The notes under the pieces were generated by a model. The model was not told the origin of the DNA. It searched no databases and worked only from the letters and a program-made list of their open reading frames with translations. DNA of 64,000 nt. It comes from an uncultured Solobacterium sp. GTDB lineage: Bacteria; Bacillota_I; Bacilli_A; Erysipelotrichales; Erysipelotrichaceae. How positions within the stretch are numbered: position 1 is the stretch's first letter; every line of letters starts with the position of its first letter. A program made the translations under genes and the position numbers. Positions 1 to 64,000 of the stretch are shown one piece after another. The stretch is from the NCBI GenBank assembly GCA_900546285.1, contig URCJ01000001.1:40590-104589 (forward strand), in the 5' to 3' direction.

Positions 1-973
1 AGTCTTTTGCGGAAGGCAGGTCTATTTCTTCCTTTTCAGCCATTACTCTTTCAAACTTTTCAAAACCCGCAATACCTTCTTCTAATTGTTCACTGAATTG
101 AACAAGAGTGGTAACTGGTGTGATAAACAAGTTAATTGAGACAATAAATGTTGAATAGTCACCAAAGGTAATTAAACCCTTATATAAGAAGATACCGCCT
201 GATATTAAACAAATGACATTGAAAAAGTCAGTAATAAATGAAGTGCTTGAGTTAAATGTCGCAAAGCTCTTGAAGTGTAATTTTCTAGCTTCAATAAAAT
301 CTTTGTTGTAGCCATCAAACTTTTCCATTTCTAGTTCACTATTGTTGAAGGCCTTAGTTACTCTAATACCACTGATGGAAGATGAGATACCAGCATTGAT
401 GCCCGACATCGCAATCTTGGATTTTCTAGATGCTTCTCTCATCTTTTTCCTAAGTTTCATTGAAATGAAAAATAAGAAAGGTACTGAGGCAAAGATAATC
501 AAAGTAAGATTTAAATTGATAGTTGCCAAGTAAATAAAAGACAAGATAATCATCAAAGTACACATGATGACATTTTCAGGACCATGGTGAGCTAACTCTG
601 ATATTTCAAAGATATCATTAGTTAAATTAGACATGATAGCTCCTGTTTCATGGTTATCGAAGTATGAATAAGGTAATCTTTGAATCTTTCCAAATAATTC
701 CTTACGCATATCTGATTGAATCCTTACACCCATTACATGTCCATAGAATTGAACAAAGTATTTTAATAATGCTCGAACGATGTAAATAACTAATAAGATA
801 ATGCCAAACTTAATGATTAGATCATACTTTGAATTAGGGATGAAATCATTGAGCATGTTTCTTGTGATAATTGGATATACCATGGCACTTAGGGAAATCA
901 AAAATGATGCCAACATGTCTGATATAAATAGTAATTTGTAGGGTTTGTAGTATTTAATAAATTCTTTAAGCAT
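1..973 (-). CDS. ABC exporter-type transporter, N-terminal transmembrane domain (5' part of a gene that continues past the window start)
   Basis: An uninterrupted minus-strand frame runs from the ATG at complement 971-973 to the window edge. It translates to MLKEFIKYYKPYKLLFISDMLASFLISLSAMVYP...GIAGFEKFERVMAEKEEIDLPS, a typical six-helix ABC exporter TMD ending in the pre-NBD linker. It is missing from the ORF track because no stop codon falls inside the window. Confidence 0.6.
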   Translation of the reverse strand, partial: MLKEFIKYYKPYKLLFISDMLASFLISLSAMVYPIITRNMLNDFIPNSKYDLIIKFGIILLVIYIVRALLKYFVQFYGHVMGVRIQSDMRKELFGKIQRLPYSYFDNHETGAIMSNLTNDIFEISELAHHGPENVIMCTLMIILSFIYLATINLNLTLIIFASVPFLFFISMKLRKKMREASRKSKIAMSGINAGISSSISGIRVTKAFNNSELEMEKFDGYNKDFIEARKLHFKSFATFNSSTSFITDFFNVICLISGGIFLYKGLITFGDYSTFIVSINLFITPVTTLVQFSEQLEEGIAGFEKFERVMAEKEEIDLPSAKD

Positions 974-1030
974 GAATAAAATTATAACATTTTTGCGAAT
1001 TTACTCTTATTTAATATAGAATTATTTTAT

Positions 1031-1600
1031 ATGCAGGGATTTTCAGATGAGCTTAAACAAAGAAAAATTAATTTAGTAGCTAACGGGTATGATGCTTATT
1101 GTCTTTTTACAATGACGGGACAAGAAAAGAAATTAGCCAATGAATTAAATAAAGAATATGAATATCTTATTGCGACACCAATGTTTAAAATGGCACATCG
1201 CTCTAAGAATGGTCAAAAATATGATGTAGAAGAATTAATGTTATCTAGCTATGTCTTTTTATATATGCCAAATGATAAAAAACCATTTGAGATTAAATCC
1301 AATTATTATTCTTATAAGCTTCTTTCTTGTAAGAATAATAATGGAAAACTAGTAGGTGGTGACTTAGAATATGCTAAGTGGGTTTTAGAAAACGAAGGTT
1401 TCTTACCAGTTTCAAAAGCTAAAAAAGTTGGTGGTAAGGTTGTTATTATCGATGGTCCACTTAAAGAATTAGAAGGCTATATTGTTGAATATTCTAAAAA
1501 GAATCGTAATTGCCAAGTTGAGTTAGAATTTATGAATCAAAAGACTAAAGTATGGGTTCCTTTTGAATGGATAGATCCTGATTTAGTCGATAATCTTTAA
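1031..1600 (+). CDS. NusG-family paralogue (NGN-like N-terminus plus C-terminal KOW motif), a specialised transcription antiterminator candidate
   Basis: The C-terminus KVGGKVVIIDGPLKELEGYIVEYSKKNRNCQVELEFMNQKTKVWVPFEWI fits the KOW pattern of NusG (GxxVxVxxGPFxGxxGxV...). The N-terminal region YDAYCLFTMTGQEKK resembles the NGN start. There is no obvious RBS and the start is uncertain. Confidence 0.45.
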   Translation: MQGFSDELKQRKINLVANGYDAYCLFTMTGQEKKLANELNKEYEYLIATPMFKMAHRSKNGQKYDVEELMLSSYVFLYMPNDKKPFEIKSNYYSYKLLSCKNNNGKLVGGDLEYAKWVLENEGFLPVSKAKKVGGKVVIIDGPLKELEGYIVEYSKKNRNCQVELEFMNQKTKVWVPFEWIDPDLVDNL

Positions 1601-1897
1601 TTCAACAATATTCTTAAATAAAATCTTTTGTTTAACAATTTGTAACATCTTAGTATCGTAATTAAGTTTGGACAAACGTCCTTCCTTTTTGTAGTACTTA
1701 CCATTGTTAAAATAGATAACAGAGATGTTGTTGCCTATTTCAATTTCATTTATAGTACGATTTAATATTTCATAATCTTCATTGTCTAAGATTCTTTTTT
1801 CAACGACAACTTCTTCCTGCTTTTCAAGAAGCTCTCGATAACCATTCAAGGCATCGAAAGCCATAAAAATTTCTGCTCTAGGCATTGTGTCCTCCAA
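1583..1897 (-). CDS. YolD-like protein (UmuD'-equivalent accessory of Firmicutes Y-family polymerases)
   Basis: 104 aa, encoded immediately downstream of and overlapping the Y-family polymerase gene. The pattern ILDNEDYEILNRTINEIEIGNNISVIYFNNGKYYKKEGRLSKLNYDTKMLQI matches the YolD arrangement (PILDEQQLQEFDEVI...LLFTYYYDGEIHQVQGVVTYIDP...), recalled from memory. Confidence 0.5.
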   Translation of the reverse strand: MEDTMPRAEIFMAFDALNGYRELLEKQEEVVVEKRILDNEDYEILNRTINEIEIGNNISVIYFNNGKYYKKEGRLSKLNYDTKMLQIVKQKILFKNIVELKIID

Positions 1898-3131
1898 TCA
1901 ATTTATTTCTTTTTCTACCAGTTGCCTTATCTAAATAACTGGTTCCTGTTAATATAGCATTCTTACCATATTTTTGTTTAATATAAACCATAGCCTCTTG
2001 TGATTTATGTTCCTTTTCAATTTCTTCAATATCAGTAAATAAATCATATTCGGCATAATATTCATCTTTTAAGTTACCAAAACTAATTCCTATCTTTCTT
2101 ATTGGATAATTAGTATTAATTATTCTTTTGTAAAGTAGGGTGAATTCATTTAAAAGAATCTTATAAGAATTAGTGGTATTACTAATCTTATTACTACCAG
2201 AACTTGCTTTTATTACATCCTTAGAATAGCCGATATATAAGGATATATGATTAGTAACTACATGTTTACTAGTTAGTTCTAAGACATTAGCCTCTACCAT
2301 TTCCTTTAAGACGATATAGGCATCCTTATAGTTGTAGTCTTCAAAAAGAATTTGAGAATTAGATATCGAATTAGCCTTAGGCTTATAAGCCTTGATATCA
2401 CTGATACAAGTATCCTCTTTCCCATAGGCATGGTCTATTAAAGCTTTGGCATTGATGCCAAAGAGTTTATATAAGACATTTTCTGGTGTTTGGGTAACAC
2501 CATATAAGTTATAAACCCCAATGGAAGCTAATCTTTTAACCGTTCCTGGTCCTATCATCCAAAAGTCCGTTAAAGGTTGATGATGCCACAGGGTTTGTTT
2601 AAAAACATCCTCATCTAAGTAGGCAATATTATCGCTTTTATGTTTAGCACAAATATCTAAGGCCACCTTACATAAAAACATGTTAGTTCCTATACCACAG
2701 GTTGCCGTAATTGAAGTAGTCTTATAGATATCATTGATAATCAGTTTGGCAATATCCTTAACCTTTAGTTTATATAAATTAAGATAAGGTGTAACATCGA
2801 TAAAACATTCATCGATAGAATAAACATATACATCTTCTTTACTGATATATTTAAGAATAATCTTATAGATTAAGGCTGAATATTCCATATATAAAGACAT
2901 TCTAGGTGGGGCAATAATATATTCAATATTCTTGGGTATTTCAAAAATACGACCTCTACTTTTAACCCCTAATTTCTTAATTGCTGGGGTAGCTGCTAGA
3001 GTTATGGCACCACCACCTCTATTAGGATCAGCTACTACTAAATTTATTTTAAAAGGATCTAGTCCTCTTTCAGCACATTCAACAGAAGCGTAAAAAGATT
3101 TAAGGTCGATACATAAATATATTCTTTGCAT
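1878..3131 (-). CDS. Y-family (UmuC/DinB/UvrX-like) translesion DNA polymerase
   Basis: The N-terminus MQRIYLCIDLKSFYASVECAERGLDPF...LVVADPNRGGGAITLAATPAIKKLGVKSRGRIFEI carries the canonical Y-family palm motifs (DxxxFYASVE, SRGR). Length is 417 aa. Confidence 0.85.
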   Translation of the reverse strand: MQRIYLCIDLKSFYASVECAERGLDPFKINLVVADPNRGGGAITLAATPAIKKLGVKSRGRIFEIPKNIEYIIAPPRMSLYMEYSALIYKIILKYISKEDVYVYSIDECFIDVTPYLNLYKLKVKDIAKLIINDIYKTTSITATCGIGTNMFLCKVALDICAKHKSDNIAYLDEDVFKQTLWHHQPLTDFWMIGPGTVKRLASIGVYNLYGVTQTPENVLYKLFGINAKALIDHAYGKEDTCISDIKAYKPKANSISNSQILFEDYNYKDAYIVLKEMVEANVLELTSKHVVTNHISLYIGYSKDVIKASSGSNKISNTTNSYKILLNEFTLLYKRIINTNYPIRKIGISFGNLKDEYYAEYDLFTDIEEIEKEHKSQEAMVYIKQKYGKNAILTGTSYLDKATGRKRNKLIGGHNA

Positions 3132-3231
3132 GTCTTTATTATAAGAAAGTAAATTACCAAAACAAGTAAGATTTGGGAAAAAATAAAAAACTTTTATTTA
3201 ATTATTCCTAAATATATGATAAATTTTAGAT

Positions 3232-3822
3232 ATGAGATTGAAAGAACTTTTGATACAGTATGAAACAGACAATGGTAAAGGCCATAATGAAGTAGCTAAG
3301 GAGCTTGGTGTGTCTTTATCAACTTATTATCGTTGGTTAAATGGTGAGAGCACTATGCTTAAAAAAGGTACGATTGAGAAGTTGTCTAAGGTTTTAGATT
3401 ATGATATTGAAACTGTCATCATGCAAGAAGAAAGGATTAAACCGATTGCTGGTTTTGTGAAGGCTGGTTATGACTTGTTGGCTGATGAAAATATAGAAGG
3501 TTATGTAGAACTTGGACAAGCTGATGCCAATAGAGGGGATTATTTTGTAAGAATCTGTGGTGATTCGATGATAGGTTCTCACATCTATGATGGTGATTTG
3601 GTTTATGTTGCTAAGTCTGATACTGTAAGTTCTGGTCAAATTGCGGTTGTACTTGTTGGCGATGAAGTAACTCTTAAGAAAGTCTATTATAAGAACGATT
3701 TGATGATTCTTGAGGCTACTAATCCTGAATATGAGTCAAGGTTTTTTACTAAGCAGGAAATTGTTGATTTACCTGTAAGAATAATGGGCGTTGTGAGATT
3801 TGTAAGAAGAGATTTTAGTTAA
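3232..3822 (+). CDS. LexA-like repressor with XRE-type HTH and S24 peptidase domain
   Basis: N-terminal HTH (GHNEVAKELGVSLSTYYRWLNGES) and C-terminal S24 autoprotease with the Ser/Lys dyad context (VRICGDSMIG...VTLKKVYYKN). It is divergent from the polymerase/yolD pair. Confidence 0.8.
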   Translation: MRLKELLIQYETDNGKGHNEVAKELGVSLSTYYRWLNGESTMLKKGTIEKLSKVLDYDIETVIMQEERIKPIAGFVKAGYDLLADENIEGYVELGQADANRGDYFVRICGDSMIGSHIYDGDLVYVAKSDTVSSGQIAVVLVGDEVTLKKVYYKNDLMILEATNPEYESRFFTKQEIVDLPVRIMGVVRFVRRDFS

Positions 3823-3827
3823 ATAAA

Positions 3828-3851
3828 AGGTGATTTATTCATCACCTTATA
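3828..3851. terminator. Bidirectional stem-loop between convergent lexA-like and ispG genes
   Basis: AAGGTGAT-ttattc-ATCACCTT makes a perfect 8-bp stem flanked by A/T runs on both sides. Confidence 0.45.
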
Positions 3852-4887
3852 ATTTTTCAATCTCTTCTTTTAAGACTCTTACAACATCCTCTTGTGGGAT
3901 AGATCTAATGATTTCGCCTTTCTTAATAAGAAGGGCACAATCCTTACCACCAGCTACACCAATATCAGCACGTTTAGCTTCCAAAGGTCCATTAACTGGG
4001 CAACCCATGATGGCAACGTTGATGTCTTTGTGAACATTTTCAAGATATTTTTCCATTTCTTTAACGATAGGCAACATATCATATTGGATACGACCACAAG
4101 TTGGGCAAGAAATTAAATTGGCAACATCTTTCTTAAGACCACAGTTTCTTAAAAGTTTTTTAGCTACCATGATTTCCTTAACTGGATCATCACTGATAGA
4201 AATTCTAATAGTATCACCAATACCATCTAATAATAGATTGCCTAGGGCTAATGATGATTTGATGGCACTATCGATAAGACCACCAGCTTCAGTAACACCT
4301 AGATGTAAAGGATAATTGAATTCTTTACTAGCTAATTTATAGGCATTGATACATTCGATTGGGTCTGATGATTTAAATGATAGACAAATGTCGTGGAAGT
4401 CATTGGCTTCTAAGATTCTTAAATGGTCTTTTGCACTTTCAATCATCGCTTCTTCTGAGTGTTTGTACTTTTTGTTTAAAGAACCACCATTGATGCCGAT
4501 TCTAATCGGTATATGTCTTTCCTTACATAGGTTAACGATTTCTACAATCTTGTCTTCGTTTTCAATATTACCTGGATTTAATCTAATCTTATCAGTACCA
4601 CTGTTGATGGCAGCTATCGCAAAATCAGGATTAAAGTGAATATCAGATACGATAGGGATGTTGATTTCTTTTTTGATTTCCTTAATCGCCTTAGCATCTT
4701 CTAATTCTAGAATAGCGACTCTGACAATGTCACAACCCGCTTCTTCTAATTCTTTAATTTGTTTAACAGTGGCTTGTACGTCCTTGGTTTTAGTGTTAGT
4801 CATTGATTGGATGACTACTTTGTTTTGGCCACCTATTTGAACACCACCAACATTGATGGGTCTTGTTGTTTCTCTTCTTGTTGTCAT
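3847..4887 (-). CDS. ispG: 4-hydroxy-3-methylbut-2-enyl diphosphate synthase IspG (GcpE)
   Basis: 346 aa, VGGVQIGGQNKVVIQSMTNTKT...CPTCGR; GcpE family signature with C-terminal Fe-S cysteines. The start ATG overlaps the csoR stop (ATGA). Confidence 0.9.
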   Translation of the reverse strand: MTTRRETTRPINVGGVQIGGQNKVVIQSMTNTKTKDVQATVKQIKELEEAGCDIVRVAILELEDAKAIKEIKKEINIPIVSDIHFNPDFAIAAINSGTDKIRLNPGNIENEDKIVEIVNLCKERHIPIRIGINGGSLNKKYKHSEEAMIESAKDHLRILEANDFHDICLSFKSSDPIECINAYKLASKEFNYPLHLGVTEAGGLIDSAIKSSLALGNLLLDGIGDTIRISISDDPVKEIMVAKKLLRNCGLKKDVANLISCPTCGRIQYDMLPIVKEMEKYLENVHKDINVAIMGCPVNGPLEAKRADIGVAGGKDCALLIKKGEIIRSIPQEDVVRVLKEEIEKL

Positions 4888-5141
4888 ACTTGTTTCTCCA
4901 ATGCTTTTATGATTTCATCTACCTTTGACTCATCGCCTGCCAAGATGCCTTCTCTTACACAATTATCAATATGATTTTTAAGAATCAAATTATTAGTTTT
5001 TTTAAGTAATGATCTTGTTGCGGATAATTGGTCTGATACATCAAGACAATAGCGATCTTCGTCAATCATCTTTATTATCCCATCAAGTTGACCTCTTGCG
5101 ATATTAAGATACTTTTTTATCTTATCTTTATCTTTAGTCAT
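4884..5141 (-). CDS. csoR: CsoR-family copper-sensing repressor
   Basis: 85 aa with the x-C-H-C signature (Cys in YCLDV, His/Cys in NHIDNC). Its start overlaps the copA stop by 8 nt. Confidence 0.75.
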   Translation of the reverse strand: MTKDKDKIKKYLNIARGQLDGIIKMIDEDRYCLDVSDQLSATRSLLKKTNNLILKNHIDNCVREGILAGDESKVDEIIKALEKQV

Positions 5142-7458
5142 TAATAATATCCTTGACTTCGTAACCTAATTCTTCAATTGTATCCTTGATTGTTTCATCA
5201 TCTAGTGATGTATTTTTAATATAAGCCTTCTTATCCTCTAGACTAACAGTGGCGTCACATCCCAAACCTGTTAGGGCATCCATTACATGTTTAACACAGT
5301 TTTTGCACATCATTCCTTCAATTAATACAGTTTTGTTCATAAGTTTAATTTCCTCTTTTCTTACATTATATATTCTTAGCGCATTAGCTAACACAAACAT
5401 TGACGATACCCACATGGAAATAGCTCCGATCATGGGATTTAATTTTAGCCCATAACTATTATAGAAAAGTCCTGCCGCAATAGGAATACATACTGTATTG
5501 TAACCTAGTGCCCAGAATAAATTTTCTTTGATGATTCTAAAAGTTTTCTTGCTCAAATCATAAAGAAATGAAATATCATTTAAATCGTTTTTCATTAAGA
5601 TGACATCAGAACTAGCACTAGCTATATCACTGGCATTTTTAATAGTAATAGAAACATCAGCTGCTGATAGGGCAATAGAATCATTAACACCATCACCAAC
5701 CATAGCCGTTATTCCTTTTTGACTTAAGACCAACTCATTTTTATCTTCTGGTTTTACTTCATATTTGTAATCTTTAATCTTTAATAAGTTAGCTATTTTA
5801 GTAGCTGCTATCTTATTATCACCAGTGCACATAATCGGATTGATATTTCTTTTCTTTAGATTCTCTATGGCAATTTTTGAAGTATCTCTTAGAATATCAC
5901 TTAAATAGACAATACCCATTAATTCGTCATTTTTACTTAGGGCAATAGATGAATAGTTGTTCTCTTCGATGTTGACCAGTTTACTATTGCCTACTAAGTA
6001 GATATCATCACCTTTAATGGCTTTAACGCCAAGTCCTGGAATAAAAGTGATTGAATCAAAAGTAATATTGCCATCAGGATATTTATCTACTATCGCTTTG
6101 GCAATAGGGTGATTTTGACTCTTTTCAATCGAAGATAAATAATTGATAAATTCATCATCGATAATTTTAGTTTCTACCACATTCAATTTATTTTGAGTTA
6201 GGGTGCCTGTCTTATCAAAGATAACTGTATCTAACTTACCAGCTACTTCTAAGATTTCTGGTTTTTTGATTAGAATACCTTGTTGAGCACTTCTTCCAGT
6301 GGCTACCGCAATGGCAGCTGGTGTTGCTAGTCCTAGGGCACAAGGGCAACTGATTACTAGTACTGATAGGGCAAAGTTAAGACTTAGTTCCATGTTTTTA
6401 CTGATAATCATCCAGATTATAAAGGTAATAAGTGAGATGCCAATTACTGTAAACACAAAGTATTTAGAGATATTGTCCGCAAATCTTTCAACTGGAATCT
6501 TTTCATTACTTGCTTTTTTAGTTAGATTAATAATCTTAGAAAGAACCGTAGTACTAGCACTCTTGGTTACTTGTACGTTGATAGTGCCTAAGGTATTAAT
6601 GGTTCCTCCAATTACCTCATCACCAATTGTCTTATTTACTGGTAAAGATTCACCAGTAATCATCGATTCATCGATTGATGAGCTACCATTTATGATTACA
6701 CCATCTCTTGGTACTGATTCTCCTGGTTTGATGATGACAATATCATCCTTTTTTAAATCGTTGATAGATATTAATTCTTCCTTGCCATCTTTTAATAAGT
6801 GAGCATTCATAGGTATTAAAGTGGTCAAGCCTCTAATGATTTTAGTAGTCTTAGCTTTAGTGTTACCTTCGATATATTTGCCTAATTTGACAATAGTAAT
6901 TGTCATGGCTGCTGTTTCAAAATATAGATGATAAGAAGTATCGCCTAGATTAATCTTATATAGAGCATATATTGAATAGATAAATGAGACAGTGCTTGAT
7001 AGGGCAACAAGGGAGTCCATGTTAGGGCTTAATGATGATAATGCCTTGAAGCCTGATTTGAAGGTGTGGATATTAATCATTATGACTATTGAGGCTAATA
7101 TCATTTGAAATAATTGGTTTAGACTAATGCCAACCATCATATCAGGATCGATACTATTGTCCATTTTCATCATTGATAGACACATTAGGATAATGGATAA
7201 GATAATAGAGATAATTAAATATAATTTATCTTTATTAAGTTTCTTTTCCTTGTTTAGTAATAATTTGTAACCTGCCTTATCTACTACTTCTTCTAATGTT
7301 GTTTCATTTACTTTGGTTTCATCAAAGTCTATAGTAACTTCGTTGTCTAGAAGATTAACTACAGCATTATTGACACCGCTTGTCTTGTTTAAAGCTTTTT
7401 CAACATTGGCTTTGCATATAACACAGGTCATTCCTTTGACTTCATATGTTTTTTCCAT
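5134..7458 (-). CDS. copA: Cu+-exporting P1B-type ATPase with HMA metal-binding domains at both N- and C-termini
   Basis: GMTCVIC near the N-terminus and the CPC transmembrane motif (SCPCALGLATP); DKTGTLT, TGDN and GDGVNDS P-type motifs; a second GMMCKNC HMA domain at the extreme C-terminus. Confidence 0.9.
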   Translation of the reverse strand: MEKTYEVKGMTCVICKANVEKALNKTSGVNNAVVNLLDNEVTIDFDETKVNETTLEEVVDKAGYKLLLNKEKKLNKDKLYLIISIILSIILMCLSMMKMDNSIDPDMMVGISLNQLFQMILASIVIMINIHTFKSGFKALSSLSPNMDSLVALSSTVSFIYSIYALYKINLGDTSYHLYFETAAMTITIVKLGKYIEGNTKAKTTKIIRGLTTLIPMNAHLLKDGKEELISINDLKKDDIVIIKPGESVPRDGVIINGSSSIDESMITGESLPVNKTIGDEVIGGTINTLGTINVQVTKSASTTVLSKIINLTKKASNEKIPVERFADNISKYFVFTVIGISLITFIIWMIISKNMELSLNFALSVLVISCPCALGLATPAAIAVATGRSAQQGILIKKPEILEVAGKLDTVIFDKTGTLTQNKLNVVETKIIDDEFINYLSSIEKSQNHPIAKAIVDKYPDGNITFDSITFIPGLGVKAIKGDDIYLVGNSKLVNIEENNYSSIALSKNDELMGIVYLSDILRDTSKIAIENLKKRNINPIMCTGDNKIAATKIANLLKIKDYKYEVKPEDKNELVLSQKGITAMVGDGVNDSIALSAADVSITIKNASDIASASSDVILMKNDLNDISFLYDLSKKTFRIIKENLFWALGYNTVCIPIAAGLFYNSYGLKLNPMIGAISMWVSSMFVLANALRIYNVRKEEIKLMNKTVLIEGMMCKNCVKHVMDALTGLGCDATVSLEDKKAYIKNTSLDDETIKDTIEELGYEVKDIIND

Positions 7459-7469
7459 AAATATTCTCC

Positions 7470-7486
7470 ATACCCCCTAGGGGTAT
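7470..7486. promoter_or_regulatory. GC-rich inverted repeat ATACCCCCTAGGGGTAT, candidate CsoR operator upstream of copA
   Basis: Near-perfect palindrome about 12 bp upstream of the copA start. It resembles the Bacillus copZA CsoR operator (TACCC...GGGTA type, from memory) and stands out as a GC-rich island in AT-rich intergenic DNA. Confidence 0.55.
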
Positions 7487-7542
7487 TTTTATTGTATTTC
7501 TATATAGCGCATGAGTCAATTATTTTTTTGTATAATTGATAT

Positions 7543-10512
7543 ATGGCTAGTCTGCTTTATGTAAGAAGTGTATATAGTTTACTTTCAAGTATGTGCACGA
7601 TTCCAAGAATGGTTAAAAAGGCTAAGGAGAAGGGATATTCTTCTATTGGCCTTGTTGATAAGAATGTCTTGTCTGGGGCAATGAGTTTTTATAATGAATG
7701 TTTAAAAGAAAATATTAAGCCGGTTATTGGACTTGAAGTGGGTGTTAATGTTGATAGAATCGTTAGTGTTATTTTGTATGCTAAAGATGATTTTGGTTTT
7801 CAAAATCTTATGAGATTGTCAAGTGTTGTTAATACTGGCGTTGATAAGATAATTGATTTGGAAACTTTTAATAAGTACCGTGATCATAATTTTGTGGTGC
7901 TTAAGTCTGAGGATGTTCCTTATTTTGATAGTGAAGATATAAATACTAGTATAAAGAAAGAAAAGGAAATATTTAATGATCATTTAGTAGCTTTCTTAGA
8001 TCACGATATGGCTGGCAACGTAAGAAGAGATGAAAAGTTAAGGCCTTTATTAAATGAGAATAAGATAAAGATTATAAAGATGTCTACAACTCTTTATATT
8101 GAAGAAGATGATTATATCGCTTATGAGGTTTTAAAGTGCATCAGGGATAAGAAGACTTTAGAAGAGAATGCTTATTATGAAAAGGATCGTCAGATTAAGG
8201 ATGCAGTTTTTGATGATGAATCTAGAAACTGTGATGTTTTGGCTGAAAACTGTAATGTGAAGATGGCTTTTAGGACTTCTTTGCCTGAATTTAAGACACC
8301 AAATGATGTTTCTTCAAAAGATTATTTAAGTGCTTTGTGTAAAGAAGGTTTAAAGAGAAGACTTAAGAATCATTTGACTAATGAATATATAAGTAGGCTT
8401 CAATATGAGCTTGATGTCATTATTAAGATGCATTTTGAGGATTACTTTTTGATTGTCTATGACTTTATCTTGTATGCCAAGAAAAATGGCATTATGGTTG
8501 GTCCTGGTAGAGGTAGTGCTGCTGGTTCTTTGGTTTCGTATTGTCTTGGTATTACGGAGATTGATCCGATTAAGTATGGTTTGTTGTTTGAAAGATTTTT
8601 AAATCCTGAGCGAATTTCAATGCCGGATATTGATACTGACTTCCCAGATGATAGAAGAGATGAAGTGGTGGCTTATGTTAAAGAGAAGTATGGTAAGGAT
8701 CATGTGGGTCATATTATTACTTATGGTACTTTAAAGACTAAGCAGGTCTTAAGGGATGTAGCTAGAGTTTTAAAGTATACAACGGTGGAGACTGATAGTA
8801 TCGCTAAGCTTATTCCTAATAGTTTGAACACTTCCTTGATGGATGCTTATAATACAATTCCTTTGTTTAATCAAAAGATTAATAGTGATAAGAAGTATCA
8901 ATTCTTGTTTGAAATAGCTTTAAAGCTTGAGGGTAATCCACGTCATGAGTCAACTCATGCGGCTGGTATTGTCTTTTCTAAGAATGTTTTATCTGATGTG
9001 GTTCCAATGATTTCGATAGAAAGTGATTTGGATTCTACTCAATATAGTGCTGAGTATCTTGAGGACTTGGGTTTAATTAAAATGGATTTCTTGGGGTTAA
9101 GAAATCTTGGTATAATTGCGGAAATTATGGATGATATTAATCCTAAGTTTGATATTAATAGGATTCCTTTGAATGATAAGAAGACTTTTGAACTTATTTC
9201 TAATGTGAATTTGTTGGGTGTTTTCCAATTAGAGTCTAATGGTATGCAAAATTTGGCTAGAAGGATGCGCCCTAATTCTTTTGAAGAATTGTCTATGATG
9301 ATAGCTTTGTTTAGACCGGGTCCTATGGAGAATATTCCTAGTTTCTTAGAGAACAGGGCACATAGGGAAAAGATTAAGTATTTAACTAAAGAATTAGAGC
9401 CTATTTTAAAAGAGACCTATGGGATTATTGTTTATCAGGAACAGATTATGTCAATTGCGCGTAAGTTGGCGAACTTTTCTTATGGTAAGGCGGATGTTTT
9501 AAGAAGGGCGATGTCTAAAAAGAAGGCTAAGGAGCTAGAAAAGCTTAAACCTGAGTTTATAGATGGCTGTTTAAAAAATGGCTATGATATAAGTTTGGCT
9601 AATGAGTTGTATGAATTGATATTGCGTTTTGCGAATTATGGTTTTAATAAGTCGCATTCGATTGCTTATGGTTTGGTGGCTTATCGTATGGCTTATTTGA
9701 AGGCTAATTATCCTTTGTACTTTTATAAGGCTTTACTTAATGGCACGATTGGTGCTAGTGAGAAGACTTATGCTTATATCAAGGAGATAAGAAGTAGAAA
9801 TATTGGCTTGCTTGGTTTATCTATTAATAAGTCAACTAATGAGTATCAAATTGTTGATGATAAGATTTTGTTGCCTTTAAGTATTTGTAAGGATGTTGGT
9901 AGTGCTAATGTTTCTAAGATTATAAAGGCTAAGCCTTTTACGTCTTATGTTGATGCGATTTGTAAGTTAACTGAAGAAGGCGTGGATATTAAGGCTTTGA
10001 CTAGTTTGATTGCGGGTGGTGCTTTTGATGAGTTTGGTTTGAGTAGATATTCAATGGCTCTTAATTTAAGTAGGGTTATTCAATATGCTAATTCTACCAA
10101 TGGTTTGAATTTGTTTGGTGGTGATGATACACCTATTATTGAGAATGTCGCTGATGATATGATGGTTTTGGCTTCTAAGGAAAAGGAAGTTTTGGGCTTT
10201 TATTTTAAGTTTGATCCAATCGAGAGAGTTAAACAAAAGTATCATATAAGTGTTCCTTCTATTAGTGAGATGAAGATGGGCAATGCCTGTGGTTTTGGCC
10301 AGATTGTGCGTATTAAACAGATTAGGACTAAGAAGGGACAAAGGATGTGTTTTGTGGATGTCAATGATGAGAGTGCTTCTATTTCATTGGCGGTTATGCC
10401 TAATATTTATGATCAATATATAGAAGGGTTGAATAAGGCTCATTATGTTTATTTTGAGGGTAAGAAGGAGAGAGAGGATTCACTTCTAATAAGAAAGATG
10501 GTGTTGTATTGA
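7543..10512 (+). CDS. dnaE: DNA polymerase III alpha subunit (DnaE-type, compact 989 aa)
   Basis: N-terminal PHP domain, catalytic core (GVFQLESNGMQNLARRMRP, FNKSHSIAYG) and C-terminal OB fold. Confidence 0.85.
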   Translation: MASLLYVRSVYSLLSSMCTIPRMVKKAKEKGYSSIGLVDKNVLSGAMSFYNECLKENIKPVIGLEVGVNVDRIVSVILYAKDDFGFQNLMRLSSVVNTGVDKIIDLETFNKYRDHNFVVLKSEDVPYFDSEDINTSIKKEKEIFNDHLVAFLDHDMAGNVRRDEKLRPLLNENKIKIIKMSTTLYIEEDDYIAYEVLKCIRDKKTLEENAYYEKDRQIKDAVFDDESRNCDVLAENCNVKMAFRTSLPEFKTPNDVSSKDYLSALCKEGLKRRLKNHLTNEYISRLQYELDVIIKMHFEDYFLIVYDFILYAKKNGIMVGPGRGSAAGSLVSYCLGITEIDPIKYGLLFERFLNPERISMPDIDTDFPDDRRDEVVAYVKEKYGKDHVGHIITYGTLKTKQVLRDVARVLKYTTVETDSIAKLIPNSLNTSLMDAYNTIPLFNQKINSDKKYQFLFEIALKLEGNPRHESTHAAGIVFSKNVLSDVVPMISIESDLDSTQYSAEYLEDLGLIKMDFLGLRNLGIIAEIMDDINPKFDINRIPLNDKKTFELISNVNLLGVFQLESNGMQNLARRMRPNSFEELSMMIALFRPGPMENIPSFLENRAHREKIKYLTKELEPILKETYGIIVYQEQIMSIARKLANFSYGKADVLRRAMSKKKAKELEKLKPEFIDGCLKNGYDISLANELYELILRFANYGFNKSHSIAYGLVAYRMAYLKANYPLYFYKALLNGTIGASEKTYAYIKEIRSRNIGLLGLSINKSTNEYQIVDDKILLPLSICKDVGSANVSKIIKAKPFTSYVDAICKLTEEGVDIKALTSLIAGGAFDEFGLSRYSMALNLSRVIQYANSTNGLNLFGGDDTPIIENVADDMMVLASKEKEVLGFYFKFDPIERVKQKYHISVPSISEMKMGNACGFGQIVRIKQIRTKKGQRMCFVDVNDESASISLAVMPNIYDQYIEGLNKAHYVYFEGKKEREDSLLIRKMVLY

Positions 10513-11171
10513 TGAAGATATTAATAGTTGATGATGAGATTAGAATTCGTGAAGTAGTTAAAGAGTATGCCCTGGTTAATGGTTATGTTTGCGATGAGGC
10601 AAGTGATGGCAAGAGTGCTGTTAATATGGCTTTAGCTAGCGATTATGATTGTATTATCTTGGATATTATGATGCCGGTTATGGATGGTTTTGAGGCTTGT
10701 AAGAAGATTAAGGAAGTCAAGGATACACCGATTATTATGCTTAGTGCAAGACAAGAAGAGGATGATAAGCTTTTTAGTTTTAATATGGGTGTTGATGATT
10801 ATGTAACCAAGCCTTTTTCGCCTAAGGAGTTGATGGCTAGAATTAAGGCCATTATGGCAAGGCACAATAAACATGAGAATGAGAAGTTTATTTATAAGGG
10901 TTTGGTTTGTGATTTTGATGCCCGTGAAGTTTATATTGATAAAGATAGGGTTAATTTGACTCCTAAGGAAAAGGAATTGTTGTTTTATTTTATTGATAAT
11001 AAGAATATTGTTTTGTCACGTGATAAAATATCTCGAGCAGTTTGGAAGATGGATTATATTGAGGGTGATCGTTCCGTGGATACTCATGTTAAGATGCTTA
11101 GAAAGAATTTGGGTGAGTATCGTGATTTGATTTGTACAGAAAGAGGATTGGGTTACAAGTTTGCGATTTAA
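10509..11171 (+). CDS. OmpR-family response regulator
   Basis: Receiver domain (MKILIVDDE...ILDIMMPVMDGF...IIMLSAR) with a winged-helix C-terminus. It overlaps the dnaE stop by 4 nt. Confidence 0.85.
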   Translation: MMKILIVDDEIRIREVVKEYALVNGYVCDEASDGKSAVNMALASDYDCIILDIMMPVMDGFEACKKIKEVKDTPIIMLSARQEEDDKLFSFNMGVDDYVTKPFSPKELMARIKAIMARHNKHENEKFIYKGLVCDFDAREVYIDKDRVNLTPKEKELLFYFIDNKNIVLSRDKISRAVWKMDYIEGDRSVDTHVKMLRKNLGEYRDLICTERGLGYKFAI

Positions 11172-12621
11172 TTTTAAGGGCATAAAGTTTAAGACCTGGC
11201 TATATTTTTTATTTTTTTCTTGTTTAATGCTGGTGCTATTAGGCTTTTTGTTGGTGGCTTTGATTAAGCCTTATTATCGTGAGAATCGTATTAAGATGAT
11301 TGATACCCTTGTTTCGACAATTGAGAATGAGCTTTTGGTTAATAAGCCAAGTGAGGCGTCTATCTCAAAGACTGATAGGCTTGTGAATAATAATAATGTT
11401 TGTGCTATTATTTATAATCAAAATGGTAGAAGGGTTTATAGTGCTGATTCTTTGGGTGAGTTATGTGTTTTTGATGAGTCTATTAATATCGATGGTGATG
11501 ATTTAGTTGTTTATGATGATGGTACTAAGCTTGTTGATAAATTGAATGAATATAATGTGATAAGTGAGACTTTAACATCTCCTACTACGGATTTGGAGAT
11601 GCTACTGTATGGTAAGAAGGTTTCTATTAATTTGGCTAATTATTATCTTTTGGTTAATGCACCATTAGAATTGCTTGATTCATATGTCGATTTTATTTTG
11701 AAGCAGTATTTGTTGTTGTCGATGTTTATAGTGATTTTGGCTTTGATTGTCTCTTTTTTGTTGGCAAATAAGATTACTTCCCCGATTGTTAATATGCAAA
11801 AAGAGGCTAGTAAACTAGCAGATGGCGATTATCATGTAAGTTTTAAGAGTGATAAAGAGTCTTATAGTGAGATTAATGCGTTAGCTAGTACCCTTGATGA
11901 TGCGACAGAAAAACTTTCAAAAATTGATGAGCTTAGAAAGGATTTACTTGCGAATGTGTCTCATGATTTAAGGACGCCGATTACTTTGATTAGGTCTTAT
12001 GCGGAGATGATTAAGGATATTTCAGGTGATGATCCAATTAAGAGGGATCAACATTTGGATGTTATTATCGATGAGACAGAATATTTGACTAAACTTATTA
12101 ATGATATGCAAGAGTATTCAAAGCTTCAGGCTGGTTTTATTAATTTGAATAAGTCTAATTTTGATATTGAGAAGTCTATTACAAATGTATGTAAACTGTT
12201 GTCTGGCTTAATGAAGGAAAAAAATATCACCCTAAAGAAGGGTCTTAAGAGTGTAATTGTTTATGGTGATGAGACAAAGATATCGGAAGTGATATACAAT
12301 TATCTTTCTAATGCGATTAAGCATTCAGATGAAAATTCAACTATTTATGTTTCTATTAGGGATAGTGAAGATAGTTTGTATTTTGAGGTTAAAGATGAGG
12401 GCGATGGTATAAGTGAGAAAGATCTTCCCTTTATTTGGGATCGCTATTACAAGATTGATAAGAATTTTAGAAGGAATGAGAATTCAACTGGATTGGGTTT
12501 GGCTATTGCGAAGGCTATTTTAGAGGCTCATGGTGCTAAGTATGGCGTAGTTTCTAAAGTAGGTGAAGGGTCAACTTTCTATTTTGAGTTGTCAAAGGAT
12601 TATGATGATGAGACAGAATGA
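11161..12621 (+). CDS. Sensor histidine kinase (two TM segments, HAMP, HisKA, HATPase)
   Basis: H-box LANVSHDLRTPIT; N, G1 and G2 boxes (GLGLAIAKAILEAHGAKYGV); two hydrophobic segments. Confidence 0.85.
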   Translation: MRFNFKGIKFKTWLYFLFFSCLMLVLLGFLLVALIKPYYRENRIKMIDTLVSTIENELLVNKPSEASISKTDRLVNNNNVCAIIYNQNGRRVYSADSLGELCVFDESINIDGDDLVVYDDGTKLVDKLNEYNVISETLTSPTTDLEMLLYGKKVSINLANYYLLVNAPLELLDSYVDFILKQYLLLSMFIVILALIVSFLLANKITSPIVNMQKEASKLADGDYHVSFKSDKESYSEINALASTLDDATEKLSKIDELRKDLLANVSHDLRTPITLIRSYAEMIKDISGDDPIKRDQHLDVIIDETEYLTKLINDMQEYSKLQAGFINLNKSNFDIEKSITNVCKLLSGLMKEKNITLKKGLKSVIVYGDETKISEVIYNYLSNAIKHSDENSTIYVSIRDSEDSLYFEVKDEGDGISEKDLPFIWDRYYKIDKNFRRNENSTGLGLAIAKAILEAHGAKYGVVSKVGEGSTFYFELSKDYDDETE

Positions 12622-13267
12622 TTATTTGAAGTTTATTAATTATGAGATTGAACAGGATTCTGAAATGTTTAAGGTTAATTCAGATACTGCGGCTTTGGGC
12701 ATGTTTTTAGAGCCTTTAAAGAAGAAGACGGTTTTGGATTTGGGTACTAATAATGGTGCTTTACTTTTGTATGCTCATTATCATAATGCGGGTCATTTGA
12801 TTGGGGTGGATATTTTTAAGGAGCCACTTGAATTGGCAAATGATAATTTAAAAAGGTATACAGATGATTATGAACTTATTAATTCAAGGATTCAGGACTT
12901 GGATATTGAGCCTGTTGATGTAGTGATTTGTAATCCACCTTTCTTTGAGATGGGCAATGTAAGAAGTAATAAGTTTTATAAGACGGCGATGTTTGAGGAG
13001 ACTTTGCTGCTAGATGATATGTTTAAAGCTTTTAGGAAGAATATGAAGGATAATGGTGAGGTTTATACTTTATATCCTGCTGAGAGGTTTCCTGAGTTTT
13101 ATAATATGTGTCTAAAGTATAAGCTTAAGATTATGAAGATTGCCTTTGTGCATGATGAGAATAGACCTTATGCGTCTAGGTTTGTGGCTAAGTTAAAGAT
13201 TGGTCCAATGACTAAGCTTAAGGTGTTAAAACCAATTATGATTAAGAATGGAATATTTGAGGTGTAG
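12602..13267 (+). CDS. Small SAM-dependent N6-adenine-type methyltransferase (YfiC/TrmN6-like, NPPF motif)
   Basis: Gly-rich SAM motif DLGTNNGALLL and catalytic CNPPFF. The track ORF starts at 12563 inside the kinase gene; the MMMRQ start at about 12602 is more plausible. Confidence 0.55.
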   Translation: MMMRQNDYLKFINYEIEQDSEMFKVNSDTAALGMFLEPLKKKTVLDLGTNNGALLLYAHYHNAGHLIGVDIFKEPLELANDNLKRYTDDYELINSRIQDLDIEPVDVVICNPPFFEMGNVRSNKFYKTAMFEETLLLDDMFKAFRKNMKDNGEVYTLYPAERFPEFYNMCLKYKLKIMKIAFVHDENRPYASRFVAKLKIGPMTKLKVLKPIMIKNGIFEV

Positions 13268-13385
13268 ATGCACCTTTTTTAAATATGTAAAAAACTTTCA
13301 GAAAATAAATGCGCAAAGAATTAACCTTTTTATGCGGTTTTTGTAAGCATGTGGTAACTAAGGTGGGCGCTGATGAGTAAAGCGC

Positions 13386-13413
13386 TTACAATTTAAAAAA
13401 TATCATGTATAAT
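13386..13413 (+). promoter_or_regulatory. Sigma-A-type promoter upstream of the sugar ABC operon
   Basis: TTACAA, a 16-nt spacer, then TGTATAAT (extended -10). Confidence 0.4.
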
Positions 13414-13498
13414 TAGAGGCGATGGAAGCGCTTGCACAGACTTGGGGTGTATGGAGCTTACAAAATTTAGGTACTAAAGGTACAAAAGAGGAGAACAA

Positions 13499-14608
13499 AT
13501 GAAAAAAATTTTAACTGTCTTACTTAGTATTGCAATGATCTTTACATTGGCTGCTTGTAGTGGTGGTAGTGATGACAATGGTGGTGCTACTACTACTGGT
13601 GGTAGTGATGTAGAACAAGTTGCAGTATTCTGGTACACATTCGCTGATGACTATTTGTCAACTGTACGTGCTGCTTTAAATAATGAATTTAAGGCTGCTG
13701 GTGTTTCTTACAAGGACTATGATGGTAACGGTAACCAAACAGATCAAACAAACCAAATCACTACTGCTTTAGCTGCTGGTGTTAAGGTGTTAGTTGTAAA
13801 CCAAGTTGAATCTAACTCTGTTGATACTACTAAGGCTATCTTAGATGCTGCTAAGGCTGCTGATGCAAAGGTTGTATTCTTCAATAGATCAATTTCTGCT
13901 GATGATGCTGAAGCTGAAGCATTATTAAATGAATATGGTTCTGCATTCGTTGGTACTGACTATGAACAAGCTGGTCACTACGAAGGTAAGATCATTGGTG
14001 ATTACTTACTAGCTAACTATGATGCATTAGATCTAAACAAAGATGGTAAGATTTCTTACGTTATGTTAAAGGGTCAAGAAGGTAATACAGAAGCTATCGC
14101 TAGAACTCAATTCTCAGTTGAAGATGCTAACGCTATGTTAAAAGAAGCTGGCAAGCCTGAATTAGCTTACTATGATGAAAAGGCTACTACTCAATACTTA
14201 GTAGATGCTAACGGTACTTGGTCTCAAGAAGCTGCATTCAATCATTTAGAAACAGTATTAGCTCAATACAATGAAGCTAACAACAATATGCCTGAATTAA
14301 TCATCGCTAACAATGATGGTATGGCTCTAGGTGCTATCCAATCATTACAAGGCCATGGTTATAACGATGGTAAGGGTACTACTATTCCAGTATTTGGTGT
14401 TGATGCTATCCAAGCTGCAAAAGACGCTATCGATGCTGGTAACATGACTGGTACAGTAAAACAAGATGGTGAAGGTATGGCTAAGGTTGTTTGCTTAACT
14501 GCTAATAACTTAATCGCTGGTGAAGCTCCAGTTACTAACATTCCTGCTGAATATGAAGCAGTTGGTACATGGAGAGTTAACATTCCTTATTCAGCTTATA
14601 CTAAATAA
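13499..14608 (+). CDS. Sugar ABC transporter periplasmic-binding lipoprotein (CUT2, MglB/RbsB-like)
   Basis: Lipobox LAACSGG, type I PBP fold pattern, and the following two-domain ATPase and MglC-like permease. Confidence 0.8.
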   Translation: MKKILTVLLSIAMIFTLAACSGGSDDNGGATTTGGSDVEQVAVFWYTFADDYLSTVRAALNNEFKAAGVSYKDYDGNGNQTDQTNQITTALAAGVKVLVVNQVESNSVDTTKAILDAAKAADAKVVFFNRSISADDAEAEALLNEYGSAFVGTDYEQAGHYEGKIIGDYLLANYDALDLNKDGKISYVMLKGQEGNTEAIARTQFSVEDANAMLKEAGKPELAYYDEKATTQYLVDANGTWSQEAAFNHLETVLAQYNEANNNMPELIIANNDGMALGAIQSLQGHGYNDGKGTTIPVFGVDAIQAAKDAIDAGNMTGTVKQDGEGMAKVVCLTANNLIAGEAPVTNIPAEYEAVGTWRVNIPYSAYTK

Positions 14609-14630
14609 TTTAGCTTAACTGATTAACTAA

Positions 14631-14665
14631 GTAGCCACGCTAAAGGCGTGGCTACTATTATATTT
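14631..14665 (+). terminator. Intercistronic stem-loop between binding-protein and ATPase genes (partial terminator/attenuator)
   Basis: GTAGCCACGC-taaag-GCGTGGCTAC makes a 10-bp perfect stem followed by a T-rich stretch. Confidence 0.45.
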
Positions 14666-14690
14666 AACTAACATAAAGGGGACTAATTTT

Positions 14691-16193
14691 ATGGCAAATG
14701 ATGTATTGCTTAGAATGGAACATATCAGTAAGTCATTCCCAGGTGTTAAGGCGCTAGATGATGTACAACTAACTGTTAAGGCGGGTACAGTACATGCTCT
14801 TATGGGTGAGAATGGTGCCGGGAAATCTACTTTGATGAAATGTTTATTCTCTGTTTACCACAAGGATAGTGGTCATATCTATCTTGAGGGTGAAGAAGTA
14901 GACTTTAAGGATTCCAAAGAAGCTTTGGAACACGGTGTAGCGATGGTACACCAAGAACTTAATCAAGCTTTAAAAAGAAATGTAATGGATAACATGTGGC
15001 TAGGTCGTTATCCTAAGGTTGATGGCTTCCCGCTATTTACAAGTGAGAAGAAAATGTATAAGGCCACAAAAGAAATTTTTGATCAATTAGAAGTTAATGT
15101 TGATCCTAAAACAGTTATGTCAACAATGCCTGTATCTCAAAGACAAATGGTCGAGATTGCTAAGGCAGTATCATATAATTCGAAGGTTATCGTATTTGAC
15201 GAACCAACATCTTCTTTGACTGAAGTTGAGGTTGAACATTTATTTAAGATTATCAACCAATTGAAGGCAAAGGGTTGTGGTATCATCTATATTTCTCATA
15301 AGATGGATGAAATCTTGAGAATTTCAGATGAAGTAACTATCATGCGTGATGGAAAATACATAACTACAAAAGACGCAAAAGATTTAACAACTAATGAAAT
15401 TATTAAGTTGATGGTAGGTAGAGAGCTTACTAATGTATATCCTGTTAAGGATAATGTTATTGGTGAACCGCTTCTTGAAGTTAAGAATCTTACTGCTGAA
15501 TATTCTAAATTAAATGATGTTTCATTTAAGGCAAATAGAGGTGAGATCTTAGGCATTGCTGGACTTGATGCAAGTGGTCGTACAGAATTACTTGAAAACA
15601 TCTTCGGTAATGCGACAAGAAAGAGTGGCGAGATTTATCTTGACGGTAAGCTTGTAAAGAACAAGAATCCTCGTGAATCAATTAAAAATGGTTTCGCTCT
15701 AGTTACAGAAGAAAGAAGAGCTACTGGTATCTTCGGTATCCGTGATATCCAAGCTAATACTTGTATTTCTTCGCTAGATAAGTATATGAATGGTCCATTC
15801 TTGAATGATAAGAAGATGTATGATGCTACACAGTGGGGTATTGACTCCCTAAAGACAAAGACTCCAAACCAAAAGACAAGAATTGAGTCTTTATCAGGTG
15901 GTAACCAACAGAAAGTTATTATCGCAAGATGGTTATTAACAGAGCCAGATGTTCTACTACTAGATGAACCAACAAGAGGTATCGACGTTGGTGCTAAGTA
16001 TGAAATCTATGAATTGATTATTAATTTGGCTAAGCAAGGAAAATGTGTACTAATGGTATCTTCGGAAATGGCTGAACTATTAGGTGTATGCGATAGAATC
16101 TTGGTAATGAGTGGTGGTCGTTTAGCAGGTGAAGTTGATGCTAAGACAGCTACACAGGAAGAGATTATGACTCTTGCTGCTAAATATGCATAA
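14691..16193 (+). CDS. Sugar ABC transporter ATP-binding protein with duplicated ABC domains (MglA/RbsA-like)
   Basis: 500 aa; Walker A GENGAGKST and a second degenerate domain; LSGGNQQKV signature. Confidence 0.9.
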   Translation: MANDVLLRMEHISKSFPGVKALDDVQLTVKAGTVHALMGENGAGKSTLMKCLFSVYHKDSGHIYLEGEEVDFKDSKEALEHGVAMVHQELNQALKRNVMDNMWLGRYPKVDGFPLFTSEKKMYKATKEIFDQLEVNVDPKTVMSTMPVSQRQMVEIAKAVSYNSKVIVFDEPTSSLTEVEVEHLFKIINQLKAKGCGIIYISHKMDEILRISDEVTIMRDGKYITTKDAKDLTTNEIIKLMVGRELTNVYPVKDNVIGEPLLEVKNLTAEYSKLNDVSFKANRGEILGIAGLDASGRTELLENIFGNATRKSGEIYLDGKLVKNKNPRESIKNGFALVTEERRATGIFGIRDIQANTCISSLDKYMNGPFLNDKKMYDATQWGIDSLKTKTPNQKTRIESLSGGNQQKVIIARWLLTEPDVLLLDEPTRGIDVGAKYEIYELIINLAKQGKCVLMVSSEMAELLGVCDRILVMSGGRLAGEVDAKTATQEEIMTLAAKYA

Positions 16194-16202
16194 ATTAGGG
16201 GG

Positions 16203-17237
16203 ATGACACTAATGTCTGAAAAGAATAACAAATTTGATTCTAAAAAGCTTGTAGACTTTTTATTCAACAATGCGATGTTCATTATCATTGCGTTGGTAAT
16301 TGTATATGTTGCGATTAAAAGACCTGCTTTCTTAGGTACTGCTTCAATCGTTAACGTAATCTCATTGACTGCATCTAAGCTTCCAATTGCTTTAGGTGTT
16401 GGTGGTTGTATTGTTTTGGCTGGTACCGATATTTCTGCTGGTAGAATTGTTGGTTTATCTGCCGTTGTTACTGCTTCATTATTGACTACATCTTCTAAGA
16501 TTTGGCCAAATATGACACAAGCTCTACCTATTCCAGTTGTATTGTTAATTGTTGTTTTGATTGGTGCTGCTATTGGTTTTGTGAATGGTTTCTCTGTTGC
16601 GAAGTTTAGCTTACACCCATATATCGTTACATTATCAACACAACTTATTACTTATGGTATTATTCTTGTTTATATGATGTCTGGTACAAATAATGGCCAA
16701 ACATTATCAGGTATGATTGAACCATATAAGAATTTGATTGCTGGTCCACTTTTCAAGATTGGTACAGTTGCTGTTCCTAAATATGTGCTATACTCATTAA
16801 TCTTCTTAATTGTAATGTGGGTTATTTGGAACAAGACTGAATTTGGTAAGAATATGTTTGCGGTAGGTTCTAATAAGACTGCTGCTGAAGTATCTGGTGT
16901 TAACGTTGAAAAGACAATCATCTTAGTATTCGTTCTTGCTGGTGTTATGTATTCATTAGCCGGATTTATCGATGCTGCTAGAGTTGGTAGTGCTACTGCT
17001 AATACAGGTCTAAACTATGAAGCCGATGCAATTTCTGCTTGTGTAATCGGTGGTGTATCATTCGTTGGTGGTACTGGTAAGATTTCTGGATTATTTATCG
17101 GTGTTGTACTACTTCAATTAATTTTCGTTGCTCTTAACTTCTTAGCAGTAAATCAAAATATGCTTTATATCATTAAGGGTTTAATTATTTTGATTGCTTG
17201 TGCTATTGATATGCGTAAATATCTAACTAAGAAATAA
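16203..17237 (+). CDS. Sugar ABC transporter permease (MglC/RbsC-like)
   Basis: 344 aa polytopic membrane protein with the conserved CUT2 permease pattern. Confidence 0.85.
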   Translation: MTLMSEKNNKFDSKKLVDFLFNNAMFIIIALVIVYVAIKRPAFLGTASIVNVISLTASKLPIALGVGGCIVLAGTDISAGRIVGLSAVVTASLLTTSSKIWPNMTQALPIPVVLLIVVLIGAAIGFVNGFSVAKFSLHPYIVTLSTQLITYGIILVYMMSGTNNGQTLSGMIEPYKNLIAGPLFKIGTVAVPKYVLYSLIFLIVMWVIWNKTEFGKNMFAVGSNKTAAEVSGVNVEKTIILVFVLAGVMYSLAGFIDAARVGSATANTGLNYEADAISACVIGGVSFVGGTGKISGLFIGVVLLQLIFVALNFLAVNQNMLYIIKGLIILIACAIDMRKYLTKK

Positions 17238-17629
17238 TGGAAGATAAGGAAATTAAAAAAACCGAATCTAATAATAATGGCGAGCCTAATAGCTCGCCAT
17301 TACAACTAAGAGGTCTTTATTCAAAAGTAAAGATTTCAGTAAAGACTCTTGATAAGATTATCGGTGTATTGTTTGTGGCAATCGTTATTTGTGTCGTTAT
17401 TGGTTTGACTAATAATGGTTTCAAAGTAGATTTTAATTCTTTGGGTGGCTCTTATATTGAACCTAAACGATATGAATATGGTGAAAAGGTTGAGGTAGAA
17501 AATCCAACAAGAGAGGGTTATGAATTTGATTATTGGGCACTCGATGAAAATTGTAATATCAGAGCTAATCTAGATACGATGATTGTTGATAGCGATTTTA
17601 TCTTATATGCTTGTTGGTTAAAAAAATAA
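17237..17629 (+). CDS. Small membrane-anchored protein with a Listeria-Bacteroides-type repeat-like C-terminus
   Basis: One TM segment (IIGVLFVAIVICVVIGL) and C-terminal EGYEFDYWALDENCN; start overlaps the permease stop. Confidence 0.4.
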   Translation: MEDKEIKKTESNNNGEPNSSPLQLRGLYSKVKISVKTLDKIIGVLFVAIVICVVIGLTNNGFKVDFNSLGGSYIEPKRYEYGEKVEVENPTREGYEFDYWALDENCNIRANLDTMIVDSDFILYACWLKK

Positions 17630-17666
17630 ACGTGAGTTTATTTTTTTTATATAGTAATATGTAGAT

Positions 17667-18518
17667 ATGTTAAAAATTATTACAGATAGTGCTAGTGATA
17701 TTACATTAGCCCAAGCTAAAGAGCTTAACGTTGACATGATTTCTCTTAATGTGACTTTTGAAGGAAAAACATATAAAGAGGAAAAGGATATATCTAAAGA
17801 AGAATTTTTTGATTTGTTGGTAAATAGTCCATCATTTCCAATAACTTCTCAACCCGCTCCAAGTGAGCTTATGGAAATATTAGAAGAGGCAAAAAAGAAT
17901 AATGATGAGGTGATTGGCATTTTCTTGTCTTCTAAGATTTCTGGTACTTATGATAATGCAGTTATGATCAAGAATATGGTTGAGATTGATAATTGTCATT
18001 TTATAGATTCTTTGAGTTGTTCATGTGGTGAAAGATATTTGGTTAATGAAGCTTGTAGGATGAGAGAAGAAGGCATTAACTTTAATGATATCGTAAGTAC
18101 TTTAGAGGAGCTTAAGACAAGAGTTAGAGTTATGGCTGGTGCTGATAACCTAGATTATTTAGCCAAAGGTGGTAGAGTCAATGCGGTTGCTCATAAGGTT
18201 GGTAACTTGTTGAAGTTTAAACCGTTGGTTACTTTAGACTTGGAGGGTAAAGTATCTTTGTTTTCTAAGCCTAGGGGTACTAAGAGTGCGATTGAGGAAT
18301 TGGTTTTAAAGTTAGTTAATGAAAGGTTAGATGAAAGATTTCCTATATGTGCCTTATATACACCTAGTATTGGTAATATGTTGAAACTTGTTGAGAAGCT
18401 AGCCAATGTTGGTGTTGAGATTCATGAATTTAATAAGCATATGATTGGTGCTGTTATTGGTTCTCATTTGGGTCCAAATAGCTTTGGTTTAGCTTATGTT
18501 GTTAAGGAAAATAAGTAA
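17667..18518 (+). CDS. DegV-family fatty-acid-binding protein
   Basis: MLKIITDSASDI... with the typical DegV length and pattern. Confidence 0.85.
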   Translation: MLKIITDSASDITLAQAKELNVDMISLNVTFEGKTYKEEKDISKEEFFDLLVNSPSFPITSQPAPSELMEILEEAKKNNDEVIGIFLSSKISGTYDNAVMIKNMVEIDNCHFIDSLSCSCGERYLVNEACRMREEGINFNDIVSTLEELKTRVRVMAGADNLDYLAKGGRVNAVAHKVGNLLKFKPLVTLDLEGKVSLFSKPRGTKSAIEELVLKLVNERLDERFPICALYTPSIGNMLKLVEKLANVGVEIHEFNKHMIGAVIGSHLGPNSFGLAYVVKENK

Positions 18519-18526
18519 CGGTAGTA

Positions 18527-18550
18527 ATACCGTTATTTTTGTTAGGGGAA
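18527..18550 (+). terminator. Rho-independent terminator after degV
   Basis: AACGGTA-gtaa-TACCGTT followed by ATTTTTG. Confidence 0.5.
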
Positions 18551-18686
18551 CATCATTTTTAATAGTGAAAATATTAATATACAAAATATTGTATATTTTG
18601 AGCATTATGGTTGCTAAAATGATGCAAAAATATTACAATAAACGACGTAAAACGACGATGTCGTTGTTTATATAGAAAGAGGTAGT

Positions 18687-20924
18687 ATGAAAGAACAGTG
18701 GAGCGGATTTAAAAGTGGCAAGTGGTGCAATGAAATTGATGTAAGGGATTTCATTCAAACTAACTACAAGCCATATGATGGTGATGAGAGTTTCTTAGCT
18801 GGTGCAACAGAGGCAACTGATAAGCTATGGGGCGAATTACAAATTTTACAAAAGGAAGAAAGAGCCAAGGGTGGCGTGCTTGATATGGAAACTGAAGTAG
18901 TAAGTGGTATTACTGCTTATGGTGCTGCATATCTTGATAAAGATTTAGAAAAGGTTGTTGGTTTACAAACAGATAAGCCATTAAAGAGAGCATTTATGCC
19001 TTATGGTGGTATCCGTATGGCTGAACAAAGCTGTCAAATGTATGGTTATGAACCAAGTCAAGAGTTACATGATATTTTTACTAAGTATCATACAACTCAC
19101 TCTGATGCAGTTTTCTCTTGTTATACAAAGGAAATGAAGACTGCAAGACATAACAAGATTATTACAGGTTTACCTGATACTTATGGTAGAGGTAGAATTG
19201 TTGGTGACTATAGAAGAATCGCCTTATACGGTATTGATTATCTAATCGAATGTAAACAAAATGATTTAGATGAATACGGTGGCGGTTTAATGGATGAAGT
19301 CGTTTGTCGTCAAAAGGAAGAGATTGCTAAGCAAATCAAGGCTTTAAAGGCTATGAAGGAAATGGCTTTAAGCTATGGTTTCGATATTTCTTTACCTGCA
19401 AAGGATTCATATGAAGCTGCGCAATGGCTATACTTTGGTTATTTAGCTGCTATTAAGACTCAAAATGGTGCTGCTATGTCAGTAGGTAGAATTGCTACTT
19501 TCTTAGATATCTATTTTGAAAGAGACTTAGCTAGTGGTAAGTATACTGAATCTGAGATTCAAGAGATCGTTGACCATTTAACTATGAAGTTTAGAATGGT
19601 TAAGTTCGCTAGAGTTGAAAGCTATAACCAATTATTCTCTGGTGACCCAGTATGGGCAACACTTGATTTAGCTGGTGCTGGTGTAGATGGTAGAAGTATG
19701 GTTACTAAGACTGACTTCCGTTTCTTGCATACTTTAGAGAATATGGGACCTTCTCCTGAACCAAATGTTACTGTTTTATATACTTCAAGACTTCCTGAAG
19801 GCTTTAAGAAGTATGCAGCTAAGATTTCAGTAGATACAAGTTCTATTCAATATGAAAATGATGATGTAATGCGTGTTGTTTGGGGTGATGACTATGCAAT
19901 TTGTTGTTGTGTAAGTGCTACTCAAACTGGTAAGGAAATGCAATTCTTTGGTGCTAGAGCTAACTTAGCTAAGTGTCTTCTTTACGCTATCAATGGTGGT
20001 AAGGATGAAAAGACTAAGATGCAAGTTGGTCCTATCTATCAACCAATTACTTCTGAATACTTAGATTTCGAAGAAGTAATGACTAAGTATGACTTAATGA
20101 TGAGTTGGTTGGCTAAGTTATATGTAAATACATTAAACTTAATCCACTATATGCATGATAAGTACTATTATGAAGCAGCTCAAATGGCTTTAATTGATAC
20201 TGAAGTAAGAAGAACTTTCGCTACTGGTATTGCGGGTTTCAGTCATGTTGTTGACTCATTAAGTGCTATTAAATATGCTAAGGTTAAGACAATTAGAGAT
20301 GAAGATGGTCTTGTAGTTGATTATGAAGTTGAGGGTGATTTCCCAAGATACGGTAATGATGATGATAGAGCAGATGATATCGCTATTTGGTTATTAAAGA
20401 CTTTCTTAGAGAAGGTTAAGGAAAACCATACTTATAGAAATTCTGAGGCTACTACTTCAATTCTTACTATCACTTCAAATGTTGTATATGGTAAGGCTAC
20501 AGGTTCTTTACCTGATGGTAGAAAGGCTGGTGAACCATTATCTCCAGGTGCTAACCCAGCTTATGGTGCTGAAAAGAATGGTTTAATTTCTTCATTAAAT
20601 TCAGTTGCTAAGTTGCCTTATGAATATGCTCTTGATGGCATTTCAAATACACAAACTATTAACCCTGATGCACTAGGTCATAGTGAGGATGAAAGAGTTA
20701 ATAACTTAGTTAACGTATTAGATGGTTACTTCGATAGAGGTGCTCACCACTTGAATGTTAACGTGTTCGGTGTAGAAAAGTTAAAAGATGCTATGGAACA
20801 TCCAGAAAAACCAGAATATGCAAACTTCACAATTAGAGTTTCTGGTTATGCTGTTAAGTTCATTGACTTGACTCGTGAACAACAACTAGATGTTATCAGC
20901 AGAACTTGTCATGACCACATGTAA
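18687..20924 (+). CDS. pflB: Pyruvate formate-lyase (glycyl radical enzyme)
   Basis: 745 aa, with the C-terminal glycyl radical motif RVSGYAVKF and active-site CCVS. Confidence 0.95.
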
Positions 20925-21663
20925 TAACAATTTAGGTTTTATTCATTCATGCGAATCCTTTGGCTCAGTTGATGGGCCAGGGGTTCGCTATATTGTTTTT
21001 ATGCAAGGTTGCAATATGCGTTGTGCATATTGTCATAATCCAGATACTTGGAAGACAGGTGTTGGTGATAAAACCGCCAAGGAAATCTTTGATAAGGCTA
21101 TTAGATGCAAGTCTTACTGGCGAAATGGTGGTGGTATTACCGTTTCTGGTGGTGAACCCTTATTACAACTTGATTTCTTGATTGATCTATTTACTTTATG
21201 TAAACAAGATGGTGTTAATACTTGTATTGATACTTGTGGTCAACCTTTTGATTTAAACAATAGTGAATTCATGTCTAAGTTTGATGAGTTATTAGAGCTT
21301 ACTGATTTACTTTTAGTGGATCTTAAGCATATTGATAATGAGAAACACATTGAACTTACTGGTAAGCCAAATACTAATATTTTAGAGATGTTTAAGTATT
21401 TGGATGAGAAGAATAAGCCTATTTGGATTAGACATGTTCTTGTTCCTGGTATTAATGATGATGAGGCTTCTTTAAATAGAACTAAGGGATTTATTGATTC
21501 TTTATCTAATGTGAAAAGGGTTGAGGTTCTTCCTTATCATACTCTTGGTATACACAAATGGGAGATGCTAGGTATTAAATATCGCTTAGATGGTGTTTTA
21601 CCTCCTAGCAAGGAACAAATAAGTAGAGCTAATACAATTTTAGATACTCAAAAATACAAATAA
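20911..21663 (+). CDS. pflA: Pyruvate formate-lyase activating enzyme (radical SAM)
   Basis: CAYCHN radical-SAM cluster motif and glycine-rich SGGEP. The start is ambiguous (20890 or 20911) and overlaps the pflB 3' end. Confidence 0.85.
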
Positions 21664-21691
21664 GTCATTGCCTAAGGTGATGACTTTTTTA
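21662..21691 (+). terminator. Terminator hairpin after pflA, copy 1 of a 29-30-nt direct repeat
   Basis: AAGTCATTGCCTAAGGTGATGACTTTTTT: stem AGTCAT/ATGACT plus a T-run. The identical sequence recurs at 22932-22960. Confidence 0.55.
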
Positions 21692-21722
21692 TAGCCTTTT
21701 CAATCTTATGATAATCACTCAA

Positions 21723-21752
21723 ATATATTGATTGATAACTTGTGATAACTTG
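21723..21752. repeat. Tandem 10-bp repeat (TGATAACTTG)x2 plus TGATAATTTG
   Basis: Read directly; it lies about 125 bp upstream of the 21876 CDS. Confidence 0.7.
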
Positions 21753-21875
21753 TGATAATTTGCAATTAATCGTTGAGTATGTTTTAATTTAATTGTAAAT
21801 GGTACAGTAATTGATATTTGTTTCTATATGTATGTAATCATTAAGAAACATAAGCACTAGTAATTCTTTCTTGAT

Positions 21876-22409
21876 GTGGAACTAAAAAAGGAGGTTGAAA
21901 AAATGAAAAAGAGAGTTATTTTGTTTGTTTCCATACTTATGATTTTTAATGTTTTTTGCATTAAAGATGTAAGAGCTAATGATGAAGAACCTTATGGAGT
22001 TGTTTGCCAATACTACCAGTCATACAGATCTCAATCTACAACAAGGGATGTAAAGGTACCTGCAAGAACGATGACAGGTATAAATAATACTGGAACAGAA
22101 CAGTCAGAACAATTCTCTGCTAGTAGGGAGGTTTCTTTTGTGGGAAATGTATCAGTAAGTGTCGAACGAGAATTGATATTAACTACTGTTGGAGGTACAG
22201 TCGAAGTTTCGTATGGTGTTAGTACAACAGACGTACACACTGTCAATATGGTAATACCACCTTACACCACTTATCATGTTGAAATTGGTTCATATAAAAC
22301 AACTACAAATGGCTATATTCAAACTACATATACAGATTGTTCAACAAGCACTTCATCTTTGAAAAATTTGAAGTACACAACAGGACCTTACGCTGATTGG
22401 TATGAGTAA
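21876..22409 (+). CDS. Secreted Thr/Ser/Val/Tyr-rich beta-type protein with two Cys; function unknown
   Basis: Good RBS (AAAAGGAGG). Sec signal peptide MKKRVILFVSILMIFNVFCIKDVRA; the mature ~150 aa has alternating beta-strand-like segments; no family recognised. Confidence 0.5.
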   Translation: MELKKEVEKMKKRVILFVSILMIFNVFCIKDVRANDEEPYGVVCQYYQSYRSQSTTRDVKVPARTMTGINNTGTEQSEQFSASREVSFVGNVSVSVERELILTTVGGTVEVSYGVSTTDVHTVNMVIPPYTTYHVEIGSYKTTTNGYIQTTYTDCSTSTSSLKNLKYTTGPYADWYE

Positions 22410-22899
22410 GATAAATGTTAATAAAAAGATAATTGTCATAGTAGTTGTTATAATTGCGTCTATTGGTTTGGGTTTTGTTCTTGGCACGTTTTATGAAAAA
22501 TCTAAGCATAATTTCGAAAAAGTTGATATTAGCCCTTATGCAGTATTTAAAAAAATAATAATTAATAATGTTGTCTTTGATGACGAGTATGTAAATATGG
22601 TTATTGAATACGAAGTGGAAGATGAACCTAGTAAACTATGTAAAGCTGGTATTATCAATAACGAATTTCAATTTGAGGTCAGTGGAGCTGTCTATGTTGA
22701 TGAGTCAAGAATTCCTTTTGAAAATTTAGAAGAGCCAATTACATTAGACGCAAATCGTAGTGGTAAACTTAGTATAAAAATGAAATTGAGTAGCGAGGCA
22801 AAATTGTTAGGAGCTGATTTCCTAAATAAATGTCGTCATGTTGAAGCAAGATTGAACTTCAATATTAATGATTCTTATTTATGTACATACTTAAAATGA
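22402..22899 (+). CDS. N-terminally membrane-anchored protein of unknown function (partner of the secreted protein)
   Basis: Start overlaps the upstream stop (translational coupling). One TM (IIVIVVVIIASIGLGFVLGTF) followed by a ~130-aa extracytoplasmic domain. Confidence 0.5.
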   Translation: MSKINVNKKIIVIVVVIIASIGLGFVLGTFYEKSKHNFEKVDISPYAVFKKIIINNVVFDDEYVNMVIEYEVEDEPSKLCKAGIINNEFQFEVSGAVYVDESRIPFENLEEPITLDANRSGKLSIKMKLSSEAKLLGADFLNKCRHVEARLNFNINDSYLCTYLK

Positions 22900-22931
22900 T
22901 ACTTTCTTAAACAAAAACAATTTACAAGTGC

Positions 22932-22961
22932 TTTTTGTTATATCTAATACAAAAGTCATTG
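22932..22961 (+). terminator. Terminator hairpin, copy 2 of the direct repeat bracketing the cassette
   Basis: Same 29-nt sequence as 21662-21690 followed by T7. Confidence 0.55.
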
Positions 22962-22995
22962 CCTAAGGTGATGACTTTTTTATATCATAAATATA

Positions 22996-24498
22996 ATGAA
23001 AAGTGTTTTAGGCCGTATCATTACTTTGGTGTTCATGGTTCTTGGTGAACTAGCTTTAGGGGTCTTGTTATTTAATTATTTGACTTCTAAATTTGTTTTT
23101 ATTGAAGTTTTTTTACATATACTAGCGGTAATTGTGGTCTTAAATATTATTAGAACTTCTAAGCATTTATCTAGTGATATAACTTGGATTTTTTTAATTA
23201 TTTTATTTCCAGTACCAGCTACTTTTGTCTTTCTTTTGACTTATTTTAATTTGTTTATTAATAGAACTTTTAAGTCAATTGTTAAGGAAGAAAAGAAGGC
23301 AGTTACTTTTCTTAAACAGGATGATGATGTATTAGAGGATTTAAAGAGTGAATGTATTGATTATTATCAAGATTTCATGTTTCTAAAAAATAGTAATTTT
23401 CCTATCTACCACAATAATAATTTTGATTATTATAGTCCTGGTGAAAAGGGCTTTCCTGTTTTGTTGAGTGAACTTAAGAAGGCCAAGAAGTATATCTTTA
23501 TGGAGTATTTCATTATTGAAGAAGGAATTATGTTTAATTCTATTTTGGATATTCTAAAAGAAAAGGTAAAAGAGGGTGTTGAGTGTAGGGTTATGTATGA
23601 TGATATGGGTTCTTTACATACTTTACCTAAATCGTATGCCAAAATACTTGAGTCTTATGGTATTAAGGCAGTTACTTTTAATAAGGTAACGCCAATTTTA
23701 AGTACTATTATGAATAATCGTGATCATCGTAAGATTTTAATTATTGATGGTAAGGTAGCCTTTAGTGGTGGTGTTAATTTGGCTGATGAATATATCAATA
23801 AGAAAGTTGTTCATGGTAAGTGGTTAGATAATATCATTAGAGTTAAGGGCAAAGCAGTAGATTCAATGTTAGTAACTTTCTTAACTAACTGGAATGCCCT
23901 AAGACATGAGGATGTTGATTATAGAAAATTCATGGTAGAGCATAGAGAGAAGGTTAAGGATGGTTTTATCGTTCCTTATAGTGAGACACCTCTAGACTTT
24001 GAATTAACGGCACAGAGTGTTTATATGGATATTTTAAATAGAGCCAAGGATTATGTTTATATCATGACTCCTTATTTGATTATTGATGAAGAAATGATCA
24101 ATTGTCTTATTCATACTGCTAAAAAAGGTGTAGATGTTAAGATTATTGTCCCAGGTGTAGCTGATAAAAAGATAATTCATGATATTGGTGAGTCTTATTA
24201 TGACCAATTAATTAGGGGTGGCGTTAAGATCTATGAATATAGACCTGGTTTTGTGCATGCAAAAGTATTTGTGAGTGATGATGTTTCAAGTGTTGTCGGC
24301 ACTATTAACCTTGATTATCGTTCTTTATATCTTCATTTTGAGAATGCGGTCCTTTTGTATAAGAGTAAGAAGATAATGGATATTAAAAAGGATTTCTTAA
24401 ATGCGTTAGAAGATTCAGTGGAAATTAAACATGCTCGTTTTTCTCTTGTGAAAAACTTTTTGATGAGCGTGTTAAGGATATTTGCGTCTTTGTTGTAG
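22996..24498 (+). CDS. cls: Cardiolipin synthase (two PLD HKD motifs)
   Basis: HRKILIIDG and HAKVFVSDD HKD motifs; N-terminal TM helices; 500 aa. Confidence 0.85.
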   Translation: MKSVLGRIITLVFMVLGELALGVLLFNYLTSKFVFIEVFLHILAVIVVLNIIRTSKHLSSDITWIFLIILFPVPATFVFLLTYFNLFINRTFKSIVKEEKKAVTFLKQDDDVLEDLKSECIDYYQDFMFLKNSNFPIYHNNNFDYYSPGEKGFPVLLSELKKAKKYIFMEYFIIEEGIMFNSILDILKEKVKEGVECRVMYDDMGSLHTLPKSYAKILESYGIKAVTFNKVTPILSTIMNNRDHRKILIIDGKVAFSGGVNLADEYINKKVVHGKWLDNIIRVKGKAVDSMLVTFLTNWNALRHEDVDYRKFMVEHREKVKDGFIVPYSETPLDFELTAQSVYMDILNRAKDYVYIMTPYLIIDEEMINCLIHTAKKGVDVKIIVPGVADKKIIHDIGESYYDQLIRGGVKIYEYRPGFVHAKVFVSDDVSSVVGTINLDYRSLYLHFENAVLLYKSKKIMDIKKDFLNALEDSVEIKHARFSLVKNFLMSVLRIFASLL

Positions 24499-24511
24499 AT
24501 AGGGGGATAAT

Positions 24512-25843
24512 ATGAAATTAAACTACAAAAGAACGATTTTAGTGGGCTTAGCTTTCATGTCCATCTGTGCTTTTTGGCAGATGTATGATGGCATTGTTCC
24601 ACTAATCCTAACCAACACTTTTCATTTAAATGAAACGTTGTCAGGTATGATCATGGCTCTTGATAATGTCTTGGCCTTATTCTTATTACCTTTGTTTGGT
24701 TCTTTGTCTGATAAGACAGAAACAAATATTGGTAAGCGTATGCCGTTTATCTTATTTGGTACGGGTTTGGCAGTAATCTTAATGAACTTCTTACCAATTA
24801 TTGATAATGCCTACTATGGTGAACCAACTACATTTAAACTTATTTCTTTTATAATTGTGCTTGGTTTCTTATTGATTGCGATGGGAACTTATCGTTCTCC
24901 TGCTGTAGCTTTGATGCCTGATGTTACACCTAATCCATTAAGATCTAAGGCTAATGCGATTATTAATTTAATGGGTGCTATTGGTGGCATTATCTACTTA
25001 GCTTTAGCTAGTATTCTTTATCCACATGCTAAGACTGCTGGTGTTGAGCATGTTAATTATCAAATATTGTTTATCTTGATTTCAGCACTAATGTTTATTT
25101 GTGTTGGCATCTTATTCTTAACTATTAAGGAACCTAAATTAAGACAAGAGAATCTAGAGCTTGAGAAACAACATCCTGAATGGGACTTAGCTGTTGATGA
25201 TGGCAGTGGTGATGAAAAGTTACCTCCTGAAGTTAAAAGATCTCTTGGTTTCCTATTAGCATCTATTGCCCTATGGTTTATGGGCTATAATGGTGTGACC
25301 ACTTGGTTTACAACCTATGTTTCTAAGGTAATGGGTGCAGGTCTTGGTGGTGCTAGTACTTGTTTATTAGTAGCTACAGCTGGTGCTATTGTCTCTTATA
25401 TTCCAGTTGGCGCTCTAGCTTCTAAGGTAGGAAGAAAAAAGTGTATCCTATTTGGTGTTATTTTGTTAGCTTCAATGTTTATTATGGGCTTTGTCTTAAC
25501 AACTATCTTTGATCAAATCAATTTTGTAATGTATATCTGTTTCGCCCTTGTAGGACTAGCATGGGCTAGCATCAATGTTAATTCACTTCCAATGGTTGTT
25601 GAAATGTGTAAGGGTAGCGATATCGGTAAGTTTACTGGTTATTACTATACAGCTAGTATGGCTGCTCAAATTATCACTCCAGTGTGTGCAGGTACTTTAA
25701 TGAGACTTATTTCTTATAAAGTATTATTTATCTATTCTGCAGTATTTGTATTAGCATCTTATTTCACTATGTCTCAAGTTAAGCATGGGGATCAAAAGGT
25801 TGCAGGTAAGAAAGGCTTAGAAGCTTTCGAAGATTTAGATTAA
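24512..25843 (+). CDS. MFS/GPH-family cation symporter-like transporter
   Basis: 443 aa, about 12 TM, with an MFS signature-like loop (GSLSDKTETNIGKRMPF). Confidence 0.7.
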   Translation: MKLNYKRTILVGLAFMSICAFWQMYDGIVPLILTNTFHLNETLSGMIMALDNVLALFLLPLFGSLSDKTETNIGKRMPFILFGTGLAVILMNFLPIIDNAYYGEPTTFKLISFIIVLGFLLIAMGTYRSPAVALMPDVTPNPLRSKANAIINLMGAIGGIIYLALASILYPHAKTAGVEHVNYQILFILISALMFICVGILFLTIKEPKLRQENLELEKQHPEWDLAVDDGSGDEKLPPEVKRSLGFLLASIALWFMGYNGVTTWFTTYVSKVMGAGLGGASTCLLVATAGAIVSYIPVGALASKVGRKKCILFGVILLASMFIMGFVLTTIFDQINFVMYICFALVGLAWASINVNSLPMVVEMCKGSDIGKFTGYYYTASMAAQIITPVCAGTLMRLISYKVLFIYSAVFVLASYFTMSQVKHGDQKVAGKKGLEAFEDLD

Positions 25844-25844
25844 T

Positions 25845-27077
25845 ATGAATAAATCCAAGTACATTTTAATGAGTTTGTTTACCTTTATATTTTTGAGTTG
25901 TGAGTTTCTTTTTGTTGACATCATATCTTTAACGACAAAAGGGATTAGTGCAGTCAATGCTCAAAACTATGTGTTAGGTAGTAGTGTGCTTGGATTTTTT
26001 CTTTATTCATTCATTGATAAACATAAAAGTATCTATATTGTTGCTTGTATACTTTCGCTTATAAGTTTTATATTCGTAATCAATTTAGATACTTATATTT
26101 CAATACTTATATCAGGACTTATGTTATTCCTATTTTTAGGAATCTTAGGTGGCGCCTCTTATTATAAGTCAATCTGTGATAGTGCTACTGTTGTAGGTGT
26201 ATCTTATATGTGTGGTACTTTACTACAATTTGTGGTTAATTATCTAAGTATTGAAATATATATCATTCCTCTTTGTTTAGTATTGTTGTCAATTTGTTTA
26301 TTTAAAACTAATGTTGATGAAATGATACTAGTAAAAAAAGATACAAAAGAATTATCTATCATACTAATATTGTTAGTATCATTACTAACAATTGTTTTTT
26401 CAACACTAGATAATGCGGTAACTATTTATCATGCCAATAAGGTCTTAGATATTGGAAGATGGCCAAGATTACTTTTAGCTTTTAGTGCTTTGTTGGCTGG
26501 TTTCTTATATGATATAAGATCAAGAAAATATATGAGTATCATCATCTATTGTGTGATGGTTCTTTCCACTATTTGTTTATTAGTTAATGAATTACTTGGT
26601 CTAATAATCTTTTATTTGTCGGCTGGTTTCTTTGCGGTCTTTTTCACTTCGGCTTTTTTAGAATTAGCACCCTATACTAATAGACCAAAACTATATGCAG
26701 GAATGGGTAGGGCTATCAATAATTTAGTGGCAATTCTTATTTCTAATCTGTCTTTAAATTTATTAAGCAGTGGCAATAAGTTTCTTATCATCAGTATTGA
26801 ATTAATCTTATTTGTCTTTACTAGTATTCTTACTTTTGTTTATACCAATAAATATAAATTGTTTATAGAATCTAGTGATAATCAAGTAAAAGAATATAAT
26901 TTAACCCCAAGGGAAAGGGAAGTTTTAAATCTATTAATTAGCAGTGATGATAAGTTACAAGAAATAGCTGATAAGTTAAGTATTTCTAAAAGAACACTAG
27001 AAAGATATGTAACTTCTATTTATAAGAAAACTAATACTACATCTCGTGTAGGCCTTATTTCTTTGTTTAAAAAATAA
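25845..27077 (+). CDS. Polytopic membrane protein with C-terminal LuxR-type HTH (membrane-bound transcriptional regulator)
   Basis: About 10 TM segments, then REREVLNLLISSDDKLQEIADKLSISKRTLERYVTSIYKK (LuxR/GerE HTH). It begins 1 nt after the MFS stop. Confidence 0.6.
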   Translation: MNKSKYILMSLFTFIFLSCEFLFVDIISLTTKGISAVNAQNYVLGSSVLGFFLYSFIDKHKSIYIVACILSLISFIFVINLDTYISILISGLMLFLFLGILGGASYYKSICDSATVVGVSYMCGTLLQFVVNYLSIEIYIIPLCLVLLSICLFKTNVDEMILVKKDTKELSIILILLVSLLTIVFSTLDNAVTIYHANKVLDIGRWPRLLLAFSALLAGFLYDIRSRKYMSIIIYCVMVLSTICLLVNELLGLIIFYLSAGFFAVFFTSAFLELAPYTNRPKLYAGMGRAINNLVAILISNLSLNLLSSGNKFLIISIELILFVFTSILTFVYTNKYKLFIESSDNQVKEYNLTPREREVLNLLISSDDKLQEIADKLSISKRTLERYVTSIYKKTNTTSRVGLISLFKK

Positions 27078-27129
27078 TTGGCGGATATCCCTTATATATG
27101 TTTTTGTTCATGTTTCTTAAAATATAAGC

Positions 27130-28044
27130 ATGAAGTATATTATCTTATCCATTTGTTTATTAATGTCATTAGGTGCTTGTAAGTCTATTGAACATACTCA
27201 GGCAGATCCTGTTAATCTAACTCAATATCTTTTAAAAGAAAGAGGACTTGCCTATGATAAATCAGATTATAAAAAGTTGGAAAAGGGTGATGTTGATATC
27301 AGTGAATATAGTGAATTTGACTTAAATAATCACATGTTCAATGATGGAATAGTTTATAAGGTAAGCTTAGATAATTTATTTTCTAATGGTTATAATATCG
27401 AGTTTATAACTGATATAGGATATAAAAATCCTCTGTCTTGGTCTATTAAAGATAGTGATATTGATATTTATTTAAAAGATGATGAAGGATTAAAAATCAA
27501 CTTTGATACTTTAGAAGAAAAAAAGATTGATGAATCTTTATTTAATAGGGTATATCGTTACAAGGGTGATACTTTAAAAGATGATACTGATTATTTTAAA
27601 GGTGCCAATAAGATATATGATTTTGATGACTATATGCTTGCCTTGTTTGAAGACAAATTGAGTATTCTTTATTCATTTGACTATTTAAATTTAGACGAGT
27701 ATAGGGATATGGGCAAAAGAGAATATCTTGCCTTTGAACTTGAAATAGAAGGATATCCTATTAGAATCTTTAATTCTAATATTTTAATGACTAACTGCGC
27801 TTACTATGAAATTCTTTATGCTGATGAACCTAATTTTCCTGATACTTGTAATTTAGTTTTAAAAGAAATTGGTATCTTATCTACTTTTTATAGAGATGTT
27901 AGAAATATAGTTGGCGACTATGTAATTTGTGATGATTACACATTATTACCACTTAAAAAGATTATTAAGGGAAATGATGGTGAGTTTTATAAATATGATC
28001 CCCATAGCTTTTACAAGGATAATGGGATTAGATATATCGAATAG
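27130..28044 (+). CDS. Lipoprotein of unknown function
   Basis: Lipobox LMSLGAC; acidic, Tyr/Asp-rich; no family recognised. Confidence 0.5.
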   Translation: MKYIILSICLLMSLGACKSIEHTQADPVNLTQYLLKERGLAYDKSDYKKLEKGDVDISEYSEFDLNNHMFNDGIVYKVSLDNLFSNGYNIEFITDIGYKNPLSWSIKDSDIDIYLKDDEGLKINFDTLEEKKIDESLFNRVYRYKGDTLKDDTDYFKGANKIYDFDDYMLALFEDKLSILYSFDYLNLDEYRDMGKREYLAFELEIEGYPIRIFNSNILMTNCAYYEILYADEPNFPDTCNLVLKEIGILSTFYRDVRNIVGDYVICDDYTLLPLKKIIKGNDGEFYKYDPHSFYKDNGIRYIE

Positions 28045-28052
28045 GAGGCTAT

Positions 28053-29093
28053 ATGAAAAAGATTTTGATGTTTTTGATGACGTTATTTTTACTTGCAGGA
28101 TGTGGTAAAAAGGAAATTGAGGAATATGATTACTATGATTATCCTGGAGGAGAAAATGTTAAAAGTGATTATGTTATTTTAAGGACTGATAATATTAAGA
28201 CGGAAGTTTATCAAGATAATAACTTTACAATTACGATTCCAAGCGGTTGGGAGGTTAAAACCGGTGGTTATGGCATGACTAGTTTTATTGGTGCTTATAA
28301 TCCTGATGATACACGCTTTTCTATTATCTATGTGTTAAAAATGGAACCATTATTACATACTGAAGAGGGTAAAAAAATATGGCAATCATTTGTTGATGCA
28401 GGACAAACCGAATATGAAATCTTTGCGAATGCCCCTGTATTATTAGAACCAACCACAGAAGGTTTTTTTAAGGCTATCTTACAAGATTTTAATGCAGTAG
28501 ATCATATTGAAGCTAATTCTGAAATGGGCATTTATAGTTTGGGTGATGAAATATTAAGAGGCACCTTCATGGAAGAAGGAAAAGAAGCTGAGGGTTTGTT
28601 TACTGCTAGTATTGTTGATTTTGGTAGAGTTGATTTATCTTATTATAATGGCAATCCTTTCGAGGGCTATGATTGTGGCTATTATATGGCCTATAATGTA
28701 ACGATTGTTTCAGCTCCTAAGGATCTTTTCCTTGATTGGAGTAAAACACTTTTAACTTGTATCAGTAGCTTACAATTTTCAGATAGTTTTGTTGATACAG
28801 CTATTAAATCTAGCAATGATCAAGTCGCTTTATCAAGACAAATTAGCAAAAACTTCAATGAAGTAATGGATGGTTTTATGTCATCTTGGGAAAATAGAAA
28901 TAGAAGTTTTGATATTATGTCACAGAAACAAAGTGATGCGATCTTAGGCTATGAAAGAGTCTATGATACTGAGACTAATGAGATATATAAGGCTACTAAT
29001 GGTTTTATGGATGTCTATGATGAAGATAGATTTAAACCAATTAGCGAAGATATGTATAGTGAGCCAATAAGTGGCTATATTGAGAAACAATAA
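28053..29093 (+). CDS. Lipoprotein of unknown function
   Basis: Lipobox LLAGCG; no family recognised. Confidence 0.5.
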   Translation: MKKILMFLMTLFLLAGCGKKEIEEYDYYDYPGGENVKSDYVILRTDNIKTEVYQDNNFTITIPSGWEVKTGGYGMTSFIGAYNPDDTRFSIIYVLKMEPLLHTEEGKKIWQSFVDAGQTEYEIFANAPVLLEPTTEGFFKAILQDFNAVDHIEANSEMGIYSLGDEILRGTFMEEGKEAEGLFTASIVDFGRVDLSYYNGNPFEGYDCGYYMAYNVTIVSAPKDLFLDWSKTLLTCISSLQFSDSFVDTAIKSSNDQVALSRQISKNFNEVMDGFMSSWENRNRSFDIMSQKQSDAILGYERVYDTETNEIYKATNGFMDVYDEDRFKPISEDMYSEPISGYIEKQ

Positions 29094-29123
29094 GAAAAGA
29101 TGGAGTGATCCATCTTTCTTTAA

Positions 29124-30161
29124 CTATTGAGCTCTAGACATTGCTTCCTTATAATCAGGTGTATCAGTGAATACATCATACTTATAAGGATTCTTCTTAG
29201 CAGCTACTGACTTCTTGATGATGAAACCTAGGGCAATAACGTTGATCGCAAGTGCTAATACTGCGATAACACCTTGCATATGGACATTTCCAATTACTGG
29301 TGTTACACCTGCAGCTGTTGCAGCATGAATTGTTCCTTCTTTATATAATACTGGAACAACTGAGAATCTTGAGTTGTCTTGGAATAGTGGGAATACTTGG
29401 GCAAACATGCACCAGATAGCTAGAGTGTTTGCACGGTTTTGAATCCAACCACCTTTGTTCCATAAAGCGTTGGCAAATGTAGGCGCTAATAATAGGGCAA
29501 GACCACAATACCAAGCGTGTGTTGGAAGGTTAAGGTAAGTGTATTCGAAGTTCCATACATCATAAGCTAAGATGTAAACCCAAATCATATCAGGCCATAA
29601 CATATCTTTTTCATCGCTTGATGTATAGATGCTCCACCAACCTGTCATACAGAAGATGTTGATAATACCAGCAAGACCGTTTAATACGTTCCACCAGCCA
29701 CCATATAGCCATACGCCTTCTGATGAGTACCACCAGCCACCAGCTAGTGAGCCAGCTCTAATTGCGCTTTCAAAGTCACTAGCTACAGCGATAAGAATAT
29801 TGATCGCAACGATCACAAATGGGAAGCATTTGAACCACTTAGCCTTGCCAAGTTTGCCCCATTTATATTTGATGACCATAAAGCCAATACAACCAGTTGC
29901 GGCAGCATATAGCTTAGCATAGTGGAACCATGAGTTCATGTGAACGTATGTGTCGTTCTTTAATGCCCATTCAGCTCCATTTTTTGCGCCAATGGCAATC
30001 GCAATAAAGTAAATTGATAATCCTAATAATACAACGCCGAAGATGCCAATTCCGCCCCATTTAGTTCTGGCAATTTCGTTTGTGATTATTAGTCCTAGGA
30101 AAACTAGAAGCCAACCTAAAAGTTGCCAACCACAGGTTTCCCCATAAAGTTGAAATAACAT
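29124..30161 (-). CDS. Trp-rich polytopic membrane protein of unknown function
   Basis: 345 aa, 8-10 predicted TM, with many W/Y clusters (GGWWYSSEGVWLYGGWWNVLNG). Confidence 0.5.
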   Translation of the reverse strand: MLFQLYGETCGWQLLGWLLVFLGLIITNEIARTKWGGIGIFGVVLLGLSIYFIAIAIGAKNGAEWALKNDTYVHMNSWFHYAKLYAAATGCIGFMVIKYKWGKLGKAKWFKCFPFVIVAINILIAVASDFESAIRAGSLAGGWWYSSEGVWLYGGWWNVLNGLAGIINIFCMTGWWSIYTSSDEKDMLWPDMIWVYILAYDVWNFEYTYLNLPTHAWYCGLALLLAPTFANALWNKGGWIQNRANTLAIWCMFAQVFPLFQDNSRFSVVPVLYKEGTIHAATAAGVTPVIGNVHMQGVIAVLALAINVIALGFIIKKSVAAKKNPYKYDVFTDTPDYKEAMSRAQ

Positions 30162-30270
30162 AATAAACCCCCTTGTATTTCAATACTTATTATGTTACCC
30201 CTTTGTGAAATGTTAATCAATCACTTTTTGGCAATCTTCTATCAAACAGTTTTTAAAAAATTGGTTTATA

Positions 30271-33189
30271 ATGTTTCCCATGAAAAAGAAAATTGGATTA
30301 GACATTGGTTCTACTACTATTAAGTGTGTTGTACTTGATGAAAATGACAAGATTATTTATTCAAGTTATAAGAGACATATGAGTCATATCTTAGAGAAGA
30401 GTATTGAACTTTTGACTTATATAAAAGATGAAATATATAAAGGTGATGAAGTTATTTTATCTATCAGTGGTTCGGCTGGCATGGGTTTAGCTGAAAATGC
30501 TGGTGTTAACTTTGTCCAAGAAGTATATGCGACTAGACTCACTTGTAAAAGATTGGCTAAGGATACAGATGTAGTCATTGAACTGGGTGGAGAGGATGCT
30601 AAAATCTTATTCTTAACAAATGGTGTTGAAGTTAGAATGAATGGTACTTGTGCTGGTGGTACTGGTGCTTTCATTGACCAAATGGCAACTTTATTAAAAT
30701 TAGATGCGGATACTATGGACAAGGAGGCTTTAAGGGCCCAGCGTACTTATACAATTGCTTCTAGATGTGGTGTCTTTGCCAAGAGTGATGTACAACCTTT
30801 AATTAATCAAGGCGCTAAACAAAGTGATATAGCAGCTAGTATTTATCAAGCCGTTGTTAATCAAACGATTGCTGGTTTAGCGCAAGGTAGACCAATAAAA
30901 GGTAATATCTTATATCTTGGTGGTCCTTTGACTTTCTCAAAATGTTTGAGAAATTCTTTTGACAAGACTTTAAATGTAAAGGGTAAGTGTCCAGAAAATT
31001 CTCTATTATATGTCGCATTAGGTGCTGCTTATTATAGTGATCAGGTTGTTGATTTAGATGATGTATTGAATAAATTAAAAGAATATTCAAGTGTTGCTAC
31101 TTATCAAAGTTTAGATTCTTTGTTTAAAGATGAGGAAGAATATAAGGAATTTAAAGATAGACACTCTAAGGATAGGGTAGAGGAAGTGTCTTTTGATGAC
31201 TATAAGGGTAATGTTCATATCGGTATTGATAGTGGTTCTACTACTATTAAGATGGTTGTGGTAGATGAAGATGATAATCTTCTTTATACTTGGTATCAAT
31301 CAAATGATGGTAGTCCTGTTAAACTAATTTGCGATCAATTGATTGAATTATATAAGAAGCATCCTAATATTAAGATAGCTAGTGTAACAAGTACTGGGTA
31401 TGGCGAGGAACTAATTAAGAATGCGATTCATGGTGATTTTGGGGTAGTTGAGACAGTTGCTCATTTTACAGCTGCTAAGCATTTCTTGCCTGATGTTGAT
31501 TTTATTATTGATATCGGTGGTCAGGATATGAAGTGTTTTAAGATTGAAAATGGTGCCATTTCCAATATCTTCTTAAATGAAGCATGTTCTAGTGGCTGTG
31601 GTTCTTTCTTACAAACTTTTGCTAGTGCCTTAGGTAGTGATGTAGAGTCTTTTGCCAAGCTAGGTTTGTTTGCGAAGCATCCGGTTGATTTAGGTAGTCG
31701 TTGTACTGTTTTTATGAATTCTTCAGTTAAACAAGCCCAAAAGGATGGTGCTTCTATTGAAGATATTTCAGCAGGTCTTGCGATATCTGTTGTTAAGAAT
31801 GCTTTATATAAGGTTATTAGATGTTCTAGTGCTAAGGATTTAGGTTCTAAGATTGTAGTACAGGGTGGCACTTTCTATAATGAACTAGTTTTAAGGGCTT
31901 TTGAAAAAGAAATGGGTGTTGATGTCATTAGACCCAATATTGCAGGTTTAATGGGTGCCTATGGTGCAGCTTTATATGGTAAGAAGCGTAGCAAGGGTAG
32001 AAGTAGTGCTATTTCTTTAAGTGAATTAGAAAACTTTGAACATAAGGTTAATTCTTTTAAGTGTCATGGTTGTGGTAATCATTGTCAATTAACTGTTAAT
32101 GTCTTTAATGATGGTAAGCGTTATATTTCTGGTAATCGTTGTGATAAGCCTTTAACTGGTAAGGATAATAATGATGAATATAATTTGTATGCTTATAAGT
32201 TAAGTTTGTTGAAAGAGTATATGGATGATAGGGGTGATGGTGATATTACAATTGGTTTACCATTATGTCTAAACATGTATGAATTGTTGCCTTTCTGGCA
32301 TAAGTTATTTAGAGAATTAGGTTTTAAGGTTATTACTTCACCATTTTCTACAAGGGCTATTTATCAAGAAGGTCAGGCTTCGATTCCAAGTGATACAGCA
32401 TGTTATCCAGCTAAACTAAGTCATGGTGCTATTTATGAACTATTAAAGGAAGATGTTGATTATATTTATTATCCTTGTCTTTCTTATAATGTGGATGAAC
32501 ATTTAGGCGATAATCATTATAATTGTCCGGTGGTTGCTTATTATCCTGAGGTATTAAGTGGCAATATTTTGGATAATCATATGATTTGTGACTTTGTGGA
32601 TATTTCTATTCGTGATGAGTTTAAAAAGCGTTTCCCTAGTATCTTAAAGAAGCATTTTAGTAACTTGGATGATAAGAAGATTAGGGAAGCTATTGTTAGT
32701 GCATATAAAGAATATGATGACCATATGAAATTATTGGCTATTAAGGCTGATGAGGTTATATCTATGGCTAAACAAAAGGGTAAGCATATTATTTGTTTGG
32801 CAGGTAGACCTTACCATGTTGATCCTGAGGTTAATCATGGTATTGATAAATTAATTACTAAGCTTGGTTGTGCTGTTGTTAGTGAGGATAGTTTGTCTAA
32901 TCATTATGAAAAGATTGATACACAGGTTTTAAACCAGTGGACTTATCATTCACGTCTGTATGCTTGTGCTAATTATTGTACTAAGGATGATGATATGGAT
33001 TTAGTGCAGCTTGTAAGTTTTGGCTGTGGTTTGGATGCAATTACAAGTGATGAGACAAGAGAGATTTTGAATGATCATGGTAAGTTGTATACTCAATTAA
33101 AGATTGATGAGATTTCTAATTTGGGTACTGTTAATATTCGTTTGAGAAGTTTGTTGGCGGCTATTGAAGAGAGAAGGGAGGATAAGTAA
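30271..33189 (+). CDS. Double BadF/BadG/BcrA/BcrD-type ATPase (acyl-CoA dehydratase activase-like) fused to a DUF2229-like domain
   Basis: Two ASKHA ATPase repeats, each beginning KIGLDIGSTTIKCVV / HIGIDSGSTTIKMVV, then a Cys-rich middle segment (CHGCGNHCQ). Confidence 0.7.
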   Translation: MFPMKKKIGLDIGSTTIKCVVLDENDKIIYSSYKRHMSHILEKSIELLTYIKDEIYKGDEVILSISGSAGMGLAENAGVNFVQEVYATRLTCKRLAKDTDVVIELGGEDAKILFLTNGVEVRMNGTCAGGTGAFIDQMATLLKLDADTMDKEALRAQRTYTIASRCGVFAKSDVQPLINQGAKQSDIAASIYQAVVNQTIAGLAQGRPIKGNILYLGGPLTFSKCLRNSFDKTLNVKGKCPENSLLYVALGAAYYSDQVVDLDDVLNKLKEYSSVATYQSLDSLFKDEEEYKEFKDRHSKDRVEEVSFDDYKGNVHIGIDSGSTTIKMVVVDEDDNLLYTWYQSNDGSPVKLICDQLIELYKKHPNIKIASVTSTGYGEELIKNAIHGDFGVVETVAHFTAAKHFLPDVDFIIDIGGQDMKCFKIENGAISNIFLNEACSSGCGSFLQTFASALGSDVESFAKLGLFAKHPVDLGSRCTVFMNSSVKQAQKDGASIEDISAGLAISVVKNALYKVIRCSSAKDLGSKIVVQGGTFYNELVLRAFEKEMGVDVIRPNIAGLMGAYGAALYGKKRSKGRSSAISLSELENFEHKVNSFKCHGCGNHCQLTVNVFNDGKRYISGNRCDKPLTGKDNNDEYNLYAYKLSLLKEYMDDRGDGDITIGLPLCLNMYELLPFWHKLFRELGFKVITSPFSTRAIYQEGQASIPSDTACYPAKLSHGAIYELLKEDVDYIYYPCLSYNVDEHLGDNHYNCPVVAYYPEVLSGNILDNHMICDFVDISIRDEFKKRFPSILKKHFSNLDDKKIREAIVSAYKEYDDHMKLLAIKADEVISMAKQKGKHIICLAGRPYHVDPEVNHGIDKLITKLGCAVVSEDSLSNHYEKIDTQVLNQWTYHSRLYACANYCTKDDDMDLVQLVSFGCGLDAITSDETREILNDHGKLYTQLKIDEISNLGTVNIRLRSLLAAIEERREDK

Positions 33190-34440
33190 ATGGAATATCT
33201 TACTCCTAATTTCACTAAAGAGATGATGAAGGATTATACTGTTTTGGTTCCTAATATGTGTGAGACTTCTTTTAAGCTTATTAAAAGCGCAATGGAATCA
33301 GAAGGGTATCATAGGGTTGAACTACTTGGTTCAGGTAGTAGTAATGTTACACAACTTGGACTAAAGTATGTTCATAATGATACTTGTTATCCAGCTTTGA
33401 TTGTTATTGGTCAATTTCTTGAGGCAATAGAGAGTGGTAAGTATGATTTGAATCATACAGCACTTTTGATTTCTCAATCTGGTGGTGGTTGTCGTGCTAG
33501 TAACTATATTAAGTTGTTAAGAAAGGCACTAGTTAGAAGTGGCCATAGTAATATTCCGGTAGCTAGTTTGAATGCGAATAGATTGGAAAAGGGTTCTATT
33601 ATGCCTTTAACGCCTAGAATGCTTCTAAAGATTTTAGCTGCAGTTGAATATGGGGATGAATTAGAGGCTTTAAAGAACCAAACTATAGCTTATGAGGTAG
33701 TTAAGGGTGAAAGTATGAATCACCTTAATATGTGGCTTAAAAAGCTTGATAGGGATATTAGAGAAAACAAGAATTATCTTCCTACTTCATATAAGAAGAT
33801 CTTTAATGAGATTGCCCAAGACTTTGCGACTATCGAATTAAATAAGACTCCTAAGGTTAAGGTTGGTGTTGTTGGTGAAATCTATGTTAAGTTTTCTCCA
33901 ACCGGTAATAATAATCTAATGGAATTTCTACAAAGTCAGGATTGTGAAGTTAATATGCCAGGTCTTATGGGTTATGTGGAATATTGTTGTGCTAACTGGG
34001 AAATGGACTATAAGAATTATGGCATGTCTCCTACTATGGGCAAGTTAGCTGGTTTGGCTTTAAAGAAACTAAATAAATATGGCAATATGATGTCTAAGGC
34101 TATGAAGGATTATGGTTTTAATGCCCCTTGTTCTTTCTATGATTTGATGAAAAAGCCTGATGGTATCTTAAATTTAGGTACTAAGATGGGTGAGGGCTGG
34201 TTATTAACTGCTGAGATGGTTGAATTAATTGAGAGTGGTTATGAGAATATCATTTGTGCTCAACCTTTTGGTTGTCTACCTAATCATATTTGTGGTAAGG
34301 GTGTTATTAATATCCTAAGGTCTAAGTTCCCTAATGCCAATATCACTCCTATTGATTATGATCCTAGTGCTACTAAGGTTAATCAAGAGAATAGAATCGA
34401 GTTGATGTTGGCGGTGGCAAAAGAAAATTTGAATAAATAA
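33190..34440 (+). CDS. 2-hydroxyglutaryl-CoA dehydratase D-component-like protein
   Basis: Starts 1 nt after the upstream stop; conserved Cys pattern typical of the HgdB-like partner of the activase family. Confidence 0.55.
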   Translation: MEYLTPNFTKEMMKDYTVLVPNMCETSFKLIKSAMESEGYHRVELLGSGSSNVTQLGLKYVHNDTCYPALIVIGQFLEAIESGKYDLNHTALLISQSGGGCRASNYIKLLRKALVRSGHSNIPVASLNANRLEKGSIMPLTPRMLLKILAAVEYGDELEALKNQTIAYEVVKGESMNHLNMWLKKLDRDIRENKNYLPTSYKKIFNEIAQDFATIELNKTPKVKVGVVGEIYVKFSPTGNNNLMEFLQSQDCEVNMPGLMGYVEYCCANWEMDYKNYGMSPTMGKLAGLALKKLNKYGNMMSKAMKDYGFNAPCSFYDLMKKPDGILNLGTKMGEGWLLTAEMVELIESGYENIICAQPFGCLPNHICGKGVINILRSKFPNANITPIDYDPSATKVNQENRIELMLAVAKENLNK

Positions 34441-34445
34441 AAGTA

Positions 34446-34466
34446 AGAAGGCATTTTGCCTTCTTA
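34446..34466. terminator. Bidirectional terminator between convergent genes
   Basis: AAGAAGGCA-ttt-TGCCTTCTT makes a perfect 9-bp stem. Confidence 0.5.
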
Positions 34467-34664
34467 TTCAATTTCTACATCTTCCATTTCATCCAAGCCA
34501 GCTTGAGTAATACCAAGTAGTTTCATCTTTTCTTCATGAGATATGGTCTTACTTAAGTCAGCATTTTCCATTCTTTTGATAGCTTCTGCTAATAATTCTT
34601 CATCTATTAATTCATCATCATTTAAAAAAGTATCTTTCATATCTCTGTTGTGTGAACCACCCAT
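34464..34664 (-). CDS. Small acidic protein of unknown function (true start probably the Met at 34640)
   Basis: The first 8 codons of the track ORF overlap the IS end hairpin. MKDTFLNDDELIDEELLAEAIKRMEN... is an acidic helical peptide. Confidence 0.3.
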   Translation of the reverse strand: MGGSHNRDMKDTFLNDDELIDEELLAEAIKRMENADLSKTISHEEKMKLLGITQAGLDEMEDVEIE

Positions 34665-34665
34665 A

Positions 34666-34830
34666 AGCTAAAGATTTATGGGCTTTGTATAGATAACATG
34701 TTATCTATTTTTAAGAAGTTTGATATTCTATCATTAGATAGAACCTTTCGTACTTAATTTTATTAAGCAATCCTTATTCTTACAGGCGTGTCCACTTCGC
34801 CTCTATGGTATAAGACACTAAGGTCTACAA
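34666..34830 (-). ncRNA. Putative TnpB-associated omega (right-end) RNA scaffold region
   Basis: Placed by position: the 3' end of tnpB plus the right-end hairpins (GATAACATGTTATC palindrome and the CCCATAAG...CTTATGGG hairpin). By analogy with ISDra2/IS605 TnpB omega RNAs; not demonstrated. Confidence 0.3.
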
Positions 34831-36022
34831 CTTTACTTTTATTAAGTATATTTAATGCACCATTTATATCTGCGTTAATTAATTTATTTGTTCTTGTTTG
34901 ATATAACCCACGTTTAATACGGTTACCACTAAAATTATACACTTTAGGATTATCATCATTATAGATAGGTATAACATCTTTATCAAAGAAACTAGCTTTG
35001 GATGTATAAGATTCTTCTTGTTTTACAAAATTAATACCATATAACTTACATAGATATTCTAGTTTATCTCTTAATTTTCCATATGGAATATTAAGAAATG
35101 TTTGATTGTTTCTTTTTCCTAGCTTAACGTCTTTTTGAAATGTTTCATTATAGCCAACTACAATATTACCAATATCATTATCTAAACAATAATCAATAAT
35201 CTTACGTACTGTTTTATTCATATAATCGTTAACTTTATTATTACGATCCTTAAGATTACTGTTTTGTCTTTTAGTATATTTAACTTTAATATCTTGCTTA
35301 TCTTTGATACTTTGTAAATAAGCGTTTCTTTTATTGAACCATTGGTTAATAGATTTAAGCCTTCTTCCATCAATAATGAATGACTCGCCAGTGTTTGTTA
35401 CACAAGTGCATAGATTGTTGATACCAAGATCTATAGCTAGTGCTTTGTTTTTATTTAAATTACTTTGAGTTTCTTTAACTTCATATGTATATTGAACTTC
35501 AAAGAACCTAGCATTAGATTTAGGAATAATTCTAATCTCTTTAATCTTCTTATCTTTTAATATTGGCGGTATCTTAACACTAATAGAATTGTGTTTCTTT
35601 TTATAAGCATTAGAATAAGGCACTATTAATACATTATCTTTAATTCTTACAAAACCAATTACTAAAGTAGTAAAACCATCTTTCTTTAAATAATGTGGTA
35701 ATTTAATATCTTTAAAATTATATTTACCTTTTTTAGCTAACTTAAGTAAACCGAAGAAAGCTTTAAAAGACCCATCAACTTCTTTAAGTATTTGTTGAGC
35801 CATATTTGAATTAAGCATTTTATAGTTATCACTATCTTTTAATAAGGCATAGTTCTTTTCGTAATTAAGATATTCGCCTTCATTAAAATAATATTGTCTT
35901 ACATTATAAATAGCTTCATTGCTTAGATTTTTTGCAATATGACTTAATTCTTTTAGACTTAAATATTCTTCTTTGGTCAAATGTTTTAAGACTTGTTTAA
36001 CAGTAAGATACATTATTTTCAA
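34763..36022 (-). CDS. tnpB: TnpB (OrfB_IS605) RuvC-like RNA-guided nuclease homologue, lacking the zinc-finger cysteines
   Basis: 419 aa. RuvC-I (ALAIDLGINNLC), RuvC-II (VKQEESYTSK) and RuvC-III (INADINGALNI) are present. The segment between RuvC-II and III (ASFFDKDVIPIYNDDNPKVYNFSGNRIKRGLY) has no CxxC pairs. Confidence 0.85.
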   Translation of the reverse strand: MKIMYLTVKQVLKHLTKEEYLSLKELSHIAKNLSNEAIYNVRQYYFNEGEYLNYEKNYALLKDSDNYKMLNSNMAQQILKEVDGSFKAFFGLLKLAKKGKYNFKDIKLPHYLKKDGFTTLVIGFVRIKDNVLIVPYSNAYKKKHNSISVKIPPILKDKKIKEIRIIPKSNARFFEVQYTYEVKETQSNLNKNKALAIDLGINNLCTCVTNTGESFIIDGRRLKSINQWFNKRNAYLQSIKDKQDIKVKYTKRQNSNLKDRNNKVNDYMNKTVRKIIDYCLDNDIGNIVVGYNETFQKDVKLGKRNNQTFLNIPYGKLRDKLEYLCKLYGINFVKQEESYTSKASFFDKDVIPIYNDDNPKVYNFSGNRIKRGLYQTRTNKLINADINGALNILNKSKVVDLSVLYHRGEVDTPVRIRIA

Positions 36023-36151
36023 CCTCCTTTTCCTATTATAATTATATCATATTTTACTAGATTTATTATTATTCAGTAAACCATAATAATTTTATGAATA
36101 ATTATATTTCAAGAAATCATTCAAAACATTATTTAAAAGTCCATTTAATAT

Positions 36152-36480
36152 TTGTGTGCAAGTACAAAAAAGAAGTTATTAATTAATAATTTTGACAATA
36201 TTGTTAAGAATGTTATTCTAGAAATATCCTATAGAAGTAATTTTAATATTGAAACATTAGAAACGGACGAAAATCATATCCATATGTTAATATCGTATCC
36301 ACCAAAATTATCAGTTACATCAATAGTCAGGAAATTGAAACAAGAATCTACCATTTACTTATGGAAAAATTACTCTAAGTTTTTATCTAAACATTTTTGG
36401 AAAGAACATACTTTTTAAAGTGATGGATATTTTGCTTGTTCCATAGGTGAAGCAAACCCAGAAACTATCAACCGCTATAT
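36152..36480 (+). pseudogene. tnpA: tnpA (IS200-type HUH transposase) remnant, N-terminally truncated and frameshifted
   Basis: HUH motif region ENHIHMLISYPPKLSVTSIVRKLK is present. The N-terminal ~50 aa are missing; a stop follows FWKEHTF and the C-terminal SDGYFACSIGEANPETINRYIESQ continues in another frame. Confidence 0.55.
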
Positions 36481-36549
36481 AGAAAGTCAATGTTAATGCA
36501 TTCATATCATAAGCTAAAGACTTATGAGTTTTCTGCATAAATTTATATA

Positions 36550-36580
36550 ATAAAAAAAGAAACTGTTACACCAACAGTTC
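36550..36580 (-). terminator. Rho-independent terminator of the flavodoxin gene
   Basis: AACTGTT-acacc-AACAGTT stem, followed on the minus strand by TCTTTTTTT. Confidence 0.45.
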
Positions 36581-36618
36581 CTTCTTTCATACTATATGGG
36601 GAAAGTATATATAGAAAG

Positions 36619-37041
36619 TTAGATATTAGCTAACTGACTACCAATTTGTTTAAGATCACAAGTGGCCTTATCATCTGGTGATAATCTTGTGATATAGCCC
36701 TTATCGTTTAAGATGATGGCACCATGATCTTTTAGACGGTTTTCTAAGTCTGACATCCATTTGCCGTTGCCCCAGTCATAAGATCCAAATAGGGCGATTG
36801 TTTTTCCTTTGCAGTCTTTTTCTATTTCATTTACAAAGTCATCCATTTCAGAGTCTAATTCCTCATCGCCCATGGCACTAGCGCCTAGGGCAAACACTTG
36901 TTCATTTTTTAAATCTTCAGCAATTATACTGTTAACATTTGTAACATTAACTTCTTTTCCACTTTCTTTAACACCTTCGCCGATAGCTTCTGCCATCATT
37001 TGAGTGTTGCCTGATAATGTCCAATAAATAATATTAATCAT
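36619..37041 (-). CDS. Short-chain flavodoxin
   Basis: MINIIYWTLSGNTQMMAEAI (FMN phosphate-binding loop); 140 aa. Confidence 0.85.
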   Translation of the reverse strand: MINIIYWTLSGNTQMMAEAIGEGVKESGKEVNVTNVNSIIAEDLKNEQVFALGASAMGDEELDSEMDDFVNEIEKDCKGKTIALFGSYDWGNGKWMSDLENRLKDHGAIILNDKGYITRLSPDDKATCDLKQIGSQLANI

Positions 37042-37613
37042 ATAGCTCCTTCTATAATTTCATTTAAGCGATAGCCGCTTAGCAATTGTTTCAATGAAGT
37101 TTCTAAGGCTTTATCGAATTCTTTAAATACTTTAAGTGTTTCATTAAGGTTGGAATAGACTTTCCAATATTTACATGCCAGATAATTTTGTCCTTGATTT
37201 TCAATAAAGCCTTTGATGTCTTCGATAGGATAATTTAAGATGATTCCAAGCTCGTGAGGAAATGCAGTTTTCTTTAGATAAAAACTACTGAAACGTTTTG
37301 TGAGCTTGTTTAATACATAATTAAGGTCACATCTTTTATATCCTAGTTCTTTAAGATAAGTTTTCACTTCATCTTTAAATAGATACTCTTTTAAATTAGC
37401 TTCTCGATATATTAAGATAATTTCGTTTTTATTATTCTTATGCAATAGGTGAATAGACAAGGGGCTATTATCTAATACATTAAGAAGATAATTGTAAGTA
37501 CCTTTCTTACCAGTTATGGTATTAGCTATAGTTAGTCCTTTGATTACTGGGGCACAGGTGTTTATGAATGAATAGTTTAGTTTTTCTTTTGACATATTAC
37601 CTCCAGTTAGCAA
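37038..37613 (-). CDS. Conserved hypothetical protein (possibly DUF3793-like)
   Basis: 191 aa; FPHELGIILNYPIEDIKGFI resembles a motif I associate with DUF3793 (from memory, unverified). Confidence 0.35.
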   Translation of the reverse strand: MLTGGNMSKEKLNYSFINTCAPVIKGLTIANTITGKKGTYNYLLNVLDNSPLSIHLLHKNNKNEIILIYREANLKEYLFKDEVKTYLKELGYKRCDLNYVLNKLTKRFSSFYLKKTAFPHELGIILNYPIEDIKGFIENQGQNYLACKYWKVYSNLNETLKVFKEFDKALETSLKQLLSGYRLNEIIEGAI

Positions 37614-37680
37614 TAACTAACTATGTATATAGGTTAGCACATGCTAACTAATAATGCAAGAAAAAGATGAACAATTAAGT

Positions 37681-38949
37681 TCATCTCTTATACTTACACT
37701 TTCCCGCAACAAATGTTTGAACAGTTCTACCATAGACATTCATACCAATAAAAGGTGAGTTATGGCTCTTTGACTTAAAGTCTTCTTCTTTTATTTCATA
37801 TTCATTTGTTACATCAAATAGCGCAATATCTGCAACACTTCCTACTTTTAAAGTACCACGGTTTATATCCAATATCTCTGCACCCTTAGTTGACATCTTA
37901 TTTATTAGTTCAAGCGGTGTAAGAATGCCTGTTTTTACAAGATATGTATAAGACAAGGCAAATGATGTTTCAATGCCTACAATACCATTTAAGGCTTTCT
38001 CGATAGGTTTAGACTTTTCTTCTTTACTATGAGGTGCATGGTCAGTAGCGATTACATCAATTGTGCCGTTTCTTAAGGCTTCTTTAACAGCTTCAACATC
38101 TTCTTTACTACGAAGAGGTGGGTTCATTTTCTTGTTAGGATCACCATTTACATCATCTTTATTAAAGATAAAGTAGTGAGGTCCTGTTTCACAAGTTACC
38201 TTAATTCCTCTTTCTTTAGCGGTCTTAATAATGTCTAGGCTATTTTTAGTACTTATATGACATAGGTGTATTCTTGCGTTGGCTTCATTAGCTAACATGA
38301 TGTCTCTTGCGACAATCAATTCTTCGCCAACGCTAGTAGAAGCAAGTGAATCATCTTCAGTATGTGAGAATACTTGTAGATTTAATTCTTTAGCTTCTTT
38401 AATACCTTCTAACATCACCTTAGAATTCATTACTGAGCGACCATCTTCACTGATAGCGCAAATACCCTTACCGTTAATCTTTTTAGTAATGGTGTCAACT
38501 TCCATCATCTTTTGAAAGTCACATAGTTCTTCACCCTTTTGACCCTTAGTGATAGCGGCGATAGTTAATACGTTGATTAGATTAGCTTCTTTTGCCTTCT
38601 TATCAACATATTCTAATGTTTCTACACTATCAATTACAGGCTTAGTATTAGGCATCATACATACAGTAGTAAAGCCACCGTGTATAGCAGCTTCAGAGCC
38701 ACTTTTAATGTCTTCTTTATACTCTAGTCCTGGTTCTCTAAAGTGAACATGTAGGTCGATTAAACCTGGTGTTACCCATAGACCCTTGGCGTTAATTGTT
38801 TCAGCTTTTTCAAAGTCTTTAGCTTCTCCTAATGTCTTGTCAGCTAATTCAATCATGACAATCTTGTCATCATCAAGATATAAACTACCTTCTTCACATA
38901 GGTTTTGACTAGGGTCGATGATTAAACCGTTTTTAATAATCTTTTTCAT
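37681..38949 (-). CDS. pyrC: Dihydroorotase
   Basis: Metal-binding DLHVHFREPG and DHAPH; 422 aa. Confidence 0.9.
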   Translation of the reverse strand: MKKIIKNGLIIDPSQNLCEEGSLYLDDDKIVMIELADKTLGEAKDFEKAETINAKGLWVTPGLIDLHVHFREPGLEYKEDIKSGSEAAIHGGFTTVCMMPNTKPVIDSVETLEYVDKKAKEANLINVLTIAAITKGQKGEELCDFQKMMEVDTITKKINGKGICAISEDGRSVMNSKVMLEGIKEAKELNLQVFSHTEDDSLASTSVGEELIVARDIMLANEANARIHLCHISTKNSLDIIKTAKERGIKVTCETGPHYFIFNKDDVNGDPNKKMNPPLRSKEDVEAVKEALRNGTIDVIATDHAPHSKEEKSKPIEKALNGIVGIETSFALSYTYLVKTGILTPLELINKMSTKGAEILDINRGTLKVGSVADIALFDVTNEYEIKEEDFKSKSHNSPFIGMNVYGRTVQTFVAGKCKYKR

Positions 38950-39407
38950 TATTTTTTGTTAAATGAAACAATCTCATCGCAGTATTCACAACGATATTCT
39001 CTTGTTTCAGGGTTGATTAAATGGAAGATATGAGGGATGCCACTTTCTACAGAAGTAACACATCTTGGGTTCTTGCACTTAATAACGTTTGTTACTGTTT
39101 CAGGTAAAGATAATTTAATCTTTTCAGCAATCTTACCATCTTTGATGATATTAACAGTAGCATTTGGGTCAATTAGACCAAGTACAGTTAAGTCAACGTC
39201 AGTAACGTTTTGAATCTTGATGATATCTTTTTTACCATGTTTTTGGCTTTGAGCGTTCATGATAAAGGCGATAGTGTTTTCGCTTGTGTCAATATTTAGG
39301 TATTCTAGAATTTGAGCACCTAAGCCTGCAGTGATATGGTCAATTACGATTCCGTTTTCAATACTAGTTACAATCATTTTTAGCCTCCTATTAACCTTCA
39401 ATTCCAA
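38949..39407 (-). CDS. pyrI: Aspartate carbamoyltransferase regulatory subunit
   Basis: 152 aa; C-terminal Zn domain CKNPRC...CEYCD. Confidence 0.85.
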
Positions 39408-40317
39408 GTAAGCTCATGATTAGAGCCATACGTACGAACATACCGTTCTTTGCCTGTTCGAAATATTTTGCACGTGGATCACTATCAACTTCGGTTGAAA
39501 TTTCATTAACTCTTGGTAGTGGGTGTAAAACAATCATGTCCTTCTTAGCTAGTTCCATCTTTTCCTTATCTAGGATATAAGTGTCCTTTAGACGGATATA
39601 GTCGTCTTCATTGAAGAAACGTTCTCTTTGAACACGAGTCATGTATAGAACATCAACTTCGCCTAGTGCTTCTTGCATAGTTCTTACTTCTTTGAATTCG
39701 ATGTTGTTTTTGATTAAAACTTCTTTTCTAACATAATCAGGGATTGTTAATTCTTCTGGAGAAATTAATACAAACTTAACGTTCTTATATCTTGATAACG
39801 CCTTAATTAGAGAGTGTACTGTACGACCAAACTTTAGGTCACCACAGCAACCTACTGTAATGTTTTCAAAAGTACCTAATGTTCTTCTGATAGTTAATAA
39901 GTCAGTTAATGTTTGTGTTGGATGTTGGTGACCACCATCACCTGCGTTAATAACTGGCATGTCAGTGCTATTAGCAGCAACTCTTGGAGCACCTTCCTTT
40001 GGATGACGCATAACTGCAACGTCTGCGTAACATGAGATTGTTCTAATTGTATCAGCGATACTTTCGCCCTTAGCAACTGAACTTGAATTTGGTTCAGAGA
40101 AGCCAATAACTTGACCACCTAGTCTTAACATTGCAGCTTCAAAGCTGAAACGTGTACGTGTACTTGGTTCATAGAATAGAGTAGCTAATAGCTTTTCATC
40201 ACACGCATGTGCATATTTTTGAGGGTCAGCAATAATACGGTCTGCTAAATCAAAAATACCATCTAATTCTTCTAAACTGAAATCCATTGGTTCCAATAAG
40301 CTTCTGCCTTTTAACAT
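39391..40317 (-). CDS. pyrB: Aspartate carbamoyltransferase catalytic subunit
   Basis: STRTR and HPLP motifs. The true start is the MLKGRS Met behind the GGAGG RBS; the 18-codon upstream extension in the track ORF is leader. Confidence 0.9.
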
Positions 40318-40400
40318 AAAAGTTCCTCCTAAATAAAAACCTTCAAACATAAAATACATTTGAAGGCGCACATCAAAAGAAACCAGTGTTTTTTCAAGCC
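40318..40400 (-). promoter_or_regulatory. pyrB leader with terminator hairpin and candidate antiterminator (attenuator)
   Basis: Minus-strand RNA: ...GAAGGC...GCGCCUUCAAAUGUAUUUUAUGUUUGAAGGUUUUUAUUUAGGAGG. The hairpin CCUUCAAA/UUUGAAGG plus a U-run sits directly before the RBS. An upstream UGAAGGC can pair with GCCUUCA as an alternative structure. Confidence 0.45.
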
Positions 40401-40714
40401 TTCATAGTATCTCGTACTAAATTAAAGGTTTTACCAAAACTATTATATGCAATTTTCATGCCATTTCAACATCGATTTGATAAAAAGAAAAATTGCCTAT
40501 TGAATAGTTGCTAATCGTACATAAAACAAATAGAAAATATGTACGAAAGGAAAAATGTTAGAAATTAATGATCATAATGTATAAAGTAGGATTAGGTTTT
40601 GTGTCAAATAATGCTTAATCCTTTTTTATATAGTGTTGCGGTGCCAGGCTTATTAAAAATATGAGTCGTTTTGGGGTATAATTGATTAGGAAAAGTGGAA
40701 GAGGTTAATAATTA

Positions 40715-40999
40715 ATGAAGGAACATAATCATTATCATTCACCAGAGGTTAAGAAGAAGGAACTTAATAGACTTTCTAAAACTATTGGTCATCTTGAGAA
40801 GGTAAAGAGAATGATTGAAAATGATGAGGATTGTGCAGATGTTCTAATTCAATTGTCAGCTTGTAGGGGAGCTTTAAATTCTTTGGGTAAGGAAATAATC
40901 AATGAACATATGGAACATTGTATTGTTCATGCACTAGAAGATGGGGATACCAAAGCTTTGGATTCTTTTAAAGAAGCAATTAAGAAGTTTAGTTTATGA
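40715..40999 (+). CDS. Second CsoR/RcnR-family metal-sensing repressor
   Basis: 94 aa with C(DCADV)...H-x3-C(EHMEHC) signature positions. Confidence 0.65.
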   Translation: MKEHNHYHSPEVKKKELNRLSKTIGHLEKVKRMIENDEDCADVLIQLSACRGALNSLGKEIINEHMEHCIVHALEDGDTKALDSFKEAIKKFSL

Positions 41000-41472
41000 A
41001 GAATGTTGAAATTGAAAGAAAATGGATGGTAAGGGGCTGGCCAAATAATCTTGAGCTTCTTTATACAGAAAAGATGAGACAGGGTTATATTTCAACTAGT
41101 CCTACAGTAAGAATTAGGGATGAGGATTCTAAGTATATCCTATGTTTTAAGTCAAAGGGTAAGTTGTCTAGAAAAGAAATAGAAATGGAAATCTCTAAGG
41201 ATAAGTTTGATGAATTAGAGGATCTAATTGGTTTGCCTCTTATTGATAAAGTAAGAAAGACTTATTTGTTAAGTGATGGGCATCATTTGGAAGTTAACTT
41301 GGTTGATGAGAAATTCTATTATGCTGAAGTAGAATTTTCTAATGAGGAGGAAGCATTGTCTTTTAATCCTCAAGATGTCAATTTAGGTGATTACTTAGAT
41401 GATGAAGTAACTTATCAAAAGGGCCAATCAATGGCTGCTTATTGGATAGAAACTAGGGGTAATAAACAATGA
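40996..41472 (+). CDS. CYTH-domain (triphosphate tunnel metalloenzyme) protein
   Basis: N-terminal EIERKW (ExExK motif); 158 aa. Confidence 0.7.
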   Translation: MKNVEIERKWMVRGWPNNLELLYTEKMRQGYISTSPTVRIRDEDSKYILCFKSKGKLSRKEIEMEISKDKFDELEDLIGLPLIDKVRKTYLLSDGHHLEVNLVDEKFYYAEVEFSNEEEALSFNPQDVNLGDYLDDEVTYQKGQSMAAYWIETRGNKQ

Positions 41473-42296
41473 AGATGTATATTTTAAAGATAGTATTAAT
41501 AATAATTTTGGTATATTTGTTGATGTTGATGCCAAATATGAACAAGGAACGTAAAGAGGCTATGTCTTCTTTTGAAGATGTATATATAGCTCATAGAGGA
41601 TTGTTTAATAATATTGATATTCCTGAAAATAGCTTAATCGCTTTTAAAAGAGCAGTTAAACATGGCTATGGCATTGAATTAGATGTTCAAATGACAACTG
41701 ATAAGAAGTTAGTGGTGTTCCATGATGCTAATTTATTTAGAATGTGTGGTGTTGATAAGAAGTTAACTGATTGTACATATGAGGAACTTCAAAAGTATTC
41801 ATTGGTTAATACTAAGCATAAGATTCCTTTGTTTGAGGATGTATTAAAAGAATTGGATAAGGATACACCGTTAATTGTTGAAATTAAGTCTGAGGGACCA
41901 TGTATTGAGACTTGTGATTTGAGTGTTGAGATGCTAAAAAATTATGATCTTAATTATGTAATGGAATCTTTTAATCCTTTGGTTGTTTATCATCTAAAGA
42001 AGTATCATCCAGAGATTATTAGAGGCCAATTAGCTTATAACATGTTTAAGGATAAGAAGAATACTGCTAATATGTTTGTTAAGTTTGCGGGTACAAACCT
42101 ATTAGCTAATTTCTTAACTAAACCAGATTTTGTTGCCTATGATGTTAGAAATAAGAATAATCTATCATTTAATATTGTTTCTAGATTATATAAGGCTGAA
42201 TGTGTAGCTTGGACAGTTAAGAATCAAAGTATGTTAGAAGACTGTGGTGGTCTATATCAACAAATTATCTTTGATTCATTTATTCCTAAGAAGTAG
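41469..42296 (+). CDS. Glycerophosphodiester phosphodiesterase-family protein, membrane-anchored
   Basis: HRG...E(L/I)D(V/I) GDPD motifs (IAHRGLFNN...GIELDVQMTTDKKLVVFHD) and an N-terminal TM. Confidence 0.85.
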   Translation: MKMYILKIVLIIILVYLLMLMPNMNKERKEAMSSFEDVYIAHRGLFNNIDIPENSLIAFKRAVKHGYGIELDVQMTTDKKLVVFHDANLFRMCGVDKKLTDCTYEELQKYSLVNTKHKIPLFEDVLKELDKDTPLIVEIKSEGPCIETCDLSVEMLKNYDLNYVMESFNPLVVYHLKKYHPEIIRGQLAYNMFKDKKNTANMFVKFAGTNLLANFLTKPDFVAYDVRNKNNLSFNIVSRLYKAECVAWTVKNQSMLEDCGGLYQQIIFDSFIPKK

Positions 42297-42320
42297 AGAC
42301 TAGATGAGTCTTTTTCTTAA
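42297..42320 (+). terminator. Terminator after the GDPD gene
   Basis: AGACT-agatg-AGTCT followed by TTTTTC. Confidence 0.4.
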
Positions 42321-42333
42321 ATATTTTAATGAT

Positions 42334-42413
42334 TGGCTCTAAAAATGTTTGGAAACTGTATTTATTGGCTCTAAAAATGTTGGAATTTTTTCTAGAATGG
42401 CTCTAAAAATGTT
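42334..42413. repeat. Three direct repeats of TGGCTCTAAAAATGTT at 32-bp phasing
   Basis: Exact 16-nt core at 42334, 42366 and 42398. Confidence 0.8.
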
Positions 42414-42519
42414 GCTTGGCCAAATAATAACTTATAAATCTCTTACATCTTATAGCTTATAAATAACTTATTGACAAATATTTTATTTGTAGGACAATTA
42501 AGGTAAGTAATAATCTATG

Positions 42520-42727
42520 TATAGAGGTAGCGACGAAAATTAGTAGTTAAGTGAAGAGGCATCTAATGATCTTAACAAAAGGTAACCGTCGCCGAATGTA
42601 TTAGCTAGGCATATCTAATACATGGGGAATTAGGGAATACCTATTTCACTCCTTCGAAAGAAGAGGCGCTATTGTATGTTCGGTTCATTATAGTCGTATG
42701 TGCAATTAGCACATACGATTTTTACTT
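42520..42727 (+). promoter_or_regulatory. Structured 5' leader, probable lysine (L-box) riboswitch-like element with an intrinsic terminator as expression platform
   Basis: Contains AGAGGTAGCG near the 5' end, CCGTCGCCGAA (the L-box GUCGCCGAAG core as I recall it), a 9-bp hairpin ATGTATTAG...CTAATACAT, a GGGAATACC hairpin loop, and the terminator TCGTATGTGC-aattag-GCACATACGA plus T5 at 42694-42723, directly before an amino-acid ABC operon. Confidence 0.45.
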
Positions 42728-42757
42728 TAATACATTTAGGTTTAGGGGGTAAAAGAA

Positions 42758-43612
42758 ATGAAAAGATTACTTGGTGTATTAATGGCAATTTTAATGTTGG
42801 TGACTTTAAGTGCTTGTGGTGGGGATTCATCTGCTAAAAGTGGTGTTGAAGATGGTGTTTTAACTATCGCTATGGAATGTGCATATGCTCCATATAATTG
42901 GACACAGACAGATGACTCTAATGGTGCAGTACCAATTAAGGGTACAAATGATTACGCAAATGGTTATGATGTAATGATTGCGAAAAGAATTTGTGAGGCC
43001 AATGGATGGGAGCTAGAGGTTGTAAGAAGTGACTGGGATTCTCTTGTGCCTAGTGTGCAAACTGGTGTAATTGACGCGGTTATTGCAGGACAATCAATGA
43101 CTAAAGAAAGAAGTCAACAAGTAGATTTCGCTGGTCCTTACTATTATGCAAGTTTCGCTATTCTAGTTAAGAAAGATTCACCTTTGGCTAATGCAACTTC
43201 AATTATGGATTTTGCCGGCTATAAGGGTTCAGCTCAATCAGCTACAATTTGGTATTCTGAGTGTTTACCTCAAATGGAAGGCGCTTTGATTCAAACAGCT
43301 GCTGAATCAGCCCCAGCGATGATTATGGGAGTAGAAACTGGTGTCTTTGATTTTGCGGTAACTGATATGCCAACAGCTACTGGTGCTGCTATTGCTTATA
43401 ACGATTTAAAGGTTTTAGATTTTAGTGGTACTGATGGCGACTTCAAGTTTAGTGAAGAAGAAAGAGAAGAAAATGTTAATATCGGTATTTCTGTAAGAAA
43501 GGGTAATACAGTTCTTAAAGAAGCAATTGATTCATATTTAGATACATTAACTGTTGATGATTTCAACACAATAATGGATGAAGCTATCAAGGTACAACCT
43601 TTAGGGGAATAA
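42758..43612 (+). CDS. Polar amino acid ABC transporter substrate-binding lipoprotein (family 3 SBP)
   Basis: Lipobox LSACGG and SBP_bac_3 pattern. Confidence 0.85.
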   Translation: MKRLLGVLMAILMLVTLSACGGDSSAKSGVEDGVLTIAMECAYAPYNWTQTDDSNGAVPIKGTNDYANGYDVMIAKRICEANGWELEVVRSDWDSLVPSVQTGVIDAVIAGQSMTKERSQQVDFAGPYYYASFAILVKKDSPLANATSIMDFAGYKGSAQSATIWYSECLPQMEGALIQTAAESAPAMIMGVETGVFDFAVTDMPTATGAAIAYNDLKVLDFSGTDGDFKFSEEEREENVNIGISVRKGNTVLKEAIDSYLDTLTVDDFNTIMDEAIKVQPLGE

Positions 43613-43616
43613 TTAA

Positions 43617-44432
43617 ATGTTAATTGATGATGTTGTAAAAGCGTGGACAACCTATTCTTCCACCTATATGGATGGTATTAAAAATACTTTACTATTAGCT
43701 TTTGTAGGTACATTATTTGGCTGTTTAATTGGTTTCTTATGTGGTATTTTACAAACTATTCCATATAAGAATAATGATAGTGGCATTAAGAAGTTTTTAA
43801 TAAAATTCTTAAGAGGAATTATTAGAGTCTATGTTGAGTTCTTTAGAGGAACTCCAATGGTACTACAGGCAGTATTCTTCTATTATGGTCTTCCATATTT
43901 AACACAGGGTGCAAAATTATGGAGCAGTGTATGGGCATGTGCAATGTTAGTAGTATCTATTAATACTGGTGCCTATATGGCAGAGACTGTAAGAGGTGGT
44001 ATCTTATCAATTGATAAGGGTCAAACAGAGGGTGCCAAGGCTATTGGTATGAACCATTGGCAAACAATGTTGTATGTAATTATGCCTCAAGTATTTAAGA
44101 ATATTCTTCCTCAAATTGGTAATAACTATATTATTAATGTCAAAGATACTTCAGTAATGTTTGTCATTACCTTTACTGAATTCTTTGCGGCACATAGAGC
44201 GGTAGTAGGTGCTACATACTTATATTTCCCTAGTGCTGTTATTGAAATGATTGGTTATTTAACAATGACATTGGTTGCTTCATTTATCTTAAGACTAATT
44301 GAAAAGAAGATGGCTGGTTCATCTTCATATACACTAGCTACAGTTGATCAATTGGCTCCTACTAGTGGCATTTTAAATTCACCACTTAAGGGTAGCAACT
44401 ATGATGAATATCATAAGGAGGGTGCAAAATAA
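43617..44432 (+). CDS. Polar amino acid ABC transporter permease (His/Glu/Gln/Arg/opine family)
   Basis: EAA-like loop ...[20 protein letters not shown]. Confidence 0.85.
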
Positions 44433-45169
44433 TGGAACCTATTATTGAGATTAAGCACTTATCTAAGGCTTTTGGAGATCATGTTGTTTTAAAGGATATT
44501 AACTTTAAGGTAAACAAGGGTGATGTTACTTGTATTATTGGTGCTTCTGGTTCTGGTAAGTCTACAATGTTAAGATGCATTAACTTGTTAGAGACTCCAA
44601 GCGGTGGTGATGTTCTTTATCACGGCGAATCAGTATTGGCTAAGGGCTATAAATTGGATACTTATAGAAGTCAAGTTGGTATGTGTTTCCAATCATTTAA
44701 TTTATTTAATAATATGACTGTTTTAGAAAATTGTATTATTGGACAGGTTAAGGTTTTAAAGAAGTCACGTGAAGAAGCTAAAGAGAATGCGCTTATGTAT
44801 CTACAAAAGGTAGGTATGGCTGAATATATTAACGCAAGACCAGATCAAATATCTGGTGGTCAGAAACAAAGGGTTGCTATCGCAAGAGCACTAGCTATGG
44901 AACCTGAAGTATTGTTGTTTGATGAACCTACAAGTGCTCTAGATCCTGAAATGGTTAACGAAGTATTGACAGTTATGCGAGAATTAGCTAAAGAGGGCAT
45001 GACTATGATTGTTGTTACTCATGAAATGGGCTTTGCGAAACAAGTTTCTAATAGGGTTATCTTTATGGAAGATGGTTTAATTGCGGAAGAGGGTAGTCCT
45101 GAAGAAGTATTTGAACATCCTAAGAATGAAAGAACTAAGGAATTCTTGTCTAAGGTAGTTAATAAATAA
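44432..45169 (+). CDS. Polar amino acid ABC transporter ATP-binding protein
   Basis: Walker [10 protein letters not shown], signature [15 protein letters not shown], Walker [12 protein letters not shown]. Confidence 0.9.
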
Positions 45170-45173
45170 GATG

Positions 45174-45206
45174 TTAGCTGTTACTTAATGTAGCAGCTTT
45201 TATTTT
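45174..45206 (+). terminator. Terminator of the amino-acid ABC operon
   Basis: AGCTGTTAC...GTAGCAGCT stem followed by TTTTATTTT. Confidence 0.45.
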
Positions 45207-45209
45207 GGA

Positions 45210-45243
45210 CATAAGAAAAGCTCTCGTTTGATTGAGAGCTTTA
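45210..45243 (-). terminator. Terminator of ppdK (minus strand)
   Basis: AAGCTCTC-gtttgatt-GAGAGCTT makes an 8-bp stem, with TTTTCTTAT on the minus strand. Confidence 0.5.
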
Positions 45244-45255
45244 ACTATTTATTGA

Positions 45256-47886
45256 CTATCTAGGGAACTTGATAGCAGCTTGAGCAGCAGCAAGTCTTGC
45301 GATAGGTACTCTATAAGGTGAGCAAGAAACATAATTTAATCCAACTTTATGGAAGAATTCGATAGAAGAAGGATCACCACCATGTTCACCACATACACCT
45401 AACTTGATATTAGGTCTTGTAGCTCTACCTTGGTCAGCAGCTAGTTTAACTAGTACGCCTACACCTCTTTGGTCAACTCTTTGGAATGGATCTTGTTCAT
45501 AGATCTTAGCGTTGTAGTAATCACCTAAGAACTTAGCAGCATCATCTCTTGAGAAACCAAATGTCATTTGTGTTAAGTCGTTTGTACCGAATGAGAAGAA
45601 TTCAGCTTCTCTAGCGATTTCACCAGCTAAGATAGCAGCACGAGGGATTTCAATCATAGTACCAACATGGTAGCTTAACTTGATATCACTTCTAGCAATC
45701 ATTTCTTGAGCAGTCTTAACAACGATATCCTTAACGAACTTTAATTCCTTAACATCACCAACAAGTGGGATCATGATTTCAGGAACTACATTCCAATCTG
45801 GATGCTTTCTTTGAGTATTAATAGCAGCACCGATAACAGCCTTAGTTTGAGTTTCAGCAATTTCAGGATAAGTAACAGCTAATCTACAACCTCTATGACC
45901 CATCATTGGGTTAACTTCATGTAAGTTAGCGATAATAGCCTTTAATTCATCAACTGGCATGTTCATATCAGCAGCTAATTCAACGATTTCCTTTTCGCCT
46001 GTAGGAACGAATTCATGCAAAGGTGGATCTAAGTAACGAATAGTCACTGGATTGCCTTCCATAGCTTCATAGATACCTTCGAAGTCAGCTTGTTGTAAAG
46101 CTAATACTTTTTCAAGAGCTGCCTTTCTTTGTTCAACAGTCTTAGAAACGATCATTTCTCTGATAGCCTTGATCTTAGTAGCTTCGAAGAACATATGTTC
46201 AGTTCTAACAAGGCCAATACCTTCAGCACCGAATTCTAATGCTTGCTTAGCATCACGAGGAGTATCAGCATTAGTTCTAATCTTTAGATCTCTTCTTTCA
46301 TCAGCCCAGTCCATGAAACGCTTGAAGTAACCAGAGATTGTAGCAGGTTCTGTAGGAATAGCTTCGCCATATACGCAACCTGTAGTACCATCTAATGAAA
46401 TCCAATCGAATTCATGATATGTCTTGCCATTTAATTCAAATGTCTTAGTTTCATAGTTGATCTTAATATCACCACAACCAGATACACAGCATTCACCCAT
46501 ACCTCTAGCAACTACAGCAGCGTGAGATGTCATACCACCTCTAACTGTTAGTACACCTTCAGCAACAGCCATACCTTCGATATCTTCTGGAGAAGTTTCA
46601 AGTCTTACTAGAACTACCTTCTTACCCTTAGCATGTTCTTCCTTAGCATCTTCAGCTGAGAATACGATTTGACCACATGCAGCACCAGGAGAAGCAGCTA
46701 GACCCTTAGTAATAGGAGTAGCACTCTTTAATGCTTCAGCATTGAATTGAGGGTGTAATAGAGAATCTAATTGCTTAGGTTCAACCATCAATAATGCCTT
46801 ATCAGTATCAACTAAACCTTCATCAACCATGTCACAAGCAATCTTTAATGCAGCAGCAGCTGTACGCTTACCGTTTCTTGTTTGTAACATGAATAATTTC
46901 TTATGTTCGATAGTGAATTCCATATCTTGCATATCATGGTAATGATGTTCAAGAGTATCACAAATCTTCTTGAATTCTTCATAAGCTTCAGGCATAACTT
47001 CCTTAAGTTGATCGATTGTTTGTGGAGTTCTAACACCAGCAACAACGTCTTCACCTTGAGCATTCATTAAGAATTCACCAAATAACTTATTCTCACCAGT
47101 AGCTGGGTTTCTTGTGAAGGCAACACCTGTACCACAATCATCACCCATGTTACCGAATACCATCATTTGAACGTTAACTGCAGTTCCCCAAGAAGATGGG
47201 ATATCATTTTCCTTACGATAGAAGATAGCTCTTGGGTTATTCCAAGATCTGAATACTGCCTCGATAGCTCTTTCTAATTGAACATTAGTGTCTTGAGGGA
47301 AGTCTTCATTTAAGTTTTCCTTATAGAATGCCTTAAATCTTCTAACTAATTCTTCCATATCAGCTACATCAAGTTCAGTATCAAGCTTAACGCCCTTAGC
47401 TTCCTTAACTTCGTCGATAATTTCTTCGAAACGCTTCTTAGATAATTCCATTACAACGTCTGAGAACATTTGAATGAAACGTCTATAAGAGTCATAAGCG
47501 AAACGTCTATTACCAGTCTTTTCGGCAATTGTTTCAACAACCTTATCATTGATACCTAGGTTAAGAATTGTATCCATCATACCAGGCATACTTGCTCTTG
47601 CTCCAGATCTAACTGAAACAAGAAGAGGGTTGTTTTCATCACCTAACTTCTTGCCAGCTTGTTCTTCAAGTTTAGCTAAAGATTCTTTAACTTGAGCCAT
47701 GATGTCGTCGTTAATTTTCTTACCGTCATCATAGTAAGCTGTACAAGCTTCAGTTGAAATTGTGAAACCAAAAGGAACAGGTAGTCCTAGACTTGACATT
47801 TCAGCTAAGTTAGCACCCTTACCACCAAGAAGTTCACGCATGCTTGCATTGCCTTCTGCAAACATATAAACATATTTCTTGCTCAT
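45256..47886 (-). CDS. ppdK: Pyruvate, phosphate dikinase
   Basis: 876 aa; N-terminal ATP-grasp region MSKKYVYMFAEG...LGGKGANLAEM; phospho-His region GGMTSHAAVVARGMG; C-terminal PEP-utilising domain. Confidence 0.95.
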   Translation of the reverse strand: MSKKYVYMFAEGNASMRELLGGKGANLAEMSSLGLPVPFGFTISTEACTAYYDDGKKINDDIMAQVKESLAKLEEQAGKKLGDENNPLLVSVRSGARASMPGMMDTILNLGINDKVVETIAEKTGNRRFAYDSYRRFIQMFSDVVMELSKKRFEEIIDEVKEAKGVKLDTELDVADMEELVRRFKAFYKENLNEDFPQDTNVQLERAIEAVFRSWNNPRAIFYRKENDIPSSWGTAVNVQMMVFGNMGDDCGTGVAFTRNPATGENKLFGEFLMNAQGEDVVAGVRTPQTIDQLKEVMPEAYEEFKKICDTLEHHYHDMQDMEFTIEHKKLFMLQTRNGKRTAAAALKIACDMVDEGLVDTDKALLMVEPKQLDSLLHPQFNAEALKSATPITKGLAASPGAACGQIVFSAEDAKEEHAKGKKVVLVRLETSPEDIEGMAVAEGVLTVRGGMTSHAAVVARGMGECCVSGCGDIKINYETKTFELNGKTYHEFDWISLDGTTGCVYGEAIPTEPATISGYFKRFMDWADERRDLKIRTNADTPRDAKQALEFGAEGIGLVRTEHMFFEATKIKAIREMIVSKTVEQRKAALEKVLALQQADFEGIYEAMEGNPVTIRYLDPPLHEFVPTGEKEIVELAADMNMPVDELKAIIANLHEVNPMMGHRGCRLAVTYPEIAETQTKAVIGAAINTQRKHPDWNVVPEIMIPLVGDVKELKFVKDIVVKTAQEMIARSDIKLSYHVGTMIEIPRAAILAGEIAREAEFFSFGTNDLTQMTFGFSRDDAAKFLGDYYNAKIYEQDPFQRVDQRGVGVLVKLAADQGRATRPNIKLGVCGEHGGDPSSIEFFHKVGLNYVSCSPYRVPIARLAAAQAAIKFPR

Positions 47887-48126
47887 CTATTTTTTCTCCT
47901 TCTTTAATTAGCTATACTATTATATCAACTTTATAAGCTTATCTTTAATATTTATATGTAAAAATGTATTAAAGTTATTTCAATTTTACCGGAAATGCAA
48001 AACGCTTACAAAAACATAATGTCTATATTAATAAGGAAAGCGATTACGTGTTCTTTTTAACATTAATATTTTTGTATGTAAAATTGCGCATATTTGGCAC
48101 TTTATTAGAAAACACGGGCAAAAAAC

Positions 48127-48471
48127 TTGTGCTATAATACGGCCATGAGCAAAAAAAGTTTTTTTAGTGAGCTTTTATTAAGTTTATTAATCGCACTGGT
48201 ATTTTTGCTTATAAACTATAAGATTTCATTAGGTGTGTTACTAGGATTCACCTTTTCTTTCCTAAATTATCGCCTAATTGAATATCGCTATAATCACCTA
48301 GATACTTATAATTCTTGGGTGGTTCTTGGAGCATTATTTAGTACTATGGTACTAGCTGTTCCTCTTGTGATTAGCTTTTTATTACCGAATATATTTAATT
48401 ATATTGGCGTAATGATAGGCTTACTTGTTATTAAGGTTAAATTGATTATCGAGGCTGTTATTAAAAAATGA
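48127..48471 (+). CDS. Small hydrophobic ATP synthase-associated protein (AtpI/AtpZ-like); start uncertain
   Basis: 114 aa with 3-4 TM helices immediately upstream of and overlapping atpB. Confidence 0.4.
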   Translation: MCYNTAMSKKSFFSELLLSLLIALVFLLINYKISLGVLLGFTFSFLNYRLIEYRYNHLDTYNSWVVLGALFSTMVLAVPLVISFLLPNIFNYIGVMIGLLVIKVKLIIEAVIKK

Positions 48472-49157
48472 CTATTACAATTCAAGCACATGTATTCTCT
48501 ATTTTAATTATTTCAGCAATCTTGGCAGTTATTCTGCTGATACTGAATAAGGCACTTAGAGAATTTGATCCCTATTCGGAGCCAAAGGGACTAGTATTAT
48601 TGGCTCTAACTGCTGTTGAAATGGTAGATAATTCAGTTAAAGCTGACGTTAATGATGAGATTTTTGATTACTTAGGTCCTTATGTTGGATACTTATGGGG
48701 TTACATCTTCTTGTCTTCAATATCAGGGTTGTTTGGTAACCAAGCTGTTCCTACTGGGAACTTCTCAGTTACTTTGACTTTAGCTATTATTACTATCACG
48801 ATGGTTGAAGTAAATAGTATTAAGTACAATGGTATTAAAAACTATGTTAAGGGTTTATTTGAACCAATGTTTTTATTTTTACCAATGAACTTAATGGGTA
48901 AGATTTCACCAGTTATTTCTATGTCAATGCGTCTTTTCGCTAATGTTTTAGCGGGATCAATCATTATGACATTGTTCTATACGTTCTCAGGGTATGTATC
49001 TAGTCTTGTTCCACTAATTGGAAAATTTGACTTTGTGGGTGTAGCTTTGGCTCCCGTACTTCATTCATACTTTGACTTAATTTCTAGTTTGTTGCAGACG
49101 TTTATCTTTACGTCTTTAACAATTATATTTATCGGAAAAGAATTGCCAGAAAAATAA
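48468..49157 (+). CDS. atpB: F0F1 ATP synthase subunit a
   Basis: 229 aa polytopic protein with the conserved MRLFANVLAG Arg region. Confidence 0.85.
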   Translation: MTITIQAHVFSILIISAILAVILLILNKALREFDPYSEPKGLVLLALTAVEMVDNSVKADVNDEIFDYLGPYVGYLWGYIFLSSISGLFGNQAVPTGNFSVTLTLAIITITMVEVNSIKYNGIKNYVKGLFEPMFLFLPMNLMGKISPVISMSMRLFANVLAGSIIMTLFYTFSGYVSSLVPLIGKFDFVGVALAPVLHSYFDLISSLLQTFIFTSLTIIFIGKELPEK

Positions 49158-49170
49158 GGAGGTTTTATTC

Positions 49171-49401
49171 ATGGAATTAGAAAGAGGATTAATCGCAATC
49201 GCTGCTGCTATCGCAGTATTCACAGGTTTTGGTACTGCATTAGGTGAAGGTAATGTAGGTGCAAAGGCTGTAGAAGCAATTGGTAAGAACCCAGATGCTG
49301 CTGATAAGATCAGATCACAAGCAATCGTTGGTGCTGCCATTTCAGAAACTTGTGCTATTTACGGTCTATTAATTTCTTTATTGTTGATTTTCGTTTACTA
49401 A
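49171..49401 (+). CDS. atpE: F0F1 ATP synthase subunit c
   Basis: 76 aa hairpin protein with a conserved carboxylate (AISETCAIYGL). Confidence 0.9.
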   Translation: MELERGLIAIAAAIAVFTGFGTALGEGNVGAKAVEAIGKNPDAADKIRSQAIVGAAISETCAIYGLLISLLLIFVY

Positions 49402-49419
49402 GGATCAAAAGGGTAAGAG

Positions 49420-49920
49420 ATGACTTTTGATATTCAAGGTGTACTATTTCCCAATTGGATCACGATGCTTGTCCAGCTTTGTTCAACGCTGGTTCTATTT
49501 TTACTTTGTAAAAAGTTATTATGGAAGCCTGCTAGAGATATTCTAGCTAAAAGAAGAGATAAGATGAATGAAAATCTTATGTCTTCACAAAAGTTAAGAG
49601 AAGATGCTTCTGCTGAACTTGATAAGGCTAAGGAAGAATTGGAACATGCTCGTAACAGATCTGGTGAAATAGTTGAGAGTGCTCGTAAAGAGGCTGAAAA
49701 TCTAAGGGCTGAGATTGTTAATAAGGCTAATAGTGAGGCTAGTGCTAAGTTGGCTTTGGCTGATAAGGAAATCGAACAAAAAGAAAGGGATGCTCAAGAT
49801 AGAATCCACGATGAAATGGTCGATGTTGCGATGGCTGCTGTTAGTAAACTTATGCAAGATAAAGCTACTTCTAGCGATGATAAGAAGGCTATTGAAGACT
49901 TTATTGGAGAGAAGAAATGA
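49420..49920 (+). CDS. atpF: F0F1 ATP synthase subunit b
   Basis: One N-terminal TM followed by a long charged helix. Confidence 0.85.
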   Translation: MTFDIQGVLFPNWITMLVQLCSTLVLFLLCKKLLWKPARDILAKRRDKMNENLMSSQKLREDASAELDKAKEELEHARNRSGEIVESARKEAENLRAEIVNKANSEASAKLALADKEIEQKERDAQDRIHDEMVDVAMAAVSKLMQDKATSSDDKKAIEDFIGEKK

Positions 49921-50462
49921 GTGTTTTAGCTAAGCGTTATGGTGAAGGACTTTTCTCTTTAGCACTTGAAAAAAATAAGGTAGCTGAATATAAGGAACAA
50001 ATTGATTTTGTTAAGATAACTTTTGATGAATCTAATGTGCTTCCTTTTATAAAAAGCTATAAGGTTTCTAAAGAGGAGAAAAAAGATCTTGTCAAGAATG
50101 CATTTGATAAGCATGTAGATCAATATGTCTTGAATTTCTTATTCTTGCTTATTGATAAAGATCGCATGGTTTATTATGATGACATTTTTGATGAATTTCA
50201 TAAGCTTTGTAACGAACAATTAAAGATAAAAGAAGGCATTATTGAAACGGCTAGAGAACTAGATGAAGAGTCAATTAAGAAACTTGAGAAAGCCTTAAGT
50301 GATGGTGAATATACTGTTGTTCTTAAGCCAAAAATCAATAAGGACCTTATTTCAGGTTTCCGTGTGACTATTGAAGAAAAGGTAATCGATAACACGATGA
50401 AACAAAGGATTAAACAGATGGAAGAGATTTTAAAGAGAAAGGATGGTGTCTATGGAGCTTAA
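49917..50462 (+). CDS. atpH: F0F1 ATP synthase subunit delta
   Basis: Position in the operon; 181 aa OSCP-like. Confidence 0.8.
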
Positions 50463-51972
50463 GGCAAGTGAAATTAGTGCTTTAATTAAGAAACAAATTG
50501 AGAATTATAGTGCTGAAATTAAAGCCGACGATGTAGGTACTATCGTTAAAATTGGTGATGGTATTGCCATTATCCAAGGACTTGAAAATGCCATGTCTAG
50601 TGAACTTTTGGAGTTTCCAGGTGGCGTATATGGAATGGTCCTAAATCTTGAGGAAGATAGTGTTGGTGCGGTTTTACTTGGTGATGATACTAATATCAAA
50701 GAAAATGATGAAGTAAAAAGAACTGGTAGAATCGTTGAAGTTCCAGTAGGCGATGAGATGCTTGGTAGAGTTGTAAATGCTCTAGGACAAGCAATCGATG
50801 GTAAGGAACCTATTAACGCTAAGAAGTTTCGTCCTGTAGAAAGAGTTGCTCCTGGTGTTATGACTCGTAAGTCAGTATGCCAACCTCTTATGACAGGTTT
50901 GAAGGTTGTTGACTCAATGATTCCTATTGGTAAGGGTCAAAGAGAATTGATCATCGGTGATAGACAAACTGGTAAGACAGCTATCGCAACTGATGCGATT
51001 ATCAACCAAAAGGGTAAGAATGTAAATTGTATTTATGTTGCCATTGGTCAAAAGGCAAGTACAGTTGCTCAAATTAGTGAAAAGTTAAGACAACACGGTG
51101 CTATGGAATATACAACTATTGTATGTGCTAGTGCTAGTGAACTTGCTCCACTTCAATATCTTGCACCTTATGCAGGTTGTGCTATTGGTGAAGAGTGGAT
51201 GGAACAAGGCAAGGATGTCTTAATCGTATATGATGACTTAAGTAAGCATGCGGTAGCTTATCGTACAATGTCTTTACTATTACGTCGTCCTCCAGGTAGA
51301 GAAGCTTATCCCGGCGATGTTTTCTACTTGCATTCAAGATTGCTTGAAAGAGCTGCTAAGTTGTCTGATGAATTAGGTGGTGGTTCATTAACTGCCTTAC
51401 CTATTATTGAAACTCAAGCAGGTGATATTTCTGCATATATCCCAACTAATGTAATTTCAATTACTGATGGTCAGATTTTCTTACAAACAGAATTATTCAA
51501 TTCAGGTGTAAGACCTGCAGTTGATTCTGGTCTTTCTGTAAGTAGAGTAGGTAGTGCTGCTCAAACTAAGGCTATGAAGGCTGTATCAAGTTCATTAAAG
51601 CTTGATTTAGCTCAATACCATGAATTATTATCATTTGCACAATTTGGTAGTGATTTGGATGCAGCTACTAAGGCTACTATTGAAAAGGGTGCTCGTTTAA
51701 CTGAACTACTTAAACAAGCACAATATTCACCTCTTTCAATGAGTGAACAAGTATTATCTTTATTTGCAGCTAAGTATGGTTTCTTAAAGGAACTTCCTAT
51801 TGAAAAAGTAAGAGACTTTGAAACTTATATGCTTAAGACTTATAAGGAAAAGTATAGTGATCTTGTTAAGGAGATTGAAGAGAAACAAATTTTATCTGAT
51901 GAGCTAGTTGCTAAGTTGAAAGATGCTACTGCTGCTATCTTAAAAGATTATAAAGAAATTTATGGTGCTTAA
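50443..51972 (+). CDS. atpA: F0F1 ATP synthase subunit alpha
   Basis: P-loop [11 protein letters not shown]; 509 aa. Confidence 0.95.
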
Positions 51973-51974
51973 TT

Positions 51975-52814
51975 ATGGCAGGAAATAAAGCAGCTATTAA
52001 ATCTAGAATTAAGTCAATTAATTCTACTAAGAAGATCACTGGTGCCATGGAACTTATTTCTAATGTCAAATTGACAAAGAATCGTTCTTTGATGCTTAAG
52101 AATAGAGCCTATGCAGGTGCTTTGGAAGATATGGTTGCGAATATGCTTAGTGGTGAGATGATTAGTGAAAATGATTATCTAACTATTAAGGATGCCAAAG
52201 AAAAATTATATTTTGTGTTTACAAGTGATATGGGCTTGTGTGGTGGTTACAACATCAACATTGAAAAGCTTATTAAAGAGACTGTTTCTAAAGATGACTA
52301 TATTATCTTTATTGGAAACAAGAACTATGCTTCTATTAAAAAACTTGGCTATAACATCATTAATGAGATGACAAGCTCAGATACTGCCGATTATATGCTT
52401 ATTAAAGAATATGCAGATAAGGCATTAGAGATGTATCGCTTGAACAAGATTAATTCAATTAATGTTATCTACACTTGTTTTGTCAACAACATCAACTTTA
52501 AGACTACTGTGTTCTCAGTGTTGCCGGGTGAAAAGAAGGATGATGAAAAAAGAGAATATAAGCAGATTGAATTTGAACCAAGTGCGGATGAAATCCTTAA
52601 GGATTTAATTCCGATGATGGTTGAGAGTCAAATCTATTCAAAGTATCTTGAGTCTAAGACAAGTGAACATGGTAATCGTCGTTTTGCGATGGAGAATGCA
52701 ACTGATAACGCTAATGAGCTTACAGATAACTTATTGTTAGCTTATAACCAGGCAAGACAGGCCGCAATTACTCAGGAGATTACTGAGATTGTTTCTGGCG
52801 CTGATGCCCTATAG
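51975..52814 (+). CDS. atpG: F0F1 ATP synthase subunit gamma
   Basis: 279 aa between alpha and beta. Confidence 0.9.
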   Translation: MAGNKAAIKSRIKSINSTKKITGAMELISNVKLTKNRSLMLKNRAYAGALEDMVANMLSGEMISENDYLTIKDAKEKLYFVFTSDMGLCGGYNINIEKLIKETVSKDDYIIFIGNKNYASIKKLGYNIINEMTSSDTADYMLIKEYADKALEMYRLNKINSINVIYTCFVNNINFKTTVFSVLPGEKKDDEKREYKQIEFEPSADEILKDLIPMMVESQIYSKYLESKTSEHGNRRFAMENATDNANELTDNLLLAYNQARQAAITQEITEIVSGADAL

Positions 52815-52823
52815 GAGAAATAA

Positions 52824-54593
<1,770 letters not shown>

Positions 54594-54606
<13 letters not shown>

Positions 54607-54621
54607 GATGCAATTTTTTTT
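54594..54621 (+). terminator. Terminator of the atp operon
   Basis: TTGCATC-ttag-GATGCAA spanning the atpC stop, followed by T9. Confidence 0.55.
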
Positions 54622-54696
54622 ATAATTTGCTTGATTTTCATAATTTAAAAGGAATACTTGCTAAATTTTAAAATCGATGTCTTTATAATACAAAAT

Positions 54697-54774
54697 AAGT
54701 TTTTAAAAACCTAAAAATATATTGACATTAAGTTTTTAAAAACCTATACTGTAATTGTAAGTTTTAAAAAACTT
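54697..54774 (+). promoter_or_regulatory. Promoter (TTGACA-17-TATACT) overlapped by three near-palindromic direct repeats AAGTTTTTAAAAACCT, candidate operator array
   Basis: Repeat copies at 54697-54712, 54730-54745 and 54759-54774. The -35 is at 54722-54727 and the -10 at 54745-54750. Copy 2 fills the spacer and copy 3 covers the start region. Confidence 0.55.
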
Positions 54775-54791
54775 AAAAAGGAGACATAAAT

Positions 54792-56483
54792 ATGCTTAAC
54801 TCTAATTTTCAATACAATATGAATCAGTTGATGAAGGAATCGGAACAGCCATATATTAGATATGATTGTGATAAAAGTTCAATGGTACTATGTTGCTTTT
54901 TACTTTGGGCTAAAAAGCAAAATGATTCATCTAATAACGAATTAATAATGGAAATCATCAAAAATTTAAATTTAAAAAAAGAATTTGATTTAGCGAAATT
55001 TGAGTCACTATACGAATATAGTGTTGAAGATTGCATTGTGACAATTAAAGAAATAATTAATTTAAATAATAACGATTATGAAGACGCAGTATTTTCTGGT
55101 TCTGCTTCGTTAAATGAATTAGTGATTGATCTGTTGAATTTAAAGTCGAATGAATCGTTTTGTGATTTTGGTAGCGGAGATGGCAGATTTTTATCACTTG
55201 TTGCAACTGATGCTAATAATAAAAAAATCAATTGTACTTATACAGGATATGAAGTATCAATCAAGCAAGTCTTAATATCCAAATGTTTGATGAAAGTACT
55301 AGGAGTTGAAGCAGAAATCATCAATCGCGATTATGCAAGAGAGAAAATTGAGAATCAATTTGATAAAGCATATCTATTCCCACCTTTTGGTTTGCGTTAT
55401 TCTATTGCTGAATGGGAGTCTTTAAAAGGAGAGTTTGGCAGACTTTTTACATCTAGAAGTGAAACTGAACTGTTATATTTATTAAAAGTATTTAAAAATA
55501 TTAAGGAAAATGGAAAACTCATTGTTGTTCTTCCACAAGGAGTTGGATTTAGAAGCAGTGGTGTAGCGGTTCGAGAATATCTATTAGAGAACAATTTTGT
55601 AGAAGGAATTATATCGTTGCCAGCAAAGGTATTGACTAGAATATCAATACCTGTTGATTTATGGATTTTGACTAAAGAAACACAAAAAGAAAAAGGTGTT
55701 AAGATGTTAGATGCTACAAATATGATTGTTGAGTCTAAGTCTAAATTCAATGTCGAATTGGATACTAAAGGAATTTTAGAAGCATATTATAAAAACGCAA
55801 GACATGTATTTTTAAAAGATATAAAGGAGAACGAATATTCTTTATCAATTGGAATATATGAAACTTCTAAATTAATGAGCAAAATTTCTAATCCAGTACG
55901 AATCGGTGATGTTTGCAGTATCGAAAAGGGTTCGCAATATACAATATCTAAATTCAAGGATCAAATTTCAAGCACACCTACAGAGTATCAACTATTAGCT
56001 TCCATAAATATTCAAGATGGTATTGTTGAGTATGATTCGTTGACGTATATAAAGCCAGATCAAAAATTATTGAAATTTAAATTAGAAGAAGGAGATATTG
56101 TTATTACAACAAAATCAACTGTTGTTAAGACGTTTGTTGCAAATGATTTACCAGACAGAAACATTATTGTTACTGGTGGAATGATAATATTAAGACCTAA
56201 TACAATAAAAGTAAATCCAACTTATATAAAAATGTTTTTAGATTCTTCGATTGGTAAAAATGAATTTAAATCAATAATTAAGGGAACAACGATAGGTTTT
56301 ATTCCATTCAATGATTTTAAAGAGAAAATGATTATTTCTTGCCCTTCTTTGGACAAACAAAATAAGCTTGCGGAGCAATATAACAATACATTGTGGACTA
56401 TTAATACTTTAACCAAACAACTGGAAGATTCGAAAGCTAAGCTAGGAAACATTTTTGAGGAATCGTTGAGTGAGGATGATTGA
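54792..56483 (+). CDS. HsdM-like N6-adenine methyltransferase fused to a single Type I HsdS-type target recognition domain; motif IV reads FPPF
   Basis: Good RBS AAAAGGAG. SAM motif I DFGSGDGRFL. The motif IV position reads YLFPPFG, whereas the bona fide hsdM downstream has LANPPFN. The C-terminal 200 aa (VRIGDVCSIEKGSQ...TGGMIILRP...PSLDKQNKLAEQ) matches the HsdS TRD plus conserved helix pattern. Confidence 0.7.
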   Translation: MLNSNFQYNMNQLMKESEQPYIRYDCDKSSMVLCCFLLWAKKQNDSSNNELIMEIIKNLNLKKEFDLAKFESLYEYSVEDCIVTIKEIINLNNNDYEDAVFSGSASLNELVIDLLNLKSNESFCDFGSGDGRFLSLVATDANNKKINCTYTGYEVSIKQVLISKCLMKVLGVEAEIINRDYAREKIENQFDKAYLFPPFGLRYSIAEWESLKGEFGRLFTSRSETELLYLLKVFKNIKENGKLIVVLPQGVGFRSSGVAVREYLLENNFVEGIISLPAKVLTRISIPVDLWILTKETQKEKGVKMLDATNMIVESKSKFNVELDTKGILEAYYKNARHVFLKDIKENEYSLSIGIYETSKLMSKISNPVRIGDVCSIEKGSQYTISKFKDQISSTPTEYQLLASINIQDGIVEYDSLTYIKPDQKLLKFKLEEGDIVITTKSTVVKTFVANDLPDRNIIVTGGMIILRPNTIKVNPTYIKMFLDSSIGKNEFKSIIKGTTIGFIPFNDFKEKMIISCPSLDKQNKLAEQYNNTLWTINTLTKQLEDSKAKLGNIFEESLSEDD

Positions 56484-57006
56484 TATGGGATACACGTATA
56501 AAGATAAGTCTTGTATTTTGCAAAGAATAATTGATAAAGTAACAAAAGAAATATTCAATGCATCAAATGATTTAGAAATAGATGATATTATGGCCAAATA
56601 CGGCATAATGTTAGAAGAATCTATAGTGCCCATTAATAAAAGAACTTCAATGATTTTGGTGCTCGGAGCTTTACAAGGGAAGAAGTCAGGATATCAATTG
56701 ATAGCAAAAAAGCTATGTATTTCTGAGCAAAACATTCAATTTATTGATGACTACTCAAAGATGGACACTTTTAATGCAGAACAATTAAGATATTCAGATA
56801 AGTATTCAGATATTATTATTGGAGCGACTCCGCATAGCATGAAAAACAAGGGTGATTTTAGCAGTGTTATTACTATGATTGAAAATAATCCTAAAGAGTA
56901 TCCAAAACTATTAAAAGCGGTTGCAAACAATTCACTAAAAATAACCAATAGTAATTTTAAAGAATTGTTAAAACAAACCAGATACTATCAAGAGGTGATT
57001 GTGTAG
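56470..57006 (+). CDS. Hypothetical 178-aa protein, translationally coupled to the MTase-TRD fusion; alpha/beta (Rossmann-like) pattern; no family recognised
   Basis: Overlaps the upstream stop by 14 nt. It has alternating strand/helix segments (SMILVLGALQGKKSGYQLIAKKL...DIIIGATPHSMKNKGD) and no P-loop or nuclease motif that I can see. Confidence 0.45.
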   Translation: MRMIDMGYTYKDKSCILQRIIDKVTKEIFNASNDLEIDDIMAKYGIMLEESIVPINKRTSMILVLGALQGKKSGYQLIAKKLCISEQNIQFIDDYSKMDTFNAEQLRYSDKYSDIIIGATPHSMKNKGDFSSVITMIENNPKEYPKLLKAVANNSLKITNSNFKELLKQTRYYQEVIV

Positions 57007-57079
57007 GATATAATTTAAAAGATTTATGACTATTTTGTCGATATAATCAATAATGAAGTTAAAAGAAAGGATAATTAAT

Positions 57080-58588
57080 ATGCCAGAAAAAACAAATGCA
57101 AATATAGGATTTGAAAAAGAGTTATGGGATGCTGCTTGTGTTCTCTGGGGACATATACCAGCTGCAGAATATCGTAAAGTGTTAGTTGGTTTAATATTTT
57201 TAAGATATATCTCTAGTGCTTTTGAAAAAAGATACAACGAGCTATTGAATGAAGGTGAAGGTTTCGAAGATGACAGAGATGCTTACTCGGAGAAAAATGT
57301 TTTCTTTGTTCCAAAGGATGCTAGATGGGAAACAATTGCAAAAGCTGCTCATACACCTGAAATTGGCGTAGTGTTGGATAATGCAATGCGTGAGATAGAA
57401 AAAGAAAATCCAACATTAAAAAACGTATTACCTAAGAATTATGCTAGTCCAGATTTAGATAAAACTGTATTAGGCCAAGTTGTTGATATTTTTACCAATA
57501 AAATCAAGATGGAAAGCAATGGATCAGATGAGGATTTATTAGGAAGAACATATGAATATTGTATTGCACAATTTGCTTCAAAAGAAGGGAAGGATGGCGG
57601 AGAATTCTATACGCCTGCAAGTATTGTTAGGACCCTTGTTGAGATATTAAAACCATTTGAAAATTGTCGTGTTTATGATCCTGCTTGTGGTTCTGGAGGC
57701 ATGTTTGTTCAAAGTGCTAAATTTATAGAAGCTCACAACGGGAAAAGAGGGGCTATTTCTGTTTATGGACAAGAAGCAAACTCCGACACTTGGAAAATGG
57801 CGAAAATGAATATGGCAATTAGAGGAATCGATGCTGATTTTGGTCCATATCATGCAGATACCTTTACTAAGGACTTACACCCAACATTAAAAGCGGACTT
57901 TGTATTAGCTAATCCACCTTTTAATTATCATCCTTGGAACCAAGAAAAATTAATAGAGGATAAGCGTTGGAAATATGGTACACCACCAGCGAATAACGCT
58001 AACTTTGCATGGATACAACATATGATTTATCATTTGGCTCCTAATGGAAAAATTGGTTTGGTTTTAGCAAACGGTGCACTATCATCTCAAACTGGTGGAG
58101 AAGGAGAAATCCGAAAGAAAATTATTGAAGATGACTTGATTGAAGGAATTATTTCGATGCCAACTCAATTGTTCTATAGTGTAACTATACCTGTTACTCT
58201 TTGGTTTATTTCAAAGAATAAAAAACAAAAAGAAAAAACTGTTTTTATAGATGCTAGAAAAATGGGACATATGGTTGATAGAACGCATAGAGATTTGTCA
58301 GATGATGATATCAAACTATTGGGAGATACATTTGTGGCTTTCCAAGAAGGTACTTTGGAAGATCAAAAGGGATTTTGTTCAGTAAAAACAATAGAAGATA
58401 TTGCTAAACAAGATTATATTCTTACTCCAGGCAGATATGTTGGGATTGAAGATACTAACGAAGATGATGAACCGTTCGATGAAAAAATGACTAGATTAAC
58501 ATCCGAATTATCAGAAATGTTCGCTAAATCACACGAATTAGAAGATGAAATTCGCAAGAAGCTGGGGGCGATAGGGTATGAAATATAA
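57080..58588 (+). CDS. hsdM: Type I restriction-modification methyltransferase subunit
   Basis: Motif I DPACGSGGMF and motif IV LANPPFN. Start chosen at MPEKTN behind the RBS AAAGAAAGGA; the track ORF starts 27 nt earlier. Confidence 0.9.
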   Translation: MPEKTNANIGFEKELWDAACVLWGHIPAAEYRKVLVGLIFLRYISSAFEKRYNELLNEGEGFEDDRDAYSEKNVFFVPKDARWETIAKAAHTPEIGVVLDNAMREIEKENPTLKNVLPKNYASPDLDKTVLGQVVDIFTNKIKMESNGSDEDLLGRTYEYCIAQFASKEGKDGGEFYTPASIVRTLVEILKPFENCRVYDPACGSGGMFVQSAKFIEAHNGKRGAISVYGQEANSDTWKMAKMNMAIRGIDADFGPYHADTFTKDLHPTLKADFVLANPPFNYHPWNQEKLIEDKRWKYGTPPANNANFAWIQHMIYHLAPNGKIGLVLANGALSSQTGGEGEIRKKIIEDDLIEGIISMPTQLFYSVTIPVTLWFISKNKKQKEKTVFIDARKMGHMVDRTHRDLSDDDIKLLGDTFVAFQEGTLEDQKGFCSVKTIEDIAKQDYILTPGRYVGIEDTNEDDEPFDEKMTRLTSELSEMFAKSHELEDEIRKKLGAIGYEI

Positions 58589-59753
58589 AATGGAAGATGT
58601 TTTAGAAGCCTTGATTGATTATCGTGGTAAGACTCCTAGGAAATCAGAAACGGGTATTCCTACATTGAGTGCAAAATCCGTAAAGGACGGATATATTGAT
58701 TATTCCAGTTGCTATTATATTTCACCAGAAGAATATCAACGCTTTATGGTTAGAGGATTTCCAAAGGTCGGCGATGTTTTGTTAACTACTGAAGCACCAA
58801 TGGGAAATGTTGCACGACTGGATAGAGAAGATATTGGAATTGCACAAAGGTTATTAACTTTGAGAGGGAAAAAAGATGTTTGCGATACAGACTATCTTCG
58901 GTATTGGCTAAAGTCTCCTTATGGTAAGGCGGCGTTAAGTTCCAGAGAAACAGGGACAACAGTAACTGGAATCAAACAGGCAGAATTCAGAAAAATTGTA
59001 ATTGATTTGCCGGACATTGAAACACAGAAAAAGGCGGTTTCCATCTTATTAAGCTTAGAAAGAAAACTTGAGGTAAATAATGAGATAAACAATAATTTAC
59101 TTGAACAAGTGCTTGCCATATACCGTCATCGTTTTGTAGATACTACAAACGAATTGAGACAAATTTATCGTGCTGATGAATATTTTGATATTTCCATTGG
59201 TAAAACTCCTCCGAGAAAAGAACAACAATGGTTTAGCACTAATCCAAAAGATGTTACTTGGGTATCTATTTCCGATATGGGTACTTGTGGTTTATACATT
59301 AGCGAGAGTTCCGAACAACTTACAAGAGAAGCCGTTGACCGTCATAATGTCAAAATCGTACCTGACAATACCGTTTTGCTTAGTTTCAAATTGACAGTTG
59401 GCAGAATTGCAATAACGAACGGCGAAATGACTACCAACGAAGCCATTGCTCATTTCAAAACCGACAAAAAAGAAATCAATGAGTACTTATATTGCTATCT
59501 GAAATGCTTTAATTATCAGACTATGGGAAGCACTTCATCAATCGCAACTGCTGTGAACTCAAAAATCATTAAAGGTATGTCTTTCATAGTACCTACCGAT
59601 GAAGAAATAACTGAATTTCACAGTTTAGCAGCTCCTATGTTTGCAAAAATCAAGTCAAATCAAGCTGAAATAAGCAATTTGACAGCACTTCGTGATACTC
59701 TTTTACCCAAATTGATGTCCGGCGAGCTTGATATCTCCGACACCGAACTCTAA
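58578..59753 (+). CDS. hsdS: Type I restriction-modification specificity subunit (two TRDs)
   Basis: 391 aa with two TRDs, each followed by the conserved helical spacer (LPDIETQKKAVSILLSLERKLE; TEFHSLAAPMFAKIK). Overlaps hsdM by 11 nt. Confidence 0.85.
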   Translation: MKYKMEDVLEALIDYRGKTPRKSETGIPTLSAKSVKDGYIDYSSCYYISPEEYQRFMVRGFPKVGDVLLTTEAPMGNVARLDREDIGIAQRLLTLRGKKDVCDTDYLRYWLKSPYGKAALSSRETGTTVTGIKQAEFRKIVIDLPDIETQKKAVSILLSLERKLEVNNEINNNLLEQVLAIYRHRFVDTTNELRQIYRADEYFDISIGKTPPRKEQQWFSTNPKDVTWVSISDMGTCGLYISESSEQLTREAVDRHNVKIVPDNTVLLSFKLTVGRIAITNGEMTTNEAIAHFKTDKKEINEYLYCYLKCFNYQTMGSTSSIATAVNSKIIKGMSFIVPTDEEITEFHSLAAPMFAKIKSNQAEISNLTALRDTLLPKLMSGELDISDTEL

Positions 59754-59846
59754 GCCGCTAAATTATTGTTTATTTAGCGTTAATAGAAGTTTAAATGATA
59801 GTTAGATATAATAAAAATAATGATGCTATAGTAAGGAGAAAACAAT

Positions 59847-62800
59847 ATGGCAACTTATTACACTGAGTCAGATTATGAAAAATCAATAATCGAGTTATTC
59901 CGAGGTATGGGATATCAGTATTTTTATGGCCCAGATATTGAACGAGACTACAATTGTCCTTTATTTGAGGAAGAATTAGAGTCTGCTTTATATCGATTAA
60001 ATCCTAAAATGCCAAATGATGCTATTCAAGATGCTTTATATAAGTTAAAGAATTTTGAAAATGCTAGCTTAGTTCAAAAAAATGAAGTATTCATGGATTA
60101 TGTTCAAAATGGAATCGAAGTTCATTACTTTAAAAAGAACGAAGAACGTTCTGGAATAGTGTATTTAATAGATTATAAGAATATAAATAAAAACTCCTTT
60201 ATTGTAGCGAATCAATGGACCTATATTGAAAACAGCAATAAGAGGCCTGATGTGATTTTGTTTGTTAATGGGTTACCTTTGGTCTTAATTGAATTAAAAT
60301 CTCCTTCTAGAGAAGAGACAGATGCTTCGGAAGGGTATACACAAATAAGAAATTATCTACAAGAAATACCTTCGATGTTTATTTATAATTGCATTTGTGT
60401 TATAAGCGATCAACTTACATCTAAGGCTGGAACTATAACTTCAAGTGAAGATCGTTTCATGGAGTGGAAAACAAAAGATGGCAATTATGAAAATACGCAA
60501 TATGCGCAATTTGATACTTTCTTTGAAGGAATGTTTGAAAAATCTCGATTGTTGGATATTATAAAAAACTTCATTTGTTTTTCAAATGAAGGATTAGAAA
60601 AATACAAAATACTTGCTGGATATCATCAATATTTTGCGGTTAAAAAAGCAATTGAATCAACAAAAAAGGCTACAGTTACAGACGGTAAAGGTGGTGTTTT
60701 TTGGCATACTCAAGGTAGTGGAAAATCTTTATCTATGGTATTCTACGCTCATTTGCTACAAGAAGAATTAGAAAGTCCAACGATAGTTGTGATTACGGAC
60801 AGAAATGATTTGGATGACCAACTTTTTGGACAATTTTCAAAATGTCGAGATTTTTTAAGACAAACACCAATTCAAGCTACTTGTAGAAAATTAGGCCCTA
60901 ATTCTACCACTAACGATATAGGCTTGATAGACTGGCTAAATGACAGGCAAGCAAATGGCATCATTTTTACTACGATGCAAAAATTCGAAGAAGCAGAAGA
61001 ATCCTTATCTGAACGTAGAAATATCATAGTTATGGCTGATGAAGCGCATCGAGGACAATATGGACTTAAAGAAGTGGTTGACCCAACTACCGGAAAAATA
61101 AAAGTTGGAACAGCTAGAATTATACGTAACTCTTTGCCTAATGCAACATATATTGGATTTACCGGAACTCCTATTTCTTTAAAAGATAGAAGTACTCAAG
61201 AGGTGTTTGGAAATTATATCGATATTTATGATATGACTCAAGCGGTAGAAGATGGTGCAACTCGACCAGTTTACTATGAAAGCCGTGTTATTAAATTGAA
61301 ACTTGATGAAGAGACATTGAAACTAATTGATTCCGAATATGATACTATGGCTAATAATGCTGATCCTGAAGTAATTGCTAAAAGTAAGAAAACATTGGGA
61401 AAAATGGAAGCTATCCTGGGCAATGATAAAACAATTGAATCTTTAGTTAATGACATTTTGGATCATTACGAAAATTATAGAGAAAATATACTAACTGGAA
61501 AAGCAATGGTTGTGGCTTATTCTAGACCCATTGCATTAAAAATATATAATCGTATCTTGGAACTAAGACCTAATTGGAAAGATAAAGTTGCTGTTGTAAT
61601 GACAGAAAGCAACAAAGATCCTGAAGAATGGCGTAGTATTATTGGCAATAAACGGCATAGAAATGAATTAGCAAAATCTTTTAAAGATAATAATAGTCCA
61701 CTAAAAATCGCGATTGTTGTTGATATGTGGTTGACTGGTTTTAATGTACCTTCTTTAGCCACCATGTATGTATATAAACCAATGCAGGGGTACAATTTGA
61801 TGCAGGCCATTGCTCGCGTAAATAGAGTATTTGAGAATAAAGAAGGTGGTTTGGTTGTTGATTATGTAGGAATTGCTGGCGCTTTAAAACAAGCGATGAA
61901 TGATTATACAAAAAGAGATAAGAAAAACTATGGAGATACAGATGTATCTAAAGTGGCTTATCCAAAATTTGTGGAAAAATTATCAATTTGTAGAGATTTA
62001 TTCCATGGATATGATTATTCAAAGTTCATATCAGGAACTGACTTGGAAAGATCAAAGACCATTAGTGGTGCTGTTAATTTTATTGTTGGGGTTGGCAAAG
62101 AATCGGAGCGAGAATCTTTTATTAAAGAGGGATTAATGCTTAGACAATCACTATCATTGTGTTCTTCTTTAGTGGAAGAAGCTTTACGTGTTGAAGCTGC
62201 TTTCTTTGAATCTGTTAGAGTTTTGGTAATGAGACTTGTTGATAAAGGTGAAGGAAAAAGAATTTCTTTGCCAGAGATGAATGAGCGTATAAATGAGTTA
62301 TTAAAGACCAGTATCAAGAGTGATGGAGTAATCAATTTATTTTCAGATGCATCTGAAGACTTTTCATTATTCGATCCAAAGTTTTTAGCTGAAATTTCAA
62401 AAATGAAAGAAAAGAACTTAGCGGTTGAATTATTAAAAAAATTAATTGCTGATCAAGTTCAAGTATATAAGCATACAAACGTTGTTAAGGCTGAAAAATT
62501 CAGTGAAATAATAAAAAGAGTTATGAATTCATATTTAAACGGAATGCTAACTAACGAACAAGTTATAGAAGAATTGCTTAATTTGGCAAAACAGATTAAA
62601 TCATCACAAGAAGAAGGTGATGAGCTAGGTTTAACGGCAGATGAATTAGCTTTTTATGACGCGTTAACAAAACCGAGAGCGATAAAAGATTTTTATGAAA
62701 ATGAAGAATTGATAGCTATTACTAAAGAATTGGCTAATTCACTACGCAAGAATAGAACAATTGATTGGCAAAAAAGAGAGTCAGCAAGAGCTCATATGAG

Positions 62801-63035
62801 AATGATGATAAAAAGGCTTTTGAAAAAACATCATTATCCACCAGAAGGCATGGAAGATGCGGTACAAACTGTAATGATTCAATGTGAACTTTGGACAGAT
62901 AATATGCCTGAAGAAGTTTTAAAAACAAATGAAGATCCTGATTATTTCTGCTATGATTTTAGTGCACCTTCATTTGCGATAGCTGATAGTGGTATCAAAT
63001 ATGATACTGACGATAAGAAAGATAAAGATAACTAA
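59847..63035 (+). CDS. hsdR: Type I restriction enzyme R subunit (helicase-nuclease)
   Basis: 1062 aa with an N-terminal PD-(D/E)xK region (ILFVNGLPLVLIELK), helicase motifs (HTQGSGKS, MADEAHRGQ, TGTPI) and a C-terminal helical domain. Confidence 0.9.
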   Translation: MATYYTESDYEKSIIELFRGMGYQYFYGPDIERDYNCPLFEEELESALYRLNPKMPNDAIQDALYKLKNFENASLVQKNEVFMDYVQNGIEVHYFKKNEERSGIVYLIDYKNINKNSFIVANQWTYIENSNKRPDVILFVNGLPLVLIELKSPSREETDASEGYTQIRNYLQEIPSMFIYNCICVISDQLTSKAGTITSSEDRFMEWKTKDGNYENTQYAQFDTFFEGMFEKSRLLDIIKNFICFSNEGLEKYKILAGYHQYFAVKKAIESTKKATVTDGKGGVFWHTQGSGKSLSMVFYAHLLQEELESPTIVVITDRNDLDDQLFGQFSKCRDFLRQTPIQATCRKLGPNSTTNDIGLIDWLNDRQANGIIFTTMQKFEEAEESLSERRNIIVMADEAHRGQYGLKEVVDPTTGKIKVGTARIIRNSLPNATYIGFTGTPISLKDRSTQEVFGNYIDIYDMTQAVEDGATRPVYYESRVIKLKLDEETLKLIDSEYDTMANNADPEVIAKSKKTLGKMEAILGNDKTIESLVNDILDHYENYRENILTGKAMVVAYSRPIALKIYNRILELRPNWKDKVAVVMTESNKDPEEWRSIIGNKRHRNELAKSFKDNNSPLKIAIVVDMWLTGFNVPSLATMYVYKPMQGYNLMQAIARVNRVFENKEGGLVVDYVGIAGALKQAMNDYTKRDKKNYGDTDVSKVAYPKFVEKLSICRDLFHGYDYSKFISGTDLERSKTISGAVNFIVGVGKESERESFIKEGLMLRQSLSLCSSLVEEALRVEAAFFESVRVLVMRLVDKGEGKRISLPEMNERINELLKTSIKSDGVINLFSDASEDFSLFDPKFLAEISKMKEKNLAVELLKKLIADQVQVYKHTNVVKAEKFSEIIKRVMNSYLNGMLTNEQVIEELLNLAKQIKSSQEEGDELGLTADELAFYDALTKPRAIKDFYENEELIAITKELANSLRKNRTIDWQKRESARAHMRMMIKRLLKKHHYPPEGMEDAVQTVMIQCELWTDNMPEEVLKTNEDPDYFCYDFSAPSFAIADSGIKYDTDDKKDKDN

Positions 63036-63177
63036 TCGAATTAGTATACAACCATCTTTTTCCAAGAATATAGAATAAAACTTATATATTGAATGATTAA
63101 TAAAACTTTACACAAGGATAAGGCGCTTTTGCGATAATTGTTTTTATAATTTTCTTAATGATATAATGAAGTAGTTA

Positions 63178-63546
63178 TTGGAGGTCAAAATGCCTATAAA
63201 TACTAAAACAAATTATGGAGATATCAAAATATCTGATGAGGCTATCGCATCTTTAGCTGGTAGTACTGTATGTGAATGCTATGGCATCGTTGGAGTTGTC
63301 TCAAAATCTTATGTAAAAGATAGTTACAATGCTCTTTTAAAGAAAGAAAGCTATTCAAAGGGCGTTCTTCTTTCTAAGAAAGGCAATGATTTAAAAATTG
63401 ACATTTATGTTGTTGTTTCAGCAGGTGTGAAGATTTCAGAAGTTATTATGGAAGCACAAAAGCGTGTTAAGTATACTGTTGAAAAATCTATTAATATGGA
63501 TGTTAAAGAAGTAAATATTCATGTTGAAAGGGTTAAAGGAAACTAA
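63178..63546 (+). CDS. Asp23/Gls24-family (alkaline shock) protein
   Basis: 122 aa; DIKISDEAIASLAGSTVCECYGIVGVVS. Confidence 0.8.
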   Translation: MEVKMPINTKTNYGDIKISDEAIASLAGSTVCECYGIVGVVSKSYVKDSYNALLKKESYSKGVLLSKKGNDLKIDIYVVVSAGVKISEVIMEAQKRVKYTVEKSINMDVKEVNIHVERVKGN

Positions 63547-63548
63547 TA

Positions 63549-64000
63549 ATGAAATTATTGAACGGAAAAGATTTTAAGGAAATGCTTAGTAGTGGTGCTG
63601 CTAATCTTGATAATAATCAAGCTGAAATAAATGCACTAAATGTTTTCCCAGTACCAGATGGTGATACAGGTACCAATATGTCTATGACATTTAACAGTGG
63701 TGCTAAGGAAGCTAACCAATGTTTCTCAAATAATATTGGTGATGTTGCTAAGTCATTGTCTAAGGGTTTACTTATGGGAGCTAGAGGTAACTCTGGCGTT
63801 ATTACATCTCAAATCTTTAGAGGCTTCGCTCAAAGTATTGAGGGTAAGGAAGAAATCAATACTAAGGAATTAGCTGAAGCATTTGAAAATGGTACAAGAG
63901 TTGCTTATAAGGCAATTATGAAGCCAGTTGAGGGTACTATCCTAACTGTTATTCGTGAGGCTTCTTGGTATGCAAATAGGGAAGTTAAGGAAAATCCTAA
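63549..64000 (+). CDS. DAK2-domain protein (FakA/YloV-like), 5' part; continues beyond the window
   Basis: MKLLNGKDFKEMLSSGAANL...PVPDGDTGTNM (DAK2 phosphate-binding motif). Gene order Asp23 then DAK2 is the conserved pairing. Confidence 0.75.
   Translation, partial: MKLLNGKDFKEMLSSGAANLDNNQAEINALNVFPVPDGDTGTNMSMTFNSGAKEANQCFSNNIGDVAKSLSKGLLMGARGNSGVITSQIFRGFAQSIEGKEEINTKELAEAFENGTRVAYKAIMKPVEGTILTVIREASWYANREVKENP

Follow-up and report, generated by a model that had tools for sequence, protein, structure and literature searches.

A TnpB without zinc finger, apparently of a common rearranged lineage, in an IS200/IS605 element of an uncultured Solobacterium sp.

INTRODUCTION

A zinc finger is often treated as a hallmark of TnpB. 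The 2023 census describes the C4 finger as typical of TnpB and not universal, and calls its function unclear (PMC10691335). The locus described here raises the question of what a TnpB that lacks the finger is. It lies on contig URCJ01000001.1 of assembly GCA_900546285.1, from an uncultured Solobacterium sp., in a stretch of 64,000 nucleotides (positions 40,590 to 104,589) that we analysed as a whole and call the window. A sequence-only reading of the window had found a TnpB homologue with an intact catalytic triad and no zinc-finger cysteines, and had offered two interpretations, a minimal variant of the RNA-guided nuclease or a derivative repurposed for regulation.

RESULTS

The tnpB gene and its product

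The open reading frame as listed (34763..36022, minus strand) encodes 419 aa from a TTG at 36022. Because nearly all close homologues are 416 aa long with the N-terminus MYLTVKQ, covering 100% of the 416-aa form, and because a ribosome-binding site, AAAGGAGG, lies at 36030-36023, upstream of the ATG at 36013, the real start is almost certainly that ATG and not the TTG. Residue numbering throughout is that of the 416-aa form.

34763..36013, minus strand: tnpB coding sequence, 416 aa and stop codon, from HMM matches, homologue lengths and an AF2 model

The naming as a TnpB homologue was borne out by matches to Pfam OrfB_IS605 (PF01385; 2.6e-29, 102.3 bits against a cut-off of 30.5), Pfam Cas12f1-like_TNB (PF07282; 3.2e-9, 37.3 bits, cut-off 26.3) and NCBIfam guided_TnpB (NF040570; 2.2e-57, 195.1 bits, cut-off 100), the last covering model positions 5-389 of 389. 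The AF2 model (pLDDT 96.5, pTM 0.90) was matched by Foldseek to AsCas12f, ISFba1 TnpB, ISDra2 TnpB and Fanzor2 at TM 0.62-0.67 with probability 1.00, and model and matches together give the WED-REC-RuvC-TNB fold. A search of the PDB with the single sequence returned no TnpB match, and a profile search succeeded; the nearest solved structures in the PDB copy searched are about 14-20% identical to the window TnpB. Sequence, fold, RNA and transposon context all identify the protein as a TnpB.

Loss of the zinc finger and what replaces it

Cysteines occur in the window TnpB only at residues 202, 204, 276 and 322. There are none in residues 323-416, where the only histidine is at position 403, and the C4 (CxxC...CxxC) finger between RuvC-II and RuvC-III is absent.

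34871..35011, minus strand: TNB-like segment without zinc ligands, residues 335-381, from alignments, the Pfam TNB match and pLDDT of 91-97

The earlier reading had named a finger hidden in another frame as what would overturn its observation. The other two frames of the stretch encoding residues 323-416 hold no finger and are full of stop codons; since that stretch is also free of cysteine in frame, the observation is correct. The segment quoted for it is indeed cysteine-free, at a length of 46 residues (A340-G385) and not 45.

Relatives were examined in an alignment of 111 sequences, consisting of the query and 110 full-length representatives of 50%-identity clusters that are 35-56% identical to it. 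Because 107 of the 111 lack any CxxC across the residues that correspond to 335-381, the loss is a lineage trait and not chance. Over residues 330-386, 54 of the aligned sequences have no cysteine at all and 43 have one, usually in 'TSKCSF'. The C4 finger is kept in four relatives (P0199, P0243, P0244 and P0252), which have the shifted Glu of the query (see below), follow the pattern [SA]YTS[QRK]TCxxCG...NRxxRGLYxCxxC...NA, and share with the finger-less forms the frame EESYTS...NR..RGLY...NAD. Their segment is 35 aa long, against 39-66 aa (median 46) in finger-less forms and 47 aa in the window protein. 'Minimal' is hence the wrong word for this variant, whose replacement is longer than the finger of its finger-bearing relatives and whose whole length is 416 aa.

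In the alignment, S341 stands at the place of the first Cys and 'TRTN' at the second CxxC knuckle. The first knuckle has given way to a loop with an insertion of roughly 14 residues, SFFDKDVIPIYNDDNPK, of acidic/hydrophobic character (S-F-x-D-x-[DE]-x-I-P-x-Y), in which position 346 is acidic in 107/107 finger-less sequences; in the AF2 model the replacement loop has pLDDT 91-97 and no regular secondary structure. The hairpin between the knuckles, 'SGNRIKRGLY', is retained, with R365 invariant and R368 and G369 present in at least 90%, and it aligns with 'SGNRIGQAIF' of AsCas12f. An arginine of this hairpin is needed for cleavage in Cas12f. Structure prediction had been proposed in the sequence-only reading as a way to see what takes the finger's place; alignment and model together give a longer cysteine-free loop, with the Arg hairpin retained. 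Zinc binding is probably absent from the TNB domain of the window TnpB, judging by its lack of zinc ligands.

In a crude neighbour-joining tree the finger-less proteins seem to fall into two subtypes: a short one (39-41 aa) with a vestigial Cys, found in Geobacillus and Anoxybacillus, and a long one (~46 aa) that includes the window protein. Proteins that have the finger are placed closest to the short type.

A shifted RuvC-II glutamate

35429..35431, minus strand: codon of D195, RuvC-I Asp in 'AIDLGINN' (D in 110/111 aligned sequences)
35153..35155, minus strand: codon of G287, at the canonical RuvC-II Glu position, in 'IVVGYNE' (G in 111/111)
35012..35014, minus strand: codon of E334, candidate shifted catalytic Glu, in 'QEESYTSK' (E in 110/111)
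34868..34870, minus strand: codon of D382, RuvC-III Asp in 'NADING', of the NADXN type (D in 110/111)

The D, E and D of the catalytic triad had been read as in place. The acidic residues are indeed conserved, but the triad is non-canonical: D195 and D382 occupy canonical motifs, the canonical Glu is replaced by G287, and it is E334, 47 residues further on, that is conserved as Glu. E290, near G287, is Glu in only 9/111 aligned sequences. In a separate alignment of 85 sequences D195, G287, E334, S338, R365 and D382 are all invariant. The profile-to-PDB alignment puts G287 on the catalytic Glu of AsCas12f ('IQMEDL') and 'YTSK' on 'YTSQ', and in the AF2 model G287 ends the strand 281-287, with E334 directly after the strand 328-332. 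In the finger-bearing relatives, which read E-S-Y-T-S-x-T-C, the shifted Glu is six residues from the first Cys, so that the lineage combines a non-acidic Gly at canonical RuvC-II with a conserved Glu six residues from the Cys1 position. From alignment and model we infer that the RuvC-II Glu has moved from strand beta-4, where G287 now stands, to just past beta-5, and E334 would then be the catalytic glutamate.

The insertion element

The tnpB gene sits in an element whose ends were placed by comparing copies.

34652..36546: IS200/IS605 element, 1.9 kb, on the minus strand in the order left end, tnpA remnant, tnpB, right end, with TTAT ahead of the left end
36547..36550, minus strand: putative transposon-adjacent motif (TAM), TTAT, adjoining the left end
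36508..36546, minus strand: left end with the hairpin CATAAGTCTTTAGCTTATG (36526-36508), from comparison of copies
36094..36496, plus strand: decayed Y1 (IS200-type) tnpA, divergent from tnpB
34660..34682, minus strand: right-end subterminal hairpin CCCATAAATCTTTAGCTTATGGG, doubling as the final stem of the omega-RNA

The assignment to IS200/IS605 rests on the Y1 remnant, the hairpins at both ends and the short conserved motif 5' of the left end. Homology with two loci at other sites (L001 and L085, at least 94% identical) stops at 36550 and at 34652/34651; the right end has the terminal sequence TGGTTCAC, with its last base at 34652. Left-end and right-end hairpin regions are 88% identical over 25 nt. 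The left end is preceded by TTAT or TTTAT in the window, L001 and L085, and, since the same holds for multi-copy loci of Catenibacterium, Leptotrichia, Eubacterium (cellulosolvens) and Fusobacterium, TTAT is likely the TAM.

The transposase gene is broken. An 88-aa piece of it matches Pfam Y1_Tnp (2e-18) and NCBIfam transpos_IS200 (7.2e-18), and three-frame translation places a frameshift past 'CKYKK' and an in-frame TAA at 36416-36418, before the catalytic 'SDGYF'. Lesions in the other copies differ, with an N-terminal deletion in L001 and an internal deletion plus a stop in L085. Because its transposase is a pseudogene, the element is, as read from its genes, non-autonomous. Elements with tnpB are usually without tnpA, and tnpA is absent within 3 kb in 78 of 80 genome loci of this family.

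Omega-RNA and presumed guide

About 70 loci share a conserved architecture 3' of tnpB that ends sharply at GTTCA[C/G], 57-130 nt past the stop codon; the sequences beyond this point are unrelated among the loci. The corresponding scaffold in the window overlaps the last ~100 nt of tnpB.

34652..34862, minus strand: omega-RNA scaffold, ending '...GGGTGGTTCAC' at the right end, from an alignment of 40 sequences; the 5' limit is approximate
34632..34651, minus strand: presumed guide, the host flank ACAACAGAGATATGAAAGAT directly 3' of the right end, of assumed length

The sequence ACAACAGAGATATGAAAGAT is unique in the window. RNAalifold, applied to 40 diverse loci, gave 31 pairs, 20 of them with compensatory double changes; some of the covarying stems lie within the coding sequence, and one bridges the tnpB stop codon. 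Standard pairs fill 95.0% of cells, against 79% in column shuffles and 37-46% when partners are slid, and the covariation score is 0.496, against 0.19 in shuffles (0/500 reach the observed value) and about 0.1 with slid partners. Helix 7, the right-end hairpin, covaries at 8/9 pairs. The four pairs of a long-range contact between GAAU and the terminal GUUC are nearly invariant, and covariation speaks there neither for nor against pairing. An Rfam scan of 34300-36800 gave only sub-threshold chance matches and no curated omega-RNA family.

Abundance, mobility and selection

The lineage is, on homologue counts, very abundant in Firmicutes and Fusobacteria. Clustering at 90% leaves at least 8,000 homologues (8,000 of 8,000 scored candidates pass E <= 1e-5), and at 50% identity 5,275 clusters reach E <= 1e-3. 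Proteins 75-79% identical to that of the window occur in Peptacetobacter, Paenibacillus larvae, C. perfringens, C. difficile and Pseudobutyrivibrio; further loci, often multi-copy with differing flanks, were found in Lachnospiraceae, Peptostreptococcus, Fusobacterium, Leptotrichia, Catenibacterium and others.

A check for other copies, as suggested with the initial observation, had two outcomes. Within the window there is no second copy of the element. In other genomes, copies at least 94% identical occupy different sites, three in all: the exact window protein is found at the same site only, between a flavodoxin gene and a 66-aa ORF (in the three neighbourhoods examined, out of four contigs that carry it), P0001, at 97% identity, sits beside rplK/rplA, and L001 is at the third site. 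A megablast search against plasmids gave one distant match only. The window copy itself may no longer move, because identical proteins occur at one site and its tnpA is dead.

The tnpB gene is under purifying selection. For the whole gene dN/dS is ~0.1 (0.11 in comparison with the two nearest copies). More distant copies give values of about 0.07-0.18 for the gene as a whole and 0.05-0.6 for the segment that replaces the finger; this segment evolves somewhat faster than the rest, its dN/dS staying below 1 with a maximum of 0.6 in one comparison.

Comparison with known systems

Lineages with a shifted RuvC-II Glu have been described before. In RIIr-5 TnpB the Glu has become Gly and an alternative Glu, on beta-5 instead of beta-4, compensates (PMC10691335); cryo-EM of Fanzor2 shows Glu467 shifted ~50 residues towards the C-terminus (PMC11832414); and Yoon et al. 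(2023) describe a large bacterial clade that has the shifted Glu six residues from the finger and lacks the Fanzor DPG. Going by these descriptions, the window TnpB seems to fit the shifted-Glu lineages (the RIIr clades of Altae-Tran et al. 2023, especially RIIr-5; 'TnpB2'; the non-DPG clade of Yoon et al. 2023). It has their RuvC-II Gly, the invariant Glu ~47 residues downstream and just before [ST][ST], and the D-hydrophobic-G form of RuvC-I (here DLG), not DPG; like them it is transposon-borne, belongs to a mobile family and is associated with a Y1 TnpA. It differs in the finger: the consensus of the major RIIr clades is described with a C4 finger, which the window TnpB and most of its relatives (107/111) lack.

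A major clade reported without the C4 finger is RIIIr-4, in which the RuvC-III Asp has become His and some members are MazE/RHH-linked (PMC10691335). The window TnpB resembles it in lacking the finger and is not a member of it, because D382 is intact (110/111) and the rearrangement lies in RuvC-II instead. The earlier reading had allowed that its finding would lose its force if the clade were a well-described finger-less group. This holds in part, since Altae-Tran et al. (2023; PMC10691335) had already noted that large TnpB branches have lost the finger, and the family is huge. Within an incomplete literature coverage we found no paper that describes a finger-less TnpB with the shifted Glu structurally or biochemically, and a full-text search for peptide motifs of the family returned nothing.

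The window protein and ISDra2 TnpB (PDB 8H1J, 8EXA), ~15% identical in sequence, have the same overall fold (query-normalised TM 0.56-0.64); both come from IS200/IS605 elements with a T-rich TAM, and in both the omega-RNA covers the end of the tnpB reading frame together with the right end of the element. ISDra2 differs in its triad (D191/E278/D361, with the Glu in the canonical place), its CCCC finger (C331, C334, C351 and C354) and its DRDXN-type RuvC-III. AsCas12f (PDB 8J12, 7WJU) is the best PDB match by both structure and profile. It shares the inter-knuckle hairpin 'SGNRI', and R365 aligns with chain R393. It is, in contrast, CRISPR-associated, has the canonical Glu in 'IQMEDL' and both CxxC pairs, as the residue alignment confirms, and works as a dimer. 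Fanzor2 (ApmFz2, PDB 9B0L) has its Glu ~50 residues C-terminal and matches at TM 0.62, but it is eukaryotic/viral, with a DPG motif, an N-terminal extension and a zinc finger that is kept.

Comparison with named elements linked none of the characterised TnpBs considered (GstTnpB1-4, ISAam1) to the cysteine-free lineage. A homologue on an Anoxybacillus amylolyticus plasmid is 405 aa long, where the TnpB of ISAam1 has 369 aa. G. stearothermophilus carries multi-copy, cysteine-poor members of the family, P0341 and P0354; these have the RuvC-I Asp at residue 192 instead of 196, and the published accessions of GstTnpB1-4 (Meers et al.) are absent among those listed for them.

DISCUSSION

In our judgement the locus is probably a non-autonomous IS200/IS605 element with an intact tnpB and its omega-RNA, the encoded TnpB belonging to the rearranged finger-less lineage and acting as an RNA-guided nuclease. 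An active RNA-guided nuclease with a TNB domain that works without zinc, and not a regulator, is the most likely reading. Transcription of the omega-RNA would begin in the 3' end of tnpB and run across the right end into the flank, of which about 16-20 nt would serve as guide. The complex of TnpB and RNA would recognise TTAT and a guide-matching sequence, the donor site emptied by excision; D195, E334 and D382 would cut this site, and recombination would restore the element.

One competitor of this reading is the proposal that the protein was repurposed for regulation, as a nuclease-dead, domesticated DNA binder like TldR or Cas12k in which loss of the finger marks loss of cleavage. TldRs likewise descend from TnpB, have lost zinc-finger features and in many cases also the C-terminal ZnF/RuvC part; the window protein lacks the canonical RuvC-II Glu, and the window copy of the element is fixed at one site beside a small ORF whose start the guide overlaps. 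Yet D195, E334 and D382 are each conserved in 110/111 sequences and the C-terminus is full-length with RuvC-III, whereas TldRs carry mutations at RuvC residues and are often truncated C-terminally. TldRs also lack transposon ends and target conserved host promoters; here ends and TAM are present, right-end flanks differ at every locus with no convergence on one host target, near-identical copies lie at different sites, and the neighbourhoods examined contain no conserved partner gene. Domestication of the TldR type was rejected on residues, ends and flanks, and we regard a regulatory role of any such kind as very improbable. As for the finger being missing only through a sequencing error, a frameshift or a misjudged alignment, this is refuted by the closed frames, by the identical protein in independent assemblies and by the cysteine-free segment in 107/111 aligned sequences, and we give it practically no weight.

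It could also be argued that the element is a stranded relic, immobile since its tnpA died, with a tnpB that has merely not yet degraded and does nothing in its host. The frameshift and stop codon in tnpA, the single copy in the window and the restriction of identical proteins to one site would all agree with that. However, the tnpB frame is intact, comparison with the two closest copies gives a dN/dS of 0.11, and the omega-RNA stems of the window copy are unbroken; elements without tnpA are the rule (78/80 loci) and can be mobilised in trans, and retention by homing requires only TnpB and its RNA. We consider a relic quite unlikely and favour the element with a functional nuclease.

It is a further and unlikely proposition that the cysteine-free TNB is a truly zinc-independent solution with functional consequences, making these proteins a distinct structural class of compact RNA-guided nuclease. 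If it were true, the cysteine-free TNB could alter substrate loading, the cleavage pattern or collateral activity, or could give robustness to metal limitation in anaerobic gut bacteria.

For the host genome the locus is an ordinary feature, one more IS605-type element, and its TnpB looks to be an ordinary member of a known and very common rearranged lineage. The interest of that lineage, an under-studied structural variant of TnpB, is modest. It lies in the C4 finger being dispensable in a very abundant, mobile lineage that is under purifying selection and that has kept the Arg hairpin and the shifted Glu. Solving the structure of one member and assaying its cleavage would reveal the purpose of the finger, and tell whether TnpBs free of zinc could serve as editors.

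Insertion site

The IS200/IS605-type element lies in the intergenic gap directly past the flavodoxin terminator, among these features of the window.

30271-34440, plus strand: 972-aa ORF and 416-aa ORF, host genes upstream of the IS
34464-34664, minus strand: 66-aa ORF whose opening codons (MGGSHNRD...) fall within the IS right end
36619-39407, minus strand: flavodoxin, DUF3793, dihydroorotase and PyrI (Pfam labels), on the other side of the IS

The native start of the 66-aa ORF is probably the ATG at 34640 (MKDTFLNDDE...). Independent metagenome contigs also have this ORF annotated as a gene, and neither Pfam nor NCBIfam gives a match for it. The inferred omega-RNA guide overlaps with the ribosome-binding site and start codon of the ORF.

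Omega-RNA

A long-range pairing is predicted within the omega-RNA, with one half (GAAU) directly upstream of the tnpB stop codon and the other (GUUC) adjoining the guide junction.

About 34779-34776 with 34657-34654: predicted GAAU-GUUC pairing (columns 87-90 with 316-319 of A2, the 40-locus omega-RNA alignment)

Known omega-RNAs have a similar pseudoknot next to the guide. The pairing is nearly invariant in the 40 loci, and covariation is uninformative for it for that reason.

Finger-less TnpB proteins

In the loop standing in for the first zinc knuckle, residue 346 is Asp or Glu in all 107 aligned finger-less sequences, and position 344 (D344) is mostly Asp. The acidic residue 346 could be a salt bridge partner of R365 or R368, the arginines of the SGNRIKRGLY hairpin, or an additional metal ligand.

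34976-34978, minus strand: codon of TnpB residue 346

A second, short finger-less subtype has a TNB segment of 39-41 aa with one vestigial Cys ('TSKCSFLDMEE...YKGKRIKRGLF').

P0341 and P0354: homologues, Geobacillus stearothermophilus
L094, 541-1758: Anoxybacillus amylolyticus plasmid locus

G. stearothermophilus holds multiple copies of this subtype (11-16 contigs), among which may be ISGst elements from the work of Meers et al.

Decay of tnpA

tnpB is intact in the window element and in its two closest copies (L001 and L085), each of which carries its own tnpA lesion.

Window, 36094-36496, plus strand: Y1 tnpA pseudogene, with a frameshift and an in-frame TAA at 36416-36418
L001, 403-615: tnpA remnant, inactivating lesion different from that of the window copy
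L085, about 1990-2440: tnpA remnant, inactivating lesion likewise different from that of the window copy

Since the lesions differ among the three, tnpA has decayed in several independent events, and tnpB has been kept throughout.
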